Virus record (IMG/VR): IMGVR_UViG_3300042452_000459
Coordinates: 1 to 54,585 of that record
From: a virus
Lineage: Duplodnaviria > Caudoviricetes
Length of the DNA: 54,585 bases
Strand: one strand, 5' to 3'
Shown one piece after another: positions 1 through 54,585 of this stretch. The notes beneath the pieces are model-generated. The model was not told the origin of the DNA, did no database searches, and saw only the letters and a program-made list of their open reading frames with translations. Position 1 is the stretch's first letter, and each line of letters begins with the position of its first letter. The position numbers and the translations under genes were made by a program.

Positions 1-308
1 CTTAATCCATCAACTTGTGATGTTTGAATTTGTGACCCTGGAAGAACTGCTTCTGAGCAAAACAACGCTAAGTAATTTCCTGGATTTTCTGTCGATCTAG
101 CATCGTAAAATCCATGCTGATTAATAAATCCCAATAAACTATTACCACTGTCAGTTGTGGTACTACCAAAATCTATCCACACATCATAAAGATTATTAAA
201 TGCAGGAACAATACCAGATCCAGTTTTACTTATACTAGACCTATAAAGTTCTGATGTAGGAAGGTAAATCCTATTTCTAGTTGCTTCTAAATTACTTTCT
301 CTAGTCAT
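1..308 (-). CDS. Baseplate/tail-tube initiator-like protein (gp54/gp19-like), N-terminal part; runs off window
   Basis: Hand-translated, not in ORF track: ATG at 308, MTRESNLEATRNRIYLP...LALFCSEAVLPGSQIQTSQVDGL; divergent from gp4 as in T4-like cyanophages. Confidence 0.6.
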   Translation of the reverse strand, partial: MTRESNLEATRNRIYLPTSELYRSSISKTGSGIVPAFNNLYDVWIDFGSTTTDSGNSLLGFINQHGFYDARSTENPGNYLALFCSEAVLPGSQIQTSQVDGL

Positions 309-315
309 CTAAATA
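309..315 (+). promoter_or_regulatory. T4-type late promoter variant (CTAAATA) for the gp4-gp53 operon
   Basis: CTAAATA ~20 nt upstream of the gp4 ATG. Confidence 0.55.
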
Positions 316-336
316 GAAGACGTTTATATACTATGT

Positions 337-771
337 ATGAGTTATAAGGGAAAGTTTCGACCTTCCAATCCTAAAAAATACAAAGGCGATCCCACAAATA
401 TCATTTATAGATCTTTATGGGAACTAAAATTTATGAATTATTGTGATAAAAATGAAAATATTTTAATTTGGTCATCGGAAGAACTTTGGATACCTTATAA
501 ATCTCCAGTTGATAATCGATATCATAAGTATTTTCCAGACTTTTATATCAAATACAAAAATACGTCTGGGAAAATTGTAGAAAGTTTGATTGAAATAAAA
601 CCAGCAAAGCAAGTAAAAGGTCCTACACCACAAAAGAGCAAGTCAAAAAAATATATTAGTGAAGTTGTTGAATACGCTAAAAATATGGCAAAGTGGGAAG
701 CAGCAAAAGAATACTGTGATGATAGAAAATGGGAATTTAAAATTCTAACGGAGCACGATCTTGGAGTATAA
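337..771 (+). CDS. gp4: Head completion protein (TnsA-like endonuclease fold)
   Basis: YKGKFRPSNPKKYKGDPTNIIYRSLWE, YFPDF, EIKP and KWEAAKEYC motifs; synteny. Confidence 0.93.
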   Translation: MSYKGKFRPSNPKKYKGDPTNIIYRSLWELKFMNYCDKNENILIWSSEELWIPYKSPVDNRYHKYFPDFYIKYKNTSGKIVESLIEIKPAKQVKGPTPQKSKSKKYISEVVEYAKNMAKWEAAKEYCDDRKWEFKILTEHDLGV

Positions 772-1186
772 GTCTCAATTTCCAAAATCAAAAATTACAA
801 GTATTCCTGAAGTGGGACATTTAGTTCTATTTCGCTATCGAGCACTAACAGCAGAAAAAAGATTTTATGATAAAAATCCACTTTGCTTCATTGTTCTCAA
901 TTCAAATGAAGTTTTTTATGGAATGAATTTACATTACTATCCACGAAATCAAAGAATGGATGTAGTAAATATGCTTCAAGAAGCTCAATCTAGTGGTGTG
1001 CAGAATTGGGAAGAATTTTTATTTGGCAGCACTGGGTTCCATAAATACTTGAAATCGGAAGTAGAAAGTAACTTCATAGATATAGCAATGGAAGAATGGC
1101 AATCTGCATCACTATTGTCTGCGGAAGAATTTGTTAGAAGTTTTCGTGGTGCAGAAGTTCCAGTCGATCCTAGGAGTTTAAGATAA
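761..1186 (+). CDS. gp2: DNA end protector-like protein
   Basis: G-x-L-x-x-F-x-Y, YDKNPL and GMNLHY motifs; follows gp4. Confidence 0.7.
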   Translation: MEYKSQFPKSKITSIPEVGHLVLFRYRALTAEKRFYDKNPLCFIVLNSNEVFYGMNLHYYPRNQRMDVVNMLQEAQSSGVQNWEEFLFGSTGFHKYLKSEVESNFIDIAMEEWQSASLLSAEEFVRSFRGAEVPVDPRSLR

Positions 1187-2697
1187 TGGCACTCAAAAAT
1201 ATGCCAAAACCTGTAGGTGGAGGAGCATTAGGATATTTCGATACCACATATGACGGCAAAACGTATAGAGTTGCTTATAGCACGGATATTGCAAATAACA
1301 CGTTTTTAAAGCCTGTAAAAGTTCAAAACATTACAAATGATGTACCTGTAAGGACAGACAGCCAAGAATATAAAGATTTGTCTAAAAATCCAAACTTTGA
1401 TGTAGATTTCCAAGCATCAGTTTCTAGATTAAAGCAAGTTGTTCAAAAAACAAAACCAAACCTTCTGCCAGAAATGGCTCAAGCAGCAGCGACTGCAGGC
1501 ACAAACAATTATTATGCTCCAATTAAACCAGCAACAGGATCACAAGGAACTGCACCAGCAACAAATCCAAATTTGACAGACAATGTTCCTACACCAGTTC
1601 CTATTGCTGGACAAAATATAACTCTTGATCCAAAGTTGGTAAAGGAAATTTTAAGTAGTTCTGAAAAAACAATTCAATCTTTAAATCCTGCAGGTAAAGC
1701 AGAACCAGTAATTATACAATATCCAGAAGATGCACATTATAATAACACTCAAGATCATGTATTAATAGAGCAATTTACGTATAGAGCTCCTCAAGAAAAG
1801 CTTTTTGTTACGGGGCAAAATCAATTTACTTCAAATTTTGCAGATATTATAACTGGAGGATTAACTAGAAATTCAAATCTTAGAGATTTCATAGGAGTGG
1901 TGAAATTGCCAATACCAAATCAATTAGCGATCTCAAATGGTGTAAGTTGGGGTGAAGATCGTGCCAATCCTGTAGAAGCTGCTGCATTCTTTGGTGCTCT
2001 TCCACTTGCACAGCAGGCAATAGGCGGAAACATTGGGGGGATATTGAGTGGTGCTTTTGGTGGATTTGGGCAATTCCTTGACCAATTTAAGTTAGGAAAC
2101 TTTAATGCAAACACACCCGCTGGATTACTATTATCTTCATTCATTGCACAATATGCTTTAGGTAAAATTGGTATCAATGTAGATCCTGCACAATTCATTG
2201 CACGAGGAACTGGAACAACAATAAACCCAAATCTTGAACTCCTATTTAATGGTCCCAAATTAAGATCTTTCTCGTTTACCTTTGAATTTGCTCCAAATAG
2301 CAGCGATGATGCTACAGCAGCTAGACGAGTAATGAGATTTTTTAGGCAGGGGATGGCAGCAAAACGATTTGAAACTACTACAATCCTAATAGGATCACCA
2401 AATGTTTTCAGAATTTCATATAAAGGAACTGGTGATAAAAATATAAAGGGATTAAATAGATTTAAAATATGTGCTTTGACTGCGTGTGAATTAAATTATA
2501 CCCCAGAAGGTGTTTATCAGTCATATGAAGATGCAGATGCAGTATCAATGCCAGTCAGAACAAATATGACACTATCATTCACAGAATTAACTCCAATCTT
2601 TGAACAAGATTACTTCAAAGATGATGATCCTAGCGTCCAAGATGCTTTGGGTGGAGTTGCTGGTGATAAAATTGTATTTGATGAAATAGGTTTCTAA
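1186..2697 (+). CDS. gp48: Baseplate tail-tube cap
   Basis: INPNLELLFNGPKLRSFSFTFEFAP and LSFTELTPI motifs; precedes gp53. Confidence 0.88.
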   Translation: MALKNMPKPVGGGALGYFDTTYDGKTYRVAYSTDIANNTFLKPVKVQNITNDVPVRTDSQEYKDLSKNPNFDVDFQASVSRLKQVVQKTKPNLLPEMAQAAATAGTNNYYAPIKPATGSQGTAPATNPNLTDNVPTPVPIAGQNITLDPKLVKEILSSSEKTIQSLNPAGKAEPVIIQYPEDAHYNNTQDHVLIEQFTYRAPQEKLFVTGQNQFTSNFADIITGGLTRNSNLRDFIGVVKLPIPNQLAISNGVSWGEDRANPVEAAAFFGALPLAQQAIGGNIGGILSGAFGGFGQFLDQFKLGNFNANTPAGLLLSSFIAQYALGKIGINVDPAQFIARGTGTTINPNLELLFNGPKLRSFSFTFEFAPNSSDDATAARRVMRFFRQGMAAKRFETTTILIGSPNVFRISYKGTGDKNIKGLNRFKICALTACELNYTPEGVYQSYEDADAVSMPVRTNMTLSFTELTPIFEQDYFKDDDPSVQDALGGVAGDKIVFDEIGF

Positions 2698-2698
2698 A

Positions 2699-3364
2699 AT
2701 GTCATATTTCGATCTTTTCCCAGACCTATTGCTACCATCATTCACGGACAATCGTAATTCCAGTTACGATTATGTTCGTGTGAAAAATCTATTCAAGCGT
2801 GCTAAAATTAGGGATGATTTTTTCCAAAATGCTGTAGTTTTTGACAAATACTCTATAGTTGGTGATAATCGTCCAGATAATGTAGCACAAACATTATACA
2901 ACAACCCTCAATTAGACTGGATTGTTCTTATTTCTAACAATATCATTAATGTTAGGGAAGAATGGCCAATGTCACAAGCAGATTTGAACAATTATTTGAT
3001 GAATAAGTATGGTTCTGAACTTTTGCAAGAAATTCATCATTATGAGACAAAAGAAGTTCGTGACAGTGAAGGAAATCTTCTCTTGCAAGCAGGATTAACT
3101 GTTGATGCAAATTTCCAATTCAAATATTCTAATTTCGGCACTTATAAAGTGCTTTCTGGTGCAAGTATTGTAACTTCAGTCAGTAATTACGATTACGAAG
3201 TTTTGAAAAATGATGAAAAACGCACAATTTACGTTTTAAGGCAAAATTACATTCAAACCGTAATTGACGATATGCGTGAAATCATGACTTATACCGATAG
3301 TTCTCAATATATTGATAGACGCACTAAAAAGGGAGCTAACTTGAGGATTTTATCCCCACGTTAA
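2699..3364 (+). CDS. gp53: Baseplate wedge subunit
   Basis: VKNLFKR, RPDNVAQTLY, DWIVLISNNI, EWPMS and IHHYET motifs. Confidence 0.92.
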   Translation: MSYFDLFPDLLLPSFTDNRNSSYDYVRVKNLFKRAKIRDDFFQNAVVFDKYSIVGDNRPDNVAQTLYNNPQLDWIVLISNNIINVREEWPMSQADLNNYLMNKYGSELLQEIHHYETKEVRDSEGNLLLQAGLTVDANFQFKYSNFGTYKVLSGASIVTSVSNYDYEVLKNDEKRTIYVLRQNYIQTVIDDMREIMTYTDSSQYIDRRTKKGANLRILSPR

Positions 3365-3408
3365 CTCCCAAAAAACCTATTTTGCAATTTTTTGGCGGAA
3401 TTTTTTCC

Positions 3409-3434
3409 TCGACTTTTTTGGAATTAAAAGTCGA
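3409..3434. terminator. Hairpin between convergent gp53 and gp32 (possible bidirectional terminator)
   Basis: TCGACTTTT-N8-AAAAGTCGA inverted repeat flanked by T/A tracts. Confidence 0.45.
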
Positions 3435-3442
3435 TTTTGAAA

Positions 3443-4357
3443 TCACTCCTCGGCAAGTCGCTGGAAGTATGACAGTGCATCATCGTCATCATCATCTGCT
3501 GCAGGAGCAGGAGAAGACTTCACAACACGCTCTTCTTCCTTGATCTGTTGACGAGACTTCATTACAACCTCTTCTTCCTCATCGAACGTATCAGGATCAA
3601 CACGACGACTAGAAGCGTTAGGATTTAGAACACTGTTCATACGCTTCTCCAGTTCTTCGTAAGACTTGAACTGATCAGGACGAGTAAACTCCTCAAGAGA
3701 ATACTGTTTCTTCCAGATTGCTTCCAGTGCATCATCATCATCCAGAAGCGGTTCAGGAGATGCAAACTCAGAACTGTCGTAGTTACGATAACCAGCAACG
3801 TTCTTGATCTTCATCTTGAAGTTAGCACCTTGCCAGAAGTCAAACGGATCAATCGCTTGCTCATCTTCATATTCAGGTTGCATGGCAGCAGTAATCTTAT
3901 CAAAGATTTTCTTGCCAAACTTGAACAGAAAGACTTTACCTTCGTTCTGAGGATTAGCAGGATCCTTTACAATATAGATGTTACTGATGTAAGTCAGTTT
4001 ACGCTTCTGCTTACGTGCTTGCTCTTTATCTACTTCACTACCACTGTTCCAGAGAATGCGATTGTGCTCCGAAACAGGATCTTTACCACCAAGCGTGGTC
4101 AGACTGTTCTCAATATACCAACCTCCAGGACCTTGGAAAGCATGAGACCACACTTTTGCCCAAGGCAACTCTTCACCTTGCGGTGCAGGTAGAAAACGGA
4201 TCACTGCATAACCGTTTCCTGCTTTATCTACTTCTGGTTTCCATACACGATCATCAGCACCGCCCGTGGTGCTCTTATTCATTTTTTCGATCTCTGTTGT
4301 CAGTTTAGAAGTCAAACTGCCAAGGCGAGACTGTTTCTTTAGATCTGCGAAAGACAT
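3443..4357 (-). CDS. gp32: Single-stranded DNA-binding protein
   Basis: DKAGNGYAVIRFLP, HAFQGPGGWYIENSLTT, acidic C-terminus ending DALSYFQRLAEE. Confidence 0.97.
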   Translation of the reverse strand: MSFADLKKQSRLGSLTSKLTTEIEKMNKSTTGGADDRVWKPEVDKAGNGYAVIRFLPAPQGEELPWAKVWSHAFQGPGGWYIENSLTTLGGKDPVSEHNRILWNSGSEVDKEQARKQKRKLTYISNIYIVKDPANPQNEGKVFLFKFGKKIFDKITAAMQPEYEDEQAIDPFDFWQGANFKMKIKNVAGYRNYDSSEFASPEPLLDDDDALEAIWKKQYSLEEFTRPDQFKSYEELEKRMNSVLNPNASSRRVDPDTFDEEEEVVMKSRQQIKEEERVVKSSPAPAADDDDDDALSYFQRLAEE

Positions 4358-4404
4358 AGGATTTTTGTATTCGTTGGATTGGGTGGATTGAAATCACCTG
4401 TCAC

Positions 4405-4433
4405 ATCATAACACGTTATTTAGGGTGTGTCAA
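4405..4433 (-). promoter_or_regulatory. Sigma70-type promoter with embedded late promoter, upstream of gp32
   Basis: TTGACA-17nt-TATGAT; CTAAATA (4417-4423) within the spacer. Confidence 0.75.
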
Positions 4434-4752
4434 GACGTTTTTGTAATCCTTCAAGAGTTCTTCTCATATTATTAAAGATGATTGACATATCAACATCTTT
4501 AAATCCCATTGCTGCTGATGTGATCTTAATTTTTTCTTTCATTTCTAACGCTTCTGGATCATCAGACAATGAAAGTCTTGTCCACATTACTTCTTGTTTA
4601 TCTAAAAGAGTTTTTAGTTTTTCAATATGTTCGTTCTTTTCTTTATCACTAAATGAACTGAACTGAATGATGACTTCGTATAATTCTTTTTGAATTCTAA
4701 AGATGTCTTCCATCTCTTCACGGATAATCTCAGACTGAAAAAACTTACCCAT
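4420..4752 (-). CDS. Conserved cyanophage protein (DUF1825-like)
   Basis: FFQSEIIREE and RLSLSDDPEA motifs; between gp59 and gp32. Confidence 0.7.
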   Translation of the reverse strand: MGKFFQSEIIREEMEDIFRIQKELYEVIIQFSSFSDKEKNEHIEKLKTLLDKQEVMWTRLSLSDDPEALEMKEKIKITSAAMGFKDVDMSIIFNNMRRTLEGLQKRLDTP

Positions 4753-5347
4753 GCGTCTTCTCCGTTAATCTTTCCCTCAAATATTGTTTATATTTGCTGG
4801 TATCAATATTTAGAAACGGTGCATACTTCTTTAGTTTCAAGCTGATCGCTTCCCAAATTGGGTCAGTAAGTTTCTTGTCCAGATTATTCCCAAAGAGGAA
4901 TATTTTATCAAAGATAGTAAGAGTTTCTATACTAATATTCCCGCTCAGGAAATTTTTTAAAATTGGTGGATGTTGTTTTGAAGTATCAAACAATTCCTCT
5001 AGGCTGTATTCAGACAACATATCCTCCGCTTGCTGCTTGAACTGGTAGAACAAACTTTGTTGCCGTCTTTGCCAAGATGAATAAACACTTTCACCAGACC
5101 GAATAATTTCACCAATCCACAATGCATCTGGATTATCACATGCTACAAAATTAGCAACAAAGAATGCTTTAATTTCATCATCATTATACTTCCTTGACAT
5201 TTTTTCAAAGAAGTATCTGTCTTTTCTCTTATAAAAAGAATTCAAACTTGCTCTAGACTTACCAGCATATCTAAAGTAATCGTAATTTTTTCTTGTGAAA
5301 TGCTGTTTAAATGCAAGATACTGTTTGTAAGTATCAAACGGGTTCAT
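4745..5347 (-). CDS. gp59: Loader of DNA helicase
   Basis: YLAFKQHFT, YDYFRY and FYKRKDRYFFEK motifs; likely start MNPFDTY at 5347. Confidence 0.9.
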   Translation of the reverse strand: MNPFDTYKQYLAFKQHFTRKNYDYFRYAGKSRASLNSFYKRKDRYFFEKMSRKYNDDEIKAFFVANFVACDNPDALWIGEIIRSGESVYSSWQRRQQSLFYQFKQQAEDMLSEYSLEELFDTSKQHPPILKNFLSGNISIETLTIFDKIFLFGNNLDKKLTDPIWEAISLKLKKYAPFLNIDTSKYKQYLRERLTEKTHG

Positions 5348-6365
5348 AATTTTTGGGATTGAACATTTCAACTGTCTTCTTCTGTCCCTTTAACTGTATT
5401 TTAGCAGCATATTCAACTTTTGGTCTGCTTGGACACATGTTACAAATCCAACCTGGTTCTACAACTTCCTTAAAAGAATTTCTAAGTGCTTCATCAGTAT
5501 CATTAATGCTAGTTGGATTATAACCAAGATACTTTTGCCACTCTGGATCTTTCAACTGATCTGTAGCTGCTAAAGATTCTCTTAGATATGCTACCATTGG
5601 ACATTTCCATAGGTGTCCATTATAAAGTTGAGCATTAGCACAAGTACAATATTTAAAACTAGAATCTGGATCATTGTCTTCATGAGGATAATATTTTATC
5701 GATCCATCATCATTAAACTGATATTTTACAAGATCAAACCAAACTCTTGGAGTATTATCTGCTTGTAAATATGCTTCACTCAATTCAAAAGTATTGTCAA
5801 TATCAACTCCACGTTCAATCAAATAATGAGTAAACTCATATGCATTTTCCCAGTCTTTTTTTCCTGCTTGAGTATACGAAGGACGATGAAATGTAAGTCT
5901 AAAAATAACACCTTTTAACATTTCATCGGCAATCCATTCTTTCTCTTGAAGAAGTCTAGAACCATTGCTGAATAACTTTACATTACAAGGATGTGATCCA
6001 CGTTCGCCATAGCAAAGTTCTCTGACTATTCTTGTAACTTCTTTTGTCCTTGGTTCTAATAATGGTTCGCCACCAATAATACTAACATGACTCCAAACAT
6101 AAATTTTTGGAAGAATATTTTCAATATCTTTTATTAATTGATCAATATCTACTGAACTTTTTCCTGAAAGTAAACTACTGTTATGATTACAACCTCTACA
6201 AGAAAGATTACAACCATTCATAGTGTGAATACTAAGAAGTCTTGTGGTTGGTCTTTCTTTTTCTAAGGCAGCAATTTGTTCAGGAGTTATTTGTTTAAAA
6301 TTATCTACCCAAAATCCCTTTAGTTTTCTAACATAATCAACCTTTGCCTTCAGTTCGTTATCCAT
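5334..6365 (-). CDS. Radical SAM protein with C-terminal Cys (SPASM/twitch-like) motifs
   Basis: CNLSCRGC, GGEPLL, CTCANAQLYNGHLWKCP, CNMCP. Confidence 0.88.
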   Translation of the reverse strand: MDNELKAKVDYVRKLKGFWVDNFKQITPEQIAALEKERPTTRLLSIHTMNGCNLSCRGCNHNSSLLSGKSSVDIDQLIKDIENILPKIYVWSHVSIIGGEPLLEPRTKEVTRIVRELCYGERGSHPCNVKLFSNGSRLLQEKEWIADEMLKGVIFRLTFHRPSYTQAGKKDWENAYEFTHYLIERGVDIDNTFELSEAYLQADNTPRVWFDLVKYQFNDDGSIKYYPHEDNDPDSSFKYCTCANAQLYNGHLWKCPMVAYLRESLAATDQLKDPEWQKYLGYNPTSINDTDEALRNSFKEVVEPGWICNMCPSRPKVEYAAKIQLKGQKKTVEMFNPKNYEPV

Positions 6366-6628
6366 TAGATAAAAAATTTCGCTTTAGAAGTTCTCTTCAG
6401 ATAATTTAGGTTAGTTGCATTCCACTTTAGTTTTTCTTTTAGTGGTTTTGAGATAAGTTTTACAATAGATTCAATTTCAATATTGTTTTGCTCACAATAA
6501 AAACAAATTGCTTCAATGTAGTTCATATCTTTATTATCTTTCACAATATTCTCAATATCATTAGTAAACTTATCTTGACATAGGAATTTGCTTTTTATGA
6601 TTGATTTGATTTCACTTTTTGTAGTCAT
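6365..6628 (-). CDS. gp33: Late-transcription coactivator
   Basis: YIEAICFYCEQNNIEIE, LISKPLKEKL and LNYLKRTS motifs. Confidence 0.9.
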   Translation of the reverse strand: MTTKSEIKSIIKSKFLCQDKFTNDIENIVKDNKDMNYIEAICFYCEQNNIEIESIVKLISKPLKEKLKWNATNLNYLKRTSKAKFFI

Positions 6629-7295
6629 TTAATTTGTCCTCCACAAATTTTTGAATGTACTTAACTAGTTTTCCCATATACTGTTTCTTATCATACTCTT
6701 CATAAACTTCAACTTCACCGTTTTCACACGTCATAATGATGACAAGTTTCTTTACTGGTATCTCAGTCATTTCATAAAACATACAAGCATACGCTGCTGC
6801 TTGTACGAAATAATTTTCGATCCATTGTTTTGGTTTTGGTTTTTCTGCAGTCTTAAAGTCAATGATTGCAAGTTCTGGAACACCAGTTTCTCCTGTATAT
6901 TCAGCAATACAATCTACTGTTCCTGCTACACCTAGCTCTTTACTGTATAAAGATTTCTCAAGAGCGTAAATATTATTTATGTTACCAAGAATTTTTTTTG
7001 CCTGAGTAAATAGCATCTTTGGTAAAGGATCTGTATCGGGAATATCCTTATTCCAAAGAAAATTTTCTATGCAAGTGTGTACTTTCGTACCACGATCAGT
7101 GGAGCGTTTAGAAATGCGGTTCGCTTCTTCTTCGCCAACTTTCGCTCGCCATTTTACAAAGATATCTTTATTATAATGGGAGGTGACCGAGGTAATAGAT
7201 ACCATCGGTCTACCCTCCACAGTATAATAACGAACTCCATCAATTGTTTCCCGTTTCAGTGCGGGAAACTCAATATCAACGTGTTGAAACATCAA
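6612..7295 (-). CDS. PD-(D/E)XK (Cas4-like) exonuclease
   Basis: SITSV, RGTKVH, AGTVDCIAEY, IIDFKT and YFVQAAAY motifs; adjacent to phoH. Confidence 0.88.
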   Translation of the reverse strand: MMFQHVDIEFPALKRETIDGVRYYTVEGRPMVSITSVTSHYNKDIFVKWRAKVGEEEANRISKRSTDRGTKVHTCIENFLWNKDIPDTDPLPKMLFTQAKKILGNINNIYALEKSLYSKELGVAGTVDCIAEYTGETGVPELAIIDFKTAEKPKPKQWIENYFVQAAAYACMFYEMTEIPVKKLVIIMTCENGEVEVYEEYDKKQYMGKLVKYIQKFVEDKLNDYKK

Positions 7296-8047
7296 AGACC
7301 CAAATTAATTTTGTTTAGAATGTAACTCTTGACAAGTCCAGATCTTACGATATCCTCAACGCCGAATTCGACACTTTCAAATTCAGGCATCGCTTGAATA
7401 ATTTTCATAAAATCTAGAATACCATTTCGTTCATTGGTTTTGATAAGGTCAGACTGCGATGCATCACCACAGAAATGGATCTTACAATTTTCACCAACTC
7501 TAGTAATTATACTATCTAATTCGTGAAAATTCAAGTTCTGACATTCATCGACGATGATAATACAATCATCTAGTGTAGTTCCACGGATGAAACTTGTAGA
7601 CCAGAACTTTACACTTTCTTGTGTCTTAAGATTTCCCCACAGCATTTCAAAGTCATTGTCTGTAGGTAACTCAAACATATACTTTACCATATTCTTGTAA
7701 GGAATTTGGTAAAGTGAAGATTTATCTTCATGATCTCCTGGAAGGAAACCAATTTCTCTTGTAGCAACTAATGATCTTACAACCACAACTCTGTTGTAAG
7801 GTGTCAAAGGATTGAGGACTTCTTTCAACGCAAGGTACATGGTAATAAATGTTTTACCTGTTCCTGCTGCTCCGTAAACAAAAAGATTTTTATCTTCTTT
7901 ATAAGCGTCAAAAACTTTTGTTTGGTTTTCTGTCAAAGGCTCAATATCGACCATCATATCGACATTGAAAGGTTTTTTTCTTTGCATTTGCTTTGCTGAT
8001 AATCCAGCTCCGACTTGGGAAGAAGTTCTTTTTTTCCTTGAGGACAT
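7292..8047 (-). CDS. phoH: PhoH-family ATPase
   Basis: GAAGTGKT Walker A, IGFLPG, FIRGTT, DECQN, GDASQSD and DIVRSGLV motifs. Confidence 0.96.
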   Translation of the reverse strand: MSSRKKRTSSQVGAGLSAKQMQRKKPFNVDMMVDIEPLTENQTKVFDAYKEDKNLFVYGAAGTGKTFITMYLALKEVLNPLTPYNRVVVVRSLVATREIGFLPGDHEDKSSLYQIPYKNMVKYMFELPTDNDFEMLWGNLKTQESVKFWSTSFIRGTTLDDCIIIVDECQNLNFHELDSIITRVGENCKIHFCGDASQSDLIKTNERNGILDFMKIIQAMPEFESVEFGVEDIVRSGLVKSYILNKINLGL

Positions 8048-8048
8048 A

Positions 8049-8300
8049 TTAGAAGTGCGTTGTTTTCTGAGGCTTTACTTTTGAACCAGGCATCTTGCTG
8101 ACTTTGTGAAGGATTTCATTCCATCCCCCATCAGTTCTACTATAAACGTCACCTACGGCACTCACGGCAGAAGCGACACCAGCAGACCAATCTTTATCCC
8201 ATTCGGGATTATCTTTTCTCCACTGATCATAATCAGCGACAGACATAACAAGTTCCTGTGTTTCCCCAGTTTCTAAATGTTTAACAGGATAAATGGGCAT
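8049..8300 (-). CDS. Conserved T4-like cyanophage small protein (FmdB-like)
   Basis: Likely start MPIYPVKHLETGE at 8300; GWNEILHKVSKMPGS; usual position upstream of phoH; AATAAATA late motif at ~8320. Confidence 0.7.
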   Translation of the reverse strand: MPIYPVKHLETGETQELVMSVADYDQWRKDNPEWDKDWSAGVASAVSAVGDVYSRTDGGWNEILHKVSKMPGSKVKPQKTTHF

Positions 8301-8322
8301 AGTTATTTCAATTCGTAAATAT

Positions 8323-9129
8323 TTATTGGGTTGTAATAATTTTTTTATGGTTGTTAATTTGTAATGCTGCACTAAACTTTAACGGTCTAGCAGTACACAT
8401 GTTACATATTTGTTCTGGTTTACTAGAGTTATCACAGAATTTTACCAGATCTTCATCACTACAGTCAACTGGTAGTCCATCTCCAAGAAAAGGTTTCCAA
8501 CAGTCATCCTCTAGTTGTTCAGTGACATAAAGAAGTTCCTTTAAGAATGCTGCATTAGGGCATTTCCAAAGTTTGCCGTTGTATAATTGTGTATTGGAGC
8601 AAGAACACATCTCAAAACTTTGTTTGATATTATTGTGCCCATATGGATAAACTTTTCCATTGCTCTGTTTAATAGAATTAAACCAACGATCTTTTCCATC
8701 ATGATGTTCTGTAACAAGAACCTTAGAACTTTTTACCTTATTGATATTATCAATAACTTCTGGAGTATGAACACTAACCCGTAGAGACATTCCAGGATAT
8801 TTTTCTAAATCTTCTTCAATCCATTTTCTATTTTCTTCATTAAGAAGAATACCATTAGTGTAAAGATACACTGTCTCTTTGTGCTCTAGACAAGCGTGTA
8901 AGATGTCTCTACAACGTGGATTGAGTAAAGGTTCCCCACCAATAACTGAGACACGTTCTACATCTATCCTAGGTAAAATTACATGGATATCTTCGATAAG
9001 TTTATCCGTATCTAATTTGCTTCCAGGAGCAAAGTAATTGCTAAAGTGATTACATCCTTTACAACTTAAATTGCAACCAATCGTTGCGCTAACATCAAGA
9101 ATTTTTAATTTTGGGATTGTGATAGGCAA
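8323..9129 (-). CDS. Radical SAM protein, paralog of 5334..6365
   Basis: CNLSCKGC, GGEPLL, CSCSNTQLYNGKLWKCP, CNMC. Confidence 0.88.
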   Translation of the reverse strand: MPITIPKLKILDVSATIGCNLSCKGCNHFSNYFAPGSKLDTDKLIEDIHVILPRIDVERVSVIGGEPLLNPRCRDILHACLEHKETVYLYTNGILLNEENRKWIEEDLEKYPGMSLRVSVHTPEVIDNINKVKSSKVLVTEHHDGKDRWFNSIKQSNGKVYPYGHNNIKQSFEMCSCSNTQLYNGKLWKCPNAAFLKELLYVTEQLEDDCWKPFLGDGLPVDCSDEDLVKFCDNSSKPEQICNMCTARPLKFSAALQINNHKKIITTQ

Positions 9130-9946
9130 GGTACGCAGCTCCTATAGAAGTTCCACCGTCATGTGCAATTGGTTCAACATACATTTTAACATCTTCTGGC
9201 AATTTTTTGCGAAGATTATAGTTAACGACACAGTTCAAAAAACATCCTCCAGACAAAACAATATTCTTACATTTAGTTTTCTTTAGTGCAATCTGTACAA
9301 GTTCTAATGCACGGTCTTCCCAAAGCGTTTGAATTGTGTATGCAGCATCTTCTTTAGACTTCTGTACAAGATCATTTAGATCGACTTTATTAAATCCATA
9401 TGCAGATAATCCCATAACTTTTCCAGCTTCATCTGGTCCAAATCCACAAAACTTTGATACATCTTCAAACATTTTACCAATGCCATGCTCAGAATTTTCC
9501 CAATATTTTTTGTGAACTATTTTCCAATGAAATCTATTGCTGGTCTTGGCATGAAAAATAGATTCAATTTCCAATTTATCAGCAACATTAGATCCATTAC
9601 TGTCTACAACAATACAGACAGCTTCATCAAATCCAGAATTATAAAACCCACATGCAGCATGAGTAAGATGGTGTGACTTTCTGTAATCAATATGTTTGGC
9701 GCTAGGGAATGACCGTTTAAATCTTGCGATATCCCTAGCGGTAATCATATTCTTCTCAGGAAGAACCCAATGAGCATCAACTGTTGCGATAACATCCACA
9801 TCAGCGACATAATTTACTAGATCCTTAACAGCATAATCATATTTTTTTCTTGTTATACGTTCTGCTTCCAAATAAAAATCTATTTGCCCATCTTTCAATA
9901 GACAAATAGATCCATTATTAGAAAGATTTATTCCTAAAATATTCAT
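9095..9946 (-). CDS. Carbamoyltransferase, N-terminal (Kae1-like) domain only
   Basis: EAERITRKKYD, HHLTHAACGFYNSGF, AGKVMGLSAYG, SGGCFLNCVVN, DGGTSIGAA; no C-terminal domain. Confidence 0.85.
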   Translation of the reverse strand: MNILGINLSNNGSICLLKDGQIDFYLEAERITRKKYDYAVKDLVNYVADVDVIATVDAHWVLPEKNMITARDIARFKRSFPSAKHIDYRKSHHLTHAACGFYNSGFDEAVCIVVDSNGSNVADKLEIESIFHAKTSNRFHWKIVHKKYWENSEHGIGKMFEDVSKFCGFGPDEAGKVMGLSAYGFNKVDLNDLVQKSKEDAAYTIQTLWEDRALELVQIALKKTKCKNIVLSGGCFLNCVVNYNLRKKLPEDVKMYVEPIAHDGGTSIGAAYLAYHNPKIKNS

Positions 9947-11535
9947 TTTACGATTAACTTTTGTACTTCAGGAAAATAAAGATACTTAATATCACTATTG
10001 TGAAATGTTCTTAAAGCATCTTCTGGAGTTTCTACTAATGGTTCTCCAGCAAGATTGAATGATGTATTAAACAGAATAGGAACATTAGTTTTTTCATAAA
10101 AAGCACTGATTAAATTATAATAATGCTCATTCTGTTCCTTTGTGACTGTTTGAATTCTGCAGGTCTTATCTACGTGCAATATTGCAGGAATAAATGGTGC
10201 AGTTTCAATATATGCATCTACAGCATACATCATAAATGGACTTTCTTCTAGTCCTGCCATATCAAACCATTGATTAGCGTATTCTTTTAAAATCGTCCCT
10301 GCAAAAGGTCTGAACGCTTCACGCCTTTTAATCGTATTAACATGATCCTTTCCATTTGGATCTCTAGGGTCATATAAAATAGATCTATTTCCTAATGCTC
10401 TAGGACCAGCTTCAGATCTTCCTTGAAAGATAGCGACAATATTTTTGTTGCTAATAAGACTAGCAACCTGATCATATGTGGTATCTAAACCTTCAATATG
10501 AGAAAGATCGTAACTTGGTCCTAAGTATAATGTTTTCATAGATGTTTTTTCATCCGAAACTAACATTGCAGATCCAAATGCATGTCCACCATCATAAGAC
10601 AATGGATCAGCGTATAAATTTATATCCAATGATTTTAGCACATTATAATTAGAAACACAATTCAAAAAGAAACCACCAGATACAACTACATTTTTCTTAC
10701 CAGAAAGTTCTACTGCCTTTTTAATCATGTATAGTGTATGATTTTCTGCAGACTTTTGAAGATTATATGCTAGATCTTCTTTTGCAGTTTCTTTGCCATA
10801 ATATTTTGTCCATCCATTATCATCTCTAGGATGAATATCTTTACTACAAAAACTATGACCACACTCTTCATTAAAAAGATTAACTACGCCAGAACCATAC
10901 GCAGATAACCCCATTGTTTTTCCTGCTTCAAGTTCATCAAATCCACAGTATGCAGAAACACATCTAAATGCTTGCCCAAGACTTACTCTATTACTGAATA
11001 AATTAATGCCATCCCAAAAAGGTTCTTCAACCTTTTCACACAAAGACCGATTATAAAAACAAGAATAATGTTTAAATAGAGGAATAAATTCTCCATCTAC
11101 AACATTGTAAATACTTTCTATTTCGCAAAAAGATATACTATTCTTTTTAAGAACAGATCCTTTGCCATCCATCACAACACAAACAGCATCATCAAATCCA
11201 GATCCATAAAAAGCAGATGCTGCATGACATTCATGATGTCTAGTAGAAAAATCTAAAATCTTTTTTACTCCTTTAGAGTATAAAAGTTGATCTAACTTTT
11301 TTTTATAGGATCGTTTTTCAAGATTATAATTTATGTTGTATTTTGTAAAGCAATCAGAATAAACTGCAACATCAATTGTATCGTCTACATACTTTTCACA
11401 CAAAGCATAAGCACCAACATCACGCTTTTTTCTAGTAACTCTTTCTTCTTCAAGATAGAATTCTAATTCACCATTATTAATGATTGCAATTGATCCATTC
11501 TTTGCAAGATTTATTCCAAGAACTTTCATGCCCAT
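9943..11535 (-). CDS. Carbamoyltransferase (NodU/CmcH/TobZ family), full length
   Basis: HHECHAASAF, GKTMGLSAYG, GRSEAGPRALGNRSIL, KRREAFRPFA, NTSFNLAGEPLVE. Confidence 0.93.
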   Translation of the reverse strand: MGMKVLGINLAKNGSIAIINNGELEFYLEEERVTRKKRDVGAYALCEKYVDDTIDVAVYSDCFTKYNINYNLEKRSYKKKLDQLLYSKGVKKILDFSTRHHECHAASAFYGSGFDDAVCVVMDGKGSVLKKNSISFCEIESIYNVVDGEFIPLFKHYSCFYNRSLCEKVEEPFWDGINLFSNRVSLGQAFRCVSAYCGFDELEAGKTMGLSAYGSGVVNLFNEECGHSFCSKDIHPRDDNGWTKYYGKETAKEDLAYNLQKSAENHTLYMIKKAVELSGKKNVVVSGGFFLNCVSNYNVLKSLDINLYADPLSYDGGHAFGSAMLVSDEKTSMKTLYLGPSYDLSHIEGLDTTYDQVASLISNKNIVAIFQGRSEAGPRALGNRSILYDPRDPNGKDHVNTIKRREAFRPFAGTILKEYANQWFDMAGLEESPFMMYAVDAYIETAPFIPAILHVDKTCRIQTVTKEQNEHYYNLISAFYEKTNVPILFNTSFNLAGEPLVETPEDALRTFHNSDIKYLYFPEVQKLIVK

Positions 11536-12170
11536 TCAAGTGCTTCAGATACCACAGGAAACTGTTCTACAAATACTTTCTTACATTCGTTTGCAATATC
11601 CATATGCTCTTTCTGAGTTCCATTTGCAGAACGAAGATTGATATAGTGTATCCAAGAACGAACACTACCAGACATATAAATGCGTGTAGGAGTTGCAAGA
11701 GGAAGAACAAAGCGAGCACATTCTTTAGCAACACCTTGACTTAGAAGGAAATTATAAACGTCTTGTGCATCTTTGAATAGATCTTGGATCATTTTATTCA
11801 TCACAAAAACTTTGTCTTCCTCCAAATCGTCAATAGAATTCTGACGGTTCTTGGTATCTTGACGGCGAAGTTCTGGAATTGGAATTTCAGTCGCTAAAAG
11901 ATTAGTGTCTGCATAACGTTGAGAAAACTCTTGATACGTAAACGAACGGTGACGCAGAATTTGTGCTGCAATACCACGATTGGTTTCAATCTCAAGTGTC
12001 ATAAATGCCTGCTCAAATACAGACCAATGATTGTGCTTAATACAATAACGTAACAAGCCTGCATAGTTTTCATTATCTTGATTTGCTGGATTAGAAACCC
12101 TAGCAACATATGCCATTGTTTGTTCTGCATCTGGCGTCACACTAATCAATTTCACTGTCATTGTAACCAA
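11526..12170 (-). CDS. thyX: FAD-dependent thymidylate synthase
   Basis: HWSVFEQ and QILRHRSFTYQEFSQRY ThyX motif. Confidence 0.96.
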   Translation of the reverse strand: MVTMTVKLISVTPDAEQTMAYVARVSNPANQDNENYAGLLRYCIKHNHWSVFEQAFMTLEIETNRGIAAQILRHRSFTYQEFSQRYADTNLLATEIPIPELRRQDTKNRQNSIDDLEEDKVFVMNKMIQDLFKDAQDVYNFLLSQGVAKECARFVLPLATPTRIYMSGSVRSWIHYINLRSANGTQKEHMDIANECKKVFVEQFPVVSEALEWA

Positions 12171-12324
12171 ATCCTTTTTTCTTTTTCTTGTTAAATTTCT
12201 TTGTTGCTAATCCTAAGATGGCATCATCTAAAGCTTTCCTCATATACAAAAGTTCAGCATCAGAGTATTTCCAAGGTTGTTCTAGTGCTTTCTTGACCAG
12301 ACGAATTGTTTCCTTGTAACGCAT
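12142..12324 (-). CDS. Small hypothetical protein
   Basis: GGAGG SD; KKKGFG C-terminal motif typical of cyanophage small proteins; overlaps thyX start. Confidence 0.65.
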   Translation of the reverse strand: MRYKETIRLVKKALEQPWKYSDAELLYMRKALDDAILGLATKKFNKKKKKGFGYNDSEID

Positions 12325-12345
12325 TTGATGTTACCTCCTGTACTA

Positions 12346-12374
12346 ATTATACCAATAAAAAAGGGGGAAGTCAA
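12346..12374 (-). promoter_or_regulatory. Sigma70-type promoter for the thyX operon
   Basis: TTGACT-17nt-TATAAT; the -35 lies inside the upstream terminator hairpin. Confidence 0.75.
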
Positions 12375-12381
12375 TTCCCCC
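12354..12381 (-). terminator. Rho-independent terminator
   Basis: GGGGGAA-TTGAC-TTCCCCC followed by T tract. Confidence 0.8.
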
Positions 12382-12387
12382 GATCAA

Positions 12388-12474
12388 TCATCCAAGAGTT
12401 GCCATATGATATTGGGCTTCTTGGAGTTTCTTTTGTTTTTGAATTTGTCTACGAATAACATTCAACCAGTTCAT
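12388..12474 (-). CDS. 28-aa basic peptide translationally coupled to DUF4278 gene
   Basis: Hand-translated MNWLNVIRRQIQKQKKLQEAQYHMATLG; ATGA overlap; GGAGG SD. Confidence 0.55.
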   Translation of the reverse strand: MNWLNVIRRQIQKQKKLQEAQYHMATLG

Positions 12475-12629
12475 TTTGCTACCTCCGAATTTTTACATGG
12501 GCGATAGGCAACTCCACGATATGTGTTTGTTGCATGTGCTGGAGAATGGGTTTCCGAATACCATTGACGGTATTCTTCTTTTGGAACATCAGTATTATAC
12601 TGACATCCACGATAAGTTGCAGTAGTCAT
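12471..12629 (-). CDS. DUF4278-family small protein (52 aa)
   Basis: Hand-translated MTTATYRGCQYNTDVPKEEYRQWYSETHSPAHATNTYRGVAYRPCKNSEVAK with two TYRGxxY motifs; AGGAG SD; downstream of glutamine aptamers. Confidence 0.8.
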   Translation of the reverse strand: MTTATYRGCQYNTDVPKEEYRQWYSETHSPAHATNTYRGVAYRPCKNSEVAK

Positions 12630-12661
12630 TTTGTTTCTCCTGAATGAATGGATTTTTAGGC

Positions 12662-12871
12662 CCGTTCCTTCAGCCGTTTGCGTCTATGCCGCACTTCTTA
12701 GGGGAAACCCTTACAAGTTCTGCAATAATTTGTTGTTTCACTATAGTAGGATAATAAGAATTGTTCACCCTACTAACTAGTTGTCCAAATTGCAAACAAG
12801 TAATTAGAACTGCTTCCATAGATGAACGCTCCGTTCCGCGACTTACTTGCGTCTCCCGAAAGAGATGAACG
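12662..12871 (-). ncRNA. Tandem glnA-type glutamine riboswitch (two aptamers; the second has a 128-nt P2 loop)
   Basis: Aptamer 1 (12831-12871): CGTTCA-TCTCT-TTCG-GGAGA-CGCAAGTAAGTCGCGGAACGG. Aptamer 2 (12662-12828): CGTTCA-TCTATG...CATAGA-CGCAAACGGCTGAAGGAACGG. Confidence 0.8.
12670..12819 (-). CDS. 49-aa ORF embedded in glutamine aptamer 2
   Basis: Hand-translated MEAVLITCLQFGQLVSRVNNSYYPTIVKQQIIAELVRVSPKKCGIDANG*; GGAG SD 9 nt upstream. Confidence 0.6.
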   Translation of the reverse strand: MEAVLITCLQFGQLVSRVNNSYYPTIVKQQIIAELVRVSPKKCGIDANG

Positions 12872-12878
12872 TAGACAC

Positions 12879-12907
12879 ATTATAGCGTCTATACACTATC
12901 TAGTCAA
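12879..12907 (-). promoter_or_regulatory. Sigma70-type promoter driving the riboswitch/DUF4278 unit
   Basis: TTGACT-17nt-TATAAT; predicted TSS at the 5' end of aptamer 1. Confidence 0.8.
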
Positions 12908-12915
12908 GTAATTTT

Positions 12916-12929
12916 GTATAATTTGTTAC
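12916..12929. promoter_or_regulatory. NtcA-box-like palindrome
   Basis: GTA-TAATTTGT-TAC (GTA-N8-TAC) 8 nt upstream of the -35. Confidence 0.55.
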
Positions 12930-14045
12930 TTATTTTATGCGAGAAACACCACAATTTTCCCTACACATATGTGTAGGATTTTTCCAAGATGAAATTAAAC
13001 TATGCTGAAAAAATGGGGTATTAATAATTTCATCTAAAGAAAAATAATTTAAGTTAATACTCTTTAATCCTCCCTGTTCTTCTATAAGAGGTATGATACT
13101 ATCATAGAAAATTTTCTGTAAATATTTAACTCCAGAACCCATATTTGGATTATCAATACTCTCATCATAAACAGGTTTTGCATCTGGATTTTTATTAATA
13201 TAGTAATCAGGATAAAAATATCTTAATCTAGCTTGATGATAGCAACAAGCATGAACTATTCCCATGCTATCTACTCTAAGATTTCCTACAGAATTTATTT
13301 TGTGTTTAAACTCACAATGAATATCCGAGTTTTCTCCCGTTCTTCCTGGATTGGTGGTGTATTTAGGATCGGAAGCTTCATGTAAAGTTTTTAATTCACC
13401 TTTATGCATGTAACTATAAGATCCACTGCCAGCACCAGACGTATCCCAAAATCCATTTACAGTCTGATGAGAAAATTTTTTAAATCCAAGTTCTTTGGAA
13501 AGTTTTCTACACTGCTCAATTTGATGTTCATTATGTTTAAAAACTAACATTCTCCACTCTGCGTTTCCACCTCCAGAAATAAAAGACTTTGCATTATCTA
13601 TAACTTTATTATAATCAACACCAACTCTATATTCTGCTAGGGTATCTTCTAATCCATCAATAGAAAAAATTACCCTAGAGTTGGGTGTTGAAAAAAATAA
13701 AAGTCTTCCAAGAGACTTCCAAAAATTTTTATCTCTTGTTCCACCATTAGTACTCATCAAAATATCTATATTTTTATTAATAGATCTTGAGTACTTAATT
13801 ATATCTAGTAAGTCTTCACAAAGACTTGGTTCACCAAATGATCCTTGAAAATTAATAAAAGAAATTTTTTTAAGAACTTCTGGAGTAAACCAAGTTTTCC
13901 AAGTTTCCATAGACACAGAAGATCTGTTTACAAATGTCGTGGGAACTAAATCTACGACATTTGTAAACTTAGAAACTTTGTGTCTAGTACAAAGAGGACA
14001 TTTAGAATTACAATGATCTGTTATATCAATGAAAATTCCAATCAC
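12930..14045 (-). CDS. Radical SAM/SPASM-like protein
   Basis: CNSKCPLC, FGEP, STNGG, FSIDGLEDT, FKHNEHQIE, HACC, C-terminal CRENC. Confidence 0.88.
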   Translation of the reverse strand: MIGIFIDITDHCNSKCPLCTRHKVSKFTNVVDLVPTTFVNRSSVSMETWKTWFTPEVLKKISFINFQGSFGEPSLCEDLLDIIKYSRSINKNIDILMSTNGGTRDKNFWKSLGRLLFFSTPNSRVIFSIDGLEDTLAEYRVGVDYNKVIDNAKSFISGGGNAEWRMLVFKHNEHQIEQCRKLSKELGFKKFSHQTVNGFWDTSGAGSGSYSYMHKGELKTLHEASDPKYTTNPGRTGENSDIHCEFKHKINSVGNLRVDSMGIVHACCYHQARLRYFYPDYYINKNPDAKPVYDESIDNPNMGSGVKYLQKIFYDSIIPLIEEQGGLKSINLNYFSLDEIINTPFFQHSLISSWKNPTHMCRENCGVSRIK

Positions 14046-14491
14046 TTATCTCGCCAAACAATTTCGGGATATGCTTGTTCAACAACACTTCTAGTGATGC
14101 GATACTTTGATTGTAATTCTTTATCTTTTACCAAAGTAACAATTTCTGCTTCATCAGCATGAAGTGCCTCAAGAAGTTGAACAAACATTTGTTCACGCTT
14201 CATTTGTGAAATCTTATCGTTGCCGCCTTTGACAAAGTTATAAAGCATTCTCCATTCGTGAACAAGTCTAGTATGTCCTGCAGTTCCTGCAGGTGCTTCA
14301 TTCTTTTTATAAGGAACTTCACCTGGCGGAAGAGCACTTTCAAGTCCTTTATCGAAATTCCAGATGAGAAGTGCTTTGATATGGTCACTTCTGTGTTCTT
14401 GTAAAATTTCAACCTTACGTTCTACAGTTTTTCCGCCGTGCGCAGCTTTGAAAACTTCAGAAACCAAGGGGTTATTTGGTAGTTTTGTCAT
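14042..14491 (-). CDS. Conserved T4-like cyanophage hypothetical protein
   Basis: LIWNFD, LPPGEVPY and REQMFVQLLEALH motifs. Confidence 0.75.
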   Translation of the reverse strand: MTKLPNNPLVSEVFKAAHGGKTVERKVEILQEHRSDHIKALLIWNFDKGLESALPPGEVPYKKNEAPAGTAGHTRLVHEWRMLYNFVKGGNDKISQMKREQMFVQLLEALHADEAEIVTLVKDKELQSKYRITRSVVEQAYPEIVWRDK

Positions 14492-14493
14492 AG

Positions 14494-14712
14494 TTAATCG
14501 TCAAATTCATCTAAGTGTTCTGCGTTACCTTCAAATCTGAAGGCAATAATTTCGTCTGGAAGTGGGTTGCCATTAGAATCAAACATTTCAGGATGTGAAT
14601 ACTGTGGTGTGACATCTTGTAAGTATTGTCTAACCAAATACCCAACAACAACTCCTAAACCCAATGTCAACAGGCAACATAGTGTTGCTAAACAAATGAC
14701 AGCTGCTAACAT
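14494..14712 (-). CDS. Conserved small membrane protein
   Basis: N-terminal TM helix; HPEMFDSNGNPLPDEIIAFRFE. Confidence 0.7.
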   Translation of the reverse strand: MLAAVICLATLCCLLTLGLGVVVGYLVRQYLQDVTPQYSHPEMFDSNGNPLPDEIIAFRFEGNAEHLDEFDD

Positions 14713-14728
14713 TTTTATTCTCCTGGGA

Positions 14729-14911
14729 TTACCGTTCTCTTATTTCTAAGCAAATGGTAAATTCCTTGTTTGTAAAAGGAAGAAACCACTTTCCAAATCT
14801 TAAGATTTTTACTTCTGGTTTCTTACTCCTAAGTAGAAGTTCTACACCTTTATTTATTGATATATCTAAACTAGATTTTGTTCCTTTAGATATTTGATTG
14901 TGTCTGTGCAT
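14729..14911 (-). CDS. Small hypothetical protein (start uncertain)
   Basis: INKGVELLLR motif; fills the gap between glutaredoxin and the next gene. Confidence 0.45.
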   Translation of the reverse strand: MHRHNQISKGTKSSLDISINKGVELLLRSKKPEVKILRFGKWFLPFTNKEFTICLEIRER

Positions 14912-15102
14912 CCGCCAATGTGCTTATTATCTAATAAAACCTGCGGAAATGTTGATCCCTCACCAAATTCAGCATAGAATTGTGTGCGATCAAAATCTCT
15001 ACCATATATGTATTCTTTATATTCAATGGCAAAATGGAATAAAATTACTTTTATTTTCTCACAGTATGGACAATCTGGTTTTGAATATATTACTGCTTTC
15101 AT
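14866..15102 (-). CDS. nrdC: Glutaredoxin
   Basis: CPYC active site, TFPQV and IGGC motifs. Confidence 0.92.
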   Translation of the reverse strand: MKAVIYSKPDCPYCEKIKVILFHFAIEYKEYIYGRDFDRTQFYAEFGEGSTFPQVLLDNKHIGGCTDTIKYLKEQNLV

Positions 15103-15103
15103 T

Positions 15104-15379
15104 TTAATTTATGGTTACTGGTATTGAGGTTCCTTCCTCAATACTATATATTTTTCTGTCTTCAATTTTATAAGTTCCAGGTGGTAAACCAATTTGCCCA
15201 GGAAGTTGTTTATCTACTGATGATGTTACTGTAATAACTTGATCTAAAATAAACTTTTGTTTTCGATAAGACCTTTTATCTTTATCAAATCCAACTAACA
15301 TCATAGCATCAAGTTCTTCACCACAGTGTGCAATAACTCGACCAGTTCTAGTGTCTGTAACTACCCAATAATCGTACAT
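15104..15379 (-). CDS. Hypothetical protein
   Basis: Likely start MYDYWVV at 15379; the longer TTG-initiated track ORF runs through the psbA terminator. Confidence 0.65.
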   Translation of the reverse strand: MYDYWVVTDTRTGRVIAHCGEELDAMMLVGFDKDKRSYRKQKFILDQVITVTSSVDKQLPGQIGLPPGTYKIEDRKIYSIEEGTSIPVTIN

Positions 15380-15405
15380 AAAAAAAGGGTTCTTATCGAA
15401 CCCCC
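15380..15405 (-). terminator. psbA terminator
   Basis: GGGGGTTC-GATAA-GAACCC followed by T7. Confidence 0.8.
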
Positions 15406-15434
15406 AGTATAACATTTGTTTATGTTCTTGTCAA
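15406..15434 (-). promoter_or_regulatory. Sigma70-type promoter overlapping the psbA stop codon
   Basis: TTGACA-17nt-TATACT. Confidence 0.7.
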
Positions 15435-16510
15435 CCAATAGCAGGTGCAGTTAGAGCAACAGGAGTTGCATCAGCAGCAGCAAGATCTAGTGGAAAGTTA
15501 TGGGCGTTACGTTCATGCATTACTTCCATACCAAGACCACCACGATTAAGAATGTCTGCCCATGTATTAATTACATGACCCTGACTATCTTGAATGGACT
15601 GGTTAAAGTTGAAACCATTCAGGTTGAATGCCATGGTGCTAACACCAAGAGCAGTGAACCAGATACCAACAACAGGCCAAGCAGCAAGGAAGAAGTGCAG
15701 CGAACGGGAGTTATTGAACGAGGCATATTGGAAGATAAGGCGACCAAAATAACCGTGAGCAGCAACGATGTTATAAGTCTCTTCTTCTTGACCGAACTTG
15801 TAACCATAGTTCTGACTTTCGTTCTCAGTCGTTTCACGAACCAGTGAGGAAGTAACCAGAGAACCGTGCATTGCACTGAACAGAGAACCACCGAACACAC
15901 CAGCAACTCCAAGCATGTGGAAAGGATGCATTAGAATGTTGTGTTCTGCCTGGAAGACAAGCATGTAGTTAAACGTACCACTAATTCCCAGAGGCATAGC
16001 ATCAGAGAAAGAACCTTGACCAAAAGGATAAACAAGGAATACTGCACTAGCAGCAGCAACAGGTGCAGAGTAAGCAACACAGATCCAAGGACGCATTCCG
16101 AGACGATAGGACAGTTCCCATTCACGACCCATATAAGCGTAGATGCCGATCAAGAAGTGGAAAACAATCAACTGAAAGGGACCACCGTTATAAAGCCATT
16201 CATCAAGACTTGCTGCTTCCCAGATGGGATAGAAGTGAAGACCAATAGCGTTAGACGATGGAACAACAGCACCAGAGATGATGTTGTTGCCGTACATCAG
16301 GGAGCCGGCAACAGGCTCACGGATGCCGTCGATGTCGACGGGAGGTGCAGCAATGAAAGCAACAATGAAGCAGATGGTTGCTGCGAGAAGGGTAGGAATC
16401 ATCAGTGTTCCAAACCAACCGACATACAAACGATTGTCGGTTGAGGTTACCCATTCACAGAACTCTTGCCAAATATTGCTTCCACGCTGTTGGGCGATGG
16501 ATGCAGTCAT
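15431..16510 (-). CDS. psbA: Photosystem II reaction centre protein D1
   Basis: Full-length D1 ([10 protein letters not shown]...[13 protein letters not shown]); uninterrupted. Confidence 0.99.
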
Positions 16511-16570
16511 TTAAAACTCCGAGTAATTGTGGGATTAATTATGTTAAGAAATGTTTCCATTTCTTCACAT

Positions 16571-16604
16571 TATTTATCATATATCAGAATTCCCTAACAG
16601 TCAA
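16571..16604 (-). promoter_or_regulatory. psbA promoter (sigma70-type plus overlapping late motif)
   Basis: TTGACT-17nt-TATGAT overlapping ATAAATA; 5' UTR hairpin AAGAAATG-GAAA-CATTTCTT (16546-16565). Confidence 0.7.
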
Positions 16605-16617
16605 TGCGTATAAATAC

Positions 16618-18549
16618 TCACTTCTGTTGCATTTCCTTAATCTTCTCAAGTCTAGCAGCATCGATACGTTTTAAATGAGAAGGTTTGTGATCAGACCATA
16701 CTGCATCATTGATTGATAAAAAGTCTCCCCAAAGAGATTGTTGATGAGCAAGGTTTCTCATGGTTGAAGATTTAGACATATATTCATTACGAACTGTATC
16801 AGTTTCAAATACATTATTCCAATCCATCATTGTGATGTGTTCATGCTTTGCATAAATTTTTGGATTTAGATTAGTATACTGCTGAAGTTCTTTTAAGAAT
16901 TCATCTCTACGTCTCCACTGATCGGTAGAACCACGCTTAGGATGTTTTCCTTTTCTATTTTGATTTTTTAAATCAAATCTTAAATCAATTCCACCAGCAA
17001 TTGTTGAAGGTGGTTTATTTTCTACTCTAAAAACAGGTATTTCAGTAAACTGTCTTGCCGCATCAAATGAATGTTGATCTCTATTAGATCCGACCAATGA
17101 CCATTCCCACCAAAGGTCACAAAAATCGATGAACTGTTTTGAAGTTTTAATAGTTCTCCAAAGAATAGTGCAACAAGGACTAATATAATCTTTAAAGTTA
17201 TAATTAGTTTTTGCAAGTTTTTTCGTCAGTTCTATACCAGCTTCGTATGAGAAAAATCCACACATAAATCCTTCAAGCATTTCATCATAATATGTAAATC
17301 GATAACAATGCTCTAATGTTGTTATTCCTTTAGTTGGAAAAACAGTTTTTGAAAATTCAATAAACTCTTTTGTTTGAATATAACATGCATCTATCCAAAC
17401 AGTATGTTCTCCTGGTTCAAATAATTTGTGAGGATTTAGTTTGGGGAAAGCAGATAGTCTTCTTGGACATGTTAAATCACAATAATCTCTAATATCGATA
17501 TATTCCCAAGGTCCTTTCGTTGTATCTATAGTTCCATCATGGAACATTACATATCTAACATTAGGATCATAATAATTTTCTTCTGGTATAGTATCATAAT
17601 TATTAGTAATACAACTATAAACAGTAAATTTTACCTCATTAGGTTTAATAAGCTCTTCAACATGAATTCGATATGCTTCTTTTTGTTCTTTACTCTGTTC
17701 TATATCACTAGTGATTTTATAATTAAATGAGTTTAAAATTTCCTTGAATACATAACCAGTCTTAGTACCTTGCAAATACTTCAAACGATTTAAATCAATT
17801 TTAGTTTTACAATCTACTTTTGAAGCCTCTGATAAATCATCAATAAACTTTTTCCAGTCCCAGGTTTTCTTTTTCTTTATCTCATAATTACCTGATTTTC
17901 CTGCAAGACTATTCCACCAATCTCGATAAAAAGAAAACTGAGATACGATTGAAACTGGATGTTCTTTTTCGTAAGATATATTTGATATTCTTAATGATGC
18001 TGATCCAGATAACTGGTCTCTAGGTCCACATTGCAGATAAAATTCCCACCACAACTTAGACCATTTAATGGTATTTTCGCTAGGATTTCTCCATAAAACA
18101 CATGCAAATATTGTTTCGTGATTTAAGAAATCATATTTTAATTTGGATAAACTCTTAGTAAGTTTTACAATACTTTTTTCATCTACCCAAGATTTTAAAT
18201 AATATTCTAAACATTCTTCAAAATAATTGTGCTGCTCTGGATGCTCTAGTATAAAAACATCATCTTCTTCTAAGATAACCTCAGAGATATCAAAGAATTG
18301 TTGATTATTAATTAGATGCAATCTAGAAGCATCAACATATACACAAGGTTCATTAAAATATTCATGAAATAAAATTTTAGGATGCCTTGAAAGAACAACA
18401 GGATCCTTATGTTCAAATTTAATGTCTCTTAATTCCCAAGGAGATTTTGGTTCAACAGTACCGTCATGAAAACAAATATACTGATGCCCCAAATCTTCAA
18501 GTTCAGGCAGTTCACAATATCCATTAGTAATAGACGTATAAATGATCAT
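16618..18549 (-). CDS. Glycosyltransferase-like protein with two DUF616-like domains
   Basis: Repeated IYTxITNxY, SRHPK/SAFPK, WID/YVD and RDQ motifs. Confidence 0.7.
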   Translation of the reverse strand: MIIYTSITNGYCELPELEDLGHQYICFHDGTVEPKSPWELRDIKFEHKDPVVLSRHPKILFHEYFNEPCVYVDASRLHLINNQQFFDISEVILEEDDVFILEHPEQHNYFEECLEYYLKSWVDEKSIVKLTKSLSKLKYDFLNHETIFACVLWRNPSENTIKWSKLWWEFYLQCGPRDQLSGSASLRISNISYEKEHPVSIVSQFSFYRDWWNSLAGKSGNYEIKKKKTWDWKKFIDDLSEASKVDCKTKIDLNRLKYLQGTKTGYVFKEILNSFNYKITSDIEQSKEQKEAYRIHVEELIKPNEVKFTVYSCITNNYDTIPEENYYDPNVRYVMFHDGTIDTTKGPWEYIDIRDYCDLTCPRRLSAFPKLNPHKLFEPGEHTVWIDACYIQTKEFIEFSKTVFPTKGITTLEHCYRFTYYDEMLEGFMCGFFSYEAGIELTKKLAKTNYNFKDYISPCCTILWRTIKTSKQFIDFCDLWWEWSLVGSNRDQHSFDAARQFTEIPVFRVENKPPSTIAGGIDLRFDLKNQNRKGKHPKRGSTDQWRRRDEFLKELQQYTNLNPKIYAKHEHITMMDWNNVFETDTVRNEYMSKSSTMRNLAHQQSLWGDFLSINDAVWSDHKPSHLKRIDAARLEKIKEMQQK

Positions 18550-20162
18550 AATATTTTATAAACTCCCATATAAAAAGCATGGTCTGGGTATTTAGTATAC
18601 ATCTTTACGCTTAACCCAGTAATTTTTTGCATATCATTTAAAAATTTATCTTTCTTTAAATGCTGTTTTTTATTTCCATTCTGAGGATGCATTCCACGTC
18701 TTCCCTTTTTATTGAAAAATCCTAAAGAAACTCCAGAATTATTCCTATCTTCAAATACAAAAGGTTGAATGCCTGTAAACTGTAAAGCAACATCAAAAGC
18801 AACTTGATCTCTATTAGATCCTATTAAAGAATATTCATACCACAATTCATTAAAACGTTTTGTTTCTTGATTTATAGTTCTCCAAACTATTGTTCCAAGT
18901 GGACTAGAATATTTCCTGAATTCATAATTGTTCTCCTTTAAATTTTTTGTCAATTTAATCGCATCATCATAACTGAAAAAAGCACATAGAAATCCTTCTA
19001 GCATTTCATCATAATAAGAAAATCTAGATGCATGTCGAAGCATTGTAAAAGGAAAACAATATAATGTATTTTCTATAAATTGTTTTGTATGGATATAACA
19101 TCCATCTATCCATACAGTATGTGTTCCTTCTGGGAAAAATAAATGTGGATTAGCCTTTGGATAAAAAGATAATCGACGAGGACATTTAATATCACAATAA
19201 TTTCTAATATCAATATATTCCCATGGTCCTTTAGTTGTGTCTATAGTTCCATCGTGAAAACAAACGTATCTAATATCTGGATCATAATAATTTTCTTCTG
19301 GAAACACATCATAACCATTTGTTATGCATGTATAGATTACTATTTTACTTTTATCGACTGGGGTTCCTTCAAATCCTGGATGTTTATAAAAAGAAAGTTC
19401 TTTCTGGTCTAACATTTTATTTTTGTCGATGAAATTTTTTTGACGAACATTAAAAATTTTACACAATTTAGCAATAAATTCTTTAAATTGTAACGTATTT
19501 GGTCTATTTAATATCTTATAACTTTCAGAATATTCTTTTACTCGTGTAGTGTTGGTAACATCAACAAGCAAATCAATACGTTCTGCTTTCATTACCTCCC
19601 ATTCTGCTAACGCACTAGAAATTTGATCTCGGTTAACACCAAGATCATACCACCTTCTCCATGCTTCAGACCACTTAATAGTTTGAGAAGTTAATCTCCT
19701 ATAAACAATACAATTAATTGTTTGCTCATATTCTCTAATCATATATCCACATTCTTTTATCTTCTGAGCCATATCTAAACATTCCTGTTCAGAAGAAAAT
19801 CCATGGTAATATAATTTTGATATCTCTTCTAATATATTTCTTTCTGCGGGATGCTTTTGTAAAATTAAATCGTGCTCAATAAATTCTGTTTTATACTTTT
19901 CAACGATTTCTTTAGTGATAGTATATGATCCATCTATCCATAAAGTAATTTCTCCCTCATCAAAATAATGATGTGGGAGATGTTTTGGATGATAGGATCT
20001 TCTTACAGAACACTCAATGTCTAAATTAAGTTTGACAAATTCCCAGGGTCCTATTTTTTCTAATTCACCATCATAAAAACACACATATCTAATATCTGGA
20101 TCATAATAGTTTTCTTCAGATATTCTATCGTATCCATTAGTAATGCATGTGTATATGATCAC
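18546..20162 (-). CDS. Glycosyltransferase-like protein with two DUF616-like domains
   Basis: IYTCITNGYD twice, WIDG twice, NRDQ twice. Confidence 0.7.
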   Translation of the reverse strand: MIIYTCITNGYDRISEENYYDPDIRYVCFYDGELEKIGPWEFVKLNLDIECSVRRSYHPKHLPHHYFDEGEITLWIDGSYTITKEIVEKYKTEFIEHDLILQKHPAERNILEEISKLYYHGFSSEQECLDMAQKIKECGYMIREYEQTINCIVYRRLTSQTIKWSEAWRRWYDLGVNRDQISSALAEWEVMKAERIDLLVDVTNTTRVKEYSESYKILNRPNTLQFKEFIAKLCKIFNVRQKNFIDKNKMLDQKELSFYKHPGFEGTPVDKSKIVIYTCITNGYDVFPEENYYDPDIRYVCFHDGTIDTTKGPWEYIDIRNYCDIKCPRRLSFYPKANPHLFFPEGTHTVWIDGCYIHTKQFIENTLYCFPFTMLRHASRFSYYDEMLEGFLCAFFSYDDAIKLTKNLKENNYEFRKYSSPLGTIVWRTINQETKRFNELWYEYSLIGSNRDQVAFDVALQFTGIQPFVFEDRNNSGVSLGFFNKKGRRGMHPQNGNKKQHLKKDKFLNDMQKITGLSVKMYTKYPDHAFYMGVYKIL

Positions 20163-20788
20163 AGTTCAGAAAGCACTTTACTACTAATATTTCCAGGTTC
20201 TCTAAGGAACCATCCCGTTGCAATGTATTTATCGATAGGTCCTGTCAAAAATCCACCCCTATGCATGTGAGTATATGCAGCTGGCCAAAGAACTACTGTG
20301 CCTTTCTTAGGATGTAATGCTAATTTTTGATATAAAAATTCTGTAGCCCCGCCATTCTCAGGTGGAATATCATTTAAATAAACCATCCAAGTTAAAACAC
20401 GATCTCGATACATAAACACACCATTCTCGCAATGCCATTTATGATATCCACCTCCAGATACAGTCTTTTGAACTTTAGTTGTCCATGAAGATACAGGATC
20501 ATTATCTTGAACAATCCCCTGATAATGCTTTGCATATTGCTCAAAACATTGTCCAATAAATGTATTGAGCTGCATAGCCATTCTTAGATCAACATACTCA
20601 AGATAAAGTTGTTGATCACTTCTACTTAAAATTCTATCTTGAAATTGCTCTTGTCCAGAAGAAATCCACTCTTTAACTTCAGGAGTAAATTTTTTATCCG
20701 TCCAATTATCAAATGCAAGAATAATGCTGTCACACATATCATCAGGAACAGCATTTTCAAAAATACCAATGTGATCTATAAGGTTCAT
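20159..20788 (-). CDS. 2OG-Fe(II) oxygenase
   Basis: YHKWHCE, MVYLND, GGATEF, THMHRG and KYIATGW motifs. Confidence 0.88.
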   Translation of the reverse strand: MNLIDHIGIFENAVPDDMCDSIILAFDNWTDKKFTPEVKEWISSGQEQFQDRILSRSDQQLYLEYVDLRMAMQLNTFIGQCFEQYAKHYQGIVQDNDPVSSWTTKVQKTVSGGGYHKWHCENGVFMYRDRVLTWMVYLNDIPPENGGATEFLYQKLALHPKKGTVVLWPAAYTHMHRGGFLTGPIDKYIATGWFLREPGNISSKVLSEL

Positions 20789-21606
20789 TGTTGCTGATTT
20801 AGATATACTTGTGGTGGTATTCTACCACAATATTCATCAAGTTCCATAATTTGATCTACGCTTTGATCTGGACCTTGATGTTGCCAAAATTCTACAAGAG
20901 CATTTCTGCTATCCTTATGAAAAATATCAATGTGTTCTTCATGAATTGCTGAACCCAAATCTAATCTATAGTTGAATAATGGCGTTGAATATCCCTTTCC
21001 ACTATCAAGAATTAGATCTTCAGATACAGCTCTTGGTTTAATATTCTGATCGATTTTCCAACAAGATCCTCTATTATGAAGTTTAAAAATTTTTTCTGCG
21101 TGATGTCTAGTAATTAAATAACATGCAGCAGAAAAATCATTAATAAATCGATGGTGTAATTTCAGCGTAATACCATTTGGATTGATGATTGTGAACTGAC
21201 AGGTATCAAAATTGATGGGAAGTCTTTTACGAACTTCTTTCCAAGTAAAGTTCCAATACTTAGCAGTAGAAAGATCAACATCATCTTCCATAATCATAAT
21301 TTCAGGAAGATCTGTTTCATACAAAAAATATTTAATTGCATTAAGATGAGAAAGAACACAAGCAATCTCCCCTTGGTTCATATTGTGTGGAATAGTCCCC
21401 TTCAAATATGAAGTTGGATCATCTTCTTTACCATCAATTCCAGATATACGATGATGATCTTCTATTTCCCAATAAGAAAACTGATCCTCCATGTACTTTC
21501 TTCTTTCTGGATATCTATCAAGATTAATCCACAAACACTTAGGAAAATCTTTTAACTTGTAAGATGATTTATTTTTATCCACCAATCTTCTTCCCGTGAA
21601 TAACAC
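20785..21606 (-). CDS. Glycosyltransferase family 25
   Basis: INLDRYPERR, GEIACVLSH, MEDD and AACYLI motifs; true start may be GTG ~21582. Confidence 0.85.
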   Translation of the reverse strand: MLFTGRRLVDKNKSSYKLKDFPKCLWINLDRYPERRKYMEDQFSYWEIEDHHRISGIDGKEDDPTSYLKGTIPHNMNQGEIACVLSHLNAIKYFLYETDLPEIMIMEDDVDLSTAKYWNFTWKEVRKRLPINFDTCQFTIINPNGITLKLHHRFINDFSAACYLITRHHAEKIFKLHNRGSCWKIDQNIKPRAVSEDLILDSGKGYSTPLFNYRLDLGSAIHEEHIDIFHKDSRNALVEFWQHQGPDQSVDQIMELDEYCGRIPPQVYLNQQQ

Positions 21607-22477
21607 CTCGATTTGCCATATAAGATTGATTAGTATAATACTCTAGGATTTTATCTGGGGACATCCTTGACAAATATTCAAAAAGTTTTCTGTTCTCTTC
21701 AATATGAGGATTATTAAACCAAGAATTAGAAGTTCTTTTATGTTCCAAATGATAAACGGTTTCATCAATTCTTGCCACATGGGATAATTGATTGAAGCGA
21801 TTATATCGTTCATCGTCTTCGTATCCATAAGATACAAAGTTTTCATTCTCCATGCCTAGGCGAATATATTCTTCTCTATCAAAGAATTGACAGAACCCAA
21901 ACTTAGCATCCCAAGGTCTAGTATTAGTAAATACTAAAAAGTTAAAGTTAGAATTGATGAAATTACTTGCCTGCTCATCATCATAGAAAACTTGACGTTG
22001 ATAATCTCCATACCCATAAGGATAAACAACTTTAATTGGTTCTGGTTTTGCATTAGGAAAATTTGGATTTACAAATCCATTCAAAATTAAATCTACTGCT
22101 TGAACATATGTAGTTTTTGGTAACAGGATGTCACTATCATAGTTAACAACCACTGGTGTTTTAGCCATCAACACCATATCATTAATTAATCTTGTTCGAT
22201 GGAAAATATATTCATCAGTCTGTTCAAACACATGGATAAGATTTTTCAACTGATCTTCAGTTAAAGCTTCTTTTAACTGAGGTAATACAGACTGCTCAAA
22301 TGTTGATACACTATCAAACTCTTTAACAATTACAGTTGTATCAAATCCACGAAGAAGAAAAATCAAAGTGGTGATAATATTACGCATTCTATCATCCGTT
22401 TCAATACGAAGTGGGATGATAAATGTTGCTTCCCTTAATGGGATATATTCTTGTTCTACAAACTCCAATTCTTCCAT
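21575..22477 (-). CDS. GT-A glycosyltransferase (GT2/GT7 C-terminal-like)
   Basis: FIIPLRIE, NYDSD (DxD), GMENENFVSYGYEDDER; likely start MEELE at 22477. Confidence 0.8.
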   Translation of the reverse strand: MEELEFVEQEYIPLREATFIIPLRIETDDRMRNIITTLIFLLRGFDTTVIVKEFDSVSTFEQSVLPQLKEALTEDQLKNLIHVFEQTDEYIFHRTRLINDMVLMAKTPVVVNYDSDILLPKTTYVQAVDLILNGFVNPNFPNAKPEPIKVVYPYGYGDYQRQVFYDDEQASNFINSNFNFLVFTNTRPWDAKFGFCQFFDREEYIRLGMENENFVSYGYEDDERYNRFNQLSHVARIDETVYHLEHKRTSNSWFNNPHIEENRKLFEYLSRMSPDKILEYYTNQSYMANRGVIHGKKIGG

Positions 22478-23259
22478 TAGATTACCTCCCAATTTGAACA
22501 ATATAAGTCAGATGTATCGTGTGCTGCAGTATAACCAGTACCAAACCATTTGTTAGGAGCGATAATACGCTTATCTTTATTTTCACATAACCAAGATCCC
22601 CACCAAGAGAATGATGAATTAGCAATAATAAAATCTGTGCATAGTGTCATCATGCAGAGATCGGCTAAGTTATCGCCGCCCTCAGAGATGAGGAACCTGT
22701 CATCAGTAAATACAGTCCCACACCATTGAGGATCATCAGAAAAAACAATAACGTTACGAGAAGGATCAAATCTCGATAGTGCTTCATCGTAATATTCCTT
22801 AGGACAAGGTGGATGATTATCAGAGTTTACAAGATAATCTCCACGACGAACATGCAAAGCAATAGGTGCTTCTACGCTATCAATAAGTTCTTTACAAGGA
22901 CCGTAAATATCGTTCTTAAATTGAAAATCTTCACGTACTTCTTTTTCAATATGAGAAAAATATTTTGTAGTTTGAAGATATCCGTATACATTATGCCCAT
23001 CAGGCATGTTGTTAAATAGGTTCTCATCAAATTTAAATGATGTTTCCTGAACATAAGGTCCAGGAACAACTGCGATATTTGTAAGACCTGTTAGTTTGAA
23101 TGCTTCAAACAATTGATGATCCGTCCAGGGATCTTTAAAATCGCTTGGAGGAATTGCAAAATCATACCCTCGATGGGCAGCAATTCCACGAAGTCCTGCA
23201 TACTGAAACATCTGGTTTCCCAGACGACCATGACGACCTAGATGATTAAATCCAATCAT
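22477..23259 (-). CDS. Alpha-1,2-fucosyltransferase-like (GT11)
   Basis: GRLGNQMFQYA, HVRRGDY, FSDD and IANSSFSWWG motifs. Confidence 0.92.
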   Translation of the reverse strand: MIGFNHLGRHGRLGNQMFQYAGLRGIAAHRGYDFAIPPSDFKDPWTDHQLFEAFKLTGLTNIAVVPGPYVQETSFKFDENLFNNMPDGHNVYGYLQTTKYFSHIEKEVREDFQFKNDIYGPCKELIDSVEAPIALHVRRGDYLVNSDNHPPCPKEYYDEALSRFDPSRNVIVFSDDPQWCGTVFTDDRFLISEGGDNLADLCMMTLCTDFIIANSSFSWWGSWLCENKDKRIIAPNKWFGTGYTAAHDTSDLYCSNWEVI

Positions 23260-23939
23260 TTATACTTTTCCTTCAAATACTCAATTTCAGATGGTAAAAG
23301 ATGCTCTTGCAATCTTTGGGTTTGGTTTTTGTGCTCTCGATTAGAGATGTGATAATCAGTTAAAACTGCAGGTTCACCGTGATATTTATAGAGACGATAA
23401 TACATATCACAATCCATAAGCATGGTCAGTTTCTCATCGAAAAACTCATTAAGACCATTTCTCATAGCAAGAATAGAAGGAGAACTTAAAGTGTTTACTC
23501 CTTCCAAAAGACGATCATTATATTGTGGTAGTTTTGGATTATAATGTGTTTGCCCATTATCAATAGTATGTGCAAACCCAGTTACTGCCCATAATATATC
23601 ATTTTGAAATGCTTTGTCAAGTTCTTCTATTAAAGTTTTGGTTAAAATAAAATCATCCTGAAACATGACTTTGAGTATTTCTCCATCAGCATGTTCAAGA
23701 GCACAGTTTGTATTGACAGAAATAGAACCTAGATCGTTTTCATTTTTAATATAATTAATCTCAAAAAGATCTGCATATTCTTGACAAGCTTCTAGAACAT
23801 CATCATTTTTGCTATGGTCAGAAATCCATACATTAAAGTCTTTACAAGTTTGTTGACTTAATGCGTGAAAAATTTCAAACAAATACTGTTTAGCTTTACC
23901 ATGACTTTCATAACACGGTATACAAACACTTACTCTCAT
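23256..23939 (-). CDS. Glycosyltransferase family 2
   Basis: VSVCIPCYE, SDHS and FQDD motifs. Confidence 0.85.
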   Translation of the reverse strand: MRVSVCIPCYESHGKAKQYLFEIFHALSQQTCKDFNVWISDHSKNDDVLEACQEYADLFEINYIKNENDLGSISVNTNCALEHADGEILKVMFQDDFILTKTLIEELDKAFQNDILWAVTGFAHTIDNGQTHYNPKLPQYNDRLLEGVNTLSSPSILAMRNGLNEFFDEKLTMLMDCDMYYRLYKYHGEPAVLTDYHISNREHKNQTQRLQEHLLPSEIEYLKEKYK

Positions 23940-24613
23940 AGATCTAACAAAAGTTGATATGCTTCACAATTACCATGGCGCAATGCATCACGAATATCTC
24001 TACTAACGCTCTCATGAATAAACCATTCTTCCATAGTGCATCCATTATTTCTCAAATTTTCTCCAACTAAATCATATCCATGTTTAGAAAAAATTTCACG
24101 ATGAGCATAGATATCCCCCCATCCACGATAGGCATCATGTTCGTAAGTAATAGCATTAAAGCTTAATTTATCTAGAGGAAACTTTTTAAGTGCTTCTAAT
24201 GTAATATCAGGTGGTTCAAGATCAAATGAGAGATAATCCATATGTCTCGGAAGACCAAGAGTATCTGCTGCTTCAATATAATCAAACTCAAGTGCGTCAG
24301 TACAAAACAGTTGAGTATTAGGTCTCAATCCAGAAGTCCACATATCACAAAGTTCCTTTTCCAATTCAATAGAAAATCCTCTCCATCCATATTGCTCTTC
24401 AAGTAACCAAGTGTTGTTACCAATACAAGGTTGTGCTCCACCAACCTCAATAAAAGATCCGCTTTGTTTGGCATCATTAACAACAAGAGCAAAAATATCT
24501 TGCCACACTTGTGAATAATTTTTCTTCAAATCTTTCATTCCTTCTGGTTTTACCCTTAGGAATTCATAATCTTTTTGAATGTAATTGGTTTGATTAGATC
24601 CGTTGAGTGGCAT
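23936..24613 (-). CDS. FkbM-like SAM-dependent methyltransferase
   Basis: SQVWQD, FIEVGG, NNTWLLE, DYLSFDLEP and ITYEHD motifs. Confidence 0.75.
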   Translation of the reverse strand: MPLNGSNQTNYIQKDYEFLRVKPEGMKDLKKNYSQVWQDIFALVVNDAKQSGSFIEVGGAQPCIGNNTWLLEEQYGWRGFSIELEKELCDMWTSGLRPNTQLFCTDALEFDYIEAADTLGLPRHMDYLSFDLEPPDITLEALKKFPLDKLSFNAITYEHDAYRGWGDIYAHREIFSKHGYDLVGENLRNNGCTMEEWFIHESVSRDIRDALRHGNCEAYQLLLDL

Positions 24614-25403
24614 GTTCTTTCACGTCCTGAATAATTTTTCTTGTTAATCTTGGAACAACATCATTGACGCCATGAAATTGTTTAGCAATCTCATAGTTCT
24701 CTTCAATAGCTGCTTGTCTACTATTATAGTAGTCTTCATCAATATAGTCAAAGATATTTTCTAAATCTTTAATATCACTGAAAGTGATAATACCGTCCAT
24801 ATTAAACCAATCACCAATGTTTGGACAACCATAATAGATAGGAATAGTTTTACTTGCAAAACAATCAATAATTTTTTCAGTAAAATAATTCTTTTGCTGA
24901 GAATTTTCTGCCGCAATATGAAACATTGCGGTTTCAAAAAAGTCGTTTCGTCTTTCGTGGAATGGTGGTGACTTATGCTGATAAATTTCTAGACCATTAA
25001 CTTCATCTAGATTAGCAAGCACTTCATGAATTGCTAATCGTAGTTCATGTCCTGGAGCTTGACTTTTACTACTAGTTACAAAAGTAATATGTGGATTTTT
25101 ATTGACCTTAAGATCTTTAAAATCTAACCACGAAGAACCCCATGGAAAAAGTTCTGCTGTTTTATATTTGTCTAAGATTGCTTGACCAAATGTATAGATC
25201 TTATCAAACGAATTGGCATTTCTTAGAGCACCTTCATTGACTGTGGGTGCGATAGCGTAAGGTTCCGCAAGAAACAAAATTCTATAATCAGCATCTGGAT
25301 CAAAAGACAAGTTATCAATTGAAATGCTAACTGCAGTATTACCTAAATCAAGTCCCTTTTCTCCCCAAGGGTTCCACCATAGTGGAAATACGTTTGCCTT
25401 CAT
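24594..25403 (-). CDS. Glycosyltransferase family 10-like (fucosyltransferase)
   Basis: FHIAAENS...NYFTEKIIDCF...TIPIYYG. Confidence 0.75.
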   Translation of the reverse strand: MKANVFPLWWNPWGEKGLDLGNTAVSISIDNLSFDPDADYRILFLAEPYAIAPTVNEGALRNANSFDKIYTFGQAILDKYKTAELFPWGSSWLDFKDLKVNKNPHITFVTSSKSQAPGHELRLAIHEVLANLDEVNGLEIYQHKSPPFHERRNDFFETAMFHIAAENSQQKNYFTEKIIDCFASKTIPIYYGCPNIGDWFNMDGIITFSDIKDLENIFDYIDEDYYNSRQAAIEENYEIAKQFHGVNDVVPRLTRKIIQDVKEHATQRI

Positions 25404-26068
25404 CTTATTTCTTGAAAATGATAATGGAATCCAAAAGTTTCTTTCTCGCTATCTGGCAAGGTTTCTTCTCTGGAAAATTTAGATGCAACTTCTACGGGTG
25501 CAAACTTACATCCGTTTGCTTCAAAAATATGCCTATTATGAACACAAATGTTGCCGTCTTCATTATATAGACCAGCATTCATATGCTTATAAAAATCTCC
25601 AACATTAACTTCCCAGGGGATTTCTACAGTGCTTGATAGTTCTAATAACTTTTTACTTCTAAGTGAAAACCCACCGTTACCAACACGTTGATTTTTACCC
25701 CAAGGATCTAGATATGCAGTCGGATCATCTCTCCATGGTGCCCCAATATAATCATACTGAAGCCAAGCATTATCCCATAACCATGGACGAATAACATATC
25801 CATCAGGGTGGATCAACAATGCATGAGATGTCTCTACATGTTTGCCAAGATTATAAATGCAGTAAAAATTAAAATCATTGATACTTTGAATTGGATATGT
25901 CAATTCAAAAGTTGCTTGATCACAAAGACCATCTGGTTTGCCTTTGCTGCCGAGAAACTTTACAGCACCCCATTCAATTTCTTCGCAGGATTTATTGACA
26001 GCATATACCGCATCAGGTATATCAATATCTGCCAACATCAATAATGTTACATCAGGAATTTTTAGCAC
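25400..26068 (-). CDS. DUF5672-family glycosyltransferase-like protein
   Basis: YDYIGAPW, VGNGGFSLRSKK, NED and FGFH motifs. Confidence 0.8.
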   Translation of the reverse strand: MLKIPDVTLLMLADIDIPDAVYAVNKSCEEIEWGAVKFLGSKGKPDGLCDQATFELTYPIQSINDFNFYCIYNLGKHVETSHALLIHPDGYVIRPWLWDNAWLQYDYIGAPWRDDPTAYLDPWGKNQRVGNGGFSLRSKKLLELSSTVEIPWEVNVGDFYKHMNAGLYNEDGNICVHNRHIFEANGCKFAPVEVASKFSREETLPDSEKETFGFHYHFQEIR

Positions 26069-26972
26069 GTTTCACAGCTCGATTAAATACTGAATACAAG
26101 TCTAGCAGATTATTGTCTAGATTTCTAGCTTGATCAAAAAGATACTCATTGTTTGTTAGAAGGGTTTTAGTAATTTCTGCATAATCATCAACCCAAAGAA
26201 CAGGATAATCTTTGTACAGTTCCTGTAGATACGGAGTTCTTTTCATAATAGGAACTCTTTTTAAATAAAGAACTTCCCAGTTCCTATGACAATCTACACC
26301 ATTTCCTTGAGGACAAATCATAAACTTATGATTTTGAATTTGTTTGCAATAGATATCGTAAGATACTCTGTTATCTACAGTTGCATACTTCAACTTTGCA
26401 AATTTTTCTCTAATATTACCACGTTCACTAATATTTGTATGCTCAGCGTGATTAATATAAAGAAGTTTTGTTGGATTTACATCACGCTCCATTGCTTTAT
26501 GCAAAATAGCAATACGATTATCAGACGGATGAATAATACGCTGAACACCATATGGAAAAGGATGAACTTTGCCACTAAATCCAATGGCATTTACACCATA
26601 AATTGCCTTTACATTGTCGGGAATTTGATCATGAATATCTTTGCTGATCGGTGTATCTTCTAGATTAGTAAAAATGATAAAATTTGTGTTTGGAAACGCT
26701 GCACATGTTTCTAACATGTTATTGGTTTCAAGCAGTGCATCAACCCAACGCTGGTCTTCATCGTTAGTGCATTTAATTGATCTATTATAAAGTCGAATGT
26801 TATCGATAAAGACAGTCATCCATTTTTTATCCTTCACAAGTTCAACAAACTCTAGATTAGATGGATCTGCTTGTTTCATGAACGATCCAGGCACACGACC
26901 AATGCACCCAGATTGATCACCAAAAGAATAATCGCAGTGATTAGAAACTGCTACGCCTTCAATAATGTTCAC
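26052..26972 (-). CDS. Exostosin-like (GT47) protein
   Basis: KFMICPQGNGVDCHRNWEVLYLKRVPI. Confidence 0.7.
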   Translation of the reverse strand: MNIIEGVAVSNHCDYSFGDQSGCIGRVPGSFMKQADPSNLEFVELVKDKKWMTVFIDNIRLYNRSIKCTNDEDQRWVDALLETNNMLETCAAFPNTNFIIFTNLEDTPISKDIHDQIPDNVKAIYGVNAIGFSGKVHPFPYGVQRIIHPSDNRIAILHKAMERDVNPTKLLYINHAEHTNISERGNIREKFAKLKYATVDNRVSYDIYCKQIQNHKFMICPQGNGVDCHRNWEVLYLKRVPIMKRTPYLQELYKDYPVLWVDDYAEITKTLLTNNEYLFDQARNLDNNLLDLYSVFNRAVKRAKNS

Positions 26973-27808
26973 TTGATATACTTTGCTAACTTATCTTTAT
27001 TTTTAATGATGTACTCTGGGAAAGTATCATCAATAGGAACAACTTGTGGGGTGTAAAGATAATCTCTACCAAAAGGATCAATGCCCTTTTCAATACGTTC
27101 TTCCATACTGTCCCTAAATTGTGGAAGATTATTTTCCTGATGTTCATATGCATCCATTTTTGCACGAACAGTATCAGCATCACCAAAGAAACTCCAGTGC
27201 CAAGATCCATCTTCAACTTTCCATGCATCTTGATGCGACTGTCTGAGTTTATCTACACTCATAGTCTTTAGCATCTTCATGGTAGAAACTCTTGTCCCCA
27301 TCCACTCCTTCTCGCACAGAAGATTTAGATAGTAATAATAAACTGGACCCTTGAGAACATAATGATTAATTGGATCAAACCATTCATCAATCGCTTTGAT
27401 TGCTTCTGGATTGGCAATCTCATCAGCATCACTAGTCAAGATAATATCATCATCTTGTGCGTGATCTAACAAGGCATAGATTGCACTATCTTTATGAAAG
27501 CAAGCACGCTGATAGTGCAATGGAAGTTTATAGATATCATCTTCCATCATACTTCGATGATATGGTACACCTTCCCAGTATTTTTCTAAGGTCTCATTGT
27601 TATCATCTAAGACGTGGTGAATAATTTTATCTTGCCATTTCTTGAAGCGTTCTTTATTCTCTGCAAAGTATAATGGTTTTTTCTTTCCAGTGAAAGTAAT
27701 CGTAGATTCATTGATAACAAAATAATCTACTATATCACCCAGGATATTCATCCTAAGTTCCAGTAGATCGAGTTCATTATAGAAGGTGAATGTATCAAAA
27801 ATTTTCAT
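26969..27808 (-). CDS. Glycosyltransferase family 17 (GlcNAc transferase-like)
   Basis: FYNELDLLELR, TFTGKKKPL, SDADEI and WHWSF motifs. Confidence 0.85.
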   Translation of the reverse strand: MKIFDTFTFYNELDLLELRMNILGDIVDYFVINESTITFTGKKKPLYFAENKERFKKWQDKIIHHVLDDNNETLEKYWEGVPYHRSMMEDDIYKLPLHYQRACFHKDSAIYALLDHAQDDDIILTSDADEIANPEAIKAIDEWFDPINHYVLKGPVYYYYLNLLCEKEWMGTRVSTMKMLKTMSVDKLRQSHQDAWKVEDGSWHWSFFGDADTVRAKMDAYEHQENNLPQFRDSMEERIEKGIDPFGRDYLYTPQVVPIDDTFPEYIIKNKDKLAKYIK

Positions 27809-28584
27809 AAAACATATTCAAGAATAAAATTCCTCTGATCTTCAGTATTTGTCCACTCACCAACTTGAAGATAATCATTTAACTTTAGTTGACAGACATT
27901 GATATCTGTACCTACAAGCATACTATAATTTAGATGCTCTGTCAACATTAGATCTGTACAATAAAAATTCTGCACATGTTCACTGCACAATGCAGCAGCA
28001 ACACAAAATGTTCCTACACCAGAATTTGCTAAGTTTTTTGCCGACATTAGTGTTGCAAAATCTTCAGCAACAGATGAAGATTGTACTATTACCTTTGGGT
28101 TTTGTCTAAGAACTTCAACAATGGGATTGTTTTTGTCAGGTTCCGTAACGACAATTGCCCTTTCAAAATTGGAAAGTAATTTGTTGTAAAAATCAAGAGG
28201 ATTAGGAGTATACTGATGCCCGTTAGGATGAACTTGGTCAAAAATATCTCCACTCCTAATGTGAATAACAACAGTATCGTCAGGTATAATTTGCCTTGGT
28301 GGTATCTTAAGATGTGGTGCAATGTGTTCTTTACAGATCCTACGCATATTGCGATAAATGTGGTCAACTGGAATATTGACTTCTTTGTACGGACCTTCCC
28401 AATAGAAGAACTTTGATGATAACTCTTGAGTGCTGTATCCAAACGATTTCTGGTATTTGGAGATAATCTCATGATCAATACTTTCAAACTGCGTCATCAA
28501 TAACTCAGCAACCATACATCCAACAGCACACTGTTGAATGTTATTACCAAGTCTTCCATACCAATGTGAAATTTTTACTGACAT
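27805..28584 (-). CDS. GT11-like glycosyltransferase
   Basis: GRLGNNIQQ, HIRSGD and GVGTF motifs. Confidence 0.6.
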   Translation of the reverse strand: MSVKISHWYGRLGNNIQQCAVGCMVAELLMTQFESIDHEIISKYQKSFGYSTQELSSKFFYWEGPYKEVNIPVDHIYRNMRRICKEHIAPHLKIPPRQIIPDDTVVIHIRSGDIFDQVHPNGHQYTPNPLDFYNKLLSNFERAIVVTEPDKNNPIVEVLRQNPKVIVQSSSVAEDFATLMSAKNLANSGVGTFCVAAALCSEHVQNFYCTDLMLTEHLNYSMLVGTDINVCQLKLNDYLQVGEWTNTEDQRNFILEYVL

Positions 28585-29234
28585 ACAAATAAACTTCTTG
28601 CTTCAGCACCCTCAGAAATGAATGGACCCCAAAGTGTTTCTGGAATAACCGTAGGATCTACATACCAATCTTCATAAGGATTATTACCATTACATACATC
28701 AGCAGCAACTAATTCAAATCCTTTAGACTTCAAAAATTCTCTTGACAGTTCTCTTGCTTGAGGACCGTCTTTGTAGACATCAGTTTCGTATGTGATCACA
28801 GAAACTTTATATTCATCAAAAGGAATTCTAGTTAGGATCTTATAAGTTGTCATTGCAGGTTCACAATCAAGTGAAAGATAATCAATTGTTTTATCTTTCC
28901 ACCTACGACCATCTAGTTTTTTTTGAAAATCAAAGACAGTACCATCTGCATATTCACATTTATTATGGCGAACTGTGTTAAACAACTCAACCATCTCCTT
29001 ATCAATTTCAACAGAAATTCCTTTCCACATGAACTTATCTTCTAAAAGAAAAGTATTATTGAATTCTACTGGATGATTTGCACCAACTTCAAGATACTTA
29101 CCACTACGTTTTCCTTGAAGCATTGTTAAGACAAACAAGTCTTGATATGCTTGAGAAAAGTTTCTTTTAATTTTTTCTACCCCAGGAAAGGGGTTGTTCA
29201 GTGCATCAAGTTCTGCGTCGTAATGTGTATTCAT
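28575..29234 (-). CDS. FkbM-like methyltransferase (paralog of 23936..24613)
   Basis: SQAYQDLFV, YLEVGA, NNTFLLE, DYLSLDCEP and YEDWYV motifs. Confidence 0.75.
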   Translation of the reverse strand: MNTHYDAELDALNNPFPGVEKIKRNFSQAYQDLFVLTMLQGKRSGKYLEVGANHPVEFNNTFLLEDKFMWKGISVEIDKEMVELFNTVRHNKCEYADGTVFDFQKKLDGRRWKDKTIDYLSLDCEPAMTTYKILTRIPFDEYKVSVITYETDVYKDGPQARELSREFLKSKGFELVAADVCNGNNPYEDWYVDPTVIPETLWGPFISEGAEARSLFVCQ

Positions 29235-30307
29235 CAGTTTTCAGTATATACCTTCTTAAGAATTTGTTCGTTAATCCACTTGTAAGTTTTAGCAATTCCT
29301 TCTTCAAGGGTCATCGAGTAATCCCATCCTAGTTTTTCACGGATAAGATCGTTGTTTGAGTTGCGACCACGAACACCAAGAGGACCATCAATATGTTCTT
29401 TATCAACAAACTTACCAGCAACTTTAGCAGCAGTCTCCACAAGTTGATTGATAGTCACCATTTCTTCAGATCCAATGTTCACTGGACCCATAAAATCACT
29501 ATCCATCAAACGACGGGTTGCTTCAATACACTCATCGATATACAGGAATGAGCGAGTTTGTTTTCCATCACCCCATACTTCTATAGATCCACCTTCTTTT
29601 GGAAGGTAGGCAACTTTGCGACAAATTGCTGCAGGAGCTTTCTCACGTCCGCCTTCCCAAGTTCCTTCGGGACCAAAGATATTATGATATCTGGCAACAC
29701 GCACAGGAATATTATAGTTGCGATGATAGGCAAAATAAAGACGTTCCGAAAAAAGTTTTTCCCAACCATATTCACTGTCTGGATCAGCTGGATAAGCACT
29801 TTCTTCACGACAATCTGGGTTATCGGGATCAAGTTGATTGTGTTCTGGATACATGCAAGCAGACCCAGAATAGAAAATTTTAGTCTTATTTACGCCATAG
29901 CGTTCATTCATTTTTGCCTGTTGATCAAGCACGTTGAGATTGATTGATACTGAGTTGTGCATAATATCAGCATCATGCTCTCCAGTGAAAACAAATCCTG
30001 CTCCACCCATATCAGCAGCAAACTGATAAACCTCATCAAATACTTGAATATAACGATAAGGAACTGAATTGTAGAAGTTTCCCGATGTACCCTTCCATTC
30101 AAGGACACGACGAACAAAATCTACATCACGAAGATCTCCAAGAACAAATTCATCTGCCTCAGTTGGAGAAAATTCTGGTCTTTTCATGTCAACTCCACGT
30201 ACCCAATATCCTTCAGACTTGAGACGTTTGACCATGTGACTACCGATAAAGCCACCTGCACCAAGAACTAGTGCTTTCTTAGTATACTGTGTCATACTGG
30301 ATGCCAT
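29234..30307 (-). CDS. GDP-mannose 3,5-epimerase-like NAD-dependent epimerase
   Basis: GAGGFIG, AADMGG, SACMYP, YGWEK, REKAPAAICRK and GVRGRNS motifs. Confidence 0.85.
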   Translation of the reverse strand: MASSMTQYTKKALVLGAGGFIGSHMVKRLKSEGYWVRGVDMKRPEFSPTEADEFVLGDLRDVDFVRRVLEWKGTSGNFYNSVPYRYIQVFDEVYQFAADMGGAGFVFTGEHDADIMHNSVSINLNVLDQQAKMNERYGVNKTKIFYSGSACMYPEHNQLDPDNPDCREESAYPADPDSEYGWEKLFSERLYFAYHRNYNIPVRVARYHNIFGPEGTWEGGREKAPAAICRKVAYLPKEGGSIEVWGDGKQTRSFLYIDECIEATRRLMDSDFMGPVNIGSEEMVTINQLVETAAKVAGKFVDKEHIDGPLGVRGRNSNNDLIREKLGWDYSMTLEEGIAKTYKWINEQILKKVYTEN

Positions 30308-31608
30308 TGTAAATTGTTTTTAGTATAGTTTTCAACAACCTCCTCTATGTAGTCAATCATTTCACGAGTAATAACTGGACTACACCCAAGGAAGAATACA
30401 TTATCCAACACCTTAGAAGCGTTAGGATAGTTTGATGCTGGTTCGATGTGACGATATCCAGGATGTGCAAGAATATTACCAGCAAAGTAATTCCTTGTCT
30501 GAATACCATGTTGTTCTAAATATTTGACAAGGTTCGGTTTACCGTCCTCGTACACAATAGGAACTCCAAACCACGAGGTTTCAGCATGTTCTTTCTCTTC
30601 AATAACCCTCGCACCAGGGATCTTAGAGAAGATCTCATGAAGTCGAGCTTTGTTGAGACGACGGATAGCATGTATCTCTATTTGCTTCTCCAACTGTACA
30701 AGACCAATAGACCCCTGCAGATCGGCAGGCTTGAGATTGTATCCTTGAACGCCGAAGACATACTTATGATCGACATCCTTGTCGTACCCTTCCAACCAGC
30801 GGTCGAAGCGATTTCCACAAACACCGTTGGGCAATTTATTTTGGGATCCTACACAGTAGCATCCACGACCCCACCAGGCAAAAGATCTAGCGATCTGGAC
30901 AATCTCTTCAATGTTGGAGGAAACCATTCCTCCTTCGATAGTACTGATATGATGCGCTGGATAAAAAGAACACGACGCTGCGACGGCATGTTTGGTAAGA
31001 AGATCACCTCTCCACCTACTGCCAAGACTATCACAGTTGTCAGCGATGTACTCAAGGTTATACCTGTGGATAATATCGAGAAACTTATCAAAGTCGTAGG
31101 GATTTCCCAAGACAGGTGAAGAAAATACAGCCTTTGTTTTGGTTGTAATCTTTTCTCGGATCTGATCTAAGTTCCAGTTAAGATCACTATAATCAATATC
31201 AACGAAGACAGGTTTCAATCCATTCTGAATAATGGGATTGATTGTAGTTGGGAAACCACATGCACAAACAATAATCTCATCACCATCTTGCCAATCAAAA
31301 TATTTTTTCAGAGCAGCAATCATCACTAGGTTCGCAGAAGAACCTGAGTTGACCATCACAGAATGCTTGAACTCAAACATCTTGGAAAATGCTCGTTCAA
31401 ACTTATTGACTTCTTCACCAGCAGGTAACCACTTACCTTCTAAAAGAGTTGTAATTGCTGCAGCAACTTCACGTTCATCCCAATAGGGACCAGAATAAAA
31501 AATCTGATCCCCACGTTTCCAATTCTTATTCGCAAGATATGGAAACAGGGTTTCACCTTCACGCTGAAGTTGTGAAATAAAATTTGTTACTTTGTCGTTT
31601 ACAGACAT
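30292..31608 (-). CDS. CDP-4-keto-6-deoxyglucose 3-dehydrase E1-like (RfbH/DdhC; DegT/DnrJ fold)
   Basis: NSGSSANL, FPTT, SFYPAHHI (His in place of the Schiff-base Lys), GRGCYC...C, DHKY and FAGN motifs. Confidence 0.85.
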   Translation of the reverse strand: MSVNDKVTNFISQLQREGETLFPYLANKNWKRGDQIFYSGPYWDEREVAAAITTLLEGKWLPAGEEVNKFERAFSKMFEFKHSVMVNSGSSANLVMIAALKKYFDWQDGDEIIVCACGFPTTINPIIQNGLKPVFVDIDYSDLNWNLDQIREKITTKTKAVFSSPVLGNPYDFDKFLDIIHRYNLEYIADNCDSLGSRWRGDLLTKHAVAASCSFYPAHHISTIEGGMVSSNIEEIVQIARSFAWWGRGCYCVGSQNKLPNGVCGNRFDRWLEGYDKDVDHKYVFGVQGYNLKPADLQGSIGLVQLEKQIEIHAIRRLNKARLHEIFSKIPGARVIEEKEHAETSWFGVPIVYEDGKPNLVKYLEQHGIQTRNYFAGNILAHPGYRHIEPASNYPNASKVLDNVFFLGCSPVITREMIDYIEEVVENYTKNNLQWHPV

Positions 31609-32429
31609 AAATCTTTGACAATAAATTCTAAAGAAAGTTTTGGTTCAAATCCAAGTGATTGAAGTTTTTTTGTGTCCATCCAGAAGTTTTCTGTCTGAAC
31701 ATTCTTATGGAACACGGGGGGTTCCATATTCGTAATCTTACCTTTTGACTTTATATAGTGGTTGGCAAGATGAATGATTTCACCAACGGATGTTGGTTTT
31801 CCAGATCCAATATTATAAATTTCGTTCAAGTTACCTTTGTCAATAACTAGTTTAATAGCACGACAAACATCTTGAACATGCATTATATCACGGCAATGTG
31901 ATCCATGATTATAAAGTTTAATGTCATGATGAAGTTTTAGTTCATCAATCAACCAAGTAATAGCATTCTTTTTTCTAGATGCTTTTTGATCTCCCGCTCC
32001 AAGAACATTACACAGACGAAGAATACGATACTTCATTCCATAAGTTTCTGCGAACGACATAATAAGTTGTTCGGCACAACGTTTAGTAATGGAATAAAAC
32101 CCAGTTGGTTCACAACGAGCATCTTCTGTTGCTGGCATGTATGGAGTTTTACCATACACAAACCAAGAACTAATAAAGTTAAATGTAATGTCTTCAGATC
32201 TACAGTGATCTAACACTTCACATAGGACTTTTAGATTAGTCTCTACATCAAGTGTAATTCTATCATGAACGTTATAATTGTCAACTGTAGAGATAAAATA
32301 TAGAATATCTTTTGTCTTGGGTTTGCGTTCATCACGTTGCATTTCTATGCAACCATCATACATCTTTCTAAAGTTTCCACCTACAAACCCAGTACCACCA
32401 TATAAAGAAATCATTTTTTTAGATACCAA
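31599..32429 (-). CDS. NAD-dependent epimerase/dehydratase/reductase (SDR)
   Basis: GGTGFVG and YSITK (YxxxK) motifs. Confidence 0.85.
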   Translation of the reverse strand: MVSKKMISLYGGTGFVGGNFRKMYDGCIEMQRDERKPKTKDILYFISTVDNYNVHDRITLDVETNLKVLCEVLDHCRSEDITFNFISSWFVYGKTPYMPATEDARCEPTGFYSITKRCAEQLIMSFAETYGMKYRILRLCNVLGAGDQKASRKKNAITWLIDELKLHHDIKLYNHGSHCRDIMHVQDVCRAIKLVIDKGNLNEIYNIGSGKPTSVGEIIHLANHYIKSKGKITNMEPPVFHKNVQTENFWMDTKKLQSLGFEPKLSLEFIVKDLCL

Positions 32430-33343
32430 TCAACAGTCATTTTAAGTGCTTGATCAAAATCAAAGTGTGGGATCCAACCAGTTCGTTGTGTAAGTTTTTC
32501 AAAACTCATCCCATATCTTTTATCTTGTCCAGGACGATCTTGAGATACTCCAATCAAACTATGTGGTTTACCAAGAATATCTAAAATCTTTTTGGTGACA
32601 TCAATATTTCTCAACTCACATTCACCACCAATATTAAACCGATCATTCATTACACGTTGCTCTTCAAGCATCCAAATAGCACGGCAATGATCATACACAT
32701 ATAACCAGTCTCTAATTTGATTTCCACCACCATACATATAAGTCACTTCATCCTTAAGTGCATTGAAGATTACCTTTGGAATGAGTTTCTCAATGTGTTG
32801 ATGAGGACCATAATTATTACTACAGTTAGTAATGAGATAAGGTAATCCGTAAGTGTTGTGCCAGGTTCTGACATAGTGATCGGAAGCTGCTTTACTGGCA
32901 CTGTATGGATTCCTGGGATCATAAGGTGTTTCTTCAGTGAATAATTCAGTATCTTCGTATTCTAATGATCCATAGACTTCATCTGTAGAAATGTGATGAA
33001 ACTTTTGAATATCAATTGCTAGACTAGCATTTAGAAGATTGATAGTTCCTACAACATTAGATTCTAAAAATGGTCGATAGTTCTTAATAGAATTATCAAC
33101 ATGACTTTCTGCAGCAAAGTGAAAGACTTTGCGTGGTTTATATTTCTTGAAAATATAATCTACATGATTTTCATTTGTAATATCGCACCAAACAAACTCA
33201 AACTGCGGATCATCAGGAATAAACCCAAGATCCGCAGCATAAGTTAGATTGTCCAGAACGATGACTTTCTCGTTAGTAACCTTCCTCATATAATGAAGAA
33301 AGTTACTGCCGATAAAACCTGCACCGCCAGTAACTAAAAACAT
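32411..33343 (-). CDS. rfbB: dTDP-glucose 4,6-dehydratase
   Basis: TGGAGFIGSNF, HFAAESHVDNSI, STDEVYG, YSASKAASDH and RDWLYVYDH motifs. Confidence 0.93.
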   Translation of the reverse strand: MFLVTGGAGFIGSNFLHYMRKVTNEKVIVLDNLTYAADLGFIPDDPQFEFVWCDITNENHVDYIFKKYKPRKVFHFAAESHVDNSIKNYRPFLESNVVGTINLLNASLAIDIQKFHHISTDEVYGSLEYEDTELFTEETPYDPRNPYSASKAASDHYVRTWHNTYGLPYLITNCSNNYGPHQHIEKLIPKVIFNALKDEVTYMYGGGNQIRDWLYVYDHCRAIWMLEEQRVMNDRFNIGGECELRNIDVTKKILDILGKPHSLIGVSQDRPGQDKRYGMSFEKLTQRTGWIPHFDFDQALKMTVDWYLKK

Positions 33344-33714
33344 CAGTCCGTGTAATACTCACTACCTATTCTACCATAATCATCTTCCAATCGCACAATG
33401 TCATCTTCATGACATTTATCTCCATATTGAACTTCTATAAAAAGAACTCCATCATCACCAGCAGTCATGCGGTGACGGGAGTTGATTGGAATTTGAAAAT
33501 GTTTGCCAGCATACACCCATTCAGTATACTCGTTTAGTTGAACTAAACCAGATCCTTCTACAATAACCCAATGTTCCATTCGATCATTGTGGTACTGAAG
33601 GGAAAAGCGTGCGTTTGGATTTACATAAATCCGCTTCACCTTATGGTGAGGACCATCATCGATATTTTCATACCAACCCCATGGTCGCTCCCTTCGTACA
33701 CATGTACAATTCAT
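33343..33714 (-). CDS. Mannose-6-phosphate isomerase type II C-terminal cupin
   Basis: RPWGWY, SLQYH..R.EHW, IEVQYG and EDDIVRLEDDYGR motifs. Confidence 0.9.
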   Translation of the reverse strand: MNCTCVRRERPWGWYENIDDGPHHKVKRIYVNPNARFSLQYHNDRMEHWVIVEGSGLVQLNEYTEWVYAGKHFQIPINSRHRMTAGDDGVLFIEVQYGDKCHEDDIVRLEDDYGRIGSEYYTD

Positions 33715-33733
33715 TTTCTTAGAAATAATTTTT

Positions 33734-34131
33734 CAGGCTCGCCACCAATTCTTTGACTGGAAATTGGAAACCAGGCGGAGAAAAATTCCCCATCCGCACC
33801 AACGGCATTTTAGAGATGACGTAAACTCATAGGGGTCATAATTGACTCCACCACTTGATTTTTAGAAAATCAAGAAAACAAATCTATCAGTTTCGCAATT
33901 TCGTTTATGGAAAAAAATCCACATAGCACTAAAACGTCGTAAAGTTTAAGTTTAATTGCAAAAGGTATTGATAGAATACCACCAACACACTTGATAAGTA
34001 ATCCATAACGAAAGTCTCCCCATAACATGATTTGATAACCAACTATGAGGAGAATATTGCCTAAGTATCGTAGAATACTAGATTTAGGCATTGGGTTGCT
34101 CCCGACCAGGGTTTTTATAGTCTCTCCATGA
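33734..34131 (-). ncRNA. manA-type structured RNA, interrupted by an ORF
   Basis: 5' CCCTGGTCGGGA element; three GTTT-stem-TGGTG/TGGCG modules; GGTGCGGATGGG...CCGCC; ends GTGGCGAGCCTG just upstream of the PMI gene, near tRNAs. Recognised from memory of the motif. Confidence 0.7.
33870..34091 (-). CDS. Small hydrophobic membrane protein inside the manA RNA
   Basis: 73 aa with 2-3 hydrophobic segments. Confidence 0.65.
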   Translation of the reverse strand: MPKSSILRYLGNILLIVGYQIMLWGDFRYGLLIKCVGGILSIPFAIKLKLYDVLVLCGFFSINEIAKLIDLFS

Positions 34132-34132
34132 C

Positions 34133-34360
34133 TTACACTAGAACACCTGCGTCCATAAGATCATATTCTACATTGTCAAGGATTACGTTGTAATCTTTTT
34201 CCGCATCGTCATAGAAGTATACGTTGCGAGATTTGTAGTATTTATAAAGCTTTTCGTAAAGTTTAGGATACTCTTCATCAAGATAAACAGTTCCTTCGAC
34301 GGCAGCAGTAAGTTTTTTGATGTCCGTCTTGAACTTAGAAAAAAATGGACTGCGAGACAT
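34133..34360 (-). CDS. Conserved cyanophage hypothetical protein
   Basis: Likely start MSRSPFFSKF at 34360, since the longer track ORF overlaps tRNA-Pro; own promoter upstream. Confidence 0.7.
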   Translation of the reverse strand: MSRSPFFSKFKTDIKKLTAAVEGTVYLDEEYPKLYEKLYKYYKSRNVYFYDDAEKDYNVILDNVEYDLMDAGVLV

Positions 34361-34384
34361 TTGTTGTTGAATGTTTACTGTTCT

Positions 34385-34413
34385 AGTATAGGATAAATGC
34401 CTTGGTATGTCAA
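34385..34413 (-). promoter_or_regulatory. Sigma70-type promoter heading the manA/glycan operon
   Basis: TTGACA-17nt-TATACT. Confidence 0.75.
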
Positions 34414-34418
34414 GGCAA

Positions 34419-34492
34419 TCGGGGTGACAGGATTCGAACCTGCGACATCTCGCTCCCAAAGCGAGTGCTCTACCAAACTGAGCTACACCCCG
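34419..34492 (-). tRNA. tRNA-Pro(TGG)
   Basis: Cloverleaf CGGGGTG...CTCGC-TTTGGGA-GCGAG...GTTCGAATC...CACCCCG-A. Confidence 0.95.
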
Positions 34493-34568
34493 TGGTGGAG
34501 AATAGCGGACTCGAACCGCTGACAGCCTGCTTGCAAAGCAGGTGCTCTACCAACTGAGCTAATTCCCC
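34493..34568 (-). tRNA. tRNA-Ala(TGC), CCA encoded
   Basis: GGGGAAT...CCTGC-TTTGCAA-GCAGG...ATTCTCC-A-CCA; G3:U70 pair. Confidence 0.95.
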
Positions 34569-34819
34569 AAGGCGGAAGCGGTTGGATTCGAACCAACGGT
34601 GCTACTAACACGGCAGTTTTCAAGACTGCTGCCATAAACCACTCGGCCACGCTTCCATTCATTATCATCCCAATGTCTTACAACGCCTGCAATAATAAAT
34701 GCATTAGTCATAAAATATGTAGTGAAGATAATAGTGCGGATGATTGCAATATAATCTGCTTCATGATTTTTATCAGAAGATTTCTCACCTAATGCTTTGC
34801 ACCAAAGTCTCCACATCAA
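34559..34819 (-). CDS. Small membrane protein whose frame runs through tRNA-Ser
   Basis: MWRLWCKALGEK...IIAGVVRHW resembles a common cyanophage small protein; stop lies in tRNA-Ala. Confidence 0.55.
   Translation of the reverse strand: MMWRLWCKALGEKSSDKNHEADYIAIIRTIIFTTYFMTNAFIIAGVVRHWDDNEWKRGRVVYGSSLENCRVSSTVGSNPTASALGN
34573..34656 (-). tRNA. tRNA-Ser(TGA)
   Basis: GGAAGCG...GCAGT-CTTGAAA-ACTGC, long variable arm, discriminator G. Confidence 0.93.
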
Positions 34820-35076
34820 CGGATTTCAAATTCAAGTTTTTTAATTTTTCTTTGACGCCTTGCTTCTTGAAAAGCAAGATCATCTTGACTTAGTATACCA
34901 GTTTGCTTTTGCTTTGTCAAGCCTTCTGTGACAACGATTTGAGAAAGATCTACTGCTGAAATCTTGTCACCATAAATCGTTGCCTGATTTGGGCATCCGC
35001 AAACTATTCGCTTTGAGGAGCTCTTCAACTCCTTGCCGCATGACTTGCAGCGTATCGTTAATGTGTTTGAGTTCAT
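34816..35076 (-). CDS. Small Cys-rich (Zn-ribbon-like) protein
   Basis: CKSC...CGCPN; QEARRQRK C-terminus. Confidence 0.7.
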   Translation of the reverse strand: MNSNTLTIRCKSCGKELKSSSKRIVCGCPNQATIYGDKISAVDLSQIVVTEGLTKQKQTGILSQDDLAFQEARRQRKIKKLEFEIR

Positions 35077-35164
35077 TTCTAATATCGTCTAACTCTTCAT
35101 GAATATCTTGATGATGAAACCTCAAAGGTTTTTGAATAATTTTTTTCAGTTTAGATGGTTTCAT
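34967..35164 (-). CDS. Small coiled-coil hypothetical protein
   Basis: QKPLRFHHQDIHEEL motif; starts 1 nt after the upstream stop. Confidence 0.55.
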   Translation of the reverse strand: MKPSKLKKIIQKPLRFHHQDIHEELDDIRNELKHINDTLQVMRQGVEELLKANSLRMPKSGNDLW

Positions 35165-35165
35165 T

Positions 35166-35351
35166 TCAAAGTTGCTTTTGGTTATTTAGGCTATCGAAAA
35201 ATTCTTTGCTTACAATTTTTGGATTATAACCTGGATAGAATTTTTTTGTAATAACCCCAATACCCATTGCAGTAATAGCACTGTCACAAAGTATCCAAAC
35301 AGTTTTTGTATTACAATCCACTACATGTGGAAGAGGAAATTTATCTTTCAT
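35166..35351 (-). CDS. Small hypothetical protein
   Basis: ORF track; FPLPHVVD...CDSAITAMG...FYPGY. Confidence 0.65.
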   Translation of the reverse strand: MKDKFPLPHVVDCNTKTVWILCDSAITAMGIGVITKKFYPGYNPKIVSKEFFDSLNNQKQL

Positions 35352-35366
35352 GTACTTATTATATCA

Positions 35367-35438
35367 TGGGTGATGACAGGATCGAACTGCCGACCGCCTC
35401 GGTGTAAACGAGATGCTCTACCGCTGAGCTAATCACCC
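35367..35438 (-). tRNA. tRNA-Val(TAC)
   Basis: GGGTGAT...CTCG-TTTACAC-CGAG...ATCACCC-A. Confidence 0.94.
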
Positions 35439-35513
35439 TGGAGCGAAATATCGGATTCGAACCGATGACATTCAGCTTGGAAGGCTGACGTTCTACCACT
35501 GAACTAATTTCGC
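35439..35513 (-). tRNA. tRNA-Gly(TCC), CCA encoded
   Basis: GCGAAAT...TCAGC-CTTCCAA-GCTGA...ATTTCGC-T-CCA. Confidence 0.94.
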
Positions 35514-35517
35514 AAGG

Positions 35518-35599
35518 TGTCGGTGAAAGGACTTGAACCTTCACGGGATACCCCACTGGAACCTAAACCCAGCGCGTCTACCAATTCCGCCACACCGAC
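35518..35599 (-). tRNA. tRNA-Leu(TAG)
   Basis: GTCGGTG...CTGGG-TTTAGGT-TCCAG, long variable arm, CACCGAC-A. Confidence 0.93.
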
Positions 35600-35655
35600 A
35601 AAAAAATGGGACTTACAGATTTCTCATGCCCGTTGCACTTCCTTCACACCTGTAT

Positions 35656-35684
35656 AATATAGCAGAATTTTATTTCTCTGTCAA
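35656..35684 (-). promoter_or_regulatory. Sigma70-type promoter for the tRNA cluster
   Basis: TTGACA-17nt-TATATT with extended -10 TG; the -35 overlaps the upstream stop codon. Confidence 0.7.
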
Positions 35685-36775
35685 CCCCGCCATGCTTTTA
35701 GTTCAGGAACATAGTCACAAATGTCAAATCCTCGCATATGATTTATCTTATGTATATGTTCAAAAACTGATGTTTTATTTTCTTTTCCAGAAGTTAAAGA
35801 TTTTATCTTTTTCAAAGAAAGATCAGTTACTTTATTTAATTGACTATGAGTTAATATTTTATGTTTCTGTTCTTCAAATAATTTTTCAGGTAAACATTTA
35901 ATACTGCATCCTATAGGTCCTTCTAAAACATTGACACAATTAATCCAAGTAATATACGGCTTATTAGAAAAATAATCAAAAATATCAGTTAGATTAAAAT
36001 AATTAAAAATACTTAAGGTGATTGCAAGACTAGATTTTATTCCAGTATCCAAATACAATCTTTCCATATTTTGTACGGTGTTTTCAAATTTTGTACTTCT
36101 AATCCAGTCATAAACTTTTCCCACACCATCAACACTAGCATTAATATAAACTTTACTTGGGTTTCTTTTTAGAGTATCTATATGTTCCTGTTCCAATATA
36201 GACATATTTGACACAAAAGATACTTGACAAGATTTATTGATATCAAATAATTTATTTAAAATATAAAAATTATTTTTATCGACAAAAGGTTCTCCACCTT
36301 TTATCATCATCCAATCTAATCCTGGTAAAATTTTTACTATTTTTTCAATAGCAGTTTTAGATAATTTTACAACAGGACTTGGGGCATTTTCATATTTAAC
36401 CCAAGAAGAACTATATCGACTATCACACATTGCACAAGTAGCATTACATAAATTGCTAGTTGTGAATTCTAAAAATCTTATATGCGTTGATTTTATTTCG
36501 TTTGGGTATTTTTCGTTAATAATATTCTTAAAAGTAAATTTATTTTTATTACTAAAACACCCAGCACAAGGATTAATATCAGCACAATTACCTGCCAACA
36601 TTTGTTCTCTTACATAATTTAATTTTTCAGATTTACTAAAAAACTCCTGAAGATTTTCAACTTCATCTATAGAACAGATGGTATAATCTTCACTAATTCC
36701 ATTACAACAATAATTTATTTCTCCCCGAGGACCAATTACAAAACCAGTAAAAGGAGCTTTACATATATCAGACAT
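35681..36775 (-). CDS. Radical SAM protein with N-terminal SPASM/twitch-like domain
   Basis: MSDICKAPF...YCC...CAGC, then SNLCNATCAMC, GGEPF, SVDG and YDWIR; likely start 36775. Confidence 0.87.
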   Translation of the reverse strand: MSDICKAPFTGFVIGPRGEINYCCNGISEDYTICSIDEVENLQEFFSKSEKLNYVREQMLAGNCADINPCAGCFSNKNKFTFKNIINEKYPNEIKSTHIRFLEFTTSNLCNATCAMCDSRYSSSWVKYENAPSPVVKLSKTAIEKIVKILPGLDWMMIKGGEPFVDKNNFYILNKLFDINKSCQVSFVSNMSILEQEHIDTLKRNPSKVYINASVDGVGKVYDWIRSTKFENTVQNMERLYLDTGIKSSLAITLSIFNYFNLTDIFDYFSNKPYITWINCVNVLEGPIGCSIKCLPEKLFEEQKHKILTHSQLNKVTDLSLKKIKSLTSGKENKTSVFEHIHKINHMRGFDICDYVPELKAWRG

Positions 36776-37275
36776 TATTTTATTCCCCAAATTTGCAATG
36801 ATCTTCTTGGATAAGGTGCTGTGGATGAAACTTGTACTACAGAATGGCTTTCGGATTCTGTATTTACTACAAGCATACCAGGTTCGGGGCAAAGGGCATG
36901 TAATTGTTTTTCCTTATCTTCCCACAAAAACAATCCTCCCCACTTTTTGTTCCATTCATTCAAATATAAAGTAGCACCAAATTTATAGTTGGCATCAGTA
37001 TGCCAACGAATACCAGAATTTTTTAACCACACATTATAATTAATTGATAATTTATCATGTAGTGGTGGTAAGTGCAATAATAATTCTTTTTTTATCTTTT
37101 GTTCTAAAAGAAAAGATACATCTGCAGATAAACAAACACCAGGAACATCAGCAAATAATCCTTCGTCCCAGGTAGTTTGATTAGATGACCATGCACGTTG
37201 TGATATAAGTGCATCTATTTCTTGATTACACAAATCAATTAATTCTTTTCTAATTGCCTCAGGTATTACTTTCAT
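36775..37275 (-). CDS. 2OG-Fe(II) oxygenase (prolyl-hydroxylase-like)
   Basis: WHTD, TLYLN, WGG, HSV and RRSLQ motifs. Confidence 0.85.
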   Translation of the reverse strand: MKVIPEAIRKELIDLCNQEIDALISQRAWSSNQTTWDEGLFADVPGVCLSADVSFLLEQKIKKELLLHLPPLHDKLSINYNVWLKNSGIRWHTDANYKFGATLYLNEWNKKWGGLFLWEDKEKQLHALCPEPGMLVVNTESESHSVVQVSSTAPYPRRSLQIWGIK

Positions 37276-38653
37276 GTTTTTGTCTATAGTATTGACGTAT
37301 CATTTCATGATCTAATTTAATTCCAGACAAAAACTCGGTATATTCTAATCGATCATAATCAGCAATAAAGTGCCTTGCTCCAGATTGTAATCTTAAATAT
37401 GAAGAAAATTTATTAACTTTTTTTTCTAAATCAATATCATCATACCACAAAGTTAAGTAAATTTTACTATGTAGTGTATCATATGTTAATGTTGCATTTG
37501 AAAACATAGTATATAACTCTCGATCATAAATTCGACAAGGAATAACAAGATCATTAATTCTAATAAGATCCTTTCTTCCAACCAATTTTAAACCACCATT
37601 TAGATGGGGTTCTACTATATCTTGAGTATTATTATGACGATTATATATTGGAATAATAGTTTCTAAAGTTCCATTTTCAAAAGTAACTGGATAAAAATCA
37701 TCCATAAGTTCAAACCTTTCAGGTGAAAATTTAGGATCATTTCCATATTGCATCATTATAGGACCAGATGTTTCACTCGTTCCATATAGACTTATAATAT
37801 TTTTTATCCTACCCAATCTAATAAATTTTAACCACTCTGGACGAATAGCAGTCAATGTAAAAACTGTTAGATTTGGATTTTTAGTTAGTTTATTAAGAGT
37901 TTCATCTAAAAGATCAGCATAAACAATTTGCAAACTATCGCAAAGATTGCTTATAGTATTTGGTTTATTAAGTTCTTTAGATGTAATATCATCTGTAGTG
38001 CAGAAATAAATGTTTTCTGTCTTTTCAGATAAAACAGATGGAACATAGAATGTTGCTAAACTACTTCCGTGTGTAGGTCTTCCAGTAATCATAATATTCT
38101 TACCCATGTAAGACGTATTACGTTTACTTACTGCATAAGTAAATTCGTGAGTGTGTTCAATTCTTTTTGGTGCCCCAGAAGTTCCACTACTAGTAGATAA
38201 ATGATGGACTGTTTGTTCAGTAGCCCATATTTCTTTATTATCTGTGAAGTCATTTGGTTTTTCAACCAAAACTTTATCACATATCATAGAATAAAATTGA
38301 TGTTTAGTTAGATCTTTTAAATCTTCTTCATCTGCAATAAAATAATTAATTGGTAATAAAGTTTTTATTTTACTATCTGAATAATATACTGACTTTTGCA
38401 AGAAAGAATTTACAATAGTAGACCCTAACCCAAGCTCAGCGGCGGCAATAAATGCTGCTAGATTATTAAATCCTCTAGTAGGAGCAACTAAAATGGTTTC
38501 TCCAAGTTTAGCTCCATTTTTTATTAAAATATTTTTATAAGCGTTAATTAAATTTACTAAATCCTGGTATGTTTTTACTTCAAATTCTTTAGATCCAGAA
38601 TTATAATCATGATATACAATATTTTTATTAATTACTTCTCTAGTAATAATCAT
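37259..38653 (-). CDS. Adenylate-forming (AMP-binding, ANL superfamily) enzyme
   Basis: TSSGTSGAPK P-loop, YGTSETSG, D...GRKD.IRIN. Confidence 0.78.
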   Translation of the reverse strand: MIITREVINKNIVYHDYNSGSKEFEVKTYQDLVNLINAYKNILIKNGAKLGETILVAPTRGFNNLAAFIAAAELGLGSTIVNSFLQKSVYYSDSKIKTLLPINYFIADEEDLKDLTKHQFYSMICDKVLVEKPNDFTDNKEIWATEQTVHHLSTSSGTSGAPKRIEHTHEFTYAVSKRNTSYMGKNIMITGRPTHGSSLATFYVPSVLSEKTENIYFCTTDDITSKELNKPNTISNLCDSLQIVYADLLDETLNKLTKNPNLTVFTLTAIRPEWLKFIRLGRIKNIISLYGTSETSGPIMMQYGNDPKFSPERFELMDDFYPVTFENGTLETIIPIYNRHNNTQDIVEPHLNGGLKLVGRKDLIRINDLVIPCRIYDRELYTMFSNATLTYDTLHSKIYLTLWYDDIDLEKKVNKFSSYLRLQSGARHFIADYDRLEYTEFLSGIKLDHEMIRQYYRQKHESNT

Positions 38654-38898
38654 TTTTTATACTGATCAATATAATTTTGATATTCATTGTTTGGATGATT
38701 TACCAAACGTTTGTGATAAAAATCAATAACAGTTTTTGCTGCAGTACCTTGAAAAAATGCTGGGACAATTCCATGAACAATACTGGAACATCCAACCAAA
38801 ATCATTTTAATACCAGCATATGTAGCCCAAATCAAGTGACTACTATAAGTCTCTTGACTTTTTTTTAAATGATCTCTACTATACTTTAACATAACCAA
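38650..38898 (-). CDS. Small protein, DUF6356-like
   Basis: HL...ETYSSH...A and VHGIVPAFF motifs. Confidence 0.6.
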   Translation of the reverse strand: MVMLKYSRDHLKKSQETYSSHLIWATYAGIKMILVGCSSIVHGIVPAFFQGTAAKTVIDFYHKRLVNHPNNEYQNYIDQYKK

Positions 38899-38912
38899 AG
38901 TTTCTTTGTGGT

Positions 38913-38920
38913 TATTTATA
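38913..38920 (-). promoter_or_regulatory. T4 late promoter
   Basis: Exact TATAAATA immediately upstream of the four-gene enzyme cassette. Confidence 0.75.
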
Positions 38921-38994
38921 AGCTACTTGTCGGACTTGAACCGACGACCTACGGTTTACAAAACCGTTGCTCTATCCAGCTGAGCTAAAGTAGC
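38921..38994 (-). tRNA. tRNA-Thr(TGT)
   Basis: GCTACTT...ACGGT-TTTGTAA-ACCGT...AAGTAGC-T. Confidence 0.94.
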
Positions 38995-38996
38995 AA

Positions 38997-39069
38997 CTGG
39001 GGCGGCAGGGATCGAACCTGCGACCTAGATGTTAACAGCATCCCGCTACTACCGCTGAGCTACACCCCA
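38997..39069 (-). tRNA. tRNA-Asn(GTT)
   Basis: TGGGGTG...GGATG-CTGTTAA-CATCT...CGCCCCA-G. Confidence 0.92.
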
Positions 39070-39224
39070 TTAATTAGATATTCTACTGTATTTGCAACAT
39101 CATTCATTGCTGCTCTAAGATCTGGTTGTTGCCCAGATTCTTGTTTTACAACTGGTTTTTGATCATCTGTCAAAGTCCAACGCCACAGTTTTTGTGGTTC
39201 AGAATACCAAAGATTAATTTTCAT
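39060..39224 (-). CDS. 54-aa hypothetical protein
   Basis: Hand-translated MKINLWYSEPQKLWRWTLTDD...DLRAAMNDVANTVEYLINGV*; stop inside tRNA-Asn. Confidence 0.65.
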   Translation of the reverse strand: MKINLWYSEPQKLWRWTLTDDQKPVVKQESGQQPDLRAAMNDVANTVEYLINGV

Positions 39225-39372
39225 GTTTGAAATATTCAAGCTCGACCCAGTTCAAAAGTGTTTGAAATGCTGTAATTGACGCTTGTGTACAGTTATCGTC
39301 TTTTAATTTTTGCACATAGTATTCTAATGCTTCGATAACCATCTGTCGATCTAATTGTGATAGTAATGACAT
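39214..39372 (-). CDS. 52-aa hypothetical protein
   Basis: Hand-translated MSLLSQLDRQMVIEALEYY...LLNWVELEYFKHEN*; AGGGA SD. Confidence 0.65.
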   Translation of the reverse strand: MSLLSQLDRQMVIEALEYYVQKLKDDNCTQASITAFQTLLNWVELEYFKHEN

Positions 39373-39392
39373 AATTTTCCCTAGTAAAGGAA

Positions 39393-39465
39393 CGTCTCAG
39401 GTTGGGGTCGAACCAACGACCGACTGCTTAGAAGGCAGTTGCTCTATCCACTGAGCTACTGAGAC
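39393..39465 (-). tRNA. tRNA-Arg(TCT)
   Basis: GTCTCAG...ACTGC-CTTCTAA-GCAGT...CTGAGAC-G. Confidence 0.94.
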
Positions 39466-39857
39466 ACATACCACGGAGCAGTTAGTCTCATTTCACCACC
39501 CAGGGATTTACATTCCCTAGTATAGCATACTCTATCGTCAACTGGCAACTCTGAGTATCGTGGTGGTAGCATTCTAACAGTTCCATCATCACCTGTCAAG
39601 CGTTCATAATCTGCTATTGCTTTGTCTATATCTCGTATCACACGACGTTCTATTTTTTGGGGGTCAAGAAGAATTATGTCTCTGACGATGTTGCTTGGAA
39701 GTTGTCTTTGAACTTCGTCAACAAGATCCCATATCTTTTCTTCCTTGACCCCTGTACAGTGTGATAGTGTGGTAATAATTGTACTTAATGTTATCCCTAC
39801 TACGATTAGTTTGGTAACAGTGGGTTTCTTTTTACCGAAGTGAAAGTTAAATTTCAT
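39456..39857 (-). CDS. Hypothetical protein with N-terminal hydrophobic segment
   Basis: Likely start MKFNFHFG at 39857; GATAAATA late motif at ~39888; stop inside tRNA-Arg. Confidence 0.65.
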   Translation of the reverse strand: MKFNFHFGKKKPTVTKLIVVGITLSTIITTLSHCTGVKEEKIWDLVDEVQRQLPSNIVRDIILLDPQKIERRVIRDIDKAIADYERLTGDDGTVRMLPPRYSELPVDDRVCYTRECKSLGGEMRLTAPWYVSQ

Positions 39858-39897
39858 AGTAAGGATGAGACCTGCAGTTCTCACCCATATTTATCAC

Positions 39898-40260
39898 TTA
39901 CGCTCTGGAATAACAAACGCTAACAACACCCTGACCTGGATGGGCAATGGAAGAGAAAGCTCCATAAGACAAGTCAAGGGTTCTTCCATGAACATAAGGA
40001 CCCCTATCGTTTACTCGCACAATTACTGATTTACCATTGGATGCATTTGTTACTTTCAGTTTTGTTCCAAATGGTAGCCACTTGTGTGCTACTGATTTTC
40101 CATAAGCATTATATCGTTCACCACTAGCAGTTGTCCTGCCATGATATCCGTCACCGATTCCATAATGTGATGCGAGTGAACATCCGCTCGCTGCCTTTGC
40201 TGTTACGGGTGTCAATCCGACAAGACCAAAGACGATGATACTAGAAATGGCTTTAAGCAT
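39898..40260 (-). CDS. rlpA: RlpA-like lytic transglycosylase (DPBB domain) with signal peptide
   Basis: ASHYG, TASGE, AHKWLPFGT, VRVNDRGPY and LDLS motifs; likely start MLKAISS at 40260. Confidence 0.9.
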   Translation of the reverse strand: MLKAISSIIVFGLVGLTPVTAKAASGCSLASHYGIGDGYHGRTTASGERYNAYGKSVAHKWLPFGTKLKVTNASNGKSVIVRVNDRGPYVHGRTLDLSYGAFSSIAHPGQGVVSVCYSRA

Positions 40261-40384
40261 TAAAATTGATTGAATTCTACATCCCAATAGAGAAAGCGCA
40301 CATCCCTTTTCTCAAAGGGCAATCTCCTGGGCTCTAAGTGTCACATCAAAATCTCATGATGCAATCGCTGTAAAGCGATTTTAC

Positions 40385-40413
40385 ATTATAAGTGATTATT
40401 TATTTCTTGTCAA
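40385..40413 (-). promoter_or_regulatory. Consensus sigma70 promoter with embedded late motif, upstream of rlpA
   Basis: TTGACA-17nt-TATAAT; AATAAATA in the spacer. Confidence 0.85.
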
Positions 40414-40522
40414 GATTTCCATGGATGAACATAATTCCCATAATGGGCACTACAATCAATGCAAACCCCAATATACCAAGGCATAAAGGGTTTGTCAAGA
40501 TCATTTCTGGTATATGGATCAC
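40400..40522 (-). CDS. 40-aa single-TM peptide
   Basis: Hand-translated (GTG start) IHIPEMILTNPLCLGILGFALIVVPIMGIMFIHGNLDKK*; GTGA overlap with upstream gene. Confidence 0.5.
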   Translation of the reverse strand: MIHIPEMILTNPLCLGILGFALIVVPIMGIMFIHGNLDKK

Positions 40523-40725
40523 TTTCTATGCCATCCTTCAGGTTCAGTTTCGTGTATCCAATCCTTTAGATTTCTAACATATTGTCTTAATAATCTAGAT
40601 TGCTCCACATGAAATTGATCTTGAGTTTCTAAATGCAAAGTAGTATGCAAGTCAATTGCATCTAAACATTTTTTTATGACAGGATTCCATGGCTCCCTAA
40701 AAGGAGTATTCCATTCGCGTGCCAT
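40519..40725 (-). CDS. Conserved cyanophage hypothetical protein
   Basis: MAREWNTPFREPWN...LKDWIHETE; likely start at 40725. Confidence 0.7.
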   Translation of the reverse strand: MAREWNTPFREPWNPVIKKCLDAIDLHTTLHLETQDQFHVEQSRLLRQYVRNLKDWIHETEPEGWHRK

Positions 40726-40747
40726 TGAATTTTGCACTATGAGTTAC

Positions 40748-40772
40748 TATTTATTTTACATCATCCTAAATA
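40748..40772. promoter_or_regulatory. Divergent late promoters
   Basis: ATAAATA on minus (40748-40754) and CTAAATA on plus (40766-40772) between divergent genes. Confidence 0.55.
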
Positions 40773-40784
40773 ATTTTAGTATTA

Positions 40785-41243
40785 TTGTCAGGAAAAATGA
40801 AAAAACTTCTATTGGTTTTTTCGTTATTCTTCGCTATTCCCACAAGTGCTGCTGAGATTACTTCTAAAATTACAGATTCTGTCCAACTCAAGGTAGATGC
40901 AGCTGCCTCTCAAGCGATCCGAGTTGGTGGTCAATATTCAGTTTCAGGTACGAACATTCAATCATCCACGTTTGGTGGTGTAGGTGGTGCTGGTACATAT
41001 TCAATTAATACTGCTGGTCAAGCATTTACGTTTTCTGAAACGTTAATTGATGCAGACACCGCACCTAACTCTGTATCAACTGGCGCTATTGCACCTTATG
41101 GAAATATTACCTCTACTGCTGCTGGTGCTGCTGGAAGTCTTGCTGGTACTTTGTCTAACACATCAGTCCCTACTGTGACTGCTGGTGGTGCTGGTACGAC
41201 AGCGACAGGTCAAAGATCTATCGAATTGAGCGTATTTAAATGA
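40785..41243 (+). CDS. Secreted Gly/Ser/Thr-rich hypothetical protein
   Basis: Signal peptide MKKLLLVFSLFFAIPTSAA; beta-strand-like composition. Confidence 0.7.
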   Translation: MSGKMKKLLLVFSLFFAIPTSAAEITSKITDSVQLKVDAAASQAIRVGGQYSVSGTNIQSSTFGGVGGAGTYSINTAGQAFTFSETLIDADTAPNSVSTGAIAPYGNITSTAAGAAGSLAGTLSNTSVPTVTAGGAGTTATGQRSIELSVFK

Positions 41244-41599
41244 AAAAAATCCTAGCAGGGATATTCCTGCTAGGGTTTTGTAATGCTTCCCTAGCAGAAC
41301 AAGTTGTTCCTAATTTTACTAGAGGAACAATAACAGCAACAACAGAAACATCTACAAAGATTATAGAAACAATACGCCAAGTTGAATATACAACTGGCAC
41401 ATCATACACTGTCACTGGAACAAATATTAATATCCCTGCCACTCCTCATCAAGGAGCAACCTATACTATTATGACACAAGGTGCTCCATTCCAGTTCAGT
41501 GAAACTCATCTTGGACCTGGAGTGGCAAAAGAAACATGGATAGATCGAACTACAGAACAAAAATCTACAACAAATTCTATATCAGTCTTTACTCAATAG
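41240..41599 (+). CDS. Secreted Thr-rich hypothetical protein
   Basis: Signal peptide; VVPNFTRG; ends SISVFTQ. Confidence 0.7.
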   Translation: MKKILAGIFLLGFCNASLAEQVVPNFTRGTITATTETSTKIIETIRQVEYTTGTSYTVTGTNINIPATPHQGATYTIMTQGAPFQFSETHLGPGVAKETWIDRTTEQKSTTNSISVFTQ

Positions 41600-42099
41600 C
41601 ATTTCTTTTTTATGGCACGGTTTACGCTCAATCTGCTCCTTCTAATACTAATATCGCTGGTCCTAGTGCTTCCGCTACAGGTAATGTTACTAACCAAGCT
41701 GTCCAAGTCTTACAAGGTCCGTTCGCAGTTAACACCTACGGATCAGGAGTTAGTTGTCAAGGACCAACAATAAGTGTTTCTCCATTTGTATTAGGAAATC
41801 TAAGTGGTAATAATGATCCCACAACATATCAAACTCATAATGGTAACGCTGGTATGAGTTTTGGTTTTAATTTTCCTCTTGATGGATCACTACAAGAAAT
41901 CTGTAAGACAAGGGCAAAGGTTGAGATTGCTAGACAACAAGCTGAAGCAGATAAAGCAAGACTTGACTTTGAATTAGTCAGGTTATTGAAATGTGGTGAA
42001 GCAATCAAGTCTGGTATTACATTTCATCCAGACAGTCCATACTATAAGATCTGTGCTGATGTAGTTGTGAGGTATCCAAGTGCCAATAAACAAAATTGA
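41536..42099 (+). CDS. Hypothetical exported protein
   Basis: Hydrophobic N-terminus; SCQGPT, PLDG..QEIC, RLDFELVRLLKC and ICADV motifs. Confidence 0.7.
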   Translation: MDRSNYRTKIYNKFYISLYSIAFLFYGTVYAQSAPSNTNIAGPSASATGNVTNQAVQVLQGPFAVNTYGSGVSCQGPTISVSPFVLGNLSGNNDPTTYQTHNGNAGMSFGFNFPLDGSLQEICKTRAKVEIARQQAEADKARLDFELVRLLKCGEAIKSGITFHPDSPYYKICADVVVRYPSANKQN

Positions 42100-42754
42100 T
42101 AATATTGGTGTTCAAGGTCCAAGTGTAATTCCTACAATAGATGCACCAGTAATACAACAAACACCACCCCCAGTTAGTCGCGGTTTGGCATTACCTGTCT
42201 TTCGTATGCCAGATCCATCAATCAAATATCCTGTAATCAATGTACCAACACAGGAAGAGTTTGATGCTGCTGTAAATGCAGAAAAACAAAAAGAGCAACA
42301 GCAGCAACAGGAAGAAAAGACTAGAGTATTACCAGATAGTAAACCTATACTACCACAAATTCCTGTTCAAAATATACAGGATAATCGGATTATTTCCGAT
42401 GATGCCCCCAAAACTAATCTAGGAGTGCCCGTCATTGAAGTACCAATCGTCGGGGAAGTTCCAGTTCCTCCAAAAGAACAGGTTATACTTGCTGGCACCA
42501 CTGCTACTGCTTCTGTTGCTGCAGCTCTTGTTGGCAAATCCTTGGTGGAATGGATGGTAGGTAAAATGAAACCTATCGTGCAGCAGATACTAGTAAGGGG
42601 TAAGAAACTTTTGAAAAAAGATCTTACCCCTTATGAACTTCAAGTATATTTTGCTTTTGAAAAGAGTGCTTCTCTGAAAAAAATCAATAAGTCACTCAAG
42701 AAAGAACAGAAAAAAGATAAACAAAGGCAGTATAAAGAATTTCACGAGAAGTAA
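42080..42754 (+). CDS. Pro-rich hypothetical protein with hydrophobic anchor
   Basis: Pro-rich N-terminal half; AGTTATASVAAAL segment; basic C-terminus. Confidence 0.65.
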   Translation: MPINKIDNIGVQGPSVIPTIDAPVIQQTPPPVSRGLALPVFRMPDPSIKYPVINVPTQEEFDAAVNAEKQKEQQQQQEEKTRVLPDSKPILPQIPVQNIQDNRIISDDAPKTNLGVPVIEVPIVGEVPVPPKEQVILAGTTATASVAAALVGKSLVEWMVGKMKPIVQQILVRGKKLLKKDLTPYELQVYFAFEKSASLKKINKSLKKEQKKDKQRQYKEFHEK

Positions 42755-42964
42755 TTACTTCTTCTTCTCTTCATCTTCTCCACTTTTTTTCATAGTATTG
42801 ATACCAAATGTGGCAGCGGATGCTGTAAAGACTGTAGCAATAAAGGTAGGATCCATCTTAGATAGCATACCTGCATAGCTAGCTGTTAGGAGAGCAGCAG
42901 ACCAACTCAAAATAGCAACACGAATAATAGTAGCCATACATTTGTCTTTTTTTGTTTCTTCCAT
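42755..42964 (-). CDS. Small two-TM membrane protein (holin candidate)
   Basis: ILSWSAALLT...MDPTFIATVFTASAATFGI; charged termini; follows lysin. Confidence 0.6.
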   Translation of the reverse strand: MEETKKDKCMATIIRVAILSWSAALLTASYAGMLSKMDPTFIATVFTASAATFGINTMKKSGEDEEKKK

Positions 42965-42993
42965 TTTAGATGTGAGTTAGGTTAAAGTTTTTC

Positions 42994-43833
42994 TCAATCG
43001 AAAATACGACCCCATCCATCATTACCACCTGGACACCAACGTGCTTTGAGCATTGCCTTACTATAGACAGTGCCTTTACCGTTCGTTACTGGTCCTTGAT
43101 AACCATCATTACATGAACCATAAGGATCGTTGATCACATATCCATCGCCTTTCTTGCCAATTACAACACACATGTGCCCACCAGTAGGTGCAGATAAAGA
43201 ACCGCGATGAAGGATGCCAATAACGACAGGTTTCCCAGCAGCAAGACTTTTATCAATATCAGCAAAAGAAAGATTGTAACTAAAGTGTGACTTAACTCCA
43301 TAACCTGCAAGTACCTTTGTTTGTACCGCATGATCTGTAGTATCGCCAATCGCAAATACTTTCTTAACATACTCATCATCGCCCGTAATACTTCCTGGCT
43401 TGAGGAAAGCAAGGCACATAGCGCACGCTGAACTGTTACAAGTTCTATGTGCATCTCTGTAATTATCAACCTGATTGAAATAAGGTACTGCTAGAACTGC
43501 TGGAGTTGGTGGCTTAGTTCTAAACTTTTCAATCCATGCTGCATCTTTATTTGCGCCAGCGCCATCATCAACTAGTAATTCTTTAGGTGCTACTTGCTCA
43601 AGTAATTCAAGTCCAGCAACATGGTTAGCATTCTTCTCAGAGAAAAACTGGAAGAACTTATGAAGATCTACTGCACCGCCAGCAGCATTACCACCACGAT
43701 ATTTTGAAACCCAAGCAGCATTTTGCGCTTTCAACTCTGCTGGAAGTGCTTCAGCAAATAATCCAACCGCAGCAACGTGGTTAGGATTTTGCTCATCATA
43801 AAATTTGAAAAAATTAATTAATTTTGAACTCAT
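42994..43833 (-). CDS. C39-like peptidase, probable endolysin, with duplicated N-terminal motif
   Basis: VPYFNQ, TCNSSACAM, GHMCV and NDPYG motifs; FFxFxxExNxNHVA...AAW..K.R twice. Confidence 0.8.
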   Translation of the reverse strand: MSSKLINFFKFYDEQNPNHVAAVGLFAEALPAELKAQNAAWVSKYRGGNAAGGAVDLHKFFQFFSEKNANHVAGLELLEQVAPKELLVDDGAGANKDAAWIEKFRTKPPTPAVLAVPYFNQVDNYRDAHRTCNSSACAMCLAFLKPGSITGDDEYVKKVFAIGDTTDHAVQTKVLAGYGVKSHFSYNLSFADIDKSLAAGKPVVIGILHRGSLSAPTGGHMCVVIGKKGDGYVINDPYGSCNDGYQGPVTNGKGTVYSKAMLKARWCPGGNDGWGRIFD

Positions 43834-44165
43834 TTTATACTCCTGGTTTTGATAAAATATTCCGCATCCAATACAACTAAAGGTTTTTTACCGTTCTTTT
43901 TGATAAAAACTATAGGTTCATAGTCTTTACAATTAGAACAAGCCTGTTCGTATGCGTCCCAAATATTTAGTTTCTCTTGGTTCTTGCATTCTATTGAAAA
44001 TGGAAACTTTTGCCTAGCATCCCTTGCCATGATAAGATCTTCGCCACCTGCTCCCATACTACGACTTTCAATGTCTTCAGGATGCACTTCAAGATGCTCA
44101 ATCAGTTGATCACGAACCCATTGTTGCAATCTTCTGCCTTTCGCTTTAGCAGATTGTGGACGCAT
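43830..44165 (-). CDS. Conserved T4-like PD-(D/E)XK nuclease-like protein
   Basis: SAKAKGRRLQQWV, MGAGGEDL and SIECKNQE motifs. Confidence 0.8.
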   Translation of the reverse strand: MRPQSAKAKGRRLQQWVRDQLIEHLEVHPEDIESRSMGAGGEDLIMARDARQKFPFSIECKNQEKLNIWDAYEQACSNCKDYEPIVFIKKNGKKPLVVLDAEYFIKTRSIK

Positions 44166-44190
44166 AAAAAAATACTATTTCTAATATTTA

Positions 44191-44760
44191 TTACCAAACC
44201 CAAGATACCCAAGAATATCTAATACCCATAATTACTGGTTCAACACGATGGGGATATAAAAAATTTGAAGGAAAAATTAAAATATCTCCTGTTTTTGTAT
44301 TAATTTTTTGATTGCAAAGATATAAATCTCCCCCATCATAATCATCATTCAAAAATCCTAACAGGGTCAAAATTGGTATCCCTTTTCTATTTCCATCAAA
44401 TATTGTATGAATATGGTCTACATGCTGATCCATTCTATGCCCCACACTATATCGATTAAACCGAGGAGTAGTCCAATATTCTTTTGTCCTATCACTAAAT
44501 TTCACATAGTTAACATTAATTTTCATGTCATACCGTTTTAGAGCATATGGAATTTTAGTATCAATTACTCTAGAAATAGTATTATCTTTAAGTATATCTA
44601 ATTCATTAATACTATTATCTGTATTTTGTCCCGTAAGATTATTATTGTAATGATGTCTATAAAATAGTTTAGTATTTAAATTATCGATTAAATTTAAACA
44701 AATTTCTTTACTAAGAAAATTATCAATCTTCAAAACGTAGTTAGAAATTTTTTCATCCAT
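44191..44760 (-). CDS. 2OG-Fe(II) oxygenase
   Basis: HVD, LNDDYDGG, FPSNFLYPHRV and RYSWVSW motifs. Confidence 0.88.
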   Translation of the reverse strand: MDEKISNYVLKIDNFLSKEICLNLIDNLNTKLFYRHHYNNNLTGQNTDNSINELDILKDNTISRVIDTKIPYALKRYDMKINVNYVKFSDRTKEYWTTPRFNRYSVGHRMDQHVDHIHTIFDGNRKGIPILTLLGFLNDDYDGGDLYLCNQKINTKTGDILIFPSNFLYPHRVEPVIMGIRYSWVSWVW

Positions 44761-44764
44761 AAAC

Positions 44765-45928
44765 TTAATCTATAAATGGATGCATAACGCCTCCAGTTCC
44801 AGTCTCATGATATCCTTCGTGAACTTCCTTTTCCTTAGAACACATATATCCACACATTGATAAATCACCATTATGTTCACGCATTTTCCAAGATCTTTCA
44901 AGACGTTCTCTATAAAAAGGAGAATTCATAATTTCGTCCCAAGTAGAATGATATAAAGATATTGATTTTATTCCACCCTGATCTTCAATCAAGTTAGCGA
45001 CTGAATTATAGTACATGTTAGTTCTTCTGTGATATTCATCTTTTTTAGGTTTTGAATTTGGATCTCCAGTTTCATAGAATTCTTTATATACTCTTCTACA
45101 TTCATGCGAAAAATAACAACATGGATGAACAACACCTCTACTGTCAATGATCATTTCGTTTACAAAACCACCTTTACCATCATCAACAGCAGCACATCTA
45201 ACATCAGTTGGTGTTAATGGTGATCCCAACTTCATTACATTTTTACTGTTGGATCCTGGTTCAAGAACTACATGCTTTCCTTCCCAAGTATACTGTAGAG
45301 TATTATTACTATCAATGAATCCTGCAGTTGGTCTATGGCAAAAATATTTAAATCCATAGATTTTAGACAGTGATTTACATTTTTCTATTTGATCCTCATT
45401 ATGCTTGAATACAAGCATTCTCCATTCAGCAGTTCCTCCACCACGAATGAATGCTTTTGCATTTGATATTACAGTTTTATAATCTACACCAACTCTATAA
45501 AGACTTAGTGTATCTTGAAGTCCATCGATAGCAAAAGTTAATTTTGAATTTGGTATTTTAGAAAATACTTTACCCAGTTCTTCCCACCATCCTGGATAAT
45601 GAGTACCACCATTAGTGCTCATACTAAGTTCAATATTTGGATTACATTCTCCAATATATTCTATAATCTTATGAATATCTTTACATAAAGAAGAATCACC
45701 ATAAGATCCATTAATTCTTATAAGAAAAACTCTTTCCTTTAAAAAAGATGGACTAAACCAGTTTTTAAAATCAAAAAAGGATACCTGATGTCTATCCACC
45801 GATTTTGGTGGAATAAGACCATCTCGGGTATCCCTAAATCTAGAACATGCAGGACATCTTGAATTACAAAAATCTGAAAGTTCAATCTGAAGTTCAAACT
45901 TTTGCTTTTGTCTTAAATTATAAAACAT
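44765..45928 (-). CDS. Radical SAM/SPASM-like protein, paralog of 12930..14045
   Basis: CNSRCPAC, STNGG, FAIDGL, AEWRMLVFKHNE, HPCC and CGYMC motifs. Confidence 0.88.
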   Translation of the reverse strand: MFYNLRQKQKFELQIELSDFCNSRCPACSRFRDTRDGLIPPKSVDRHQVSFFDFKNWFSPSFLKERVFLIRINGSYGDSSLCKDIHKIIEYIGECNPNIELSMSTNGGTHYPGWWEELGKVFSKIPNSKLTFAIDGLQDTLSLYRVGVDYKTVISNAKAFIRGGGTAEWRMLVFKHNEDQIEKCKSLSKIYGFKYFCHRPTAGFIDSNNTLQYTWEGKHVVLEPGSNSKNVMKLGSPLTPTDVRCAAVDDGKGGFVNEMIIDSRGVVHPCCYFSHECRRVYKEFYETGDPNSKPKKDEYHRRTNMYYNSVANLIEDQGGIKSISLYHSTWDEIMNSPFYRERLERSWKMREHNGDLSMCGYMCSKEKEVHEGYHETGTGGVMHPFID

Positions 45929-46634
45929 TTTGAAGGATCATCTCTTTAGTCCCATTGCACTCACGAGTGTATAATATATTATAATCATTAATCCATTTTG
46001 GTAAATTAATTTTTTTGTTAAAATGCCACTCTATTATAATGAGATTTACAAAATCTGGCATTTTTTTATTTAAAATATTCCATTCAGCTCCTTGTATATC
46101 TATTTTTACAACAGTTGGACGATATTTTTTTAATAAAGTATGAAACGAATAGCAATTAACTAATATTTCTTCAAATGTTTGACTTAAAAAAATATTTTTA
46201 TTTGTTGTATTATAGTATAATAATTTTGATTTTCGTTCTTTAATATTATCATGTACAATAGTACTAATTGAAGGATCTATATTAGATTTATAAAAAATTA
46301 CATTATTATCACTATCATTTACTGCCGCTTGAAGTATTAGGATTTTATCTTCATCCAAATCTTTAAAATTATTTTTTAAGCACTCTATGAGATCAGGATT
46401 AGGTTCAACGCAAATTACTTTTTTTGCTCCACAGTCAAAAAATTTTTTTGCCATACATCCAATATGAGACCCCAAATCCAAAACAACACAGTCTTTAATT
46501 AATTCTTTATAAGTATCAATATTTCCATAACATGTGCCATTATAAATTAAATCAATCACTTTATTATCATAGAATTCATGGATTTTATCTAAATTTCTTA
46601 TATAAAATCCCTGATTTCCCAACTTAATATTCAC
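45918..46634 (-). CDS. FkbM-family methyltransferase
   Basis: LDLGSHIG, VEPNP, KIDIQGAEW and IEWH motifs. Confidence 0.85.
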   Translation of the reverse strand: MNIKLGNQGFYIRNLDKIHEFYDNKVIDLIYNGTCYGNIDTYKELIKDCVVLDLGSHIGCMAKKFFDCGAKKVICVEPNPDLIECLKNNFKDLDEDKILILQAAVNDSDNNVIFYKSNIDPSISTIVHDNIKERKSKLLYYNTTNKNIFLSQTFEEILVNCYSFHTLLKKYRPTVVKIDIQGAEWNILNKKMPDFVNLIIIEWHFNKKINLPKWINDYNILYTRECNGTKEMILQNVL

Positions 46635-47845
46635 AATTGAAATCCAGCAAATGTATCTTTCTTCATGTCTTGCTTAATGCCACCAACTAAGTAACTTTCT
46701 ACTTCTGTTTCTTGTGGAGCAACTTGAAGACCCTTAGAAGAAATCCAGTGCTCAGTCCAAGGAAGTGGATTGTTCTTAGAAGAAATATCATAGATTGGTT
46801 TCAGTCCAATCGCCTTCATACGACGATTAGCAATCCATTCAACATAAGAACTAAGGAGTTTTTGGTTCAGACCAATCATTGATCCATCTTGGAATAGATA
46901 ATCTGCCCATTCCTTTTCTTGATCAACTGCCTTTCTAAACATTGCAACAATGTTTTCTTCTTCCTCTTTTGCAATCTGTTGCATATCAGCATCATCACCT
47001 TCTTTCCACTTATTCAAAATGTTTTGAGTAAGTACAAGATGCTGATTTTCATCTCTAGCAATTAGGGAAATAATCTTTGCAGATCCTTCCATTACTTTTA
47101 GTTCACCAAAAGCAAATGAACATGCAAACGAAACATAAAAGCGAATACCTTCAAGGATGTTAACATTAGCAACTGCTCTATAAAGTTTACGCTTTAGTTC
47201 GTAAAGTTCATTTCTAGCAGAAGGTACACCCTCACTCACAAACTTCCACTGATTACCACTATCATATGCATGAGCAGCATTGATAAAATCATTATAAGAT
47301 TCGGTTACACTTTTAGCACGATCCAAAATCTTTTGATCATCTAAGATTGTATCAAAGACTTCAGAAGGATCCGAATAAACATTCTTGATAATGTAAGTAT
47401 AAGAACGACTATGGATCATCTCCATAAATTCCCATACCTTCATAGCACCTTCTAGTTCTGGTAATGAGCAGTATGGTGCAAATGCCATACTAGGTCCACG
47501 ACCCTGAACACTATCAAGAAGAACTTGATACTTTAAATTAGAAGTAAAGATATGTTTTTGTTCGTCTCTTAGTGTCTGGTAGTCGCTACGATCCTTTTGC
47601 AAGGATACTTCTTCTGGACGCCAGAAATAACTAAGTTGTTGATTGGTTAGTTTTTCAAATACTGGGTATTTGTAGCTATCGTATCTTTGGATACCTAATG
47701 GTTGTCCAAAAAACATTGGTTCTTTTTTTGTATCAACTTGAGCATCATTAAAAACGGTCATTCCGTCGATGGCCATTTTTGTGGGTTGCGGTGGGTTGAT
47801 CCTAAATTTATTAGATTTTACACGATTCGCAGTCTTCTTCTTCAT
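46631..47845 (-). CDS. nrdB: Ribonucleotide reductase class Ia beta subunit
   Basis: FWRPEEV, DSVQGR, EMIHSRSY, EGIRFYVSF, RDENQH and QVAPQETE motifs; start uncertain. Confidence 0.96.
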   Translation of the reverse strand: MKKKTANRVKSNKFRINPPQPTKMAIDGMTVFNDAQVDTKKEPMFFGQPLGIQRYDSYKYPVFEKLTNQQLSYFWRPEEVSLQKDRSDYQTLRDEQKHIFTSNLKYQVLLDSVQGRGPSMAFAPYCSLPELEGAMKVWEFMEMIHSRSYTYIIKNVYSDPSEVFDTILDDQKILDRAKSVTESYNDFINAAHAYDSGNQWKFVSEGVPSARNELYELKRKLYRAVANVNILEGIRFYVSFACSFAFGELKVMEGSAKIISLIARDENQHLVLTQNILNKWKEGDDADMQQIAKEEEENIVAMFRKAVDQEKEWADYLFQDGSMIGLNQKLLSSYVEWIANRRMKAIGLKPIYDISSKNNPLPWTEHWISSKGLQVAPQETEVESYLVGGIKQDMKKDTFAGFQL

Positions 47846-50108
47846 TGGTATTCAGTAGTTCAGATACTAGTGATTTGATATCAGGCTTATGATCTATTTC
47901 GTCGCTCTTGTTATCATAAGTGTTCTGATAATAACTTGTTTTCCACCCATACTTATATGTAGTCAAAAAGTCTTGTGCCATAACAGACACTGGAACTTCA
48001 TTGTCAGAATAGTTTTGTGGATTATAAGACCAGTTTCCAGAAATTGCTTGGTCAAAAAACTTCTGCATCACAGCAACAGTGTTAATATAACCACGGTTGC
48101 TAGGCATATCCCACAGAAGCGTATAATTGTTTTTAAGCGTATGGTACTGAGGAACGATTTGCTTGAGTGGTCCCTTCTTAGATTTCTTAACGGACAGGTA
48201 ATCTCTAGGTGGTTCGATACCGTTCGTTGCGTTTGACACAACGGAACTGCTCTCCGATGGCATCTGTGCGGACAGTGTTGAGTGCCTGAGACCGTGTTCC
48301 ACGATGGATGTTCTAAGAGTTTCCCAATCATGCTCTAAAGAAATAGAAGTGATTTCATCTACATCCTTCTTATATGTATCGATTGGCAGAATGCCATCTG
48401 CATACTTAGTATTCTGGAATGCTGAACATGCTCCTTTTTCTTTTGCAAGTTGATTAGAAGACTTCAATAGGAAGTATTGGAAACTTTCAGAAAGTCCGTG
48501 AATAGCATCCCATGCTTCTTGACTATCATACTTACAACCAAGTTTAGCAAGATAATGTGCTAAACCAATAAATCCAATCCCAAGAGAACGACGTGCTTTA
48601 GTTCCAATCTCAGCGGCAATAATTGGATATTGCTGATAATCAATCAGTTCATCAAGAGCACGTACAGACAAGTCACAAAGATTTTCTAACTCCTCATCAG
48701 ACTTAACCTTACCAACATTCACAGCCGATAAAATGCATAATGCAATCTCGCCATTTTCTGCATCGATATGCTGAAGTGGTTTGGTAGGAAGAGTAATTTC
48801 TTGACACAGATTGCTCATCTCAACTTTATCCTTGAAGGATGAATGAGAATTGCAATGGTCAATATTCATGATGTAGATACGACCTGTCTCAGCACGTTCT
48901 TTGAGGAGATCAAGAATGAGTTCTTGCGCTTTGACAGTCTTTTTCGGAATGGACGGATCGTTCTCATATTGTACATAGATATCGTCAAACTCAGGGTATC
49001 CAAAGCGATCATACAATCCAGGTACATCATGTGGAGAGAACAACGTGATCTCACCATCTTGAATAAATCTTTCATAAAAAATCTTACTGATTTGAATTGA
49101 GTAATCTAGTTTACGAACACGATTATCTTCGGTTCCTTTGTTATTTTTTAGTACTATAATGTCTTGGATTTCTTGGTGCCAGATTGGGAAGTGGACTGTC
49201 GCGCTTCCTCCTCGTATACCATTTTGCGTGCAACAACGGACAGTTGCTTCAAACTTTTTGAGAAACGGTACAACTCCAGTGTGAGATACTTCCCCACCTC
49301 TAATTTTGCTGTTGATGCCACGGATGCGACCTGCGTTGATACCGATACCCGCCCTTTGTGCAACGTATCTGCCAATAGCCATATCACTGCTAAAGATGCT
49401 ATCGAGGGTGTCATCAACATCAACAAGAACACAGCTAGCGAATTGTCTAAGTGGCGTCCTAACGCCTGCCATAATGGGGGTAGGAATGTTGATCCTGTGC
49501 TTGCTGATTGCGTCGTAGTATCGTTTGACATATGATAGTCTGGTTTCTTGTGGATACTCTGCAAAGATCGTCATTGAGATCAATGCATACATGAACTGAG
49601 GTAGTTCAAAGATCTTTGATGAACTTCTATCTTGCACAAGATACTTATCTACAACTTGACGTAGACCTGCATATGTAAACAAGTAATCACGATCATGATT
49701 GATGAAAGTATCAATCTTATCAATCTCTGCTTCTGTATATTTAGTGAGAACTTCTGCATCATATACACCCAAATCTACACACCTTTTGATGTGATCCTTG
49801 AGTGCAATAATTTCTTCCCTTCTACCACATAGTTGCTTTCTGATAGCAAAGAGAAGTAATCTTGCTGCTACAAATTGATAATTAGGATTTTCTAGATCAA
49901 TCAAGTCTGAAGCACTACGGATCAAAATTTCTTGGATCTCTGCAGTAGTGATACCATCATAAAATTGAATACCAGAATTGATTTCTACCTGTGATGCAGA
50001 AACGCCAGCAAGATCTTTGCAAGCTTCTTCTACCATTACATGTAGTTTATCAAGGTTCAATCTCTCAATAGAACCGTCTCGCTTTTTGACTGTTATTCCG
50101 TTGCTCAT
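47811..50108 (-). CDS. nrdA: Ribonucleotide reductase class Ia alpha subunit with ATP cone
   Basis: VKKRDG ATP cone, QFASCV, SNLCQEI, MPSESSS and C-terminal CESC. Confidence 0.97.
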   Translation of the reverse strand: MSNGITVKKRDGSIERLNLDKLHVMVEEACKDLAGVSASQVEINSGIQFYDGITTAEIQEILIRSASDLIDLENPNYQFVAARLLLFAIRKQLCGRREEIIALKDHIKRCVDLGVYDAEVLTKYTEAEIDKIDTFINHDRDYLFTYAGLRQVVDKYLVQDRSSSKIFELPQFMYALISMTIFAEYPQETRLSYVKRYYDAISKHRINIPTPIMAGVRTPLRQFASCVLVDVDDTLDSIFSSDMAIGRYVAQRAGIGINAGRIRGINSKIRGGEVSHTGVVPFLKKFEATVRCCTQNGIRGGSATVHFPIWHQEIQDIIVLKNNKGTEDNRVRKLDYSIQISKIFYERFIQDGEITLFSPHDVPGLYDRFGYPEFDDIYVQYENDPSIPKKTVKAQELILDLLKERAETGRIYIMNIDHCNSHSSFKDKVEMSNLCQEITLPTKPLQHIDAENGEIALCILSAVNVGKVKSDEELENLCDLSVRALDELIDYQQYPIIAAEIGTKARRSLGIGFIGLAHYLAKLGCKYDSQEAWDAIHGLSESFQYFLLKSSNQLAKEKGACSAFQNTKYADGILPIDTYKKDVDEITSISLEHDWETLRTSIVEHGLRHSTLSAQMPSESSSVVSNATNGIEPPRDYLSVKKSKKGPLKQIVPQYHTLKNNYTLLWDMPSNRGYINTVAVMQKFFDQAISGNWSYNPQNYSDNEVPVSVMAQDFLTTYKYGWKTSYYQNTYDNKSDEIDHKPDIKSLVSELLNTNEEEDCESCKI

Positions 50109-51085
50109 ATTTTCTTCCAGTTGTTAAACTTAATTTTTGCTTCTAAACCCGAGTATGTATTTGATTTTAACACATCCATAACATTAAGTCCAGCGAGCAC
50201 CATATCATTGATATCTTTCTGCTGAATACTTGTTGGCCAAATAATTACTTTATCACCTTTATCGATTGTTTTTGATATTCGATTAACGATTTCTTTGTTT
50301 CTAGGTTCGTTGTCGTAAACAAATGTACAATCAGGATAAAGTAACCTATCAAGTACAAAGTCACTGCCACACATTGCAATACTGTTTTGAACGAAAGTTG
50401 AGTCAAAAGGTCCCTCTGTAATATAAACTGTTTCACTTTTATTTACTGTATCAAGACCATAAACTTTGGGAAAATCCTCGTCAAGCATGACGGTAAGATA
50501 TTTAGGTTGTGCCCATGGATCAAGACTTCTGCCTTGAAAACCTATGAGTTCCTTTTCTTCGTTATAAAAAGGAATGATAATTCTCGCATGATCATTGCGA
50601 ATATCATCAAAGGTATGCTTGACTGTATTCGTAAATTCCTTAAATTTTTCTGCGTAGAAAAATTTTGTAGGATTAAGTTTTCTTTTTTTTAGGTAATCAC
50701 TCGATCTTGGATTTTCTGATGCTTGTGGTAGATTTATCTTTGTCTTCTTGGCAAAGACGGGTTGTTTAAACTCAAACTTTGGTTCTGGAGTATTAGTTGA
50801 TCTGCCTGTTAGTCCTTCTTTATACCGTTCAAGAACATATTGATCATATAAAGACTGATCAATATCTTTTAGAAAATATGTAAAAGACTTTGAAACTCCA
50901 CAGTTATGACACTTAAAATTATAGTCTGATTTCCGCTGATAGAAATATCCCCTGGTCCTATTTTTATTCCTTTTAGAATCTCCACAATAAGGACACCTAA
51001 AAGTATAAAGATTTTCTTTTCTTTTGGCGAATTTTTCTAAGCGAGCAGAAACCAGACCAATGTACTTATGGTCAACAAAAATCAT
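50105..51085 (-). CDS. gp61: DNA primase
   Basis: CPYCGDS...CHNC Zn finger, FQGRSL, EGPFDS, DNEPRN and KDINDM motifs. Confidence 0.95.
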   Translation of the reverse strand: MIFVDHKYIGLVSARLEKFAKRKENLYTFRCPYCGDSKRNKNRTRGYFYQRKSDYNFKCHNCGVSKSFTYFLKDIDQSLYDQYVLERYKEGLTGRSTNTPEPKFEFKQPVFAKKTKINLPQASENPRSSDYLKKRKLNPTKFFYAEKFKEFTNTVKHTFDDIRNDHARIIIPFYNEEKELIGFQGRSLDPWAQPKYLTVMLDEDFPKVYGLDTVNKSETVYITEGPFDSTFVQNSIAMCGSDFVLDRLLYPDCTFVYDNEPRNKEIVNRISKTIDKGDKVIIWPTSIQQKDINDMVLAGLNVMDVLKSNTYSGLEAKIKFNNWKKI

Positions 51086-51507
51086 CTAACATTCGCTGGT
51101 TTGTTATCCATTCTACTCTGAATGTTCTCGCCTGTCAATATACCTGAGGCAAGTGATACCATTGTCGTAACAATAAAACCAGCTGCCAATCCAACCCCAA
51201 CCGCGATCCACTTGAACTTTTTTAGCTCTTCCACCTTACTATCAACAGCATCGATACGATCACCTAAATCAACATCTTCTGCTTCAAGATCTTCTTTTAC
51301 TCCTCTGATCATTTCGACCATAAGAGTTTCTGTCTTGTTATGTTGATCTAATTTTTCATTATGGACTGCTAACATCTTTGAGACATTCTCTACTGCCTCT
51401 TTCATGACCTGAATAGCAGCATCTACTTTTTGTATTAGATGCTCTTGATAATCAGATCTCTGTTCTAATACTGCAACTTTACTTTTTACCTCTTGATTTC
51501 CTAACAT
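51082..51507 (-). CDS. Coiled-coil protein with C-terminal TM segment
   Basis: Heptad-rich; KMLAVHNEK; WIAVGVGLAAGFIV. Confidence 0.7.
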   Translation of the reverse strand: MLGNQEVKSKVAVLEQRSDYQEHLIQKVDAAIQVMKEAVENVSKMLAVHNEKLDQHNKTETLMVEMIRGVKEDLEAEDVDLGDRIDAVDSKVEELKKFKWIAVGVGLAAGFIVTTMVSLASGILTGENIQSRMDNKPANVR

Positions 51508-51700
51508 TTTTAATATCCTGCAGACGTTTACGGTAAAATAAATTCAATTTTCTACCATACTTACGCCTCAAATCCATTACAGGATCCAAACCAGCGACTG
51601 GATCTTTCGCTTTGCTACTAAATCCAGGATCTCCTGTTTTACCAGGATCTGTGTTCATCATTTCTTCTCTAATAATATTTATTATGCGCTCGATGTCCAT
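51479..51700 (-). CDS. Small hypothetical protein
   Basis: Likely start MDIERIINIIREE at 51700; PVAGLDPVM. Confidence 0.6.
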   Translation of the reverse strand: MDIERIINIIREEMMNTDPGKTGDPGFSSKAKDPVAGLDPVMDLRRKYGRKLNLFYRKRLQDIKNVRKSRGKK

Positions 51701-52071
51701 CAGATTGTATTGAGAATATGATTGCATTCATTATGAATTGGAATGTCATCTAATCCTGACTTAGGATAATCTGGTATTCTATTTAAAAACATCAAAAATG
51801 TTTTGATTAAAGACCAGTATTCCTTTTCAATTTTGAAAAACAAAAGAGGCACCGTTGCTTCACCAAATACATTGAAACAAATAATCAAATGGTTCAAGAT
51901 TAAATGGTGCCTTAGTTCGTTCTGTTCAAGATATTTCTTTAGCAATCTCTTGATATATTTGAAGCGTTTCAAATCCTCTTCAAACTCTTCCATAGTGGAA
52001 GCATGAGGATTTTCATAATGCTTTATAGCGAATAGAAGATGGTTATCTTCATTCAATTCATCAAATCTCAT
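51700..52071 (-). CDS. Conserved T4-like phage protein
   Basis: LFAIKHYENP, EFEEDLKRFKYIKRL and LILNHLI..FNVFG motifs. Confidence 0.8.
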   Translation of the reverse strand: MRFDELNEDNHLLFAIKHYENPHASTMEEFEEDLKRFKYIKRLLKKYLEQNELRHHLILNHLIICFNVFGEATVPLLFFKIEKEYWSLIKTFLMFLNRIPDYPKSGLDDIPIHNECNHILNTI

Positions 52072-52077
52072 TTATAA

Positions 52078-52926
52078 TTATTTGATTGTTAGTGTAGTTG
52101 TTCCGATGCCTACGCCTCTTACAGCATGAGGATATGTGCTAACTCCAGCGATACCACCACCAAAGAATGTTCCAGCACCGCCGACATTTCTAATCATGTC
52201 AGAAGTGAATGTTTTTCCTGCAGTTGAATTCTGGAAGTCAGTAATTGTTCCTACAACATTACCTGCAACGTGGACGTTTAGGATGGTTCCAATACCTAGA
52301 TTGGTTGTGAATTGGAATGCAATTCTATTGCCAATCTGACCATTGAAGTTCTTCATCATGGTGTATCCAAAACCAGTATCAGAACCTGCAGTACGTGTTC
52401 CGAAGTAAACTGGAACTTGTACATTTGGTGTCATCGATACAGCAGTACCAACAACAAACGAAGTTCCTGCACCAGTTGTTGCTCTGATATTTACAGTAGC
52501 GCCTGCTGAGCAGAAAACAGGTTCATTCCAAACAACATGAACAAATCCTGTAGCGGTTCCAATGCCTGTTGCAACGCCTGATCTAACAACTCTATTAGTA
52601 CCACCAGCACCGATGCTGATTGGTGATGCAACGTTTGGATCTTCAAAGAAAACTGCAACTGGTGTAGCAGCGCCTAGTCCAGTAATTCTGCTTCCGTTTG
52701 GATCTCTTGTAGTACCAAGACCAGAAACATGAACTAGAACTTCATCATAGTATGAAGTTGATAGACCAGAGTATACCTTGTCACCGTAATGTCTGTATAC
52801 CCAACCTCTTTGATCTGCAAAGCAATTATGAGGTGTTCTATTTCTGTCAACATCAATTAGATGCTTAGGAATGGCATAATAATTAGCAGCATACTCACTT
52901 TGAGTTGAAATTCCCCAAATTGCCAT
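52078..52926 (-). CDS. Probable virion structural protein (Gly/Thr-rich)
   Basis: MAIWG start, FADQRGWV, WNEPV and GIGT repeats; exact late promoter upstream. Confidence 0.65.
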   Translation of the reverse strand: MAIWGISTQSEYAANYYAIPKHLIDVDRNRTPHNCFADQRGWVYRHYGDKVYSGLSTSYYDEVLVHVSGLGTTRDPNGSRITGLGAATPVAVFFEDPNVASPISIGAGGTNRVVRSGVATGIGTATGFVHVVWNEPVFCSAGATVNIRATTGAGTSFVVGTAVSMTPNVQVPVYFGTRTAGSDTGFGYTMMKNFNGQIGNRIAFQFTTNLGIGTILNVHVAGNVVGTITDFQNSTAGKTFTSDMIRNVGGAGTFFGGGIAGVSTYPHAVRGVGIGTTTLTIK

Positions 52927-52956
52927 CTTAGTTTTTCCTATCGGTTTTGCTTGAAA

Positions 52957-52964
52957 TATTTATA
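52957..52964 (-). promoter_or_regulatory. T4 late promoter
   Basis: Exact TATAAATA. Confidence 0.75.
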
Positions 52965-52988
52965 AAAATACCACAACCGAAGTTGTGG
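52965..52988 (-). terminator. Rho-independent terminator with UUCG loop
   Basis: CCACAAC-TTCG-GTTGTGG followed by TATTTT. Confidence 0.75.
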
Positions 52989-53006
52989 CAAGGTTAGTTT
53001 ATTTAG

Positions 53007-53159
53007 CTACTTCTTTAGTATGGTTCTCAACAAATGAGAAGTAAAATCTATTATCCCATTCTGCTCAAACCGTTTTGTCTTTGCTAACCATTCAGATAAT
53101 GATAGCAACAGACCAAGTATGATCGTAAATCCCCAGTTTGTAACTAGGCAAGTGATCAT
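53007..53159 (-). CDS. 50-aa membrane peptide
   Basis: Hand-translated MITCLVTNWGFTIILGLLLSLSEWLAKTKRFEQNGIIDFTSHLLRTILKK*. Confidence 0.6.
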   Translation of the reverse strand: MITCLVTNWGFTIILGLLLSLSEWLAKTKRFEQNGIIDFTSHLLRTILKK

Positions 53160-53329
53160 GCTTGTGGTGCGAATAGCTTCTCTTTAACTAATGCAAGAAC
53201 AACATCGTCAATCGAGTTGTCGGTTGTTCTTACATACTTGGTTAAAAGATCGACAACCATTTGCTTTACAGCAGGATGTGTTGCGATTGAAATTACAAGT
53301 GGTTTTACCACTGCAACTACTGCTCCCAT
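53156..53329 (-). CDS. 57-aa hypothetical protein
   Basis: Hand-translated MGAVVAVVKPL...VVDLLTKYVRTTDNSIDDVVLALVKEKLFAPQA*; GGAGG SD; ATGA coupling. Confidence 0.7.
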   Translation of the reverse strand: MGAVVAVVKPLVISIATHPAVKQMVVDLLTKYVRTTDNSIDDVVLALVKEKLFAPQA

Positions 53330-53365
53330 GATACCCTCCGAGATTTTGTTGGATATTATCCTATT

Positions 53366-54585
53366 TTATTTAGTTCCTTTTTTCTTCTTTTCTTTGTCCA
53401 TCCAACCACCTTGCATCACCCCAGATAATGGAATTTTTACAGTGGGTTTATCATCATGTCCACCACCATAATCTCTTCCTCTATAGTCAGTTCCTTTACG
53501 CATTTTATCTTCTTGCTCACTCATCGCTTTGTTAGCTTTCATTGCAAGATTATCTTTCTTTTGTCCAGACTTTAGTTTTCTATTTGCCTCTGGAGTAGAT
53601 GCTTTTGATGCTGCTTTTGTTTTTGCAGTACCAGTTCCTTTCTTACTGAATCCAGCAAGAATTTTATCTGCTTCTGCTTCTAATTTTGACTTCTTTTCTC
53701 TTTGCTGTTCTTGTTTTTTTCTGTCAGCAGCAGTCTGAGTTCTCTTCATTCTTTCAGAAGCTGGTCTAAGTGCTTCACCGAGATAGTAATCTAGTTCATT
53801 TTCAACTGCTTCATTATGTTTTGGTGATTGTCCAATACGATCAAATCTTTCCTTCTCTTTTTGTCTAGTGATTGCACTTACAATGTTGGAAGACTTCTTT
53901 TGTGCATCTTCTTTCTTCTTACCCTTTGAAGAAAGTGCAGTACGTGCTAGATTTCCTGCACGACGATACATTTTATTTTCCTTTTCTCTATCAATTTCTT
54001 TATATGCTTCTTCAATATCAGGATGTGGTGCATAAAGAGGACCTTCGTAGTTACCAGCAAATTGCTCCATCGCTTGCTTACGAATAGTAGCAAAGTAAAC
54101 TTGCTTTCCTTTCTCAGCACCATACTGCTTCTTCATCGAAGCTTTCATACCAGAATTATCATATTTTTTCTTTAGATTTTTTTCTTTCTTCATCTCACCA
54201 GAAGTCATTTCTCTTTCAGAAATTTCTTCACCTTCTGGTTCATAGTGTGCTTGCTTATTTTCTTTTACAGGTTTTGCTCCAGTTGCTTTTGGTTCTTGAC
54301 CTTTTGGATATACCAACTTTCCACCGCCCAATCCAGAACCAGGTTTCATTACTGGTCCAGTTGTAGCTTGCTCTGTTTTTAGATCTGGATTGATCGTTAC
54401 TTTGTTTTTAATTCCCTTCTTAGGTTTCATTGGACCGCTTCCGCAGTCCTCTTCAGTAAAAAAACCGAGATCAGACCTCCAATTAGAGTGTGCTTGCTTA
54501 TTTTCTTTTACAGGTTTTGCTCCAGTTGCTTTTGGTTCTTGACCTTTTGGATATACCAACTTTCCACCGCCCAATCCAGAACCAG
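53366..54585 (-). CDS. Lys/Glu-rich low-complexity protein (probable internal head protein), 5' end outside window
   Basis: Frame open to window edge; modular K/E-rich segments; HYEPEGEEISE and SNWRSDL motifs. Confidence 0.6.
   Translation of the reverse strand, partial: GSGLGGGKLVYPKGQEPKATGAKPVKENKQAHSNWRSDLGFFTEEDCGSGPMKPKKGIKNKVTINPDLKTEQATTGPVMKPGSGLGGGKLVYPKGQEPKATGAKPVKENKQAHYEPEGEEISEREMTSGEMKKEKNLKKKYDNSGMKASMKKQYGAEKGKQVYFATIRKQAMEQFAGNYEGPLYAPHPDIEEAYKEIDREKENKMYRRAGNLARTALSSKGKKKEDAQKKSSNIVSAITRQKEKERFDRIGQSPKHNEAVENELDYYLGEALRPASERMKRTQTAADRKKQEQQREKKSKLEAEADKILAGFSKKGTGTAKTKAASKASTPEANRKLKSGQKKDNLAMKANKAMSEQEDKMRKGTDYRGRDYGGGHDDKPTVKIPLSGVMQGGWMDKEKKKKGTK
54244..54585. repeat. 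Exact 99-bp direct repeat (54244-54342 and 54487-54585)
   Basis: Base-by-base identity; 243-nt period; second copy ends at the window end. Confidence 0.95.

Follow-up and report, generated by a model that had tools for sequence, protein, structure and literature searches.

A conserved small gene nested within a candidate glutamine riboswitch leader of cyanophages

Comparative analysis of a 54,585-nucleotide stretch of viral DNA, from now on referred to as the window, points to a selected 49-codon gene enclosed by a helix of a putative glutamine-sensing leader of a lake cyanophage (minus strand, 12871..12662). Positions 12929..12357 of the same strand probably form a self-contained cyanophage transcription unit, in which an NtcA-type box and a consensus promoter precede a composite glutamine riboswitch leader, followed by a DUF4278/IF17-like gene and a 28-codon ORF and closed by a terminator. 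The leader is best read as a type-1 (glnA-type) aptamer in a nested fold that would bind glutamine. We assign a probability of about 0.6 to this explanation taken as a whole. The elements described in an earlier sequence-only reading of the DNA were all found where it had placed them.

Anatomy of the probable transcription unit

All features described here are encoded on the minus strand. A GTA-N8-TAC box (12916..12929), which we take to be an NtcA-type motif, is located upstream of the -35 element; the motif was found in 87 of 136 related loci compared with 2.2% of shuffles; in 77 of the motif-bearing loci, its center lies 45-54 nt upstream of the leader. It is followed by a sigma-70-type promoter (12879..12907) made up of TTGACT (12907-12902), a 17-nt spacer and TATAAT (12884-12879). 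Of 145 related loci, 99 contain TTGAC and 117 a -10-like hexamer; in 105 of the latter, the hexamer ends 7-9 nt before the first CGTTCA.

The leader opens with this first CGTTCA (12866..12871), namely the outer P1 5' strand CGTTC and an additional A, which is invariant in relatives and corresponds to P1 in the RF01739 alignments of ORF-less relatives. Next are the outer-aptamer P2 hairpin TCTCT-TTCG-GGAGA (12852..12865), the junction CGCAAGTA (12844..12851), which matches the family CGGAAGUA in Rfam alignments, and the 5' strand AGTCG (12839..12843) of an inter-core helix aligned as P3 in RF01739. The inner core (12823..12837) consists of GGAACGG, an AG linker and the second CGTTCA (12828-12823), and contains GGAG as well as the palindrome GAACG-GAG-CGTTC (12836-12824), from which a hairpin of 5 bp and a GAG loop could form. 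As proposed in the sequence-only reading, the second unit has a stem, here called P2', in place of the UUCG-capped hairpin of the first: TCTATG (12817..12822) and CATAGA (12683..12688) form six Watson-Crick pairs around a 128-nt loop (12816-12689). Downstream of P2' lie the inner junction CGCAAA (12677..12682), which doubles as codons for Asp-Ala-Asn, the P3 3' strand CGGCT (12672..12676), which pairs with AGTCG via one U-G wobble, and finally the junction GAAG followed by the outer P1 3' strand GAACG (12663..12671; GAAGG at 12671-12667).

The nested gene occupies 12819..12670, stop codon included. Both of its ends were correctly anticipated: the ATG (12819-12817) is part of the 5' strand of P2', and the TGA (12672-12670) lies within GGCTGAAGGAACG of the aptamer 3' core, its first letter being the final T of the P3 3' strand. 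The stop codon also falls within a candidate anti-Shine-Dalgarno (SD) strand, CTGAAG (12673-12668), whose partner TTCATTCAG (12637..12648) overlaps the SD sequence AGGAG (12641-12637) of the downstream gene.

The DUF4278-type gene expected downstream is present as a DUF4278-like gene (12471..12629) that falls short of confirmed family membership. The encoded 52-aa protein, in whose translation YRG repeats are visible, scores 21.6 bits against PF14105 (DUF4278; E 2.8e-4), under the cut-off of 25.3, and matches phrog_5049 with an E-value of 1.6e-9. A 28-aa ORF (12388..12474) overlaps the preceding stop codon (ATGA) and resembles phrog_545 over its N-terminal half (E 4.7e-6; positions 1-26 of the 55-position profile). 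The unit is closed by an intrinsic-terminator-like hairpin and T-run (12357..12381) that is conserved in loci L200, L149 and L169.

Coding selection and covariation around the nested gene

The nested ORF is a genuine gene under selection, beyond what chance would produce. In 137 of 150 unique related loci, an ORF starts at the P2' ATG and reaches its stop within or next to the core. Its stop codon is found at the identical nucleotide in 131 of these, the other six using a TAG in the P2' 3' strand. Two checks suggested for this ORF, frame conservation and dN/dS below 1, both gave results in favor of coding: the +1 and +2 frames are open in none of the 137 loci, and the median dN/dS is 0.34 (1545 usable of 3240 pairs), while for the 53 pairs with dS<0.5 it is 0.38, and 98% of them fall below 1. 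Codon-position entropies in the nested-ORF family are 1.11, 0.61 and 1.48 bits. In the subfamily encoding peptides of 53-56 aa, the last five codons are near-invariant, third positions included. The layout is common to many cyanophages, among them the isolates S-SSM4, P-TIM40 and S-P4, and was also seen in a sample of at least 120 loci for which the ATG was no selection criterion. Among the matches listed, an ATG was located within 10 nt of the second CGTTCA in 102 of 112 assessable loci, 99 of which had a stop no more than 25 nt upstream of the closing GGAACG.

The product is predicted to be a two-Cys helical-hairpin peptide (pLDDT 79.6) and may represent a divergent phrog_504, a phage small protein family. 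The window peptide matches phrog_504 weakly (E 0.0068, 17.1 bits), and its clade mates L200 and L171, which together with L149 are its close relatives, do so with E-values of 0.0029 and 1.2e-5. The position in the leader is the same, and both Cys are invariant in an alignment of 131 sequences. The nested-peptide family comprises 1572 protein clusters, and all of the best 120 end in WDAND, WDAHD or WGAND. A Pfam search with the peptide gave no match, Foldseek returned no PDB structure with E <= 0.001 (best 2.3), and the ESM Atlas yielded solely unnamed viral clusters.

The stem enclosing the gene is a real, covarying RNA helix. P2' pairs 1-4 are paired in 99-100% of the 150 loci, and double changes occur at 7/7 P2' pairs across the ORF, as covariation of this stem would require, and at 4/4 pairs of the outer P2. 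Pairing of the AUG is not universal, with P2' pairs 6 and 7 being standard in 55/101 and 50/101 rows with letters at those positions. P3 shows double changes at two pairs, with compensatory variants in seven loci (AGTCA/TGACT three times, AATCG/CGATT twice, AATCT/AGATT and AGACT/AGTCT once each); this support consists of few independent changes, and one subfamily carries a C-A mismatch (15/110 rows). The structure as a whole is 94.5% paired compared with 31-53% when partners are slid, and none of 500 shuffles reached any of five structure measures.

The GGAG in the inter-aptamer linker, proposed as the SD of the nested gene, is present in the window but is not conserved as such. Of 150 loci, 119 have AG as linker, 27 have AT and four another sequence, and ORFs remain intact with AT; GGAG was therefore rejected as a conserved SD. 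An AG linker accompanies 118 of 144 loci with an ORF and one of six without (Fisher p 0.0015, relatedness uncorrected), which is only a hint.

Candidate nested and side-by-side folds of the leader

No glutamine riboswitch was matched when the whole window was scanned with Rfam at gathering thresholds. A permissive scan recovered unit 1 only, with 27 bits for RF01739 (gathering 35) and 25.5 bits for RF01704 (gathering 33). The failure at threshold may stem from the inability of a short model to span the 128-nt loop. The ORF is missing in natural variants: six of the 150 loci, including a close relative of the window, carry in its place an insert of just 24-39 nt, a short hairpin that separates the second CGTTCA from the 3' core. 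Rfam was run on six ORF-less loci (five unique sequences and L135, a duplicate of L131; L138 was left out), and five passed RF01739 with 46.4, 43.6, 43.6, 42.9 and 40.3 bits, corresponding to four of the five unique sequences. The alignments of the top three matches (L233, L131 and L135) are nested, and the match spans of L169 and L155 take in both units. L169 is collinear with L200 and L149 from promoter to terminator, the ORF excepted, and has promoter, leader, SD region and terminator in common with the window. ORF-less variants show that the leader can function, or can at any rate persist, when the gene is absent.

In the nested fold, P1 would be formed by the first CGUUC and the last GAACG, 205 nt apart, and P2 by the UUCG hairpin. 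P3 (AGUCG/CGGCU) would surround a second, permuted aptamer-like core whose P2' closes around the gene, with the last codons and UGA of the gene serving as inner junction, P3 3' strand and start of the GAAG junction. The junctions CG-AAGUA and GAAGG both flank P3 as they do in RF01739, where the same columns are aligned in relatives. The two units of the originally proposed tandem arrangement are present; however, the fold that conforms to the family is nested, single units stay under the Rfam threshold and P3 covaries. Likewise, the GAACG-GAG-CGTTC hairpin can form as suggested, but it would be an integral helix of the nested fold and not a competitor.

Two side-by-side aptamers that both bind glutamine, one closed by the first CGUUC and first GAACG and the other self-closed around the ORF, constitute an unlikely alternative. 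Unit 1 is matched alone in the window, if below threshold, the only match of the ORF-less L154 is unit 2 alone (30.9 bits), and local pairing of unit 1 would be expected to form first during transcription. Covariation is blind to the choice because all four copies of the strands forming P1 and the inner GAACG/CGUUC hairpin are invariant; one should keep in mind that the search patterns fixed the inner P1 strands, which makes natural P1 variants invisible. Constrained folding gave practically equal energies, -60.2 kcal/mol for the nested and -59.8 kcal/mol for the tandem structure, a gap of 0.4 kcal/mol that is uninformative. On the other hand, no lone unit reached gathering in any locus tested. 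The consensus junctions are divided among the units, AAGUA being confined to unit 1 and GAAGG to unit 2, so that only the nested reading rebuilds the family consensus and passes the threshold (5/6 ORF-less loci). The covarying inter-unit helix, a plain nested P3 in the preferred model, would furthermore turn into an interlocking double pseudoknot, in which unit 1 would resemble a type-2 (Downstream-peptide) fold.

Proposed coupling of sensing and translation, and relation to known systems

The nested stop codon sits in a candidate anti-SD strand showing covariation with the ribosome-binding site of the DUF4278-like gene. A TT[C/T]AGG motif is located 7-10 nt before the downstream ATG in 131 of 133 loci. 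Where the nested gene ends in UAA, the SD-side partner is U in 39 loci and C in none, whereas UGA loci have C in 63 cases and U in 27 (Fisher p 1.6e-15, relatedness uncorrected). CUGAAG could alternatively pair with UUCAG beside the SD of the DUF4278-like gene. Glutamine would stabilize the aptamer, holding CUGAAG in P3, junction and P1 and leaving the downstream SD free, which would make the leader an ON switch by precedent of gifB, whose leader is a glutamine ON switch according to the relevant section of Klahn et al. 2018 (PMC6212724).

The aptamer fold would also bury the start region of the nested gene. Since aptamer elements contain both the start and the stop of the ORF, full folding and translation should be mutually exclusive on one molecule. 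Ribosomes translating the nested gene would need to unwind P2' and to terminate within the anti-SD strand, so sensing and nested-gene translation would exclude each other, and termination itself may open the downstream SD. The leader may act as a ribosome-coupled two-step switch, as the sequence-only reading had suggested, a hypothesis that gains new support from the position of the stop codon within the anti-SD strand.

A broader reading, which we regard as improbable to a similar degree as the side-by-side arrangement, combines these possibilities into a riboswitch within a riboswitch with gene cargo. Nested and side-by-side P1 would be alternative states, ribosome loading at the start of the nested gene, in the second CGUUCA-P2' segment, would decide between them, and the nested peptides would be phage effectors. 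Glutamine level and translational status would then jointly set how much of an IF17-like peptide the mRNA yields. In that case, the two-Cys hairpin peptides, which may form a single superfamily (phrog_504, phrog_13397 and phrog_6471), could be new effectors of host nitrogen metabolism that co-evolved with the enclosing sensor.

It is rather unlikely that the small gene is passive cargo, lodged in a tolerant P2' loop and co-transcribed and translated without regulatory interplay. The hairpin loops of the leader do vary widely in length, ORF-less variants otherwise have the same layout, and the content of the P2' slot differs between phages (phrog_504, phrog_13397 or peptides without a PHROG family), with a second slot, P2 of unit 1, carrying yet another family in 41 of 150 loci. 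However, start and stop are integrated to the nucleotide in 137 of 150 loci, the middle base of the stop codon covaries with the downstream SD partner and the last five codons are near-fixed at synonymous sites. Judged by its known footprint size, a ribosome at the AUG or stop would necessarily cover P1/P2' or the anti-SD strand. That the second core of ORF-bearing leaders is a split, non-functional relic kept by sequence inertia is highly improbable: although Rfam does not detect this core and its junctions (CGCAAA, CG) match the consensus less well than the outer ones, in 110-150 diverged loci, compensatory changes maintain P2' over distances of 130-200 nt, and conservation of both halves exceeds that of the intervening ORF, synonymous sites included.

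Among the closest known systems is the type-1 glutamine riboswitch (RF01739), for example the gifB/IF17 leader of Synechocystis. Going by the portions of PMC6212724 and PMC2864571 that treat it, its P1 is CGUUC/GAACG, the strands that would form P1 here, and an SD-masking alternative pairing has been postulated for gifB in PMC6212724. Further shared features are a P2 hairpin directly after CGUUCA, the CG-AAGUA and GAAGG junctions, a short P3 and the location upstream of a DUF4278/IF17-like gene; the ORF-less relatives pass the Rfam threshold of this family. Unlike type 1, P3 would here surround a second aptamer-like core whose hairpin encloses a protein-coding gene, start and stop of the gene are aptamer nucleotides, P1 would span 205 nt, and the copy in the window is phage-borne and unseen by Rfam at threshold. 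Similarity to type 2 (RF01704), which in marine picocyanobacteria accompanies short YRG/DUF4278-like ORFs, consists of CGUUCA, a hairpin, CGCA and then GGAACG in the loop of a second stem. However, the type-2 peptide gene lies downstream of the aptamer and not inside it, the window scores below threshold, and the Rfam-aligned local stem CGC/GCG flanking the first GGAACG was rejected, being broken in L025 and L069.

Tandem glnA RNAs are noted in a passage of Weinberg et al. 2010 (PMC2864571). As in tandem riboswitches generally, two sensor cores for one ligand would share one leader, which may sharpen the response; here, however, a helix is common to the two cores, and the preferred reading places one inside the other rather than leaving them as separate neighbors. 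A literature search found no description of a gene nested in a glutamine riboswitch hairpin, the nearest case being a one-sentence observation in Mycobacterium tuberculosis of some uORFs, backed by Ribo-seq, inside glycine, cobalamin and YdaO aptamers (D'Halluin et al., 10.1101/2022.06.01.494293), where it is also asked how translation and riboswitch function influence each other. Those uORFs are short and belong to other riboswitch classes and another organism, and the passage concerned describes no covarying stem around the ORF, conserved protein family or start and stop in aptamer helices.

Riboswitch aptamers are usually treated as non-coding, whereas here a conserved gene would lie inside an aptamer hairpin, with sensor nucleotides doubling as its start, last five codons and stop. 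The leader would thereby offer a natural test system for translation versus ligand sensing on one mRNA, with matched ORF-less controls in nature. There is also an annotation gap, as standard Rfam scans miss the ORF-bearing form and gene callers sometimes translate through the aptamer. The arrangement would assign one or two uncharacterised small-protein families, one with 1572 clusters, to a nitrogen-sensing cassette found in abundant cyanophages from marine and fresh waters, making their function testable.

In four metatranscriptome runs, contigs of 360-402 nt cover positions 12616 to 12860-12882 and represent a strain with 3-4 differences, a weak hint of RNA presence given that RNA-library contigs may contain DNA. 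A narrow-pattern scan of cellular genomes gave 25 matches, estimated to be about the number expected by chance, none of them in a cyanobacterial chromosome. Of these, 19 were discarded as unrelated bacteria without the 3' core; the remaining six, among them L266, whose 3' core begins with ACGAA and was missed by the regular expression for the core, carry both ORF and leader, all on phage-like or probably mis-binned contigs.

Anatomy of the leader and its nested gene

On the minus strand of the window, a leader containing two aptamer-like cores, referred to as units 1 and 2, follows a consensus promoter (TTGACT-17-TATAAT, 12907-12879) at a distance of 7 nt. The leader begins with CGTTCA (12871-12866), followed by hairpin P2 of unit 1 (TCTCT-TTCG-GGAGA, 12865-12852), junction CGCAAGTA (12851-12844), the 5' strand of helix P3 (AGTCG, 12843-12839) and an inner core, GGAACGG-AG-CGTTCA (12837-12823). 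In unit 2, stem P2' (TCTATG, 12822-12817; CATAGA, 12688-12683) closes a 128-nt loop (12816-12689), after which come the inner junction CGCAAA (12682-12677), the 3' strand of P3 (CGGCT, 12676-12672) and a junction with the P1 3' strand, GAAG-GAACG (12671-12663). The nested 49-codon ORF (12819-12670, minus strand) takes its ATG from TCTATG and ends at a TGA straddling CGGCT and GAAG, exactly as located and described in the sequence-only reading when the minus strand is re-read. Downstream lie a Shine-Dalgarno (SD) sequence, AGGAG (12641-12637), a gene for a 52-aa YRG-repeat protein (12629-12471; PF14105 21.6 bits, cut-off 25.3; phrog_5049 E 1.6e-9), a 28-codon ORF (12474-12388) and a terminator-like hairpin (12381-12357).

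The stem around the nested ORF is a real RNA structure. P2, P2' and P3 all covary. In a MAFFT alignment of 110 sequences, the structure specified by us was 94.5% paired compared with 31-53% for slid partners, and none of 500 shuffles reached any of five measures; two-sided changes were found at all 7 P2' pairs, the covariation looked for at the outset. Among the 150 loci listed, P2' pairs 1-4 are 99-100% paired, with alternatives including U-A, C-G and G-C at pair 1 and C-G, U-A, A-U and G-C at pair 4. Pairs 6 and 7, to which the U and G of the AUG belong, have standard pairing in 55 and 50 of the 101 rows with letters there. The earlier proposal that the ATG is part of the 5' P2 strand thus holds for the window but not as a general rule.

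The nested ORF is also a gene under peptide selection. Its length ranges from 49 to 66 codons among the related loci listed, and frames +1 and +2 are open in none of 137 ORF-bearing loci (antisense frames in 5, 6 and 1). In the 53-56 aa subfamily, codon-position entropy is 1.11, 0.61 and 1.48 bits (interior codons, 81 sequences) and median dN/dS is 0.34 (of 3240 pairs, 1545 were usable); restricting the set to the 53 pairs with dS<0.5 gives a median of 0.38, with 98% below 1. Frame conservation and purifying selection, both proposed as checks in the sequence-only reading, are borne out. The last five codons, W-D-A-N-D, are near-fixed including third positions (entropy 0 to 0.38 bits), a signature of RNA constraint on top of coding constraint. 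Against phrog_504 this subfamily gives E 1e-16 to 1e-25, while the window's own peptide (E 0.0068) appears to be a divergent phrog_504-type member, sharing 96% identity with L200, 84% with L149 and 37% with L171, all related loci (alignment without DSL-LC03); DSL-LC03 groups with this clade. The AlphaFold model of the window peptide is a hairpin of two helices (8-19 and 25-38; mean pLDDT 79.6); of its two invariant cysteines, C8 opens the first helix and C43 comes just past the second. Fold and Atlas searches with the peptide gave no informative match, and none of the 1572 clusters retrieved by profile search with the peptide family carries a functional name; the C-terminus is WDAND, WDAHD or WGAND in all of the best 120 of these.

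Topology of the two cores and ORF-less relatives

Two tandem aptamers had been proposed. Both cores are present, but a nested arrangement, in which the first CGUUC pairs with the last GAACG, is favored over a simple tandem and, judged from sequence comparison, has a probability of about 60%. In the Rfam alignments of the top three matches (ORF-less loci L233, L131 and L135), the first CGUUC is paired with the last GAACG, the unit 1 hairpin is taken as P2 and AGU...ACU serves as P3 with a 38-41 nt insertion corresponding to the whole inner unit; the match spans of two further loci, L169 and L155, include both units. AAGUA is confined to unit 1 and GAAGG to unit 2, so that only the nested reading unites both family junctions. 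P3 reads AGUCG/CGACU (CGGCU with one U-G wobble in the window), and compensatory variants occur in 7 loci (AGTCA/TGACT in three, AATCG/CGATT in two, AATCT/AGATT and AGACT/AGTCT), as do wobble intermediates; one subfamily combines a C-A mismatch with a coordinated 3-nt expansion of both strands. Because all four P1 strands are invariant and the folding energies of both arrangements are equal, side-by-side or interlocked pairing, with P3 as an interlocking pseudoknot, stays a candidate, albeit a rather unlikely one given the Rfam alignments, split junctions and P3 variants.

Most of the natural ORF-less relatives examined qualify as glnA-type RNAs. In six of the 150 loci listed, the second CGTTCA is separated from the 3' core by an insert of 24-39 nt, a short P2' hairpin that replaces the gene. 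One of them, L169, is collinear with L200 and L149 from promoter to terminator except for the nested ORF, and shares promoter, leader, SD region and terminator with the window (12340-12945 compared), having a 22-nt hairpin where the window's nested gene sits; the downstream gene of L169, L200 and L149 differs from that of the window. Rfam was run on six ORF-less loci, namely five unique sequences and L135, which duplicates L131, with L138 left out. Five reached 46.4, 43.6, 43.6, 42.9 and 40.3 bits against RF01739, the glnA-type glutamine riboswitch (gathering score 35), and the sixth, L154, 30.9 bits with a match to unit 2 alone. In that run, loci bearing the ORF scored 25.8-34.2 bits, below threshold and with unit 1 only. 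These relatives provide a naturally occurring counterpart of the suggested comparison with and without insert.

Expression platform and promoter

CU[G/A]AAG, comprising the last two P3 bases, the middle base of the nested stop and the junction, is complementary to CUU[C/U]AG, which lies immediately 5' of the downstream SD and overlaps it. The two sides covary: UAA stops face a C in 0 and a U in 39 loci, UGA stops a C in 63 and a wobble-compatible U in 27 (Fisher p 1.6e-15, uncorrected for relatedness). The SD-side motif is found in 133 of 145 assessable loci, 7-10 nt before the ATG in 131 of these. In the window, CUGAA pairs with UUCAG (12644-12640), and by our own reading a longer 8-of-9 anti-SD pairing with UUCAUUCAG may form. 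This agrees with the SD-masking model postulated for Synechocystis gifB, in which glutamine turns translation on (PMC6212724). We hypothesize that the leader binds glutamine and would regulate the DUF4278-like downstream gene in the ON direction. Folding of the sensor and occupancy of the nested AUG or stop by a ribosome would exclude each other, and termination on the nested gene may open the downstream SD.

A -10-like hexamer is found in 117 of 145 loci examined; in 105 of these, 7-9 nt separate its end from the first CGTTCA, so that the transcript should begin at the aptamer. Further upstream, a GTA-N8-TAC box, which we take to be the NtcA-type consensus, occurs in 87 of 136 loci compared with 2.2% of shuffles (12929-12916, minus strand, in the window); in 77 of these 87 its center precedes the leader by 45-54 nt. 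Its conservation suggests a second nitrogen input at the promoter. In the window the box abuts the stop codon of a gene for a 371-aa radical SAM protein (12930-14045, minus strand; PF04055 30.2 bits vs 29.5). Metatranscriptome contigs of 360-402 nt from four runs, belonging to a strain that shows 3-4 differences, span 12616 to 12860-12882 and run on into a downstream gene that is this strain's own and differs from the window's. RNA libraries thus contain leader and nested ORF as one contiguous piece, which is not proof of a transcript or its ends.

Occurrence, second slot and annotation

The layout is widespread and beyond chance. Two IMG/VR pattern scans each returned at least 120 loci. With the second pattern, which did not demand an ATG, 102 of 112 assessable loci among the matches listed have one no more than 10 nt from the second CGTTCA, and of these 102 ORFs 99 stop at most 25 nt upstream of the closing GGAACG. 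Pooling the matches listed from both scans and removing duplicates gave 150 unique loci, 137 of which contain an ORF that begins at the stem ATG and terminates within or next to the core, at the identical nucleotide in 131 and as a TAG inside the 3' stem strand in 6. The remainder stop elsewhere (4), start at a later ATG or TTG (3) or have no ORF (6).

In 41 of the 150 loci listed (e.g. L009, L011, L013, L016, L024), P2 of unit 1 also encloses an ORF; some cyanophage leaders thus carry two nested genes. These slot-1 ORFs (38 of 65-75 codons, 3 truncated) start with an ATG after CGTTCATC.. and stop in the 3' stem strand or the AAGTAA junction; phrog_6471 is the match for most of them (E as low as 2.8e-41). 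As the promoter lies 7-9 nt upstream, their 5' UTR would be about 10-12 nt. Slot 1 of the window holds only a UUCG hairpin and no ORF. The P2' slot carries phrog_504, phrog_13397 or peptides without a family. Comparisons of peptide profiles offer no more than a hint that these peptides form a single two-Cys superfamily: the probability is 74.6% for A4-A5 (E 2.7e-5), 83.2% for A3-A4, where the C-terminus that the RNA imposes on both accounts for part of the score, and just 16.9% for A3-A5.

A narrow-pattern scan of 185,579 species genomes found no cyanobacterial chromosome with this layout. It gave 25 matches, by estimate about the chance number: 19 are unrelated bacteria without the 3' core and 6 have ORF and leader, all on phage-sized or probably mis-binned contigs (the 3' core regex overlooked L266, whose core begins ACGAA). 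Cyanomyovirus-like contigs with the leader were L265 (Nonlabens xiamenensis, 188 kb), with a peptide nearly identical to that of P-TIM40, L254 (Synechococcus MAG, 194 kb), and L266 and L269 (Euryarchaeota TMED129 MAG). Contamination or mis-binning probably explains these four cellular records.

Full-text literature searches turned up no account of a gene lying within a glutamine aptamer. The portions consulted of Weinberg 2010 (PMC2864571), Klahn 2018 (PMC6212724), the S-CREM1 paper, the Melnitz phage paper and a structural-variant paper do not describe one; the 99-nt glnA match reported for S-CREM1 fits the nested form that lacks the ORF. The nearest prior art seen is one sentence in D'Halluin et al. 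(bioRxiv 10.1101/2022.06.01.494293), placing some M. tuberculosis uORFs within glycine, cobalamin and YdaO aptamers.

The window, a cyanomyovirus-like genome, also encodes a wcaG RNA (RF01761, 33731-33830, minus strand; 95.4 bits vs a gathering score of 42) and nine tRNA genes in two clusters (34419-35599 and 38921-39465, minus strand). Its DNA was found in lake and freshwater metagenomes, with at least 0.92 of sampled words in 18 DNA runs, and blastn matched portions of the leader region to 351 phage records, which with few exceptions come from Synechococcus or Prochlorococcus phages. In P-TIM40 (L004), a manA RNA (978-1172; RF01745, 141.7 bits) lies about 60 nt 3' of the cassette's DUF4278 gene, before talC. 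The equivalent ORF is labelled hypothetical in S-P4, S-SSM4 and P-TIM40 and lacks annotation in DSL-LC03. Among the best 120 of the 1572 clusters, 13 are proteins of 75-81 aa (e.g. P0030, P0033, P0054, P0061) whose gene calls begin upstream and read aptamer unit 1 in frame (..DASKSRNGAVHPM..), an annotation artefact arising because the riboswitch is hidden.
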